The notes under the pieces were generated by a model. It was not told the DNA's origin, did no database searches, and saw only the letters and a program-made list of their open reading frames with translations. Of a stretch of 64,000 bases of DNA, positions 1 through 64,000 are shown one piece after another; position 1 is the first letter of the stretch; each line of letters begins with the position of its first letter. The DNA is from Ascidiella aspersa (taxonomy: Eukaryota), in contig OZ004613.1 of the NCBI GenBank assembly GCA_963924565.1, positions 15,500,001 through 15,564,000 on the forward strand. Direction: 5' to 3'. A program made the translations under genes and the position numbers.

Positions 1-300
1 CACTACAAAAAGGCCTACATTTGGCGGGGATGAACTTATCTATTGTACTTAATATCTTGCTACTCATAAAATATTTAGGTCGCTAAGAAGCCTACTAAAC
101 AAACTAGGTGTTTAATCTTCCAAGGAATAAAATAAATACTTTTGCATTTTATTATGCAGAAATGCAGCAAAAATCCTAGAACGAGTATTCAGGAATTAAG
201 GCTTAAGATCAATTGTTTCGTTCCTTATGTAGCCAACAGCAAAATAATGTTAAAAATTCACAACATGACATGAAACAAATTTATTAAGGACATCACTCCA

Positions 301-2409
301 TCATAGAGAAGTGTCAATTGAGTCGTACTTTCTGTACGACAAATGGTGACCTCGACTTGGGCCCAAATCCGTTTGGCCAGTGTGTGGCCCGTGAAGCTCT
401 TTATCTTTAACGCTGAGCAGAGGCGATCCGATGCTGCTAAAGGAAGTCGAGCTGTCTTTATCCCCGAAATCTTTCTTGGTGGTTGGAATGCAAATATTTG
501 ACAGTAACGCCTGTTTTTTGACACTAATCGAAATGCCAGAACTGGATTCGTCCCAAAGCATGTTTGGATTTATCTTTGTATTGTAGTCAGGTGGGGAGCG
601 ACCGGGGTACATAGGAAGCGATCGAAGGCTGGATGTTCCAGAAGTTAATCTCATATTTCCTGCCGAGGGATTAACAAGTCCGACCTCACTACGAGAGCTC
701 AGAGAATGAGTAGTACGCTGTTTGTCGTACCCAAAAGTATTGTCAGTAGAATAACTACAGCGAGCTCCGAAACCACTGGATCGGTTTGCTGATCTCGAAA
801 TGGTGCCAGATGAAACATTGTCCGTCGCAGGTAAATGGGTTTTAATCACGCAGCCTCTGGTAAAAGCAACAGGTGGTCGTTCAAAATGGATGCCATCCGA
901 TAAACCAGACTGAATGGAGCAAGAGTCGTCGCCAGAAGATAATCTTCCGCCACCACAAAGCAACCGCGGTAATACCATTCCGACAGATTCACGTTCACTA
1001 CTACTTGACGTTACCTGTGTATCCGACGCAGAATCAAGAGTCTGGCAAATAGTGGGTGCTGTACCCTCGTACAGGGTCTTGTTATCATCGCTTATACGTG
1101 GCGAGTTTATTTTTTTCGACAATACATGGTTTGGCGGCATTGAATTTGTAGACCCGTCACCAGACGTCTCGCTTGAATTGAATGAAAATGGTTGATAAAA
1201 CTGATCATTGCCCACACAAGAAGCCAGCCTCTGCTTAGATGACAGTGTTTTATGTGGAACATAGTTAAAATGGTCGGATGAGCATCCAGATGACATAGAC
1301 GTCGTGTCCGACTGGATAATGGAGCTGGATTCAGGAGCAAAATTGCTATTTATGTCAACTTTTTTAAGAGGTTTATAATGCTGAGCGAAAGCACTTACAG
1401 AGTTGCATAAAACAGATCCATCACATTTAATTATAGGCTTCTCGAATTTGTTCGAAAACGAAGGTGTTGTCGTACCAACTTTGCTGGTTTTCGAAAAACT
1501 ACTTTTCTGTGATGGCACATCCTCTTGTGGGTGATAAAGTTGAGCAGGTTCAACGAATTGTTTTTCATTTATTATTTCGGATCGGGCACCTACGTCATTC
1601 GAACAACGGTTATATATTTTGACATCGGGCTCCTTATTACCTTTCCTTATAGGTGTACTTGATTGGGAAGACTTTTGGTATGGCCACAGTGCGTCGCTAA
1701 CAGATTGAAGTGACTTTGTGCACACATATTGCTTAGATTTAACGGTGCACTCTTTTTGATCTTTAGGCTCAAACCGTGTTTTATGTTTCGGTAATTCCGA
1801 CTTAACAAGACTTTGGGGCTCAACCCACAAGGTTTTCAAGTAAGCCTCGTTATAGGTTTGATCACGAGATAAAATCTTCTTCCCTTGCGTGTTACTACAT
1901 CCTGCCAATTTTTTTGGATCTTCGCACTCAGTGTGGATGCGTTTCTGCCAGGAAGAGCAACATGAAGTCGGGGAGCCGCTTAAAGACGTTTTGTGCGTAT
2001 CGTCGCCGCCTATACCATTCACTGTTGTAGTGCCACTTCTCGAGGAGAAATCCGATTCGCTCTCGATCAATACACTACGTGGAAATCGATCAGGAAGAGT
2101 CCTGGATCTCTTGGCATTGTTTGCGATATTATGCTCATCCAATGTAACGTCACTGTATTTAGCACCTCCTGATTCACCTGACAGTTGCCGATAAGGGGTT
2201 AAAATATTTAAGGAAACTCTAGAAGATTTTGTTTTTTTCTTTCTTCCTCTTTGGCCCTTTTGGCATATCTGGAGAACAGCTTTGACGGTCGCAAGAATCG
2301 CCAAATTCTTCTCGTTTTGCAGCTTCATAAACTTGACTAGTTCAGGGGAAAGGGGCTCGGCTGGCGGATTCAGCCAGTCGGAGATTTCCAAGAACAAGTC
2401 GTTGTTCAT
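301..2409 (-). CDS. Single-exon ~702-aa Ser/Thr-rich, probably disordered protein of unknown family
   Basis: Uninterrupted 2.1-kb ORF in AT-rich DNA. First ATG is at 2409 (the track start at 2430 is GTG). Upstream acceptor-like ttttcag ends at 2528. Basic cluster RGRKKKTK, PPDY motif and C-terminal DTSL. No recognisable domain. Confidence 0.7.
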   Translation of the reverse strand: MNNDLFLEISDWLNPPAEPLSPELVKFMKLQNEKNLAILATVKAVLQICQKGQRGRKKKTKSSRVSLNILTPYRQLSGESGGAKYSDVTLDEHNIANNAKRSRTLPDRFPRSVLIESESDFSSRSGTTTVNGIGGDDTHKTSLSGSPTSCCSSWQKRIHTECEDPKKLAGCSNTQGKKILSRDQTYNEAYLKTLWVEPQSLVKSELPKHKTRFEPKDQKECTVKSKQYVCTKSLQSVSDALWPYQKSSQSSTPIRKGNKEPDVKIYNRCSNDVGARSEIINEKQFVEPAQLYHPQEDVPSQKSSFSKTSKVGTTTPSFSNKFEKPIIKCDGSVLCNSVSAFAQHYKPLKKVDINSNFAPESSSIIQSDTTSMSSGCSSDHFNYVPHKTLSSKQRLASCVGNDQFYQPFSFNSSETSGDGSTNSMPPNHVLSKKINSPRISDDNKTLYEGTAPTICQTLDSASDTQVTSSSSERESVGMVLPRLLCGGGRLSSGDDSCSIQSGLSDGIHFERPPVAFTRGCVIKTHLPATDNVSSGTISRSANRSSGFGARCSYSTDNTFGYDKQRTTHSLSSRSEVGLVNPSAGNMRLTSGTSSLRSLPMYPGRSPPDYNTKINPNMLWDESSSGISISVKKQALLSNICIPTTKKDFGDKDSSTSFSSIGSPLLSVKDKELHGPHTGQTDLGPSRGHHLSYRKYDSIDTSL

Positions 2410-3489
2410 CACGATACGGACTATCAGCACGAGAAAAACGATCGATCCATTCAGCCTAAATTTGAAAATCGGTTGAATTTTAGAAACATTTACATATTGA
2501 AACTTATGGCAAACAAAAAACTTTGACCTGAAAAGTGAATATTATTTGACAAAGTTTAAACTAAAAATATGGTTACAGTTAGTTGATATATATATCAAGA
2601 ATAAATTGATTTAAATAACGCATTGTTCTATTAATGAATTAGTGTCTTAGGCATCAGATATAGGCCTATAGGTGCATTACTGACGACCCAAATCAGTTTT
2701 GTTGACGTGCTTAGTCAAGATTTTAGGCATATGAAAATGTTACACAGCTTTGAAATGTTTTTTGTCAAAAACACGCCAGCTATTTTATAAAATTACCGAG
2801 GAAGCAGGTTACGTTAAACGGGGTCAAAAAGTGGTAAAAATTACAGGCAAATTTGGAAATAAGAAATAGGTCGATTGGAAATGACCACCGAAAAAGGACA
2901 CGGAATAAACTATTCAATGCTATACTCTAATTTAGAGATGCAAAACTATCAAAATAAAGCAAAAACAAAGTACGAGCTAAAGCTAATGCGAAAAAATAGT
3001 GATCAACAAACTACGCTCCCCGGGCGCCTCCAGCAAGGTCAGCTCTTCCGTGGGCCCATAGTGTGTTAAATAGCGATAAAATACTAAAACAATAAAAAAT
3101 GTAAACGACAAATGCATATAGTAAACTAAACGGCAAAATGCATATAGTAAATACAGTTTTTGTCAAACAGTTATTAAAGTTGCTCGAGAATTAAATCAAT
3201 GTAGTTGGACACAAAATTTCATAGCCCGGCCGCGACCCTTACACTTATCCAGCCATTTATTAAAGTACATTTTGCAAAATAATTTGACTATGAAATTGTT
3301 TCTTGACCAACTCTGACGTAATGTATAATTTTTTTTTACAAAATGTTGACTTCAAAAAATCAAAAAGAGTCGCCCTAATTATAACTGTAAAGCAGCCGGC
3401 AAAAAGTTTAAAGTGCAATTGGGGAGTTCTACATTTTAACTAATAAAATAATTCAAAATAAATTCCAATACAAAACATATAACTATTTA

Positions 3490-4505
3490 CTAAACATACC
3501 AGGCGACAAACATATTCCAAGCTTTGATCAACAGGCCAGTTAATAGATTAAAATATTTTTCAAAATATATCTTCGTGGCTGAACATATGGATTGGTATAA
3601 ACATTTTCCATCAAGATGCGAAACATAAAAGTCACTCGCATATGAGAAAATTCGTTTCCAATTCTCAGTGTCAGGCCCGTTTGATTCTGAACTGAGACTC
3701 TGCAACAACAAAAGCTATTTAAAAGGACAGTTTGATAAATTCGTGGCTGGAAAAGTACCAATGAAAACGATGTGACTTTCTGCGCAAACCCCTAATAAAA
3801 TAATAATCACATACGTTTTTACGTTAGTTACTATATCTTAGACAACATTTTACTTACCCATTTGTTATTCCGAAAGTATTTTGAGTTTGTGCAAAGTAGG
3901 CCTACCAGTTGTAGAAGTATGGCAATGCCAATTAGACCCGCGCAGAGATATATCGGGAAAAGGAAAGCTTGATAATCAGTTCCAGCCTTCAGGCAATTAC
4001 ACTTGCAATCGCTTACATTCGGTGATTGCTTTAGGGCAGGGACGACAGCAGCCAAGTAAGGGCTAATAGACCCTACTTTCAACACTTTTTCTTCCCACAT
4101 ATTTAAGCGATCTACATTTAATTCTTCCTTTAAAGGCGAATCCATAACCGATTTATCCTCCAGTTTTTCATGGTTCAAAAAATTGGTCGATTCCTGTTTA
4201 AGAGTTAGACGAGACAGACTAACCAGGAAAGATTCCAGCAACTCAGTTAAATTCCTTGAAAGAGGAACTACGTACTCTGGATACCTTTCGGCCACCCTTT
4301 CCGTTAAATCAGGCCGTTTTGGCGTACCACCGTTTACAAATTTTGTAATAGCCAGCGTCAGTACGCCAAATACGGCAAGCAAAACCACAGCAAAAATTAG
4401 CAAAGTTTTTCGTAGAGGACGTCGGTCTTCCAGAGGAATACGAAGCAAATGCATATCCATTGCTAACAATGTTTGCAAGAGAAATACTGTTAGCTCAATT
4501 TCCAT
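3490..4505 (-). CDS. Two-exon ~285-aa membrane protein with two hydrophobic segments, unknown family
   Basis: Exons 4505-3858 and 3699-3490 are joined by a phase-0 GTAAGT...TTGCAG intron (KW|SLSS). TM-like LLIFAVVLLAVFGVLTLAI and FLFPIYLCAGLIGIAILLQLVGLLC. The start could instead be the downstream MDMHLL. Confidence 0.65.
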
Positions 4506-5659
4506 TTGACACAGCTCCAAATTATTTATTATGACGCAACAAAAAGGTTTTGTTGTAAATATGTATGGAAATATTTTGTTTAATATATTATGCAAAGCAG
4601 ACACAACTTAACTAAGACAAGGTATAAGCACTGTGTAGCACATTGGCGTGTAGCAATCAAAGTGATTTAATCTTTTGTTTGGACATAATTTAACTATTTT
4701 ACGATGTTTTATTATTTTGCAAATTAATAACAAACCGTTTATGACGTCAAACTAATTAGCATATAATTGGCTACTATAGGACCAGTAAAAGTAATAATCT
4801 CGCATTTGTTTGTCGATACAGAAATTTTTAAAACTGATTGATAAGTGATAACAGAGAAAAAATTGCAATGTTTTTGGCACTTTTGCGAGATCAAAAGTTA
4901 TAACAGCTTCTGTCGACATTGAAAGTGAGAGTTTTCATGATGCATTTCAAGCATCAACATACGTATTATTTTCTGTGATATCACCTTGGCACATTATTTT
5001 GCAACCCACAATCTGGTCTATATTTTTAAGTTTAAACACTTATTGCAATTGCCCATAAAGTGACGTACGGAAGTGAACCAGTCTTGAGATCTTAAATTGA
5101 AAGTTGAAGATTTTAAGAGATCAGAGCTTTTTTTTTTTTTTTTTTTTTTGTTCATGTCCAGCATTGAATGCAAAATGTGGATCGAACTTTAAACTTTTTT
5201 ATAATATCAATGCTTCGCCGAAACAGCAAATGCAACTATTTTATACCGGTACATTACATGAACTTGCCTATAGTTTGGCCGTGAGCCCTGTTGTAATTGC
5301 ATTACTGGACTTAATGAAGCTTCTGAATCAGCTACTCGGCTAACTAGGCCTACATATTTCGTAAATAGCATCTACTATAGGCTATAACCTGTTCCGCCGT
5401 CTTTAAGTGATTTTTTTATCCACAAATGGTAAACAGAAATAAAGGCGCTATAAGTAGGTATAGAAAAGAAGTTAAGGATTATGGATGGGTTCTTATCAAT
5501 GAGCAAATAGGAAGCCAGGAATATCTAAACAAGCCAGTAATGTCCTGAGCTCGGTTCTCTGACAACCTATCTCCACTATAGGGACCAGGTGCCGGCACGA
5601 TATAGAGCCTAAGTTGGAATTGCGCATAACAGCAGGCCTACAGATTAACGTTTTTGGGA

Positions 5660-5990
5660 CTCGTCCGAAATACAAACAAACATCAACGTCGGAATAAAAC
5701 ACAGTTCGGAATAATACCAAAATTGGACTATAAAATAATAGCCGTAATAACGCCTAAATCGGAATAAGTCCTAAACCCACCGGCCCTAATTGGCCAGAAT
5801 CAGGCCTATACAAGCTTTTACCTAACCCAAAACCCCACCTCTAAGTACATGATCAGCTCCTCTAAAATGTAACCATAACCCAATTTCTTAGCCCTACCAT
5901 TACCCGATAACCTCAAAACAGAAGCAGACAATCTGGTGCAGCGGTGCCCTAACGGCGCTGGTCAAACTGGGCCGTCCAAACGTCGACACC
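5660..5990 (+). repeat. Interspersed non-autonomous repeat (TAACC-rich), uninterrupted copy of the element split at 53800-59460
   Basis: Shares aacatcaacNtcggaata, ctaaatcggaa, ccagaatcaggNctata and aaccNtaacccaNtttct, in order, with the reverse complement of 59460-59263 plus 53883-53800. Boundaries approximate. Confidence 0.7.
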
Positions 5991-8900
5991 AAAACGCCTG
6001 ATGGAAGACTGACGGCCCGGGATCGTGTCACACCCTCGTCCTACAGTTTCAGGCGTTATTTTGGCTATAGTTCAGTGAATTTAGGACGTATTCCGACAGA
6101 TTTAGGTCCTATTTGGACGATTTAGATCTTTTCTGTCGTGGATATTAGCTACTACGTATTTGGCTTCATTATGTCGTTGGTCTTAATACTGTGGTATTTT
6201 AGTGGGTAAAGGACTAAAGGTTATTATGTAAGGTTTATAAATGTTATACTGGACAACAGAAAAACAGATTTCCCTAAAAAAATGTTTGCTGAGTAAACAG
6301 TTTAGTTGAAACACACAAAAAAAGGGAAAAATAACGCGGCCAATAACTTCCTTTTTTCGGGTAATCAGGTGGCAGTTTATTTAGAATTAGACAAATACGG
6401 CCATTTACAAAGATTTTTTTGCTGTCTCTACACTCGCTGCTAATTAACAAAAATATTAATTCAAACGAAAACCTTATGGAGCGAATTGACAGGTCAATGT
6501 AGACATTATGTTGAAATCATTTACAACAGTTAAAATGGTGTACACAACTGTACTAGCATAAAAAGGCATTGCGTAATGGTTTGAGTTGCGCGAGGTTCAA
6601 ATGGCGACAAACTAATATTACTAGCCAAAGAGTCAAACACCAAATTACACTTTTTGCGCTTTACAATTTCGTTCACTATTGTTACAACAAACGTTAAACA
6701 ATCCTTTACCAAATTTATTTTAACTAAAATAAGATTTTTAGGCGGTATGACGGACTGCTATAAAATGCACAAAATTTACTATGCTTGTCTTTCCAACACA
6801 AATTTCGCAGAATTTTATGAGTATCTGGAGGTAGGAAAACACCAATATGTATCAAATCAGGTTAACGTCGCTAGGGGACGACCGCGATCTTCGAAGTGGC
6901 TGCTTTAAGTCCGTGAGCAACGATAAAAGGGACCAACTCTCCCTGGCTGTTGAATGACGACTAACTCGTAAAACTACGAAATCTGATCTTGTCTCTGCGT
7001 TGTCTGTAGCTGGCGAATGAACGAGCTGCAAGTACCTGGAGTTTAGGAGCTGCCTTCGCAGTTTATTCTCCAAATCTAGGCTGGCGTGCAAACCTTGGAT
7101 ACTGAACTTGGTCTTGCTCAATAACTCCGCCCACCTTTCCTCAATCCTGAATACACAAAAGACCAAGTTTACTTTGTGGTGACCGTTATTGCCAAATAAA
7201 GTTACAGTTCTCCCAGGAGGATGCAAAGTGCGATCTTTACATCCAATCAATGCCTAAAACGGCACTGGGTGCAGTAAAACGATTTAAATAAATTTGGTAC
7301 AAAATAAACAGTCAACCCCATTGTGGTTTAAGTCGTATATTCACGACAAATAAGAAAGAGGCTCCTTGAGGTGTTTTGAAATGAAGCAAAGTTGGATAAT
7401 ATTTTTTCTCTGCAACATGTTTGTCAACCTTAAAACTGGGCTTTGTTGGTATGTAAACACAATATAAAATAATTAAACAGATCAAAAAATGCAACTACCC
7501 TTGCAAAATTGCTTCTACTATGGTTTTATTGGTAAAATTTCTGTTGTGCTTGTGCACTGCAATGTCAGGTGCCACAAATAGAAAAGTAATATATAACATA
7601 CAGGCCTGCGTCATAAAAACAAATTTCACGATGTCATGATGTTTACAAAATTTACCTTAGAAAAGAATTCGCAATAGCGTACTTGGTAAAGTTAAATGAA
7701 AAATTTTCAAAAATGAAAAATTTTCAAAAAGGAAAAAGGACACTGTGTGCGACTCAATGATATATCGACTGACAGTTGTATATAAAGTAGATTCGACTGT
7801 ACAGATCAAAATGCCAATTTTAAGAGAGCATAAATTTGCCAACGTTGAAACGCTCACAATAAATGAAGAAAACAATACGATGGCTATTTAAACGACTAAA
7901 AATAGAGGATGAATGCAAAAAATGTAGGCTACTCCCTATGAAGTAATGTGTCACTTACATCGAATAAGGGAGAGATAATCACCAGCTAATACAAGGATAC
8001 TGAAAAACGCGGAATGAATCATGACAGCGCATGTTTTGATAAACGAGTGTACGTCAAATACATGATAAAAAATGCAAAAAATTATAAAATAGTTTAGCTG
8101 CGTAAAAGTGAAGTGGTTTTGTAGAAACCGAAATGGGTTTACTGTATGCTGTCGCTACATACATATATTATTTGCTGCGAAATGTGTGATGGTGTTGATT
8201 ATGTGGAAACGAAAAAATCGATGGAAGCTAGCATTTTTGAAACAACGAGCGCATCTTGCAAATATTGTAAACGAGATGGTTTCTACAAAAAATCTCGTAT
8301 TTCGCAAAATATCAACTATCACAGCTACTTTGCACAACGGCGGAGCCACAGAAACGTTTGCGTGAAACGTTCCTTGTCTAACAAGTCCAGCCCAAACCTA
8401 TGTAAGGAGTTCAGCAGCGAACTCAGTAGTACGTGGAATTAACAACAAATCAAAGAAATATCAGCGCAGTAACACACACAAAACCGAGGTTTCCAGAAAT
8501 TGCGTACTCGACAGCGAGCGTCCTTGGCCAAAGAAAATGTTCGGGCGTGTTCGTTACAGCGAATCCGACAGGTGTTTTGAGTTCAAGGGTCAGGTGTATG
8601 ACACGTCGCTGAGTAGGAGCCTGCGTTGTTGCATAACCCTGCATGTGCACGTGGAGTGGGCATGAACATGGATATAGAGCATTGTGTCAAACTATTTGTT
8701 TTAAAAAAAGTTTAATTTCGTCGAAAGGTATTAAGCGAAGTGCATATGGGCGACATTTGCTGTATGCAATTATGAAATGTTTTTTAATGCTTCAGTTGGA
8801 GGCACTAAATTATCCGGAGTACAATTCGTGTCTTAGTGCCGCAATTTTACACCGCTTGTTTGTTTCACACCATTTCAATCGTCTTCAAACACGAAACAAC

Positions 8901-10575
8901 AGGCAAAATGTTCACGAAAACTACAAGCAAAACCAACAAACGGATGCACTAAATTATGTACTCCGAACGCCAGCGCTAGCTTCACATGTAGCATTTGTGC
9001 AATGACACCACAGGTGAAGGACTACGAAGCAATAAACACTCATGCAAAAGTTGGCAAGACCAATACATCAACATGTTTAGTTGTAATCATCAACTTTACT
9101 CGTATTGCGAATCATGCACCGCAGGTGATAGTGAAAAACGCAAGGCTTTTTAATTAAGCAAAAGCACGATAGGTGTTAAGTAATTATTAGAAGTTTGATT
9201 GTTTAGAAAAAAGGCTATTGTGATTCCAAGAAAATTAGAAAAGCAATAGAGGTTTTTGACAATTTTAAGGCCAGCGCGCCACCTTGTCATATAAGTTTTG
9301 GAAAACGACAAAATTTGCTTATTGCTGCGCAAAATTACTACGCCTTGAAAGTGTATTTAACATCAATCTAAACAAAGCGGTGTAAAGCGTTTTAACTGAG
9401 GACTTTTCTTATCGCGTTGGGATAGCCACTGTTCATATCATCGCAAACATAGGCGCACAGCAGTTAAAGCACTGTCTACTTTTACACGCAACATGCAAAA
9501 GAATAATGCAAACGGGTTTCAAAAGCGTAGCTTCCACCGAGAGAAGGCAATCACCTTGTTATGATGAGATAAATTTTATGAAATAATAACACACTGGTGT
9601 ATTTGTTTGAACTGCATGACACTGTTTTTTAATATGGACTTTTTATGATATTATAACTTAAGTAATACGCAATAAATGGTATCCTAGTATGATTTAGAAG
9701 CACAATGTAAAGCGGTGCCAAATTTGTAATAAGGTACGAATAGGAATTTTAACAGAAATGCACATTTTAATCACAGATAATAATTTGTGTGCGCCATAAC
9801 CGCAAAAAAAGAGCCGTAAAAAAAGAAAATAAACAAAACAACTTAATGCTTCGACATGCGTTTACCTACAAGTGCTATGATATGTGTTCCATGATCTGTA
9901 AAATCGTTTCATTTTCATTATTGGAGGGTGTTTTTAGTCGTGTCAAGTAAACATTTTAATAATGATAAATAGACCGATTATTTAAACGAAATCTAAAAAC
10001 TTGTGCTAAGGTGACAGACGTGGTCTAAAAACAAAAAAAAAAAATATTTAGCTGTGGTGAAAAATAGGTTGTGTAAAGTGGCGTTAGAATAACAATGATG
10101 CGATTTAAAAGGTAAACACATGCTTACCTAAACGCAAAACTACAACTACTGCGAAAATCTTACGTATATATAAACGATATTTTTCATAATTTGTGTAATA
10201 GTTTGCCAGTGGCCCTCTTGTCAGAAAATGCTATGCATCAAACAGCAATTACCAGCAAACACAGCAAACAATGTTGAACACTGCGCAAGCGAATGGCTTT
10301 TACATAATCGTCATGACGGGCTCATAAAAAGAACAGTCACTTAGGAAATATTTTTTATGATGTTCAAAGACACATAATGAAAAAGTTAGAATGCAATATC
10401 AATGATGGCGCTGAAGGTGCCATTCGCTTCGGGTTTAGTCATGTTAGATAAAAACACTTTATACGAGAGCATTGCACTACAAACACTTCGGCAAAATCCT
10501 TAATGGGTTATGCCAGCTGTGTATTAGTTATATACATGTATAAGATTAGAAACGACGATAAATCTACTATATACG

Positions 10576-13500
10576 CTACCAGCCGGCCTTGACTGCTTCG
10601 ATATCACTGATGAGGTTTTGTGCGAAGCAAATAGGAATGATCTAGACAAAATTGATTATTATACCGCCATTTAAGTAAACTTTTGATTAGAAGCAGCAAG
10701 TATATACAATTTAGAAACTATACACAATTTTAAAATTCCTTTCATTTTATTGTACCTGGACTAATGCAATGCCGATAAAAATTCCTGCCACCATATATAG
10801 GTTCGTTTTAAGCCAGTCTTCGAAACTTGCTATACATCCTGTGATGTATATTTTTTGTGACTGCTCGGCGGCCTGAAACAAAAAAATACTATTTTAATTT
10901 TTCACATGCGAAAGCCTCATACGGAACACGAAATGTCTTCGATCAAAATGGTAGATAATATTAAAAGTAGAACGGAAGTTCACTGTGTTCAAAGAAATGA
11001 ATCTCCGCACTGTAAATATTGCGGCGTGAAATGGCGACGAAAAAGGAATTGCGTCCTTACCGTCACAGTAGGCAAACGCGTGGCGTAACCACACTGCGTA
11101 TTGACGACGTCGATGGTGGATTCCTTGACGCAGCAGCTGAACGGAACGCCACACGACTCGACCGGGGTAAAGCGCACGTCGTTGACCATTATGACAGACG
11201 TGCAATTGAAATACACATTGTTGTCCCAGTCGTGAACACCGGCATCTCCGCCGCAGCACTTCAGCTGCGCGCATATAACAGACAAGTATTGGGCTGTTTT
11301 CACCGAAAACAAGTACTTGGTCTTGGTGTGTCATACACATGACTAAGCAGCGCTTATTTTAGCAAAAATAGATTTTGCGAAAACGACGACAACTTTCAAC
11401 TGTCGAAATAATATATCGCTCGTACTAATGAGTTGTGTCTTGTGTATACGGCACTTGACCGAGGATTTAAGTAGGGGTTTTACACTATGATAAATTGGAA
11501 TTAAATAATTAATTTGATGCCTTTTGGATTCGCCTGATGTAACCGTAATATTTTCATAATATAAAGGAAGTCCAAATTGAAATTTGCAGAGGATTTACGT
11601 CTATATAAATTTAGTGAAAAGATTAAGATAAAGTGTCAGCATTATTTTTAACTTTGCGGCGACGGGGAGCCTAAACGACCAGGCATTCTACATTTGAATA
11701 CCACATAATAAAGTAACGACGAACACTATTGAAAAACTTTGTGAAACGCTACAACCGAATAATTAGTAACGTTTAAAAACATTTTTAAATAAGGGCACGA
11801 ATTAATCTCAATTTAAAAAAACGATTTTTAAATCATTTGCAAAAATAGTAAATAGCGGTCTTGTGATGTTTCGCATCGATGTATTGTTTTCAACGGGGCA
11901 CAAACTTTATATTGAAAGTTTTTTAAGCAAACGCTAAGTACCTGCAAAGTAAGCACTAAAGGCCAACGAACAAAGATCTACATTAAGCTGTTAAATCAAA
12001 TGTCAACACTCAATAATGTGTTGCTGCAATAAAAATTCTTCCGCCACATGTGTGGAAAGTAATAAAACGTTATTGTAGTTTAACAAGGGAAATGTAGTCT
12101 GATCTAAACTAGGATAACTTTTTCAAAGAATTGTAAAACATTTAAAAAGTGGGTTTCTATACAAATAGAAAAAAGATAAATGCAGTGCAAAACAAAGCTA
12201 TATAAATAAACATAATCAATTTGTTTCCATAACCCACACATCAGTAAAGGAAATGTCTAAGCAGAGGCGTATATGTCACGACCTGAAAATTTCGCAAATT
12301 GGAGCGCTAGTTCTTAGTGTATGTGGAACACAAGACTGTGTCTTTTGATGTTGCTTTTGCCTTCGGTTGCAATGATTAAATTATTTTCTTCAACCTAGCC
12401 AAATAAAACAAATAGAGAACGTTTTTTAGACCCCTGCTAAATAATAATAATTGGGCGAAATGGTGAAACGCTTTACATAATTGTTCCGAAAACAAAAAAA
12501 TGGGCGAAAAACAACTCACGTATTCCTGGGAAAAGTCGATTACGTTCTGTAGGTCGGGGTCATCCCTGTAGCCCTTGATCGTCTTGTTAACGAAAAGTGC
12601 GAACTGTTGGTGAAACCAGTCCTTGTACACGAAGCCCAGGATACCGGCAACCAACTCGGCGAAAAATATTACACCCAAGCAAACTGAAAACTGCAACAAC
12701 AAACATCAAACTCAAATATAACTTGAATTAGTTAGTCTGCGCGAGAACAACTATATATGCTTTTTGTGACACAATGTGGTATTACCAAGGTGAATGAAAT
12801 CGTTTGTAAAAATGATAAAATACCTAAGACACTTAGCATTGTAGCAACAAAGTGTTTATTTTTCATAATAGGTTGAAACAAATGTATCGCCTTCGTGCTA
12901 GACGCCGCTTCAATAGCCATTGTACAACCAACAGCTAACTGATATAATCATCATTTCCAACTAATAACTAGATAAGCTGTGTTGCTATCACGATACGATA
13001 AACCAACTGCCGTGTTATGCACTGTCCCATTCAAACGATCATAATACAAAAGGTCGTATAACCACTTTTAATTATATAACACATTATATAACAAGTCAAT
13101 AAATAGATAGTCATTATAGATCAAGGTAATAACGGCATTGAAATATACGAAGAATGTGATTTGTTTAGATCTATTTTCAAAAGTGCGCAGCAAAACGCAT
13201 TTCATTACGGTTTGACTGATTTAAAACAATAGCCAGTTTTCGAACAATAGTTAGGCAGGAAACAATAAAGCAAAATAATTCTTGATTTGTGATGTTCGAT
13301 GTTTCCACATCAATGAAATTGTTTCCTATTTCATATTAGAAATATTTTGATAGTTTAAAGCCATTGTATTCATTTAATATACATTTGAAGCCGAACGGTA
13401 TTCTAGAAAAACACTTTGTCTACGTATTTTAGGTTTGGAATTTGGAGCGAACTTGGAAACTTCTAGTGTTTTGTTTATGCGGCAGTCTAACTGCTAGCGC

Positions 13501-15554
13501 ACTGTTGTGGTGGTAAAACCTGCTGCGCAGTCACCCACACCTGCGCAGTCACCCGCACCTGCGCTTACTTTGTCCGCCTGATAAAAAAACCATTAGCAGA
13601 GTGCGCACGATCACGTGGTTCCTATGTTAGGAGAAGTGTGCGTACTGGACAATGTGACGAAAAGGAAATCGGCTGCGGTTTGTGTTATGACGAGTTAACT
13701 TGTTATACATGTTGGGATCATAACAAATTTTAATATCTAGGCTGTGTTTATGCCAAACAGAATAAAAGCATATCAAACGACCTTGTAGAAAGCAAAAAAA
13801 AAATATAAATAAAAGTTGCAATAATTATATTATTATCGTTTATATTCATTGTAGTTTTTAATGTTTAAAGACATTTTTTTAATACCTAAATTAGAGAAAA
13901 AGTTACTACTTATTTTCGAAGTTTTTTATACTGATAAATAAAATTCTTACTGATTGTTTACAAATCTAAAACCATAAAAATAATGTAATAATTTATTCAC
14001 TAAAAAAAGAGAATTTACTTGTTCTTACCCAAGGGAACTTTTTACATTTTGTGGAACCTGGGGTACTAGGAAACCATGATTAAGAACAGTTGTTGTAGAC
14101 AAACTGAAAAAAACTATATATTAACATATTTGCAATACTCACAAACTTAAGCAAAAAAATGTTTTCACGCAGAGATCCGAGACAACCAGAAAAACTAAGA
14201 ATGAACATCACAAGTGCAACAATAATGATGACGAGAACTGGATCAATTGGAAGCGAACTGATGACTGACAGATTGTCAAAGAATCCCTGAAAACATTAAA
14301 ATAATAGAATGGATATTAGTACAAATTTTTGATATTCCATTTTGCTAAATAATCTTTTGATATAAATATGTACTTGACAAGCAAAACATACAGAGCACAT
14401 TGCCACGAAACCACTGTATACTTCAGTTATATGTGTTGTCTAGCCTGTGAAACAAACCTGCAAGTAGGCTCTTCACATTACTTGCACTTTTATATGTACT
14501 ATGCAAATTATTTCTAAATTTTCCCTCAATAACTAAATTGCTTTTTTTAGTTGGAAACAATACATTGCAACTTTTTAAAAATTAATGGTTTAAAAATTAC
14601 TTCAGATCACTGCTACACTCCCTGTCTTAACCACACTGCTACCTTTGCTAATTGATTTATCACTGCTTGCATTGCTATATCAGGCAACAGCAAGCAAAAC
14701 GATATTTTAAAAAGGGGCGCTACAAACAAATTACCCAAAAAGTTTTTTTCACACAACCACCAAATCTGGTCCTTAAAACTTTATAATTAAACCCCAATAT
14801 TTTCAAATATATACATAAAATATCTTGCCACTTCGTCCACATGAAACTACAGCTGAAAAAATCAGTTATTAAAAGCATAATGCAACACAGCAATAATCCC
14901 TAACACGATGGGTTAAAAAGGCTTTAAAAGCCTGAATTAGCCGGATAATAATAAACAGACCTTCCAACCATCTACCAGATAGCACTTTCACTGTAATAAA
15001 CTATGACTTCAAAATCTCAGTACAATGCAATGATGGTCATATCAGTGTGAAATATTTTAACACTACAAGCTTGATTTTTGTCTTAGTGGAGCTCAATTGG
15101 TCCATCTGTTTGATTAAAAGTCTATGTCCGTCTGATGGCAGTATTGTAATATTGAAAACTACAGTGGGCCTTCTACCTATTCATCCCAACATTTCCCAGT
15201 CATTGTGACTTACCTTTTCACTCCATGCCCATATTCCAGCTCCGAGCAGAGTGAGTCCAATAATCTAATACACAGAACAGGTCAATAAATATACATCTAT
15301 TCAATTTAACTTCAATTTAAACAAGTTTTAAATGTACATTATAGCACAAAATTAATGGTGATTTTAAATTGTTAGTAGCATTTTTTTATTTTTTTCAAGA
15401 AAAAAAGATTCTTAATACTTTTTATTTCCCATTACTGTGGGTATTTCTCAGTTTAATATGTTGAAACTTTATACAATAATGTGTGACATACCCAAAACAA
15501 CACGTTGAAGGAGAATAAGAAATACTTCGTACAGCAACCAACTTCCTGAGGCAT
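10576..15554 (-). CDS. TSPAN5: Tetraspanin of the TspanC8 subgroup (TSPAN5/TSPAN17-like), 271 aa, 7 coding exons
   Basis: Exons 15554-15492, 15264-15214, 14286-14143, 12690-12520, 11264-11061, 10872-10756 and 10641-10576, all phase 0 and GT-AG. Motifs EVGCCTKYFLFSFNVLFW, GCLGSLREN, YRDDPDLQN, CCG, CGVPFSCC and NLISDIEAVKAGW. Eight Cys in the large loop. Confidence 0.93.
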
Positions 15555-17110
15555 TTTATTGGTCTTTAATATTAAGCCAAAGGGCAGTTAAAGCAAGCAA
15601 TAAGTTAAAAAAACATGACCTGCATATAAAATTATAGAATTTGGCTTCTGTTTTCATATTAAATATCACAAGAAGAACATTCTTTAAGTAACATAATATA
15701 CATCTCTGTGTAAAGCCCTGGTTTGGCTTTGTTCTGTTGAATAAAACTTTCCAAAATAATATATATATATATACATCTGATTTTATGTACAAATTATATA
15801 AACCTTCAAGGAGGCTAATCCATACAAGACTAGACAAACATAGTAAAAGGATCTTTGACATTAAGCAGCTGTATACATGTTAAAATTGAACTTTTATGTC
15901 AAAGCCATACAATTCTATTTTAGTTAAAACAAGAACTGTAAATAGACATTGATTATGATGTAATTTAGTCTTTTGACCGAATATACTGTAAATATTTATT
16001 TAGTTAGTTAGTTACTTCATACCAGTAATGTCTAGTAAGCACATTTTATCGACTTGGATAAACGCATAACTTGTTTACAGGAATTGGTTTACCGCCAGAG
16101 ATTTATCAGAAAAAAACAAATTACCTTGAATTAACTAAAATTCTTATCCAGAATCAAATGAATTATAAAGATATACAAAATTTGAATCAAATTTGTTAAG
16201 TAGCATTACTTTTGTTTATGTTTTCACACTAAAATCTAAAGAATCGAATAAATGACACATATAAAATCAGTACTTTGTGTACACCCCTTGATTTGCATGC
16301 AATCGGCTGGACTACGCATCCACTTTTCTTCTATATAAGTTTCATTGTCTCTTCAAGGTAAAGTTAACCAGCTACTTACGGTAGGGTTCCCCTTTTTCCC
16401 GGATTTTGTCACTCCAGGGAAACGGGATTCCCGACAAAAAAATTATACCTAAAATTATGTCATTATGACGTTTAAAATTATTTTATGTTAGCTCCAAAAA
16501 TTTAATTGACCTCATTTATGTTCTGTAGTCTTGCTTCTGCAATCTTACAAGACCTTCTCGTATTAAAGTCAGCACCCTTTTTTTGTTTTTATTTTAAAAA
16601 AAGCGCAATTTTTTTGGTAGAATAAATTTTATTAAGTTTTTCCGCTGGTAAGCGCAAATAAAGCCACTCAGGCAACGGCTTTCACAGGGTTGATAATTTT
16701 TTTTCTTTATATCAGTCAAAAACGAACTTACGGGTGTTGGTCTAGAATATCACCACTTTTTTACAGTAACAAAACAAGTTGTCAAACATGAAATTGCAAG
16801 GAAGAAATATAAATTGGAGAATACATATAATAATAATACTTCATCCACCCAAGCGGTAACACATACCTCAACCCAAATGACATTAGCAATATAAACAGCC
16901 AGAAGAAAATGTGTTAGAATTCCAAACCAACGGAGAGAAATCTTACATAATAAAAGTAGTAAATTTACAGGGTTAAAAAATTGAAAACTTATTCAGTAGA
17001 AGTATGTTTTTTATCAAGCTAGAATACTCTTAAATTGCAGATGTTACATATATTTATGAGCAATAAAAAAAGCTAATGCAAGTGCAAAACATAAAAGCTA
17101 TAAAACACTT

Positions 17111-17322
17111 GGCGCTGGTCTAGAATCCTACCACAGTTCTAAAATCAACGCACAAAATTTGGCGCTCTTTCACTAGCGCCCAAAATTTGAGGTAGGTGTG
17201 GGTGGGTCAAGTATTATTTTATTCTTTATTTAATAATAATACTTGACCCACCTTTACCCAAACGCTAACCCGCACCCTAACCCAAAAGGTGTTTCGTTGT
17301 GGTAGGATTCTAGACCAGCGCC
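17111..17322. mobile_element. Palindromic MITE, 25-bp TIR starting GG, 8-bp TSD (possibly Merlin-type)
   Basis: TIR ggcgctggtctagaatcctaccaca. TSD aaacactt at 17103-17110 and 17323-17330. Second copy at 56223-56413. Confidence 0.9.
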
Positions 17323-17988
17323 AAACACTTTTCACGGGAATGTTCTTACCGTTTGGAACCAACAATAGTGACATTTACACATGAGAGACTCATGACTGAC
17401 TTACAATTTTTACAAAGACAATAATCAATGAATATAATGATTAGAGCCCAGTAACGTGTTTCACAGTTTTTGCAAAAAAAGAGTACAGTGTGAATAAGAT
17501 TCGGTTTTACACGTACGTAACAACAAAACAGGCAACACAAATAATTAACAAATGGGTGAGGAGTAACTATCTATCTTGGTATAAACTAACAAATCTAGTT
17601 GAAGAAAAACTGTCAAAACTTTTCCAAAATCGAGCAACTTCGTAAGAATCGTAAGAACACAAAACAGTGCTGTGTTTTGCTTTTTGGACTCATTGACTTG
17701 AACATCTCCGACTCGCCTGATAATAACCGCAGGTCCGCAGTCACTGAACTCCTTGCCTTAACTTAATATGACGTCTATAATATACGCCTTGTCCACTCAT
17801 GTATGACTCACAATGAAAATGGGTAGATGCGGTACCAGTGCTCCACACCCTTTTTTAGTTGTAGGAATACTTGTTTAACGACCGAAAAAAGTATTTCTAA
17901 AACAACTAACGTGTTGACAAATATACAAGAAAGCGAATCACTAAATATTATGGATAGGACGAATATTGTTATATCTATCTATAATTCT

Positions 17989-17999
17989 ATATATATTTA

Positions 18000-18039
<40 letters not shown>

Positions 18040-18043
18040 TTTT
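17989..18043. repeat. (TA)n microsatellite followed by poly(T)
   Basis: Read directly from the sequence. Confidence 0.9.
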
Positions 18044-19460
18044 CAAGCTTTTTGCAAATTTGATCTAAATTAAGTTTTGAACTCATGGTATTGGTAGGCT
18101 ACAGTGATTAACAACTTTACGATGACGAAAGTGGTCAACAAAAACTTTTCTAGGCAGTTTTACCAATTATTGTGACAATGGCGTAACAACCCATAATGTT
18201 TCGCCCCATCAAAGCTTTGTTTCGCCACTCCACTACAGTTCGAGAAGTTCCGAAATACATCACGAATTCGGTTTGGAAAATAAACTTACCGCTAGGTGTT
18301 GATAGAGAAATAAATGTTACGCGATTAGCCGATTGTAAGTAGTAATACAAAATAGTTGTCATCCAAATGTCATATTGTGTTTTGGTAAACGCCTTTAAAT
18401 TGCTGACTCAAAAGGACTGCATTTAAAACTTATTGCTATTTGGGTTTTTTATTATATAGATTAAAACCTTAAGGATATCTAAAAAATACGAACTGAAAAC
18501 CATTTTTCCTCCTACTTTCTGCAGGACTAAAGTTTTTCTATGTGATTACTAATAATAAAGACGTAGAATCGTTAAAAAACTTAGAAATGTCACATATTTC
18601 GCTGTTTGGACTATATATTTAGGCGATGAAAACGTGAATTTATTTAATCAACATTATTATTTGCACATTATCAGCTTCATCTGACATAGGCCTACAATAT
18701 GACCTCTTTGAGCTGGATTTGTCTTCTTTTCTCAAAAAGTGAATGGTCCTCCGAGGACCCTCAAAAATGCCCAAATGTCCCCTTTTTTCGCAAAAAAAGT
18801 TAAGGGAACCGCAAAGTATTCATGGTCTGAATCCGAAAAATAAATTTGATTTGTTGTTTTTGTAACTTTTGCCTGCAACTACCAAGAAAAAAAATATGTA
18901 AAAAAAAAGAAATTAAAAAAATGTCCTCTTTTGGGGTCATGAAAATATGGTAGCCTTAATCTAACAACATTCCACCATAAAACAAAATTTGGCAAAGATT
19001 TATCCGCCCCTGTCAAGTGTTAATTATTCCCCAATTTTTTTCTTGGTTCTTTTGCATTTCGCCTCTCCTGTCCTGTATATCCTCGTATGCCACATTTGAC
19101 ACCTTTGTCAAAATAGTCGAAATCGTTTACAAAATAAACAGAAGCCGTGGTGGTATTTTATAAATTGTTGCTCAGTTAACATTTGATCACAATTTAGTTT
19201 TGAATAAAACCAAACAAAACTGTAACGGTAGTAGAGCAACATATAGGTCTACCGTATACACGAACCGACAGAATTAACTACACAAACCAGGTTTAGCTCT
19301 GGCATTTTGTTTCACGATCACCTAATCCGTCAGAAGTTAGTGCAGCTTTAAGCAGAACGTCTGTGACAGTTAAGGCACCCAAGGACCTGAGATTATGAAT
19401 TTTAGGTCTTGTGGACAATACACTATAGTTTGACTTATAAAATGTGCATAGGAAATTAAA

Positions 19461-19748
19461 TTTAATAATAGCTGAACCACCCGAACCCAAACACTAGCAC
19501 CATAACCCAAATAATGTGCATTGATTTAACAATTTAATAAACGCTTTAGGTATAAGCCATAATTAAATACATCAATGTGTGACTTACAATGCCATAAACC
19601 TGAACAAATAATTATTTTACGCCCACTCGAGTTAAAGATATTTTCTTTACCATCTAATAATTATTTAATCAGCGCATAATATTTGGGTTAGCGTGTGTGG
19701 GGGGGGGGGGCGCTTTTGGGGTTCGGGTGGGTCAAGTATTATAATTAT
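19461..19748. mobile_element. Degenerate relative of the GG-TIR MITE family (two inverted halves)
   Basis: atttgggttagcg...gggtgggtcaagtatt and its reverse complement match the internal sequence of the 17111 and 56223 MITEs. Confidence 0.55.
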
Positions 19749-20553
19749 AAACTATAGTCCACCAACCTTTTTGTGTAAATATTCTGCCAACATTTTAGGT
19801 TTACCGAGTGGGCTACCTAAACTAGGTCCATTTAATGCATAGCCACGACCTCAAGTTCTGAAATTCAAACTTTTCAGGCCTTGAATGCCTTAGCTGTCGC
19901 AAACCTGTTCGTTTAGAACTGCAGTAACTTCTGACAGGTCGCAGGTGACATATAGTTGTGTATTTCTGATTTAGACAAATGTATTGGACTATAGAATATT
20001 AGTTTCTATAATTGAACATTATATGCTGTGTCTTTTTTCGGTGGTGGTATGCAAATATCCCGTTTTCTATCTTGATAATATGAGATCTTGTAATTGGAAT
20101 TCCTTTTACCTTGCAATTCCTTTTACCTTGTATGTCAACTATAAACTGTTCATCTAACAATATTTTTTTAGTTGTTAGTTATTTTAATATACAAAAAACA
20201 AAAATTATGCCAAGAACTTTTAAGATATTTGCATAAATCCGAAAAAAAATAACTGATTCGTGTTTCACCTGTTGTCAACAAAAACACCAAAAACGAGTGA
20301 ATGACGACGTTTCTAAACTTTTTTAAATTCTAGTTTGAAAAAATAAAAAGGAAAAGTTGTCAAACGGTGACTACAAGTTCTTTTTTCATGTGCATTGACG
20401 TTTTATGTAAGCGTGATGTTTTGGGGTCATATATAGGCTATACATATTAATCTCTATACGGTACATAATTCTTATAAATATTTAAATCACAAAACAAAAA
20501 CACGACTACGGCGAATTGAAATTTAACGAACAAAGGGAAGTCTTTACAAGTCT

Positions 20554-23500
20554 TTAAGCAGATTGAGCTGCTGTTGAGTTGGATGTGCCCGGCTGGTTTT
20601 CGTTCTTTGTAATGCCACTTTCGGTAGGCAAAACTTGGTCGTGGTCGTCATCGTCAACAATCAACATGCGGCGTATACTTCTCGAAGGCAGAAACACGTC
20701 ATCTCTATGACGTAAAGAAACATTAACTGCGAATGTAAAGTTCGCTTTTCGCGGCAAAATGGTCTTTTTTTGTTTAATCGCAAGAAATGTTTTTTGTGAA
20801 TACTGTTTTTTTAAATGAAGGTAAATATTGTAAATGAAACTATGTCTTTATTGCACACTAATTACTTACCCATCTCCTTCTGAAGCAAGCTTTCTCCCTG
20901 AAAAAATACATAGACCCAATGAGTGAAAATTAAAAGAGAATATTATTATTCCATAAACCAATCAAAATAGGCCTATACATTCCATGCGTAATATTTTACT
21001 GTTCAAAGGAGACACTCAAACGCTTTACTTAACCGCATTATCAATAATTTAAAAAATGTCAACACGTACGCTTTTGCCTTCTCAGACAACATGCCACTGC
21101 CGCAATCAGAATAATAACAAACAATATGCAGGCAACCGACACGGAAGCGGCGATGGCGACGTTTTTATTGTATTCCGAAGCATCGCCTTTCAAATGAACC
21201 AATTCGGTGGTTTGCGGGTGTCCAGGGTCGTTTATGATCACAGTGTAATCGCCCAGGTCGTCTGGCATTACCTATTATTTTAAGTTTTGAAGATTAATAA
21301 AACAAACCAAATATTATATTTTTCGACAATTTTGAAATTTGGATCACCTGGGAAAGTACTAAAATGACAAAATACATTATTGTAAAATTGTTTTTATAAG
21401 TTGCGTAAAAGAACTGAAATTAAATATACACAAACAATAAAAGAAATGCCATTCTAAAAGAAAAGGAGTGGAAGGTTTGAACATGTCTTGTGAATGTTTA
21501 ATTAACGAAATTACCGTACCTTGGGAAAATGTTTAGTAATAACTTGCTGGTGACTTTGCAATCCATCCAATAGAAATCCACCAATTTCACTTCCTTAAAA
21601 CAAATTTTCAATCACTCTTTATACCGTTACGCTTAAGCAGGGTAATTTGGGATGGGTCTATCTATATAGTGGCGACGGGCATAATGATATATTCTTGAAA
21701 ATTTAGTTGATTACCTATTGGTTTTGTTGAGATGTGAGGATTAGTTAGTTATTATTAGGGCCCGCAAAAGTCAATAAAGTTAAAAATTTTTAAGGAGCTC
21801 CGTTTGTCCACGAATCAAATAATAAAGTTGTTTATAGCACCTGGGGGACTGTTTCTAAGAAGTTTATAGGTTAAAATAAAGTTAAAATTTACAATAAAGT
21901 TAAAATTTATTAATAAAGTCAAAATTTGTCAAATTATGACTTTTGACAAAGTTTTTGTGTTTCTTGAGAGTAGTTTTTGTAAAAACGTCGTGAAAGCATT
22001 GTAAATCAGGAAATGCGACACAATTAAACCATAATGCCCACTTGGATCAGCAGTAACTTTTATCGCAAATTGTCATTTTTTTTATTTATTGTTACGCATT
22101 TAAAATATTTTTATAAAACACTTTATCTTCATAAACGTGGTCTTTTCGAAGATCAACAATTTGGATTTTAGAGATAGCCTACTGACATTCTATAATACAA
22201 AAATGCCCAAGCAAGCTAAATCGATCGCCCAAAAAACCGATGCACTTTTCATAATCCATAAAACACCTTGACTTTTCGACAAAATATCACGTTTGGGTCT
22301 AAAATCGACATAATATTATGTTTGGGTAACTGGCATCAATTCAAGGAAGAACTGTGGTTTATGTTAGGAACTCACCGTCTTTTATGATTTTTATGTTGCC
22401 TTTAGTGAGATTTTGGTATTTTGAATATACATGGATGAAAATGAATTTTGGTTGGCCTATTTTGGAATTGAAAGTTTGAACCCGTCTGCTGAAACCTGGT
22501 TCGTCTAAATTTACATAAATATTTTTAGTCATAAAAACAAATTATGTCATAAATAAGTAAATATCACAAAGATTAGCGTAATTTGGTAAAGGGTCGGCAT
22601 ATCATATTTAAGAGAAGTCGCAATATATATTGCTTAAAATGTTATCTATTATGTTCTACACGTGTTTTTACTTTAGTAGCAGTATTTTTCGAGTGTAATA
22701 ACTTATAAACAGATTGATATCCACGCGTGATATTTTTTCGGTCTTCCACAGCTGTTAAATAAGTCGAACGTAATAAATTAATAAAGAAAAAATTTAAATT
22801 AAGATGTTTTGATTACAAGCAGGAAATACATTGCAAATTAATTTGTTTCCATGGTTGAATAGTTTTGATCCCAGCCGGAGACTCAAACGCGCATCGGACG
22901 TGAATACCATCAACTTTCCAAGAAAATGTCAAATTGGCCCAGGAAACCTGTGATTACATAAAGCAGCCTGTTGTATTTTAAAATTATAATTTTTCATTTG
23001 GGTACATTATCAAGCTACATTATTTTTTTTTAAAGTAAACCAATTTAAATATAATTAAAACTTATAGGTTTATTTAGTAAATAAATCTTTATGACTGTAA
23101 AGTTTATATGTATTGGATAAACATTTTTTAATTTTTAGCTTGTGTTTGAACGACTTGAATGATGTATTACCTTATGTTGCTCTATTTTGTGGTGACCAAC
23201 ATACAATATGACCGACTTGTACTGGAAAGGATCTGGATTTTTGCAGAATAGCACGACTGGTTTTTTAGTGGGTAAGGATATACTTTTTTGTATCTTTCCT
23301 ACGTCTACCGTAATTCCTTAAAGCAAATGCATTTATTAGGTTTATTTTTTGCTTTAACCTAAGAGGGTGTACAATTTAATAAGAATGTCGTCGTTCACCG
23401 GTGCGATTTCTAATATACCAGGTTAAAATCCTCCACAAGTACTAACCTACATTTGCACATATTCATTTCACTTAAAAAATTATAATATTAACCAGATGGT

Positions 23501-25692
23501 AACCCGCAACCGCTATTCATGAAAAACGTTTTTTCATTTAAATATTAATTGTCGTCCCGACCTCTGTTTCTACAATGCATTCGTTTTTGCGTACTGTAAA
23601 CACTCGACTAGAAATTAGAACGCAAAAACTTGACTAAAGTCAAAACGAGCAATTATTCGATTCTAGTCTTTTTAAATAACTCAATTTATTACATAAAGCC
23701 TTAAGATTTGACATTTTAGTCAAACGAATGTTGCTTACAGCACACTTTTGATAATTAATAGTTAATTGCACAGCAAACCAATAACAAACCAATATACAAT
23801 ATCGGGTCGCCGTGTAAATGAAGGTTTGTGAATCGAATAAGCCCCAACCATATAAGTGAAACGTTATTCACTTAAAAACATATTTCTAGAAACAAATGCG
23901 TTTATTGTATAATTTATCATAAACATATATTTTTTAGTCAGCACAATAATAGAGTCAGGGGTTTATGGTCAGCTGACCTAGTTTACGAACCCTTAAATCC
24001 ATGTAAGCCTACTCTTATAAACAATCCTTATAAGTGGTCAAGGACCCTTGTTTAACAACCCCTGGGTTGCTCTGAGAAATACAGATTTGTTTGAAATCTA
24101 TATGACAATCGTATATATGGACGAAGTATTGTAACACGTTGGGTAATTATATTTCAGCAAAGGACTTCGCGCTACCACTTTAGACCCTGATCCTTTTAGT
24201 TGGTACAAAAGAAAGTATTTTTAAAATACAATGTCCTGACGTGCATTTTGTACCGCGAAACAGCCGTGACATCATATCCTGGCTATGCGATAAACAATGG
24301 CAAGTTTCGTGAGTTGAAAAAGACAATCTCAACACACGGTCCCAACTTCCTCTTATCTAACGCTAAATTATAACAACACTCTATAAAGGGCAATTCAACG
24401 CCTGACAACGAACTGTTTCAAAAACAAGTTTTCAATAGACACTTTTTTACGGCATTTGAATGCGCTTATATCCCGTTATATTTAAGATATATTCTTAAAA
24501 TGCCCTAGCTATCAGTCATCTGTCTATGAAACGCCATACCTGATGTTATTATTTTACAGGCTCTAATAAGACATGAAAACCAATTAGATACATGTTTACT
24601 CAAATCTACCTTTCCAACAGCTAATGTTTCCGGGATTGTCCCAACCTCCGGAGTCCTCGCATTTCACTGTTATCTGGTCAGTAACAGGATGAGTAAAGTT
24701 GCCGTGATTTGTCCCAAAGGGAACACCTTTTCTGCATTGCAAATCCACCAACTTGCTATTTAAGATAGATGATTTGAGTTCGCTGTTGGTATTTTGGTAC
24801 GTCGTACAGTGCAAATAACACGGGCGAAGAAAAACTAAAAACAACTTTTCAGATAAGGTTTGAGGTGTTTGTTTAACACTAGCTTACGTTTTATAGAAAC
24901 GTTTACTAGTGTCTATGTTAGTTAACCTAGTCTAGGGCTACTCAAACTTGGGTACGCGAGAGAAATTTCGGAGGTAGCCGAGCAAGTTATTTTACTGCTT
25001 GGTCCCGTGACAATTTTTGTAAAATAAATTTAAAATCATTAAGAAAATCGTTTGACACTATTTTCTGTCTTTTGTGAGCCATAATTGTCTGCTTCGTACA
25101 AATGAGCTTTTGAATTGCTTTGTCACGCTACTGTCCGAAAGAACATCAACTGTAGTGAAAAATCTACTACCTTGTTGATGATCCAGACCAGAGGCGTTAA
25201 ATGATCTGGTAATGTCTTTTGACTAACGTTTATCCTCGTTTTGCAGATAGACAATGTGGTTATGGCTTTATCCCACCAAAACACGTGTTTTGACTTTTCA
25301 ACTAATCATTTTTAAGGGGTACGGCATACATGCAGCTAAATCGAAAGGGTACGCAGCTAAAAAAAATTGTGCGAACCCCTAAACTAGTCTTTTGTGGGAA
25401 AATTTACAAACAGAGACTTTACCAAATTACACAACAATTCGAGTTTACCTTTTGGCGCTTAAAATTAAGGTAAGATAAAGGTGATTGAATTTTTTTTTAA
25501 TTAAGGTTTGTCCATGTTACAGACGGCAGATTGTCAATACCAGCTTATTTTGCAAAACACGAGCTATATAGTGTATTTTTTGTACATAAATACAAAGATA
25601 AAAGCACAATAAATTCAAAGTTTTTGGACATAAATACAAAGATACTTACAGCACATGCAAAATATGGTCAATCCGTTGTCATACAAACGCAT
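20554..25692 (-). CDS. Type I membrane protein, 371 aa: signal peptide, sushi/CCP-like domain, two Ig-like domains, TM helix, acidic cytoplasmic tail
   Basis: Nine exons: 25692-25650, 24834-24610, 23316-23171, 22947-22830, 22504-22376, 21593-21520, 21271-21070, 20897-20870 and 20704-20554. All GT-AG and frame-compatible (1116 nt). VKCEDSGGWDNPGNISC is sushi-like; VVLFC...WKVDGIHVRC and DDLGDYTV are Ig-like; TM VAIAASVSVACILFVIILIAAVACCL is followed by RRQKRRK. Confidence 0.85.
21756..22358 (+). mobile_element. Truncated copy of the TAGGGCC-TIR element at 31688-32392, in opposite orientation
   Basis: About 600 bp closely match the reverse complement of 32392-31760 (tagggcccgcaaaagtcaat...ggcatcaattcaaggaagaactgtgg). 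Confidence 0.88.
24933..25381. mobile_element. hAT (Buster/Charlie-like) MITE
   Basis: Ends tagggctactcaaact and gcgaaccccta. Flanks acctagtc/aactagtc form a 7/8 TSD with central TA. Confidence 0.7.
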
Positions 25693-25967
25693 CACTCAAC
25701 TATATATAAACAAACTTTTAAAACTTTTAATTAAAGTGTAACACCTATCAACAAAAAAAGTCGTAATTTTTGTATTTTACAATGCTGAACTCTCTTTCTA
25801 CCAACTAAAACCGTTCGCGCAAATCCATTATATTGTTGCACCCGTTTTCCACTGTCCAACGATAGAATCCAGACACAATAGCTTACGAAGTATAGCTATA
25901 AACAGTCTTACAGCGAACCGTGTGTTACGCACATCACGTCCGAAACTTAACATCCATGCTGCCAACA

Positions 25968-26266
25968 GGGGACGTGGCGTTATTTTGCACAATGTGCGCA
26001 AAAATGTGCACGCCAAAATGTGCAAAAAATGTGCGCACATTTTAAACTGCCTTCAAAAATGTGCACACTTGTTTCTAACAATGTGCGCACATTTTAAAGT
26101 TAGAACTCTAACTCTAACTCTAACTGTGCACATTTTTGAAGGCAGTTTAAAATGTGCGCACAAAAGTGTGCACATTTTTGAAGCCCTTTTAAAATGTTCG
26201 CACAATTTTTGCACATTTTGGCGTGCACATTTTTGCGCACATTGTGCAAATAATGTTCGCATCCCC
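25968..26266. mobile_element. Palindromic MITE built from TGTGCACA/TGTGCGCA units with a central (TCTAAC)3
   Basis: Long inverted arms (ttgcacaatgtgcgcaaaaatgtgcacgccaaaatgtgcaaaaa and its reverse complement), GGGG...CCCC ends, no clean TSD. Confidence 0.8.
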
Positions 26267-26653
26267 GTCTCCATGCTGCTTTGCAAAGGTCAGGCCATTG
26301 AAGTAAATGGACTTAGATTGCGGACAAACATTTTATGAAATGATTTTGTAAACGGTTTACGATAGATACCCAGGACATATCAGGAAACGTCAAGAATTTA
26401 TCTCATTTGCGGCACAGTTGAATCTTTAAAAGTTCGTAAGTTGACAGCATGTCTTCACAAAACAATACATTTGCTACCTGCTGCGCTATTGAATTATTAG
26501 GCCTACACATACCACCCAAAACCAAGCAGGATTAACAAAGTGTTAAGTGGATAAATTACGGCAGGCGATGGGCATTTTTTAACTTCGTGCGTTTTATTTT
26601 TTAATGTTTACTAACAGACAAAGAAAATTTGACGTTTAAATCTACCAAGGGGG

Positions 26654-26978
26654 CAGGGATCACCAATTTTTTTTTATGAGGGCTGCATTACTGCAAGGCC
26701 TGTGTCCATCGCGGGCCAAATAATTGTTAGGATTCACGGTCGCTGGGCTATATATAATTATTTGTCGAATTTATTACTTTTATAATCGTTTAAAAAATGA
26801 AATAAACAGCTATGTGGCAAAACTTAGTGAGCATTATAACTTTTCCTATACAGTTTAGAATTTCATCAAAATTTAGTTTTGAATTGTATCCGTCAACATT
26901 TCAAATAAACTGTATATTCATGAAGGAGATATGCCGCGGGAAGGATCTGGCCCACGGGCCGTCATTTGGTGGCCTCAG
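26654..26978. mobile_element. hAT-type MITE with GCGGGCC subterminal motifs, abutting the start of another hAT end (cagtggttccc at 26986)
   Basis: Ends cagggatcaccaa and ttggtggcctcag, with gcgggcc/ggcccacgggcc repeats. Confidence 0.6.
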
Positions 26979-28308
26979 CCTAGGCCAGTGGTTCCCGATT
27001 TTTTATTTCTTGGCCCAAATTTGGTTCATAAAACAGTTCGCGGCCCACCATGTGCCGTGTAAACCTTTTCTTTTACGACATTTAGCCACTTTTCCAAATA
27101 AGACTTATCTCCCATTCGCCCTGGCTAATGTACAAAGCGAATCTAGCCTAACAGTAACTGCATAACCTTTTTCTGTTCTAAATAAAATTGAATATATTTT
27201 TCAACACACTGAATTTTAAAAGTGCTCTGCTGTGTTAATAACGTAGGGAAAAACATAAGTAGGTATACACCTATACACAGTAGGCCTACCCACTGATCAA
27301 GATGTCAAAACGTATTTCGTAAAAAAATACTTTTTGGAAACGCAATAATGTAAGTTGGCGAAACTTTTTTCGTTGGTAGTTGTAGGTAAGCATCAAATTA
27401 TATACCGGTAGTTGCAATATTTTCAAAAATAGCTCCCATTGCTATTTATACGTTATAGAATACATTGTTATCATACTCTGGTCAAAAACTCACTAAGATA
27501 TAATTAAATGAGTCTTGAACGGTTTTCAATCGTCATTTAAAATGTCTGAATGGACGAAAAACTAGAATAAAACAAACTAAGCATACACCTTAAAAATAAC
27601 ACGTTTCTTAGAAATAGGCACATTAGCATGTTGTAACTACGCTGTACAAAATAAACACAAAGCTTAAAAAAGCATGAAAGGGTGACCCTTAACAATGTCT
27701 GAAAAACTACACCACAAAGATCGGTAAAATAAACAATAATGTCGCACAAGCAGAAGCTTATTTCTCGAACTAAAATTGGTAATAATGAAATATAAGAACA
27801 GGGATTGCACAATAACTTGATAGTAGGTTTTATGATCTGTTGATTGTAGTGTTTTATTTCATTTATATAAATATCATCGTAGAAATCCAGGTGGGTCATG
27901 TCAGGTTGTGGGACGAATGTTAAATTATTAAAAAGTCGAGTATAGGATGCTTTGTTTAAACTTTAAAGCGTCGCTGTTTGAAATCAACCGTAATGTCGTA
28001 GAACGGCGGCGAGATTAGTTTTGCTTGAAATGTAAAAATTCTCTGTTTAGTACCATGTTAAACTTGAAATAGCAGGCTACTGGGAATTGTTTTGACGCGA
28101 AATGTTTAATCAACCGTGTTGTTCACTAAAGCGCAATTTTTGGTCACAGGCCATTTGACACCATATATTTACGTCGTTCGTTTTCAGAGTTATGCGCTTG
28201 AGATCTTCTTTCCTCGTGACGTGCACGTTGATGAACGTGAAGTTTTTAAAGTGCCTTTAATTCAACCTTGTGTTGTACGTGACGCTGAGAAGAACCGTTT
28301 AGAAAACG

Positions 28309-34729
<6,421 letters not shown>

Positions 34730-36078
34730 ATGCGGAATACGCAACAGTATTCAGATTGCCTTAGTATTTGTTGTTATACACTTTACCTATTAGCTGCTGT
34801 CGCAACACAATGAGTCTGTATTGACATAATTGTGTTATTTTGTGAAGGTTTTACTCCTACAGGAGAAAACCATACTTTGATGTTTTAACATGATATGTGT
34901 ATTGCTAACCAATGTTTCGTTCTTTTACGGGTTTACGCTAAAAAGTTTCCTAGAATGTGAAAACTGTAATTTTAAATGCATGCTTTGCCATCGTTCAACG
35001 TTTAATTCATAAAGCAATTCACTTGCTTTGTTTTAGTTTAGTTAAACCCACTTTCCGAATATTTGTTATCGACCATGGATTTTTATGCAATCTTTATACC
35101 TTTATCAGCGCTTATTATTTTATTCATAACCGGTATATCTGCAGTTGCTGTCATTGTGTTTATTTTTCCCCAACTTTATTTGTCTTTTCTCAACTTATAG
35201 GTTGAACTTCAACTCATTTTGTCGCCAATTCTTTCTTAGTTTGTTCATCGTAATTTTATCTGTTGTCTCCCAAGGCGTCATGTTATATGTAAATGCTTGC
35301 CCAGAAGCTTATAAACTGACATGATTAGATGCCGACTTACCTAAACATGTAAATATTAACGAGCTTTTTTTGAGTTTATTTCGTAACATTCAAAAATCTT
35401 TATTGTAGGAAAAACATGTCTGTCTTTATATTGTGCTTCAAAACATTCTTCACGCGAATTTGCAATATTTTTTTAACGAGTTATGAAAATACGAGGATTT
35501 TCATCAAATTTCTAGGAGTCACTCTTCAACTTTTGTTACCATACCGCATGAACCCCGACTACACTCTAATTGTGGCCGCCAAAGATTCACGCTACAAATT
35601 TTTAGGCTTGTTTTTTAAAGGCACTTAAATGCAAGTGAAATCTGAACCTGTCGAACGGATGAATATTAAATATATTTTCTATTGCAGTAAGTATAGCCTT
35701 ATCAATATCGGTGCTATTTTTTTAACTCTGTGTTTAAGCGTTAAAATGCAGTTTTAATTTTTACATTTTGATATTAATGTGATCGGATTTATTTGTTGCA
35801 ATAAATATTTGTTTGCCTTTATTTGTAACACTTCTATGTCGTAACACCGCCAATAATTATGCTTGATTGTGACAGTTCTTTATAGGTAAATAGACTTTCG
35901 ATTTCGACGTGCTCTTGTCATGTGAAAACCCGTTACAAAGTTTGTTTTGGATTTCCCGGTTTGAGATAAAAGGCCTGTTCGTAGCGCTTCTTGGTTAGCT
36001 TTATCTGTAGTAAGCCTATAAGTGTATCAAAACTTTTTTGAAAAGTTCCCATGTTGACTTCGATATGAGTAGCTAGAG

Positions 36079-36916
36079 CAGACCTGGACAACATACGGCC
36101 CGCGGGCTGCATCCGGCCCGCCAAGCAGTTTAATCCGGCCCGCAGCTTATTTTCCTTAAAATACGTAGTCTAAGCGAAAACAAGGGCAAGTTTGTACATG
36201 CTTGGTTGTATCGTAAACACCTTTTTCCACGGATTTAGTCATGACCCCGCCAACTTCGATTTTTAGCCTCTTTTGAATACTAAAACGGAAGTTGTTTTCG
36301 CGCTCAGCGCGAATGGCTTCTGTCTTTCTCGTATGTTTCACGCGATTTTTGCCAAATTTACAGACGAATAGCGTCCTCTGATCTGTGCCACTCTCTCCAA
36401 CGAAAGTTTAACAAACTTAGCCTAATATTTGTTTATTTTGCGCGTCGAAAGCATTCCATCTATGAAATATGAACGAAATAGCGAACGTTTTCTAAACTCT
36501 GAAATATACCAATTCACCTTTGTCAACCTAGTTCAGTTAATGCTATGTTTTTAAATTAACTTTTGAGTCAACGCGCCCCACAACTTGATAAACACAAATA
36601 TCAAGCAGTGTACTTTTTTGTCTGTGCTCAATGCTTTACGACCCCCTCTAAATCTAAATAAAAGTTTGCATTTTAAAACAAATATATTTGCATTTTTTTC
36701 GCGCTTCGACGTCTTATTGGAGCTTTTTTAAATTCATTTACATTGCACATTCATGCACAAGTCCAAATATAAACAAATTCGTCAGCTTAGGTGTCTCATA
36801 CCGTCAGTGTATGACGTCACAATGCGTGTAATTTAGATCCTCATTTTCGACCCGGCCCGCCACAACATTTTTTAATTCTCATGCGGCCCGCGGCTAAAAA
36901 TAATTGCCCACCCCTG
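36079..36916. mobile_element. hAT (Charlie/Buster-like) MITE, 838 bp
   Basis: Imperfect TIRs cagacctggacaa / ttgcccacccctg, cggcccgc subterminal repeats, perfect TSD agctagag. Confidence 0.88.
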
Positions 36917-39900
36917 AGCTAGAGTGTCCAACCCAAAAGCATGCTACGAAGTTTAAGTAACAAAATTCTGAGAAACACTGATAAAGGTGAAGCACTACAG
37001 AAGTACGCAATATTATTTAATAAATATGCAAATAAAAAAGTTCAGTTTATAGCCTACATGCTGTATGATAATCTGTTTACACGAGTCCATATAGCAGGTG
37101 AAGCCAACTTAAGTTTGACTGCGATGAACTAAAATATTTTTAGAGACTCGCGATCGACTAGTTCAAAAATAAAGTCAGAAGAACACCTATTAAAGATTTT
37201 GAGCGTTAATTGCATTCCAAGCCAGCGATGGAGGGTAATTTGGCACGTCAAAGAACGCTTTATTAGGCTTGACCAGACGACAGTTAGTCATTTTAATGTT
37301 CCGCTTGTGTGCAACAGCTCCTGTAATGACGTATCACATATTCGACGCGATCGACCAGGTGAAATGTGGCGATCGAAGTGTTCCCTACCCATAGGCTATA
37401 GGAAAGTCTACTTAAAAATGTCAGGTAATTGAAAAATACTAGGTAGTAATACGAAAACTTAATAAGCAAGTATTTAAATAATTTAAATAACTACTTACTT
37501 GAACCAACTCATTGATCGTTATATTTTATCACTAATCCATATATTTTATAATTTAATAGAGATCAGTGTGGTGATAATCACAGTAAAATGATTAAGGGTA
37601 AATTACCTTGTTTGAGAACAGAACAAATGCTTTTATAATACTGAATAATATAAGAACAATGATTGTGTGCTCAAGGTTGAATGTTTTGTAAATTTTGGTT
37701 AAATGTACGCAAAACTCAGTGACATGACATAGAAGTTTTGCAAGTACCTAAGCAGTTTGTGCAAATTTATGTGGTAGGTGTGAACTGTGAACTTACTGAT
37801 TCTGGATTATAAATGTCCTAAATCAAGGGCGGGCAACTTCTTCAGTCGGTGGGCCCGATTTGGGAAAATGAAGTACGTGACCGGATTCTGAATTGATGCA
37901 TTAATCGTGTATTTATCAACCTGTATATAAAGGATAAATCTTAAATCTAATTTTAACCCAAAACAAAGAATTTAAAAACAGAAGAAAACAAAAAACTAAG
38001 GAATAACTAACAGCCACTATAAGCAAGTAGTTGAGGATTTTCTCTAGAACATAACATTTTTAAGATATCGCAAAATTTTAATTTTTTCATTTGAAAAATC
38101 GCATTGAAAATAGTGCACAGCTATAATACACGGCCCTTAAAAACATCTGACATATACATTTTTTGTACACATGACTCGGGTCATCACGTTATAACTTTAT
38201 CAGATGTTTAAATTATTCCTCACATCTAAAATCCTTGATGACAGGATTTCATAGCCTAAATGTATTTTCAAATCACTAACTGCACCGAGGTATTTTGAAA
38301 AGAAGTTAAGTAAAAGTGCTAAAAATGGATTTTGTGTGACATGCCTAACCCGTCTGTGTGTTAAGCTAAGCATCAACATCTACTAGAAAAGAATGCAATT
38401 TGCATTTTCTAACAAGTTAGCACACAGCCACCAAATGCCAGCCAAGCACATATTCCAAATTTTGCAATTTGCATGGATCCTGAATTTTAGTAATATATTG
38501 TCCTATCAAGATTCCTTTTATTTTACTCGGCTGAGTATGAAAAACTTTTTGTAGAGAAATGTTAAGCATTTTATAATTACACTTTTCTATTACTGGAGCA
38601 AGAAAAAATTCTTACGGGGTAACATTTGTGATACCAGTCACTTGGGATGTTCAAAGTAGAATATCGAATCCTTGGATTCGAATCCAGATGGGATTCAAAT
38701 CCAATTCTGCCGTTTATTTCGGGTAATTGGAACCGATATAATTTAATATTTTACCGTCGATTGTTGTGCCTAATTGTGACAACGCGTGTGGTAAGTTGGC
38801 CTGTCGCTGCGGCGACCAATTTATAGTGCTTGCTTTAAATGTAACCTGGTAGTGCAGTGTCAGCGTTTTTTCGGGGTTACTTAAGATCAACTTTAGGCCA
38901 ATATTCAGAGAGGTTATGCAGTTATGCACAGTGTAATTGTCAAGTATTCGTTATGTCAATAGTAACTTTATATTCTTTGCAGTACATTATTTGACTGCAT
39001 AACAGATCATGTTAGTCAAAAAAGAAGCACTAAGACCCAACAATGCTTTAAAAAACAGGACTGAATTGCTAAAGAGTTCTGTGTGCAGTGTTGCATTGTA
39101 CTCACTATTGGCGTAAATATAAGTTTTGGCAACAACCTGGACTGTTGACATATTACAGTTTGCATAACTGCTTCAAATGACAGTTGTTAAGAATGTTAAA
39201 CATATGGAAGATTATTTTATTATAATGTACACATGGTAGCAAATTGTTTGGCGATTTATTGCTGTGATTCTGGGCCCTGTAGGATAGATTAAGATTAATC
39301 CCTTCCCCAAACAAAATCGAGGTTAAATAATTTAATAAAAATATACTAGGATTCGCTATTCTGGATGAAATCCTACTACTTACATGCCTATAAATTATTG
39401 TTACGACTGTAGCAAAAAGGTCCATCTACTGTAGGTCTAAGTTATATTGACGTTATGTCTTATTACTACATCATCGTAAAAGAGCACATAATTATCTAGT
39501 AAGGCTGTTTTAACTTGAACAAACATATTTGGTTTTGAACTTTTGTTTGGCATCAACATATCAGGGAGAATGCAAGACTTCCATGAGGAGGAAGTGAAAC
39601 ATGCTTTCAGGCATTATGTGGTACAGATATCCTTTCCTAAACCGGAATATATAATGTTACTCTTACGGTTTTAGGAAAAGCCTTTCACTTTGACAAAGCA
39701 AACATAGCAGTTCTTATCATTATAACATGGGGAACAGCAAAATGCATGGATAGTAATCATTTATTTGGACAATTGTGTTAACCAGTTAAACAAGCTGTAC
39801 AATGTACATGTTTTGTTTTGGTTTGGTTTCTTAATAGACAGCTAGTATGCTTGTCTGACTTGTTGATATATTCTGTGATACTTCGTTGCTTGTCTTTGGT

Positions 39901-41302
39901 CCCACAAATATAGCACATTAAACAATGTTTGCTCTTGCAATTTTTTGGCATAGAGACATAATAGCAATCAATGAAAAAATGTTACAGAAATAGATCTATT
40001 GAAAGGGATAAGTAACAATATTACTGATTAAAACTTGATAAAAGTTCTTTCCCGATACCGTCAGTAAAACCAGATAGAATGGTGCGCAAATCACATCAAT
40101 GTTGGATTATGTCACTGGGCACAATGTGCCTATATTAATAATACAGCAAAACATTGACTAAATTAAAACGTGAACAAAAATGATGTGCTAGAAACAAAAG
40201 GAGAGCAGTTTCATAATCAGCACTGAAAACATCAATCTATCCCATGTCCGTTTAAAATTGCTGTTGACGAGTGTTATTAGAGCTAATGTACTGATTCAAG
40301 ACTTATACTGTAGATTTATTAACTGGAGAGCTATAGTGTTACCTTTTTTCTTAATGCTTATATTCTCATAATATATACATTTGTTCAAAGAATCTCAGGA
40401 AAATTCAAGCATTTGATTGAGTCACAGAGATTAGAAGTAATCTCTTATGTTGAATTAGCCCAATCCACCTACTAAAATAGAAGTTGCATGACAGTAATAG
40501 ATGAGGCTTTTGTTAGAAATGTATGAGCAAAGCTAGAATATATTTGTTGACATTCTGTTCTAATGTCTGAAGAGTCCGAAGAACCAAAATATGAACGTAT
40601 GTTGCCAGTTTTCATTTTTGGATTGATAGTATGTTTCAAGCAAACCTTTCACGTTCACTTGATGATCTAATGACAGCTTAAAAAGTCATTAAATCTACCA
40701 GAAGGCTGGACCAGTGGTTGCACAACTTTTTACCTAGCTTTTATTTATTTATTAATGTATTAAAAAAGCACAAATATTAACTCCATATAAAAAAATGGCA
40801 CAAGTAGTTAAGTTAATCTATTAGGTTTTACACATGGTTTTACAAAGGATTGACCGGTAGGCAGAATGTGAAACATTCAACTAAAAAATCTAGGTTGATT
40901 TACAAACTGAAAATATGAGAATCTTATATAAGGTTTAAGCTTCATGCTGTTACTTTTCTGTTTAGGCATCATGCTGTTACTTTTTTTGTTTCTGACATGT
41001 TTGGGTAATTGTAAATATCAATAAATTTTTGAAAAAAGATGACCTAGATTTGGTGATAATTTTTGGTATTTTTTTAACTTAATTAAGATACGTCATGCAT
41101 ACATAAACCGATTTGAAATTAACTGGGATGTTATATATTGCAATTTTTTAAAACATCATTAGCTTACTAGTTACTACTAGGCTTTTTTCTATTATATTTC
41201 ATTTTACCAACATGTTTATATAATATTGATGTGGTAAATGTGATTACTGACCAGTTTCTGTCTTTATTTTAGGATTACATAACAAACTATAAAGAATAAA
41301 AC

Positions 41303-44300
41303 ATGACTTCAATTATCAGTAACATTTTTGAAAAAGTTACTCAAGTTTACAATGATCCATTTGCAATTCGAGAGGTAAATAATAATGACTATCAAAGAAA
41401 AAATGTGGTGACCTCATCAGACTACATTGCTCTGCATAAAGTCAACAATTATTATGATGTAATATTGCTAAACCCCAAGCGAGTAAGTCATGTTTTTCGA
41501 CTGTGTCATTTGCCACTCCCCAAAAAAAATGAAGCAAACACGTTTTATGGCAGTGCTGTATCAACCCTATCCATTTTATGTAAAAGCACTGACAAATGTT
41601 ACAACTTCAGCACCCTTCAAACAATCTGCACAACCCTAAGAACTCGAAATGCCTGGTCTCCTGTTCATGTGGCTGTAGAAGCTGGTTTAGGTGGTGTTTA
41701 CACTAACTCCGGGATTCTACAGGAGTGGCTTGATAGCCAGTGGTGTGAGAATCATTACACACCTTTACACTTGGCATGTAAATTAAAGTCGAACACTATT
41801 GTTGCAGAACTTTTGGATGCTGGGGCATTGTTATCTAAAGTGGATGACAATGGCAACACAGCACTTCACCTTGCTGTAAAAGAAGGTACCAACGATATAT
41901 TGTCTTTACTTTGCAAGCATGCAAATGAGGATGTCCTTAATATTTTGAATGCTGACGGGGAGTCAGCTCTTCATGTTGCTTGCAAGCAAAATCGATTTGA
42001 AGAATGCAAAACTCTTTTGCTCTCAGGAGCTGACCCACTTATACCAGGGTCTATTGGGTTTCCTCTTCACTATGCATTAAAGTATGGTTCCATAAAAACA
42101 GCAGAAATTCTTCTTGATAAACATCCAGGTCAGGTTCACATGTCCTGTGTAAAGCATGGTGCATTGCCTCTTCATTGGAGCAAAACTCCAGAGGACATTA
42201 ACCTGCTTTTGAAGTATGATTCACCTATAGATGTTGCAAGTGATCAGTCTCATTTGCCACTTCATGTAATGGTTCTGCGAAATAGGTTGGAGGCTGCTGT
42301 TGCATTAATACTCGGAAATGCTGATGTTAACAGTAGGGGAAAGAATGGCAACACAGCTTTACACCTGGCTATAACTCATGACTGTATCATGTTGGTAAAG
42401 TTGTTGCTACTGTTCGGGGCAGATCACAGTCTCAAAAATGACTTCGGAGAAACTGCTGGTCTGCTTGCTGTCAGAAGTAACAAGCCAAACAAAGAAAATA
42501 TTGTTGAAATGTTGTCATGCCTTGGAGCATTGAATATTGGTTCACCAATTAAGCCTGCACAAGCAACAACTTCACACAATATATCTAAGAATAAATGTAC
42601 ATCAACCGGTTGCAAAGTGTTATGTTTGGATGGTGGAGGAGTCAGAGGACTTATTCTCACTCAAATACTTATGGCAATAGAGCAACAGACAGGCAAAAAA
42701 ACAAGAGAATTATTTGACTGGATTGCTGGCACAAGCACTGGGGGCATTTTGGCTATAGCACTTTCACAGGGTAGAAGTGCGGTGGAAGCACAGAGGCTTT
42801 ATTTTCGCTTCAAGGATAAAGTGTTCAGTGGTGGCAGACCTTACAACAACAAGATAATTGAAGAATTTCTAAAACAAGAGTTTGGTGAAGATGCAACACT
42901 AGAGAGCATTAGTCATGGCCCTAAAGTAATTGTGACTGCCACTTTGGCTGATAGAAAACCTGTTAAACTGCAGTTGTTTCGCAGCTACCAGGCCAACATT
43001 TACAAAGATAAGTCTCCTATTCTGTCCAAAAAACTAAGTAAATCAGACTTACAGAAATTAAAACATCCACATTCTACAAATAAGTCTGAATTTTTATGGA
43101 AAGTTGCTCGTTGCAGTGGAGCTGCACCAACTTACTTTTCCCCAATGGATAAATATTTGGATGGAGGCTTGCTAGCAAACAACCCAACGTTAGATGCTCT
43201 TACTGAAATACATCGATTCTCAAAGACAAATGGTGAAAATATGAACATCAAGTTATGTGTTTCATTGGGGACTGGCCAACTTGCAACCACTTTAGCAAAG
43301 TAAGTTTATTTTAATTTTTAATCCTTTTTTTTATATTTGTTTTAAACAAAAAGTCCGACACTTGGTATTATGGTAGCATCCGAAAATAATTTTTAACTAA
43401 ATGAAATAAATTGTTGTTTAAATTATGTTTAAACATCTTTTTCTATTTTAAGGGAATAACACTTCCATGTATATATAGAAAACACATATACTTCCATTTC
43501 AAGTGAGCATATTTGGTAAAATATAAAGTAGAAAAATATTAAGTACACGTACACCACTAACCAACAAGTCCATACACTTGAAATGACTTTGACACATTCT
43601 TTACAAATCAGAACAATAATATAACTTAAAGGACATTAATTCAACTTATTTCAATAGTTCTTTCAATTCTTCTCTTCCAACAGATCTGTTGATGTGACAT
43701 GGCCTACTAATCCGGTTGCCCTAGTAAATTCTGCACTGGCAGGAATTGAACTCACCCAGATGATGGTAGACGTGGCTTGTGAGAGTAATTCTCATGTGGT
43801 GGATAGAGCTAGTGCATGGTGAGAATAAGCTTACCTTCAAATGCAAGTAGCATCTGATGGTTTTATGTTAGGATTATTTTTTGCTTGTGTAGTAATCCAT
43901 CAACTGATGCTTTCCTATTTTTTGTGTTATGCTTTTCGAATCGTTATGTTAAACCAGTGGTTCTCAAACTTTTTTTGTTGCGACGCCTTTGGAAAAGTTT
44001 TCTGGACTTGCGACGCACCCGCAAATAAAAGTTAATGAAAAAACTTTTTTATTTAAGTTGGTTTATTGATACAACAACAAAAAGAAATGCATATGATTTA
44101 ATGTGACGTGTGGGCTTGTTTGTTTGTACAAAGTTCATTGAATCTTGGGAGAATTTTTTAAATTGCCACCCGCATTTCTCTTTCTATGTTAATTCATGAT
44201 CAATATTTGCTTTTTATCACCGCCAAGGCAGAAAACCCTGCTTCACATAAATACGACGTGGCGAATGGGATAATAATTCGTAGTGCTTTCTGTACCAAAG

Positions 44301-46608
44301 CTGGATAATCCGCATTTATTGAAATCCAAAAATTTGACAGATTTCCTAAATTAAACATCCTTTTCAGGGAATTGTCACAGGAAAGGTCAATGTAGGCTTC
44401 TTTTTCTTGTGGAGTAAAAGACAACGGAGTAGGTTAGGCAAAAGGGTCACGAACCCATTCGTAGTTCAATAAATTTTCGGGGAAGTATTTTGCAAATTTT
44501 AACTCGAGCTTGTACAAATGTTGCCCAAATATGCTTCGCAAATTTGAAGGCAGCGTCATACTTTTCTTTTCAAGCAAATTGGACAAGAAAATAAAGTATT
44601 GAGAGCTTCCAGACAGGTTTATTATATCTTCTTTCCACAATAGCAGCTTTTTAACGAATGCGGCAATTTTATCTAAAACGTCAAGCATGTTTTTATCAGG
44701 CCCTTGCATAGAAATGTTCAGCTTATTCAGTTTGGCGAAGATATCACACAAGTAAGCCAATTTCAATAAAAAATCGTTGTTATCTAACAATCTGCAAGTG
44801 GATTATTTTCTTGCTGCAAAAAAGCGTGAAGTTCATCTACCAATTCGTAGAAGCGTTCAAAGGATTTTCCAAGCAAAAGCCACCGGGATGAACAATAAAA
44901 TAGAAAACTCCGATGCTCTGCATTTATTTCTCCACAAAGTTTTTCAAAAACTCTCGACTTCAGTGGGCGTGTTTTAATGAAGTTAATAACTTTGATGACA
45001 ACTGCAACTGTGTCGCAAAGTTCAGGACTCAGTTCACGAGCAACTAACGCCTCGCGGTGAATCATACAGTGGGTCCACTTAGCCATGGGTGCACGTTTTT
45101 GTATTAAACTTTGCAGACCACAACAGCTACCAGACATTGCTTTGGCACCATCTGTACATATACTAATACACTTTTCCCCTTTGGCACCATCTGTACATAT
45201 ACTAATACACTTTTCCCAATCTAAGTTGTTTGTTAAAATATATTTGTCGATTATACTGAAGAGATCAATTCCTCGACATCCAAGTTCAATAGGTTTGCAA
45301 AATAGCAGCTCTTCTACTAATTTTCCTTTTGAGAAGTCAACAAATCGAACATAAAAAAATTAAGTGTGCATCTCGACTGCTATCCGTTGCCTCATCTAAT
45401 TGCAGACCAAATTCTGTCAGCTTCATTTGTTCAATCAGTTGATCGCGAATATCCTTCGCCATGTCATCAATCCGGCGACACATGGTATCATTTGATAGGG
45501 GTACCAACTTTAACTTTTCTCCAGCTCCTCCTATCATCGTATTTGCAAGATCGATTGCGGCAGGCAGTATTAGTTCCTCAGCAATGGTATGAGGCTTTTT
45601 ACACTTAGCAATTCTGTGCGCAACTTGATAGGACACTAATAAAGCCTTTGATGGGAGCTGCGTAAATTTTGAAATAGCGGATACTTGCCTTAATCATTTA
45701 ATTTTCGAACAAAAAAATGCCCAGGCTTGCCTACAAACTGTGGATGTGATGTTGTTAAATGACATTTAAGCTTATTAGGTAACATGCTCTCACTGGCCAA
45801 CACTTTGCTGCATATAACACACTGAGGTCTTTCCTCATTATCCTGCAAGACAAAGGTGAAACCAAAATCTAAATAACTGTCCATGTACTTGCGAGATTTC
45901 TACTTAGGACAGTCATCTTTATTTGCAGATTTACGCTTAGCTTGCAACACTACTTCTCTGTTGACATCCACTTTTTTGTCTAATTAGTCTGACTTAAAAT
46001 TACACAATGTTAATGCTGTATAGGCTGTTGTTGCGTAACAATGCATAATAAACATGTCAGGAATTAAAACTTTGTAACAGTTAATTTAAATCTATTAACA
46101 GCACAATTTTTGTTTAACTGATTTTCAAAAAAGTTATAATACATTTAACCTCATTTTATTATATAAACTGAGTTCAGCCACGAAACGGAACTATTCTGCG
46201 ACGCCCTTGGAAAAATAAAACGACGCACCAGGGCGTCGCGACGCACAGTTTGAGAACCACTGTGTCACTTAAAAACACAAATTGCCAGATTTTTACTTGC
46301 TTTATAGCATGCAGCATACGTTCTACATAAGTAGCAAACTGTTAAGACATCAATTTGATAGTTACTAATTCTTTAAAATGCTTCACTAATAAACCGTAAT
46401 ATTGTTGGGGAAGTGCAGTCAATTTTCTGTGATTTTAAGGTGTGAGTCAATCGGTGCACATTACATACGACTTAATCCAACGTTGGAGGAGGACATTTCA
46501 TTGGATGAAAGAAATGACACAAAGCTTATTGACATCATGTGGCAAACTCAATTGTATCTCCATGAGAATAAACATATAATTGAGGAAATGGCAAGTTATT
46601 TCCTTTAA
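41303..46608 (+). CDS. PLA2G6: 85/88-kDa calcium-independent phospholipase A2 (iPLA2-beta), 766 aa, ankyrin repeats plus patatin domain
   Basis: Exons 41303-43299, 43684-43818 and 46440-46608 are in frame (2301 nt). Ankyrin repeats (GNTALHLA), LCLDGGGVRG, GTSTG nucleophile, SGAAPTYF, DGG, VVDRASAWCE and RLNPTLEEDISLDE. 5'UTR acceptor at about 41272. Confidence 0.95.
43955..46262 (-). mobile_element. Full-length but decayed Buster-family hAT DNA transposon in PLA2G6 intron 2
   Basis: 16-bp perfect TIRs cagtggttctcaaact and an internal transposase. Left flank tgttaaac; right flank diverged (tgtcactt). Confidence 0.92.
44100..45884 (-). pseudogene. Buster/ZBED5/SCAND3-like transposase pseudogene
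   Basis: Fragments YLDFGF...RPQCVIC (BED finger), KKPHTIAEELILPAA, LQLDEATD, WTHCMIHREAL, LAYLCDIF and PFATSYLCEAGFS are split by stops and frameshifts. A 39-bp tandem duplication lies at 45140-45217. Confidence 0.9.
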
Positions 46609-47427
46609 CATAAATCAATTGGAAAACTATCAGTGGTATGCATTATACTTCAACTTATATCCAGTCGCTCTTCAGTTGTCTACTCTATGTATTCAATATG
46701 CACACAATTTTGGCATAATCTACTGTAATTAAGGGATTTTTAATTGGGAGTTTTTAATTAAAAATAAACTGGAATATTTGATGATTGCTGTATTACAGTG
46801 AATAAACAACATAATGACCATTTAAAAAGCCTTATCATTTTGATAACCTTTTGCGTATTATAACTATTGCTTAATTGCATATTTTTTTGCATAGTAATTT
46901 CACTGTATTGTGTGTCTTGTTTACACTTGTGCATTCTTAACTGGAGTACTTTTTGTAATTTACTAACAAATTCTATGTAAAATTATGTTGCATTAACATA
47001 GGTAAACTATCACTTTGTCTGTTGCAACTATGCGAACTGCATATTTTTAATTACTATATAATTTTTATTATTTCTTTGTTTTTATAGTTAAAGTGCTATG
47101 ATTGCTCCCAGTAAAAAAGGCTTCATGTTTTCCCGCCATTGCTATGTTGCCACTAGTATTTTTTTTTTGCATCTGTTCTGTTTCTTTCAAAAAAGTGTAC
47201 TTTTTACGATTCATGTTCCTTGCTTATTTATTTTGAATATTTTTTTTTGTTTAATAAATGTGTTATGCCCTTGTAACTCGTTGTTCCTTGTTGTAAAGTG
47301 ATTTTTTGTGTAGAATAATTTCTTGCATCATTGTTGTTAAAAATAAAATTTTGGAGTGTCTTTTTGCTTTATATAACTGTATAGTTTCGTGATAATACGC
47401 CGCAGTACACTCGTTATCCCAACTGTG

Positions 47428-47862
47428 TTATTTCGTGAAAAAATTAGCGAGAAAATTTGAAAATTGGGTGTTAATGTAGCTGAATATTAATGTTCATAAA
47501 AATGAATAGTAATATGTTTTAATATTTTTTTCTAAAAGTGTGATTGCTGGATTGCTGAAGCTTTTATAAGGCGTGTGTGAAAATTTCAGATCTCTAACGT
47601 GAATATTAGATGGTATTTGGGGCATTTGAAATCGAAAGGCCATATGTCGAACTTGAGCAGTTATGAAATTTTTGATCGCATATTAAAGCAAGGCCCGATT
47701 GATATTGACTACAAGCTATGGCTCATTTTGAAGAGTATGTCTTGTAGTTTATTTCGTGAAAAAATTAGCGAGAAAGTTTGAAAATTGGGTGTTAATATAG
47801 CTGAATATTAATGTTCATAAAAATGAATATTAATATTTTTTCGTTAAAAGTGTGATTGCTGG
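47428..47862. repeat. Partial tandem duplication with period ~321 bp, probably a transposon or satellite remnant
   Basis: ttatttcgtgaaaaaattagcgagaaa...aaaagtgtgattgctgga occurs at about 47428 and about 47749. Confidence 0.8.
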
Positions 47863-47990
47863 AAAGATGTAAGCAATATAAGGATTGTGTAGAAATTTCA
47901 ACTTTGTATCGTCACAACTTTTGGAGATATTGCCCAAAACCAATCCAGCGCGCCAACTTCGCCCAGGTACTGTGCAGTTGCGCACCTTAG

Positions 47991-48663
47991 CAGTGCTTCT
48001 CAACCTTTTTTTGACCAAAAAACCTTTTTTTTTTTTTTTTTTAAGCGACCAAAATATTAAACGTAAATTAATAACTCAAAAATTACCCAACTTTTTCAAG
48101 CATACCGGTAAGTGAACTACACACATGTAAGACAATTTATAATATAAACATAAAAGTTCAATCTAAGTAATGTGAGCCTTAATTTTGTATTGTTTCTTCA
48201 ACTTTGTCAAAATTGGAGCAATCTTATTCAGTGCCAATCTCATGTCATCTTCCGGCTGAAGACGGTTTCTATTCTTTGTTTTAATGTGAGTGAGCGAAGA
48301 AAATCCGCTTTCACATAAACAGGTAGTAACAAATTGCAAGAGAGCTCTTACTGCGTGCGTGGCAACAATATTTTTTTCGTTCTTGATTTTTGTCACAAAT
48401 TGACCAAGAGTTGCTTTCTTGAATTTATTCGTCAATGATCTGTCGCACTGAACATCAATGAATTCCTCTTTAAATCCAGTAAGGCTTTGGTAGCTTTCAG
48501 GCAAAGCATCGACATTAATTACAAATGTATTGCGCACCCATTCGAAATTTGCACTTTTAGGATTAATCGAATCAATGAAGCTAAATGAGTGACTATGACA
48601 AGCTGGACATCACCAAAGCACACCTCCTCCATATTTTCCAGAAACTGATTAAAAACAGGAAAT
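47991..48663 (-). mobile_element. Truncated second Buster-type hAT: one TIR plus C-terminal dimerisation-domain fragment
   Basis: TIR cagtgcttctcaacc at 47991. ORF fragment FVTTCLCESGFSSLTHIKTKNRNRL, with frameshifted upstream FPVFNQFLEN and EWVRN. Confidence 0.85.
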
Positions 48664-49045
48664 TGTGGGGGGTAATCTTATTATTTGTTCTCACAAACAT
48701 CTTTATGACGTGACGCAAACTCAGATAAACATTTGACTGTGTCTATAAGCAAGTAACACGGAGACGTTACCCGTTAACACGCCTCTGCTAAATGCCTTTA
48801 TAGCCAGGCGATGTGTATTAAAGCCTAACAACGGGATCTTAACTGAATCAGTAAATCGTAACTGGAACTGATTTGGACAATTTAACCAACTGAAATAATG
48901 TAACGGACAGACTTCATTATGCTGGACTGTGTTAGTACTGTACCATGGACTTTAAGCTATTCCTGTAAGTTGATTGCTGTCCTGATGTTCTCAATAAACT
49001 CAGATTCGTTTAATAACTTGCTGTGGCTAAACTGTTAGAACACGC

Positions 49046-49514
49046 CAGTGTTGTAAACAAGTCATTTTGAAATAACTTGAGTCCCAGTCAAGTCATTTGA
49101 AAAATAACTTAAGTCTAAGTCAAGTATTTTGCAAAAAATAACAAGTCTCAGTCCAAGTCATCGGTTGCCCAAGTCAAGTCCCAGTCAAGTCATTATGAGA
49201 GCAAGTCATTTCATGTCATTGTCATAAAAGTAAATTGTTAAACCATTAAAATCGATAAACTCATTCGATAAGGGGCAACAATTTAACTAAAAAATAACAC
49301 AAAGGCAATATACAGCAATAAAAGTGTTTAATGTGCAAAACTTGGGATACATTTTAATCAAAAACACTTAATTTAATCCCGAGATATTTAACAACATGAC
49401 TTAAGTCCAAGTCAAGTCATTCTGGCCAAAAGACTTAAGTCAAGGCAAGTCATTTGAAAACAGTGACTTAAGTGCACTTAAGTCAAGTCAATGACTTAAG
49501 TCATTGCAACCCTG
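49046..49514. mobile_element. hAT-like MITE with dense CAAGT/GACTT subterminal repeats
   Basis: TIR cagtgttgtaa / ttgcaaccctg, perfect 8-bp TSD gaacacgc. Confidence 0.9.
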
Positions 49515-50702
49515 GAACACGCAACATTTCAAGCAACCTTCGATCAACCTTAACAAACGGAGCCAGACTCAAATCATAGAAGAAACCAGCATCAGCTTCA
49601 AACAAATTCAGTTTAGCCCCGCAAATGGTGACCACCGTGTTAAGGAACGTCAATCAGCGTCTGGAATTAAGCGCCGCCATAAAGCGTTACATCTGAAGCA
49701 ACAAGTTTTCAAGAAGAAATCTTTCATCGTTGGATCAGGCAAATCGTTGAACCTTTCAACTTCACAACTAAGCCGCAACGTTCATTCGAACAAAACCAAC
49801 AACAGAAGAAGAAGACAGCCTACGAGCAACGAACCTTCCTCATCATTTGTCGAACAAATTGCAGGCGCACCTAACTAAATGTTCACAAAGAGAACAAAGC
49901 GCCGCCAATCAACATTGGAGGAAATGGCACCGCAGCGATGCAAATCGCAATTCGCCGCTGGATGTCTTTGAAACTTTTGCTTAAACTGCTAAGCAAACAA
50001 GGTGAATGTCGATCTATATTACAAAATATATAGTCAAAATCTAAGTTTACCGCCGATCGAAAGATCTGTTCATTTATTTTGTGAAACACGATTAATAGGC
50101 TAAGCTATGAATGTTAAAAATGTGCATATAGTTTAAAGTTTTGATAACAGCGCTAAAACTTGTAAATATTGATTTTATTTTGTTGTGCACGAAACAATTT
50201 CGTAAATTTGGTAAATTTCCAAATTCTTTTAAACATTTGGTACGTTTTTGGGTTTTAGTTAGGGAAGTCTGAATCAAAGCACGCACAACGCGTCTAGTTA
50301 GGTAGATTACAAAAACACGACACGAGACGTCAAATTCCTCGTAAAATTTCCACGCGCGACACATATGCTTCAATTCGTGCAAGTCCAAACACGAATTTAG
50401 GGATAAGCCCATTATACCTGCCTTTTTTAAAAGCAATAGTGAAAAAGCAGCAATTTAGAAACGTGTTTTTATGCACTGCGTTTGTTTGAAACTAACTTAA
50501 ACGAAATGTGCTATTTAACAACCACAAAAAATTGAACAAATAACTGCCTTTCTTTTGTTTTGTTTTTCAAAGGTTTCCATTGCATTGCACGATTGTGAAC
50601 GACTGAACTTGACAAACAACAGAGCGAGATGTACAGCAGTTCATGTTGAACTTCGAAACACCAACAGAAGATTGTTCATCTTGCTGCTACATGTACCAAA
50701 TT

Positions 50703-51068
50703 CAGGGATGCCGGAGCGATTTCAGGGCAAGGGGGGCGACTTTTTTGGTAAGGGCAACATAGACCGCAGGCGAGCGTAGCGAGACGAAATATTGGCGGGT
50801 CCGTGGGTACTCCCCCGGAAAAATTTTTGCTGCCACCCCCTCTAGATTGGCTTAAAATGGTACCAAAAATGTTTTAACAAATGTCAACCATGTCATTTTA
50901 CGAATTTTTTTGCATTTTTCCAAAGCTCAAGCCCTACTTATATCGCCCCTGTGGACTAGTACAATATATCATTTTTCATGAAAAGGGCACTTTTGTCCCC
51001 CCTTGCCCCCCTTGCAAACCTTAGCAAAGGGCAGGAGGGTCGCTTTTGAAAATTCCCGAATCTCCTTG
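50703..51068. mobile_element. GC-rich hAT-like MITE remnant
   Basis: cagggatgccggag start, gggcaagggggg/cccccttgcccc inverted motifs and gcgagcgtagcgag. No TSD found. Confidence 0.5.
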
Positions 51069-52273
51069 TGCAGAGTGACAAATCTCTCCAATTCCACGGG
51101 ATACCCAACTCACATTAGAAAAGTATATCAGGTGTTGAAATTCAGCAATAAATTATTCTCATAGTTTTTCAAACAGTCGTGAATTCGGAGACTTTTTCAT
51201 GAAGTTGACCATATGGATTTTAACGAGCATGACATTTTCTTATTTAGTTAAAAGCATGCGAAATGCTAAATTTTCTCGATGGACGAAGAAGTGATTGATT
51301 TGGCCTAATACATTGAGATTAATTTGTTTTACACCAGCCGTAAACCCCCGCGGGATCCAAGCGTGAATGGAGCTTCATCAATGCAAATACTGGAGTCTAC
51401 TCTAATTTCTCTTTATAAATGAGTTGACCAAAGCAAAAATATCTTCACCTCGGGTGGTTGTTTTTATAGTTTTGCAACATAAAAGTCTTCTGTCAAATTG
51501 TTTACACCAAGATAGCGGACATAAACAAGTAGCTGAGCATTATAACTTATGTCAGTACTTTTGTCAATAGCAGGCTAAACTCTCGAGCCCGTTTTGGAAA
51601 GAATGTTGTGCTTATAGTATTCAAATGACGCTTAGGGGGTATATGAATTGCAAGTACAACAAGATTAATTATTTTGTCCGGACAAAAATAAAAAATCGCC
51701 TAAATGAACGTTAGTGGCATAAATCCCTCGTCTATACCTATCGTATCCGTATGCATACAACACAACACAATTAACTTTAAGGTTTTAAAATATGCCGTTT
51801 TTTGCACGAACAACACTACCGGTACCATGTTTTATTTCGGTTTAGCTTTGCGCATAAGTGTCTAGTAGAATCTAGGACAGCGTATATACATTTTATAACT
51901 GTCAATGGTTAGGGAAAACAGTTTTATTTTTAAATTACGTGAGTGGTCGTCCATAGAAGTTGACACGTCAACTCACGCTTTCATTAGGGTATGACGCATT
52001 CGACGTGGAACGAGTATAGTGGACATCGACTATTTAAAACCAGGTAGACTTCGTATTTATAAAGCCGCAATTAACTTGTAGCCTAATGAATACATCTATA
52101 ATGTTAATTATGGATTGATGTGTTCAAAAGATAGTACACAAACACGTGGCGCTTTAAGTTGTTTAATGGTCGCTTGTTTATAAGCTGGAACTGTGGTAAT
52201 AATGAATGTATTTACAGTGATCACTCTTATCTGATAGGCCTCTCTGCAATTAGGTGTAAAGCAAAGCAAAGCG

Positions 52274-55200
52274 ATGCCGCTCTACGTAGCAAATGTTTTT
52301 CTGCTATCCCTACTAACATTAAGTGCGTGTTATGAAGTGACAAGGCCAAGTAAGTATATTCAATATTTCATAAGTGATTTATCGGAATCAAGTTAAAGCT
52401 TGGCTCTGTTTGTCGTACTTGTACGTGAAAAAAGGTATGCATTAACGCGAAATTATTAAAAGCGCAATTGTTGCTTAAACTTACAACTTAGTAAATCGGG
52501 TCGATTTAAATCATAGGACATTCTTTATCTCAGAATGCACCGACATTTACCCGACACAAACTTGCATCAACAAAAAGGCGGAAGGATTTTGTCGAATTCG
52601 GCGATACATGGATGGTTGTTGCGCAACTTGCAATAACAGAGGAAATCAGGGTAGGGTAAATCAAATTCTTAAAACGATAACTCGAAAATAGAAATCTACG
52701 TTTAGGTGTCATAAGCAATGCGCACCATTTTGAGGAGTCGGTATAATTAATGTAATATCTTAAAACGGGTTAATCTATTAAATCACACACTTACAAATGT
52801 TTTATTTGCAGTTGTATGTAGTGCAGGTTGATTTCTGATCCCCTGTAACGACTTATATGTTATTTTTATTTGTTAAGTAAGCCCATTTGTTTTACATGAT
52901 TAACGTTGGTGCACTTATATTTATTTAAAAAGTTAGAATGTTTTCTTATCAGAGTTTAATTCCGAAACAGTAAATTAGGTATAAATTAGAAAACTTGGTG
53001 TTGAACTATCCGCCATACCAGTGATTCCCAAACTGTGTGCCGCGGCACAAGTGTGCCTCAAGAGATTGACAAGTGTGCCGCCAAAGTTTTTGCAATTTCG
53101 TAAATAAGAACATTTACCAATAGGAACATTTACCAATAAATAAGAACATTTACCAATAGGTACACGCAAGCATTTTAGACTTAAATACGCACTATTCATT
53201 AAAAATTAATAATATTGAGACATTTACATATAGTAGGTCTTGTGTCAAGGGCGATCGTAAAATGACTCTATTGTTGTTCTGTTAAAAGTGTGCCGCGAAA
53301 TAGTTAAAAAAATTTTAGTGTGCCGCGAGCCAAAAAACTTTGGGAACCACTGGCTATACTAATAATTTTTTGTGCGAGCCGTAAATCCATCAATATTTAA
53401 ACGATGTAAACCTTATAGTAAAAACATATTATTTTGGAAAATTAAACTTTGTAAACTTAACTAATTTTACAGCTCAACAAAGAATGCAACCGACGATTGC
53501 AGACGTGCAAACAGATGTTGCAAAAGTTAACAATGCTCTACAACGACTCAGTGGTAATTAAACGCTGTAATATTAAGGGTAACAGCCTTTATTTAGTCTC
53601 TTGGAGGTTTAATGCGTATACCTAGTCAAAATTACTAGGTTTTTTAAGTTTCTAACTAAAATATTGCCCATAATTATGCACTATCAATAAACCAGGTATT
53701 TTAGTTTACATTAATATATTTATATGTTCCAACATGGCAGGTCCGCAAAAAAATATTTTTTTCTTGGGGCTTTGTTTACGCTTAAAATTAAATGTGGTTT
53801 ATGGGACTCGGCTGTTTTGGCACCTGTTTTTTGGCCCTGTTCGGGGTTATTGGTGGGCAATGGGCGGGGTTAGAAAATGGGTTCCCAGCTAACAATTTGA
53901 CGTCGCAGCGACGTAGATTTTTGGTTTAAGTTTGGTCGATAAGACGTTGCAACCAACGTTATTTCTACGTAAAAACGTCGACACTTTACGACCTAGATGC
54001 GACGTTGCGCAACTACGTTATTTATACGTTCATCATAAACGTTATTTTTACGTAGAAGTGTCTACTCCAGACGACGTAGATTAGACGTTGCAAATTACGA
54101 TGTTCAGCGACGTTATTTATATGTTTATCATGAACGTTATTTTCACGTAAAAGTGTCGACACCAAACGATGTAGATGCGACGTTGTGCAACTACGTTATT
54201 TAGACGTTTATCATGAACGTTATTTTCACGTAAAAGCGTCGACACTTTACGACCTAGATGCGACGTTGTGCAACTACGTTATTTATACGTTTATCATGAA
54301 CGTTGTTTTTACGTAGAAGTGTCTATTCCAGACGACGTAGATTAGACGTTGCAAATTACGATGTTCAGCGACGTTAATTATAAGTTTATCACAGACGTTA
54401 TTTTTACGTAAAAATGTGTGATCCGGACAAAGTTCATGCGACGTTGGAAACTACGTTGTAAAACTAGGTTATTGAAAGCGTTCACATTGTTATGTTTGCG
54501 TAATAGTTTGGACTCCATGCCCTACAAATTACGTTTGCAATGGAGTTACAAATTACGTTCGCAACTACGGTATAATGCGCAAAAAAGAAACATAATAACG
54601 ATGTTTTTGCACTTTTAAAACACTTATACTTGTTTTAACATATCTGACTGTAATTATTTACACTTGCAAATTCTTACTAAATCTTCTAAACAATTACCAT
54701 CCAGGAAAATATAGAAATAATATAGTATTGAAGTAAAACAAACACGGCAGTATAAAAATGTTGACAATAAAGAACTGTAAAAAAGACAAGAAAACTGAGA
54801 AAATTGGTCTGTGGACCTGCAAAACACACAAATTTTATAGTGTTACTTAAATAGCTCTATTACACTAACACAGTCTAAAAGACAAATTTGAAAAAGTTTT
54901 GCATTTCACAGACTATGTGTAAAACAATGCACATTAAAACAGGAAAGTAACGTTAACAACAACAACGTATTGAAAAAATAAGAACAATACAAATCCAGCG
55001 GTGTAAAACGAAAATCCAGCAGTTTAATCCGAATCTGAATGCATGTGTGATACATCGAGAGAGCTGTTGGCAAATAATATAAAAATTAGGGAATAGGGAA
55101 GTGACTGCTAGGGCTATAGGGTCGAACAGGGGAATATATACCTTATAAAAATGGCTCATGTGTTTGTCAAGCTAAGGAAAACCCCATCATTTCATCTGTT

Positions 55201-58200
55201 TAAGCTGCATTAACTGGGAAATGTGATTAATGACTACAAACATAACTTTTAACTTTATTTACCTTATGAAACCAAATCGAAATGAGCAAAGCCAAAAAAA
55301 CTAATTGCAATGATGCACGTGCTTCTACATGGTACAATAAATGCCCGACTGGTTGCCTTAAACAAAAAATTTAAAATAACCTGATAGTTATTTCATGTTA
55401 TTTTTCTTTTTTTTTTTTTTCAAAATTTAGATGTGCCATTTACTAATTTAGCCAAGCACAGAAATTTTATATCACTGTTAATGTATTTTCTTGTGCAACC
55501 TGAATTTGTTTGGTAAAATTTAGGATCAAGAATTTTAAGCTCCTTTTTTTGCCAATAATAACATTTAATAATGAATATTAGTATTTTTTACATTTTTTAA
55601 ACTTTGTTTTTATATTAAAAAAATATAGACCATTCTTAGTACTAGTCTATGGTATAATTTTTTCCCAATAATTTTGTCATATTATGTTTATTTTGCCTTT
55701 ACTTATTGTGTGATAGCGTTTTGTGCTGTGTAGCTTCTGGTCCACAGAATGCAGACTGGTCAGAAATATATAAAATTAAAATTCTGGTGACATTGTATAA
55801 CTATCACTGGTAGATTTTGAAAAAAATTGCTGCCCAAATAAAGAAATTTAAACGCAGCCAGGATACATTTTAAAGTCTTTGTTGTTAGCATCTAGGGCAA
55901 TTGCAAGCATAAAACAAAACAGTAAGAGTCAAATAAATATAATAATTAACAAAAATCTTGAAAATATTAATCACTAATTTACCTGTAAATATTCATGAGC
56001 AGCCAAGTTCATGAGGAATATCTTTAAAGTGTACCCTTCTTCAAATCCCACCTTGAACTTTTAATCAAGCCTTTAGTCGAGATCTTCAGTAATGAATTTT
56101 CAAGTGTTCATTTGGGGTTTTATGCACACCCAAGGTATTTACGCTGGCATGATACAAAGATCAAGATTTGCATTAAAATTGTCTAAAAAGTTTGGGTGTT
56201 CACTCGCCGTAGAATGCAATTGGGCGCTGGTCTAGAATCCTACCACATTGATTAAATCAACGCACAATATTTGGGTTAGGGTGCGAGTTAGCGTTTGGGT
56301 GGGTCAAGTATTATTATATCTATTATTTAATACTTGACCCACCCTAATCCAAAATGCTAACCCGCACCCTAACCCAAATATTGTGCACTGTGGTAGGATT
56401 CTAGACCAGTGCCTGCAATTGTCCACAGAGGTAATAGAGCTTGTTTTTCTATGTTAGATGAAAATTAGTGGAGGCTTTGAAGTCATTTATTCAGTAAATT
56501 ATTTTGTTTCCTACTTAAAATAAAAGTTATAAATAAAACTACAAATACAGCTTAGACTATTTAACCTGAAAATATATTTGATAACAAAGCCTAATCTTTT
56601 TATGTAACCCTAATCTTCATGGTTTAAGGAAAACAACCTAAATATCTAACAAGCACTCTAGCGCTGAGCTGCCAAAACTTATTTTGAATTCCAATGTCCT
56701 GATAGCAAATGTTCAAACTGGACTGTGATGTCATCCGCATATTGGCCAATCACGAGTTTACGCGCCGTTCGAAATCCGCCAAAAAAAAGCAGCAGGGAGC
56801 GACATTCTTGTCTATCCAGGAAACTGCGTCTGTAGCGGTCGCTGCGCTAAGTACTTTTTCATGCGATTTGTTTCATGTAAAGACAATGTTACTAAAATGC
56901 TATCTTAAATTAAGTCACATCTCTATTTTATGTAAGCATAACTAAGTATACTTCTTTACATTTTCTAAAAAAGTTAATCAAAACACATTACAGAAAAAAA
57001 CAAATATTTTGTACATAGGCTACATAATCCCGACGCATTCCTTAAAAGAGAGCATTTCTATTTAACGAAAATTAAAACTTGGAAAGTTAGTTTTGACGTC
57101 GGTAAACAACGTTTTTTATACGACACGTATGACATTTTGATTCGATTGTACTTCAGCTCAGTCGAAAAAACTGTGTATCACACGGAAATTCGTCTAAAAT
57201 CAGTTACCTTCAACGTAAGTAGGCTAATTGATGTTGTTTCTACCTCACGTTTAACGTTTTAATAGGGTTCCTTTGACGTTTGTAACAACGCTAAACAATA
57301 TTAATGAAATGTTTTAATTTATGTATAAAATAGTCTAAAACAAGTTGACCTCGATGTCAGGTATATACCTTGTTGTATACGTCACGTTTAACGTTTTAAT
57401 CCGGTTGCATTGTGGTTTGCCGTAACCTTCGAAATGACTACGATCATTCAAGATGTTGCAAATTTGGTCGCGTTTTAGTTTATCGTAATGTCAAGAAATA
57501 AAGTTATTGGAACTTTTGAAAATAGCATTTAAAATGGTTTCAAATAAGTTATCTTCAGCGACAGTTATCATTGCTTTTTGCATATGGGCCACGTATGATG
57601 TTTTGAATTGGTTATATTGAAGATTGTAATAACGTTGAAAAATAACGTTATATTAACGTTAAAAATGACGTATAAAATAGTCTAATTCTAAACACAAGTA
57701 AGCTTCGATGTCAGTATTTACCGTAGTTTTTACGTCACGTGAAGTTCTAATTAGATTGCATTGTTGTTAGTTACAAACCAAAAAATAACGTTGTTAAAAC
57801 GCTTAAAATCACGTCCAAAATGCTGTCAAAGAAGTTAGCTTTGACCTTGGAATTCAACGTCATTTATACTTCACGCGTGACGTTGTCAGTTAGTTGGATC
57901 TTAGTTTGTCGCAACGTCAAGAAATAACGTTATTAAAACGTTTAAAATTACATCCAAAACGGTCTTAAATAAGTTAGCTTTGACGTCAGAAATCACCGTT
58001 GATTGTACGTCACGTATGATTTAATAAATTGGGTCCATTGTGGTTTCTCACGACAACGTATGAAATGAAATCAAGTTTACTTTGACGTGATTAATTAACG
58101 TTGCATGTACGTCACCTATGACGTTCTAAATTGGTTACATTAAGGTTGGCAATAAGGTTGAGAAATGACGTTATTAAAACGTTAGAAATGATGTATAAAA

Positions 58201-61061
58201 TAGTCATAAAAAAATTATCCTTGTTACAAAAGGTAACGTTGTTGTTTCGTCACGTTTTACGTTTTAATTATATAACATTGTAGTTAGTCAAAACGGTAAA
58301 ATGACGTTATTATAACGCTTAAAATGGCGTCCTGGTCTCCAAGAAATTAGCTTTGATGTCAGAATTTAATGTTGTTTGTACGTCACGTATCACGTTGTAA
58401 ATTAGTTACATCAATGGTGGTCACAAAGTTTAAAAATAATGTTAGCAAAATGTTCGCTCTGACGTACAAAATAGCCTAAAACAAGTTATTAGCCTCGAAG
58501 TAAGTAATTAACCTTGTTCGTACGTCACCTTTGACGTTATAATCAGGTTACATTGTGGTGCGCCACGATATTTTTAAAGAATACCATTGAATTGAAAAAA
58601 AAAAAAAAGACGTTAGTTTTGACGTCAGTAAACAACGTTTTTAGTACGTGATTTATGACGTTTTAAAATAAGTTGTATTTGGTTTGTTTCAACGTTACGA
58701 AAGAACGTTAATCAAACGTTTGAAGTTACGTTAAAATTTGTCTATAACAAGTTAATTGTGACGTCAGAAATGAACGTGAATTCTACGTCACGTATGACGT
58801 TCTAAGCTGGTTGCGTTATAGTTTTACGGAACGTTAAATATACAGCGTTAATTAAACGTGTAAAAGACGTCTAAACCGGTCTAAAAATGTTAGATTTTAC
58901 GTCAGTAATAAACGTTATTTGCATGTCACCTATGACGTTGTAAATTTGTTTCATTGTGGTTCGTCGCAACGTTAAAAAATAACGTTCAACAAACGTTCAA
59001 AGTGACGTCCAAAATGATGTAAAACATGTTAAGATCGACGTCTGTAATCAACGTTGTTTATACGTTACAAATGACGTTGAAATTTGGTCGCATTGCGGTT
59101 TTTCTTAACGTTAATTTTGACGTTAGTGCAACGTTTTACATTACGTTTTGATAACACGGCCTCGACGTATTTTCTTAACGTTCGTTTGGACACATTCCCA
59201 CAACGTTTACTTAGTTTAAAAAAAAGATCCGAACGTCGAAAAAACGTTGTGTGTTAGCTGGGTTAAGGTTGATATTATTAGGGGAGTTAGTGTTGTAGAC
59301 CACTTGTAAAATGTTTTATAGTCCTGATTCTGGTCATTTAGGTCTAATTCCGAGGGTTAATACCTTGTTCCGATTTAGACAGTAATAAGACTATTAGGTA
59401 TTAGTCCTATTTTTGCCCTATTCCGAGGTTGATGTTGTTCTTATTTCGATTTTACGGCTGAAGCCCTCTAATTTTACCCAAGAATTAAGAACTGAAGAAT
59501 AACAGAATCACTATTATTTGACGTAGTAAGCAAGTAGTGGGGGATTGCGGCAGACTGTTGCCGCGGGCCACATTATTATGTAAAACCAGAAACTGTCTGC
59601 GGGCCGCTAAAAATCCCATCGGGACCCGGCCCGCGGGCCGTGTGTTGCCCGCCCCTCTACTAGACGATGGTGTAAATTAGGGTCCCCAGTTTAAATAGTT
59701 ATTCGTGATTATAAACTTGAGCTTTTTATTAAACAGAAAGTAATTCATTGTTGATTGGCTCCAACGTTTTTTTATTGTTTTGTAATTCTTAATAAAATGT
59801 TTCTTTTACTGCAGATAAGCTGGTCGGATTTATCGACTTAATTCGCCCAACATTGCAAGGTCGGTGTCATTACAAAACGACGTTATCGCACACTTTTTAA
59901 CCATTTAACTATGCAACAACCGCTAAGCCTTACAAAGCTTTCTTTTATCTTCCTAATAATTTCAGTTTACTAGTTTTATGAATAAAAACGTTTAACCAAT
60001 ACGTTTTATTTATACAGCAAACTGCTTTTCCGTGTTTTCCGATTCCTGGACTCCATCATTCGTAGTAATTTGTCCACCCAATTGTATAAATCAATACAAG
60101 GCGGATCTATGGGGCAGCAGGCTTTACACAAATTCTTCGAGCATTTGTAGATCTGCGATCCACGATGGAAAGATTTCAAGTAAGCCGTTAATGTTATCAG
60201 GCAAGCGACTAAGAAGATTACTAGCCATTCCAAATATTACCAGAGGCGGTTCCAGGGGGCCACGTGGCCACGTGGCCATGACCCTATGGTTAGACATTTT
60301 TGCCTACCTAATTTAACAAAGTAAACACCAGTTTGTTTCGCGCTCCGTGAGAATCCGAATTATGTTTCTAGTGGATCATATTCCATTTTGATAAACTGTA
60401 TAGTCTAAATGCCAAAAAAATGCGTCACCGCACTTTCGAAAACAAAGGTTTTGTCAACATATTTCGCTTGGCGCGAATCAACAACATTTTTCAATAATGT
60501 AGCGGTTATATTGAAAGTAATCCCTCTGCTTTGTCGATGCTGTTTGGGCTATAACAAGAAAATGGTTGTTCGAAGGCCTGCGGAGTCGGTTTAAAATTAC
60601 TTAAGTCCCGGCCTATGAAATAGAGCCGAGTACGATTGGCCAGTATATAGATGGATAACTAAATAAAGTATATCGAGTAGTTTTACTCGAGTTTAAAATC
60701 CCGCCAATTAAACCGGTTTCCTCGGGTTTCAAATCCGATCCGACTCCATAGCCCTGGTTGTGCCTTTTTTATGTACGAATGCTTCCCACACACTATTTAA
60801 CGTCATTGCTTTTATTCAGATGCTGGTGGATATGTTTTAGTTAGCAAGTTTGCTAGACAGACATACTTCCCAGGAACATACCAGAACGGTATAATATCGC
60901 GCAGCGACATGCAGATGCAGTTCTCCTATATTCTACAATTTGTTGACTTTCAATTTGGAAACCAACAGCGAACGCGCCAAAATGTCTTTTCCATGCCTTC
61001 CTCAAAAGTGCGGATCGAAAGTCCGAAAATTCAAAGAAAAAACGGAAAGGACAAGATTTAG
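52274..61061 (+). CDS. Secreted 240-aa protein: signal peptide, PLAC-like Cys module, coiled-coil-like linker, LCCL domain
   Basis: Exons 52274-52349, 52534-52650, 53473-53553, 59815-59859, 60018-60179 and 60820-61061, all with phase-1 GT-AG introns (723 nt). CTD..C..FC...YMDGCCATC follows the PLAC pattern; CPPNC...LWGSRLYTNSSSICRSAIHDG...GGYV...QNGIIS is LCCL. Confidence 0.85.
53019..53352. mobile_element. Buster-type hAT MITE with GTGTGCCG subterminal repeats
   Basis: TIR cagtgattcccaaa / tttgggaaccactg. TSD only approximate. Confidence 0.8.
53930..54600. repeat. Left subterminal tandem array, ~83-95-bp units with a ~261-bp higher-order repeat
   Basis: Recurring gtcgacac...tagatgcgacgttg...acgttattt...tcatgaacgtt. 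The block at 53977 recurs at 54238. Confidence 0.88.
56223..56413. mobile_element. GG-TIR palindromic MITE (same family as 17111-17322) nested in the 5.4-kb element
   Basis: TIR ggcgctggtctagaatcctaccaca with one mismatch; perfect TSD tgcaattg. Confidence 0.9.
57080..59250. repeat. Right subterminal tandem array of about 15 diverged ~139-bp units
   Basis: gttag..ttgacgtcag...acgtcacgtatgacgtt recurs at about 57834, 57973, 58612, 58751, 58889 and 59028. Confidence 0.88.
59535..59657. mobile_element. Short hAT-type MITE remnant with GCGGGCC motifs
   Basis: gccgcgggcc / ggcccgcgggccg repeats and a ttgcccgcccct end. Confidence 0.55.
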
Positions 61062-61926
61062 CACATGTGTGTTTTTATTTTTGTATACCTACTGTATCCA
61101 TATTTCTATTTATTGTCTGTGCCATCCTTGTCTTGAATGTTTTGTTTGGTAAACCATAAAATAAATGATATGTGGATTTATTTATAGATGCGTATCATCT
61201 ACGTTTTTCCCTGTTGAGCTGGTTACTAAATAGTCTAACAAGCCTTTTAGCGATTAAGTTACATATTTTTTTAGATTGCAAGAAAAACATAAAATTTTGC
61301 CTAATTGCCCTTTAGGAAATTAAAATCTCAAGGGAATTCAATGTCCAATTCCTTACGAACATTTCGCTAAACTTCTCAAGTAAATCACATCACGCTGTTA
61401 AACTTTTTAAAATCTATTGACTTGACCCCCAAATAAGAAATATGATCTTAGCAGGGGTGAATTCCGTATTTTGTTTGTGAGACCACGGGAACAACATGAC
61501 GCTTTAAAATAAATGTCGTGCGCAAATCTGCAACTAAACCAAGAATAAAAGCATTTAACGATAGGGCGACAAAAGCCTTAGCTGAGCCTATGGATGTTAG
61601 TAAACTGTCAACTTTGTGTAAAGTTAAACAAGTTTCGCTCAAAGCGATGTAAACGATCTCAGGGATCGAGTTTGTTTTCTTTTTGGAGAATATGAAGTTC
61701 TATGTTTAGAAATATGTCATTCTGTGTTGCTACACTTTGGTAAAACGTGTAGCAAACATATAAATATATAAAAAGTACTAGTTTTATAGCCTCGGGCAAA
61801 TCATTTGTCTGATTATCGGTTTGACGTAGACTCGCTTTCTAAAGAAATAACTGATTTAGTCAGCGGTAACACCAAAGCACGATTCTGCAGCAGCACATTG
61901 ATATAATATAATTTTAGTTTGGAAAA

Positions 61927-63951
61927 ATGTCGGCCAAGCAACATTCTTGTGTTACGTTGTTGTATTTGTTGTCATTTGCAATCTGCGTTAAGTGCCAGTC
62001 ATCGCTTGTAGGTGAGATTTTTTAAATGTAAACTACCGGCGTCAATATGTAAGAATAGCTATTGTAAAGCCTGTCTTATAAGTGATATTTGTCCGCATAT
62101 AAAATAATAATAAAACTATGGAGATAATGACATAATGTGTTGAAATTTGTATTAACATAACCTTAAATTAACCTTTTATTATATACTTTCAGCAAATTGT
62201 TACGACCTGGCCACATATTCGTATTGTGTGAACTTATATAGGTTTGGCTGTCCTGAACAATACAATGCATATTGTCGATACACGTGTGGTCTGTGTTCTG
62301 TTCCACTCGGAGGTAACGCTTAATTGTTAACATTGTTTTTTTCGTTTTGATTTTCTTTATACATCCTATAATAAAGGCTGTACAATGTGTACATAATTAT
62401 ATGGCAATTATTGGAAACAGAGACATTCAATACTCAACCGGAGATACAAACGACCAGCACATCGAGACCTCTACAGGCAACAACCATAACTAAAGAAACA
62501 ACAGCGACTACCGCTACCACTGCAACCACAGAAGAAACGCTTGAACCACGATTAATGGGACTTCGTGTTGAAAATATCGAGTCTCTGTTTTACAACTTTA
62601 AATCAACAGTCGAACAGAGGCTTGTCAATATAAGTTTGATCATAAATTCCCTAACCGGTGAGGAATTTGTTTTTACATAGACGTATCGATATGCGGCGAT
62701 AAAATTTAAACAAATAAGCCTCTATTATATTATTTATTGATCAAGAGATTTTCCTGTGCGAAATAGGTTGAGGTGACTTGTACGAAAGTAGTTAGTTTTC
62801 ACGCGTTGGCATCCAACTAGGAATATTTACTTTCGCAGAGTGCTTGCGCTGCAGCAGGTGAAAGTAGAACAATTTTCTTACCAGAACGCATGAAAGCTAT
62901 TATAAATGATGTCACAATAAACGAACCTCATAGTGCATGCAACTTTAAAAGTGTTTTGCTTAGCGTTCGATGTCGTGCACCAATATATGAATTCAAATTT
63001 AAACAAGGCAAAATAGTTTAGGGACATGGCCTGTTAACAACAGAACATATTTTCACCGGAACTTTTTACCGGTAATAATTGTTTTATCGAACGCAGTTCC
63101 AAGCCGCTCTGGCCTATTTTCGCCACTGTGCTACAGTCGTTAAATGCACACAAGCTGCATCAATGTAAACTACTGTGTTGCTTTTGAAGATTTCACATTT
63201 TAGCATTGCTATCAAAATAAATATTAAACTTATAAAATTGGTGAATGCGTTCTATTCTGGTCAATATTTCACATAGTAAACACCAAAAAAAACTAACCCA
63301 ATAGAAAGGTAATATTAAACATTGTGTTTGAATAATCCCATTTTACTAAAATGTATTCAAACAAGTCATTTTCATAAATGGGTTGAAGTCAAAAGATTTA
63401 AATTAAATCAAGTCCTTTGAAAACATTCAAACGCTGTCAATCGTTCTTAGGCCTAATAAAAGGTTTTTTGGCAGTAGCAAGGTTGCGTGAGGCTATATGT
63501 AAACCCAAAACTAAAAGTTTCCCTAACCGACCTGTCCATTTCCGTTTTTCCAATTGATCTGGTTAAAAAGCTTAATGAATTTTGTTAATATTATTTATAT
63601 ATATAAATAATATTAACAAAATTCATTAAGCTTTTTTTTAAGCTTTTAATATATATATTGAGCTTTATTTGGAACTATTTGACTTAATTCAAATTGACGA
63701 CATAATTCAAATTAATAACTTGTTTAAATAGCAACTTTTCAGAAAGACAGTTTCTTGAAAGAGTGCGGAACCCATATTTGACCAGGACTATATAATACAA
63801 CAGTCAACATTTTTCCTTTTGTTTAGTTTTGTAGCCCTTTTCCCTACGAGTATCTCTACTTTAGGTGCTCCTGGGGTAAGCGAAAGTTACGTTCAAGAGA
63901 TTGTACAATCTTCAGTAGAAAACATCAAGAACGACATTGTACAGCTTAAAG
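61927..63951 (+). CDS. Secreted protein, 3'-incomplete: signal peptide, ShK/ShKT domain, Thr-rich mucin-like linker, coiled-coil-like segments
   Basis: Exons 61927-62011, 62193-62312, 62421-62657 and 63865-63951, all with phase-1 introns and in frame. CYD...C...C...CRYTCGLC follows the ShK six-Cys pattern. The last donor at 63952 continues beyond the window. Confidence 0.82.
63565..63636. repeat. Perfect 72-bp spacerless palindrome
   Basis: aaaaagcttaatgaattttgttaatattatttatat is followed immediately by its exact reverse complement. Confidence 0.95.
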
Positions 63952-64000
63952 GTACGCAACTCGTGTCTTAATTCATTGTTTCTCAGCCTTTTATGGCTAG

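Follow-up and report, generated by a model that had tools for sequence, protein, structure and literature searches.

A nine-exon Ascidiella aspersa gene encoding a predicted sushi-Ig-Ig surface protein, possibly related to the fester co-receptors of Botryllus

Gene model, transcription and alleles

The window, a 64,000-nucleotide stretch of the A. aspersa genome (assembly GCA_963924565.1, contig OZ004613.1, positions 15,500,001 to 15,564,000), carries a gene whose nine exons on the minus strand (25692-20554) encode 371 amino acids in one stop-free frame (Table 1). GT donors and AG acceptors bracket all eight introns and the intron phases match throughout (1,1,0,1,1,0,1,2). The GC content ranges from 0.34 to 0.50 in exons versus 0.22 to 0.35 in introns. 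Exon 1 ends with a consensus GTAAGT donor and holds the only in-frame Met ahead of the ectodomain. The original prediction of a 371-residue type I protein, with a signal-like start and a single helix, is confirmed by this model. The repeat within intron 5 has a contig word depth of about 50,000-160,000 versus 45-100 on its flanks. A 45-nt phase-1 candidate exon (25215-25171) was dropped as it had no support and would disrupt the signal peptide. The neighbours are a tetraspanin gene and, in head-to-head orientation, a BACE-like protease gene; no fester gene adjoins the locus.

Table 1. Features of the nine-exon gene (positions in the window).
Feature	Coordinates	Strand	Content
Exon 1	25650..25692	-	start codon plus N-terminal half of predicted signal peptide (aa 1-14), phase 1
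Exon 2	24610..24834	-	remaining signal peptide and sushi/CCP-like domain, phase 1-1
Exon 3	23171..23316	-	Ig domain 1, first half (predicted C2 type, Cys114), phase 1-0
Exon 4	22830..22947	-	Ig domain 1, second half, phase 0-1, ends in Tyr178
Exon 5	22376..22504	-	Ig domain 2, start, lacking B-strand Cys and C-strand Trp, phase 1-1
Exon 6	21520..21593	-	Ig domain 2, middle, phase 1-0
Exon 7	21070..21271	-	Ig domain 2 D-x-G-x-Y strand, short stalk, transmembrane helix, basic stop-transfer, phase 0-1
Exon 8	20870..20897	-	28-nt tail exon, phase 1-2, strong acceptor and donor
Exon 9	20554..20704	-	rest of Tyr-free tail, short Asp run, stop codon
Probable 3' UTR	20188..20553	-	ATTAAA hexamer near 20188; stranded RNA
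High-copy repeat	21780..22357		within intron 5, outside protein; from contig word depth

About 6% of RNA run X5 was read, which gives a total depth over the gene of only a few dozen reads. They have a single mate orientation over exons 2, 4, 5, 6, 7, 8 and 9 and the 3' UTR; the coding strand is transcribed for seven of the nine exons. The estimated depth is 1-8 over the covered exons (about 7, 8 and 6 for exons 4, 5 and 6), about 3 in the 3' UTR bins 20228-20655 and zero in five intronic bins. Exon 3 received 24 bases, exon 1 none, and intron 2 about 600 bases; dips at this low depth are not findings. Of 59 splice joints the fifteen listed are all in repeats, and no junction of the gene is among them.

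Paralogs, whose count the original prediction had put forward as a check, were not found. Single-exon genome searches, which relatives below about 30% identity could escape, returned the gene's own locus and one match (L002, C4) rejected as a chance hit that overlaps a repeat end and is not accompanied by further exons. No paralog was detected within 100 kb on either side (264 kb around the gene). When exons 2, 7 and 9 were searched in the 5.8-billion set, none of 5, 90 and 8 candidates, respectively, passed, and no Ciona match was obtained; single-exon queries of 49-74 residues are weak tests. As originally proposed, no ortholog was recognised in the searches run. Allelic comparison covers 3-4 samples. 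The X2 allele differs from the reference in 3 of 371 residues (four replacement and two silent bases) and keeps the frame. The alleles seen share 99% identity, with a pN/pS of about 0.6 that derives from 4 and 2 changes. All three amino acid differences map to the Ig domains; at residue 160, three different states are seen across the reference, X2 and X5.

Domains of the encoded protein

Exon 2 codes for a moderately supported sushi domain (Cys20/24, Cys48, Cys73, Trp79, Cys87, Trp88). The C-x(4-5)-W-x(5-10)-C end of sushi domains is present, with 5 residues between Cys73 and Trp79 and 7 between Trp79 and Cys87; both spacings are within the range of 57 sushi domains from the same genome. The gap between the second and third Cys is 24 residues versus 13-14 in controls, whose search expression was limited to 18. 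ESM Atlas scores of exon 2 are 0.90-0.92 and its top ten family matches all belong to the sushi clan. The hhalign score against sushi exceeds those of 100 out of 100 shuffles, and the sole phmmer match among 1.84 billion representatives is a repeat protein with 13 sushi domains. A home-made sushi HMM gave 1.2 bits, a value equalled or surpassed by 42 of 2000 shuffles. The single-sequence fold of exon 2 is all beta at low confidence (pLDDT 54) and had no Foldseek match at E 0.001, an outcome that carries no meaning for so uncertain a model. Pfam applied to seven exons individually identified neither a sushi nor an Ig family.

The first Ig domain is predicted, by motif only, to be of C2 type: two of its Cys form a pair 43 apart, and exon 4 carries an F-G strand motif of the C2 type. 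This motif, defined after the sequence had been viewed, recurs in 33 of 20,000 shuffles. The domain does not outscore its shuffles when aligned to an I-set profile (21 of 100 as high). The second Ig domain is weakly supported. It retains only D-x-G-x-Y of the core signature, and 2 of 100 shuffles reach its hhalign score. Home-made Ig HMMs (HMMER) gave no significant score, 604 and 149 of 2000 shuffles doing as well. In searches of PDB sequences exon 7 matched sodium-channel beta-2, a V-set protein, over its full length (E 0.004); exons 2, 3 and 4 yielded only matches with E above 0.4, including a weak V-delta match of exon 3 (E 0.65), and exon 5 none. ESM matches exon 7 to Ig-TM receptors at 0.81-0.86. 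The sushi-Ig-Ig order originally proposed is thus retained, moderately for the sushi domain, weakly for the second Ig domain and by motif only for the first.

The protein has one hydrophobic helix (about residues 283-307) devoid of charged residues, with a small-residue zipper (Ala284-x3-Ser288-x3-Ala292) and a Cys pair at 306/307. The last Tyr of the protein, residue 279, is extracellular, and the 64-residue tail has none. The expected absence of ITIM/ITAM tyrosines and the Tyr-free tail are borne out; the description of this tail as acidic applies to one acidic patch, but not to its net charge, which is nearly neutral (11 D/E versus 10 K/R). No PDZ-type C-terminal end was recognised.

Comparison with the Botryllus fester co-receptors

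The original prediction likened the protein to fester and uncle fester of Botryllus, and was right that Ig folds occur in such receptors: the fester family (FF1-FF45) is described as having an IgV, then a sushi domain, then three transmembrane helices (PMC12582321). Like the A. aspersa protein, these have one sushi domain, an Ig fold and no cytoplasmic tyrosine motif. Here, however, the sushi domain comes first, followed by two Ig domains and a single helix, and the C-G-Y-x-C sushi motif of most FF sequences examined is absent. The family that matches, not named in that prediction, is that of the Botryllus schlosseri fester co-receptors (FcoR), with the organization SP-IgV-sushi-C2-Ig-TM (PMC12582321). 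From the sushi domain on, the order of the nine-exon protein is the same (sushi-C2-Ig-single TM), its C2 assignment being by motif only.

Intron sites of FcoR were deduced by eye from truncated or read-through protein sequences (Dataset S1 of PMC12582321). On this reading, three sites coincide. Site (a), phase 0 in the C2 domain (FcoR52/53 against 55, FcoR75 against 2), has the F-strand Cys as the 19th and a Gly as the 14th codon downstream, as do Cys157 and Gly152 in exon 4. At site (b), phase 0 in the last Ig domain (FcoR19 against 61, FcoR14 against 69, and FcoR27 for the acceptor side), the Gly of D-x-G-x-Y is the 7th codon, as is Gly252 in exon 7. Site (c) is in phase 1 within the Tyr that joins the two Ig domains (FcoR62, Tyr178 here). 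A control set from 38 loci of the genome, comprising 64 further Ig strands, revealed no acceptor at (b) and no true acceptor at (a), and two of two nectin-like C2 domains checked lack an intron at (a). Site (b) was nonetheless found in two unrelated genes of the same genome, one titin-like and the other encoding a receptor phosphatase, so the count of 0 in 64 underestimates short exons. Site (c) is also found in a nectin-like gene. Genome-wide, the exon 7-start pattern has 7 matches, namely the gene itself, two unrelated Ig genes and four non-Ig sequences, versus 11 for the control pattern. The intron between the sushi and C2 domains is displaced by one codon (Cys+3 here versus Cys+2 in FcoR52/64). 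In FcoR (FcoR18, 28 and 40) an intron seems to separate the last Ig domain from the stalk; it is absent here, and the intron at Gly221 has no counterpart seen in the FcoR sequences. A match in exon number was dropped because of the probable pre-stalk intron of FcoR.

A Trp directly follows the last sushi Cys in the nine-exon protein and in 35 of the 39 FcoR counted, which are paralogs of each other, while it is found in none of 57 other sushi domains of the A. aspersa genome, most of which precede another sushi domain. The lack of a B-strand Cys in the last Ig domain is common to both, and the small-residue zipper at the helix start looks alike by eye. In contrast, FcoR sushi domains have six Cys including a C-x-C pair (four or five here, no C-x-C) and the last Ig domain of FcoR has an F-G Cys pair missing here. 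No N-terminal IgV was found at the modelled 5' end of the nine-exon gene, where exon 1 has no RNA depth. The tail tyrosine motifs of FcoR (ITIM, hemITAM, core) are absent, the stalk is shorter, and the length is 371 residues as opposed to 520-610. FcoR belong to a multigene cluster, either paired head-to-head with an FF gene or in a group made up of FcoR alone, unlike the lone gene described here. All papers naming FcoR among those searched deal with Botryllus, and none on fester homologs across ascidians was retrieved.

Possible relationship and role

Our best reading is that this single gene codes for a binding or adhesion subunit, probably related to FcoR and unable to signal through tyrosine motifs. 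We slightly favour a common ancestor of this predicted sushi-C2-Ig surface binder with the sushi-to-membrane part of FcoR. The two Ig domains would form a stalk presenting the sushi domain as a binding tip, which may engage a protein carried by another cell or by the extracellular coat. The helix zipper would permit pairing with itself or with a partner. Palmitoylation of Cys306/307 is likely, as is tethering of the protein to the cortex by the basic cluster. As neither SH2 recruitment nor charge pairing with ITAM adaptors is available, any signal would have to arise at Ser/Thr sites or be supplied by a partner bound laterally. Since the outer domain and the signalling tyrosines are missing, a plain binding or adhesion protein is likely; its role would be that of an adhesion molecule, a ligand or a binding chain rather than an allele-discriminating receptor.

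The same architecture could have arisen independently, as an ascidian Ig adhesion protein in which phase-1 exon shuffling brought a sushi exon to a nectin/CADM-like C2-Ig pair; it would then share with FcoR no more than the Ig exons common among ascidians. Such exons are abundant in the genome (150 scored sushi and 147 Ig_3 matches) and shuffled, for instance in a sushi-lectin-EGF-Ig-FN3 phosphatase gene. The recurrence of one shared intron site in unrelated genes, the Cys patterns unlike those of FcoR and the end-to-end alignment of exon 7 with beta-2, from the group of MPZ/sodium-channel beta proteins, also speak for this origin, and the C2-type F-G strand ends at a Y-x-P junction as in two nectin-like loci. 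Relative to both groups, however, a sushi domain stands in for the N-terminal V domain, and in the last Ig domain other residues take the place of the core Cys and Trp. Two exact internal intron matches together with the Cys-Trp junction and the same domain order argue against independence, as do the two nectin-like C2 domains checked, which have no C2 intron, sushi domain or similarity; five C2-set-bearing loci of the genome likewise show no sushi domain and no similarity. We regard an independent origin as rather unlikely. Poorer still are the prospects of a gene model that is incomplete or wrong, with other 5' exons (e.g., a missed IgV), an unused exon 3, or a decaying remnant. The near absence of RNA over exons 1 and 3, the few reads in intron 2 and the lack of a junction read point that way, and five Cys near the signal cleavage render the mature start uncertain. 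Yet the dips occur at a depth of a few dozen reads, skipping of exon 3 would break the frame by joining phases 1 and 0, and the second allele keeps it. Scanning introns 1 and 2 for extra or alternative exons, IgV included, gave no well-scoring chain; stop-free stretches in intron 1 do not exceed 60 codons, and nothing Ig-like lies upstream of exon 1 up to the next gene. This makes an error of that kind very improbable.

A polymorphic self-marker or recognition receptor that signals via a tyrosine-bearing partner encoded elsewhere, like the binding chain of a fester pair or Ciona vCRL1, is also improbable. Ciona vCRL1 has Ig domains too. Like the protein described here, it is an ascidian surface protein that contains sushi; vCRL1 is present in blood and follicle cells and is reported to show high polymorphism and to be required for blood formation (PMC9265791, PMC8849226, PMC6916515), whereas the nine-exon gene varies little in the few samples compared. 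Such a receptor would agree with rapid divergence (no relative in single-exon searches), with the confinement of allelic differences to Ig domains and the three-state residue 160, with the absence of tyrosines from fester proteins as well, and with the monomorphism of many FcoR (PMC12582321). The 99% allele identity, the pN/pS, the lack of a cluster and a head-to-head neighbour that is a protease gene instead of a fester gene argue against it. The allorecognition role put forward in the original prediction is thus unsupported: there are no paralogs in the searches run, no adjoining fester partner and little allelic difference in 3-4 samples.

If the favoured kinship with FcoR holds, the gene could tentatively be seen as the surviving single-copy form of an old ascidian sushi-C2-Ig adhesion module, which in botryllids would have gained a variable V domain and a tyrosine tail and then multiplied; we consider this possible, though somewhat doubtful. 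According to the FcoR paper, obvious homologs of invertebrate allorecognition genes are lacking beyond their own families (PMC12582321). The gene would then be the first relative of such a receptor family outside its own clade and would make a non-immune origin testable. Such a solitary relative from a different ascidian lineage would reveal the building blocks of FcoR and the order in which V domain, tyrosine tail and cluster appeared. Should the link fail, the gene product would be another of the rapidly evolving Ig-type surface proteins of ascidians. This candidate relative was recognised by its exon structure and not by sequence, a route by which more may be found. The Hydractinia Alr proteins, encoded by a 41-gene cluster, combine V with I domains and in many cases carry ITAM/ITIM, with no sushi domain mentioned in the abstract, unlike the protein described here; the likeness is one of kind only, namely Ig domains without diagnostic residues that escape profile searches (PMC9546547).

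Gene structure, transcription and membrane topology

The nine-exon locus is a real gene. All eight introns have GT-AG borders and the joined exons give 371 codons in one frame. The RNA evidence comes from one sequencing run of the species (X5), of which about 6% was read. In this portion, exons 2 and 4–9 and about 350 bases of 3′ UTR are covered by reads of only one mate orientation, as expected if the transcript comes from the minus strand; depth is zero on exon 1 and coverage of exon 3 extends to 24 bases. The splice junctions are placed from the sequence, because repeat rows filled the X5 joint table (15 of 59 rows listed). Same-strand RNA amounting to about 600 bases also maps within intron 2, in a segment where no exon fits (Table). 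Read-through of exon 2 meets a stop codon three codons past the donor, and a secreted sushi-only form is therefore conceivable. The gene may also have a non-coding first exon, since two strong donors and an acceptor lie upstream of its start codon.

The protein begins with a short hydrophobic stretch, has four N-glycosylation sequons in its ectodomain and an uncharged helix at about residues 283–307, with two Cys and a basic cluster after it. The 64-residue tail has no Tyr, as originally predicted. It was also described as acidic: an Asp run is present, but the tail as a whole is balanced, with 11 acidic and 10 basic residues.

Domains and probable relationship to the fester co-receptors

Identification of exon 2 as a sushi domain is supported by ESM Atlas (scores of 0.90–0.92, the sushi clan being common to the ten best family matches) and by hhalign against 57 sushi domains of the genome, which scored above 100 of 100 shuffles over 15 columns. 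Likewise, phmmer matched a single one of 1.84 billion proteins, and this one has 13 sushi domains; the score is the sum of 12 stretches. HMMER gave only 1.2 bits against sushi, and a Pfam search of this exon found no match. A single-sequence structure model was too poor to use. In the first Ig domain two Cys lie 43 residues apart, and there is a C2-type F-G motif, which was defined after seeing the sequence and is present in 33 of 20000 shuffles. The domain resembles the ends of C2 domains at two nectin-like loci of the same genome; the hhalign profile test gave it no support, 21 of 100 shuffles reaching its score. The second Ig, tested likewise against 60 I-set domains, was equalled by 2 of 100 shuffles, with aliphatic residues aligned at the positions of the core Cys, Trp and Cys. 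Exon 7 of this domain aligns over its whole length with sodium-channel beta-2 (E 0.004), and ESM Atlas offers, as a lead only, Ig-plus-helix receptors at 0.81–0.86. Cys-less Ig domains also occur outside the sushi-Ig-Ig gene: the V-type exon of one nectin-like gene (L081, L089–L092) has no F-strand Cys either.

Botryllus schlosseri fester proteins consist, in order, of an IgV domain, a sushi domain and three helices, and have no tyrosine motifs (PMC12582321). Their co-receptors (FcoR) have IgV, sushi, C2 and Ig domains in that order, then one helix, and carry tyrosine motifs; their genes are clustered and mostly head-to-head with a fester gene (PMC12582321). The 371-residue protein, originally proposed as a fester-like or new recognition receptor, belongs to neither family; judged from its sequence, its layout is that of an FcoR minus the first domain and the tyrosines. 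The comparison was made by eye, FcoR intron sites being deduced from Dataset S1 proteins (PMC12582321) rather than exon maps: fragments follow their full-length paralogs up to a fixed residue, beyond which their residues spell a donor site. FcoR52/53 (versus 55) and FcoR75 (versus 2) diverge in the C2 domain, with the F-strand Cys as the 19th and Gly as the 14th residue downstream; our exon 4 has equal Cys and Gly counts and a phase-0 intron. In the last Ig, FcoR19 (versus 61) and FcoR14 (versus 69) diverge with the Gly of D-x-G-x-Y as the 7th residue, and FcoR27 joins after Gln at the same point; our exon 7 has an equal Gly count, again with a phase-0 intron. FcoR62 points to a phase-1 intron in a Tyr between the Ig domains, such as our gene has at Tyr178. 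Directly after the last sushi Cys stands a Trp in our gene and in 35 of the 39 FcoR that were counted in part of Dataset S1, against none of the 57 other sushi domains of the genome.

There are also differences. The intron between sushi and C2 is shifted by one codon, the intron before the stalk indicated by FcoR18, 28 and 40 is missing from our gene, our Gly221 intron has no counterpart among the FcoR sequences compared, and the extra Cys pairs of FcoR are missing. Nor are all the shared sites equally telling. The last-Ig site was not found in 64 other Ig strands of the genome, but a genome-wide pattern places it in two more genes, one titin-like and one for a receptor phosphatase, making it a recurring ascidian site; the Tyr-junction site also occurs in one nectin-like gene. 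The C2 site had no true acceptor in the 64 strands (two AG matches were exonic) and was not found in two nectin-like C2 domains, together a small control. On this sequence comparison the module probably shares ancestry with FcoR; the whole reading, with the function proposed below, is slightly favoured.

According to PMC12582321, invertebrate allorecognition receptors have no obvious homologs beyond their own families. Three papers were found to name FcoR, all on Botryllus, and nothing relevant appeared on fester homologs in other ascidians or on the sushi-C2-Ig order, in a search with most subscription journals outside its reach.

Predicted function, copy number and alleles

Judged from the protein's anatomy, the sushi domain would be the binding tip, held away from the membrane by the two Ig domains, and Ala284, Ser288 and Ala292 would give the helix a face of small residues through which it could pair. 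On general grounds, the two Cys and the basic residues after the helix suggest palmitoylation and cortical anchoring. Since there is no Tyr and no charged helix residue, SH2 docking and the usual ITAM adaptor pairing are not possible; the protein would act in adhesion, as a ligand or as a binding chain. Ciona vCRL1, which has Ig domains, is a candidate ortholog. It is described as a polymorphic sushi receptor required for blood formation (PMC9265791, PMC8849226, PMC6916515).

An allele-discriminating role would need polymorphism or a gene family, and neither was seen in a coarse paralog search and three or four samples. Genome searches with exons 2, 3, 4, 5 and 7, whose coarse first pass may let very divergent paralogs escape, returned the gene's own locus and one chance match. 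The whole protein had no other match in 264 kb around the gene and none in five other C2-bearing loci. Run X1 matches the window across the gene. Contigs of X2, the second allele source, differ at 20 positions, the 19 listed being 6 coding and 13 non-coding bases; three residues are altered, all within Ig domains, and two bases are silent. Two of these residue changes recur in X5, where residue 160 shows a third state. Allele identity is 99%, from samples too few to exclude polymorphism; the most distant fester alleles are 78% identical (PMC12582321).

Genomic surroundings

The gene has a tetraspanin downstream and a BACE-like aspartic protease upstream, head-to-head; an ankyrin-patatin phospholipase is also a neighbour.

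Table. Features of the window and other sushi/Ig loci (G000, genome under study; C1 and C2, its contigs; L numbers, loci there)
Feature	Position	Strand	Remarks
Sushi-Ig-Ig gene	window 25692-20554	-	nine exons
RNA-covered segment	window 23652-24079	-	intron 2
Upstream donors	window 25911, 25886	-	
Upstream acceptor	window 25744	-	
Very high-copy repeat	window 25960-26290		inverted ends, just upstream of gene
Very high-copy repeat	window 21780-22357		intron 5; a copy seems present near 32100-32350
Ankyrin-patatin phospholipase	window 41300-43300	+	iPLA2-beta-like; intronless open frame of at least 667 codons
Long open frames	window 304-2541, 3834-4607	-	746 and 258 codons; no Pfam match
DNA-transposase-like frame	window 44200-45700, 48166-48609	-	broken pieces, by eye; one piece without Pfam match
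Nectin-like gene (L081, L089-L092)	G000:C1:39.646 Mb		
Receptor phosphatase-like gene (L108, L115-L119)	G000:C1:28.070-28.093 Mb	-	about seven six-Cys sushi exons
Ig-rich region (L005-L007, L010-L011, L071-L073, others)	G000:C2:35.37-36.71 Mb	both	about 1.3 Mb; dozens of Ig_3 matches

Sampled stretches of the Ig-rich region hold I-set and FN3 exons, L1/contactin-like in look, so the region may be one large tandem array of them. In the receptor phosphatase-like gene the sushi exons are followed by lectin-like, EGF, Ig and FN3-like exons and a PTP-like domain (sushi and Ig assigned by profile, all others by eye). Profile matches above Pfam cut-offs in the genome number one for GH6 and two for vanabin, features that mark a tunicate, probably a phlebobranch. 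Nearly all of the 308.6 Mb appears to be carried by nine contigs of 26–41 Mb each, two of these sizes being lower bounds taken from match positions; Botryllus schlosseri, with 16 chromosomes (PMC12582321), thus belongs to a different lineage.
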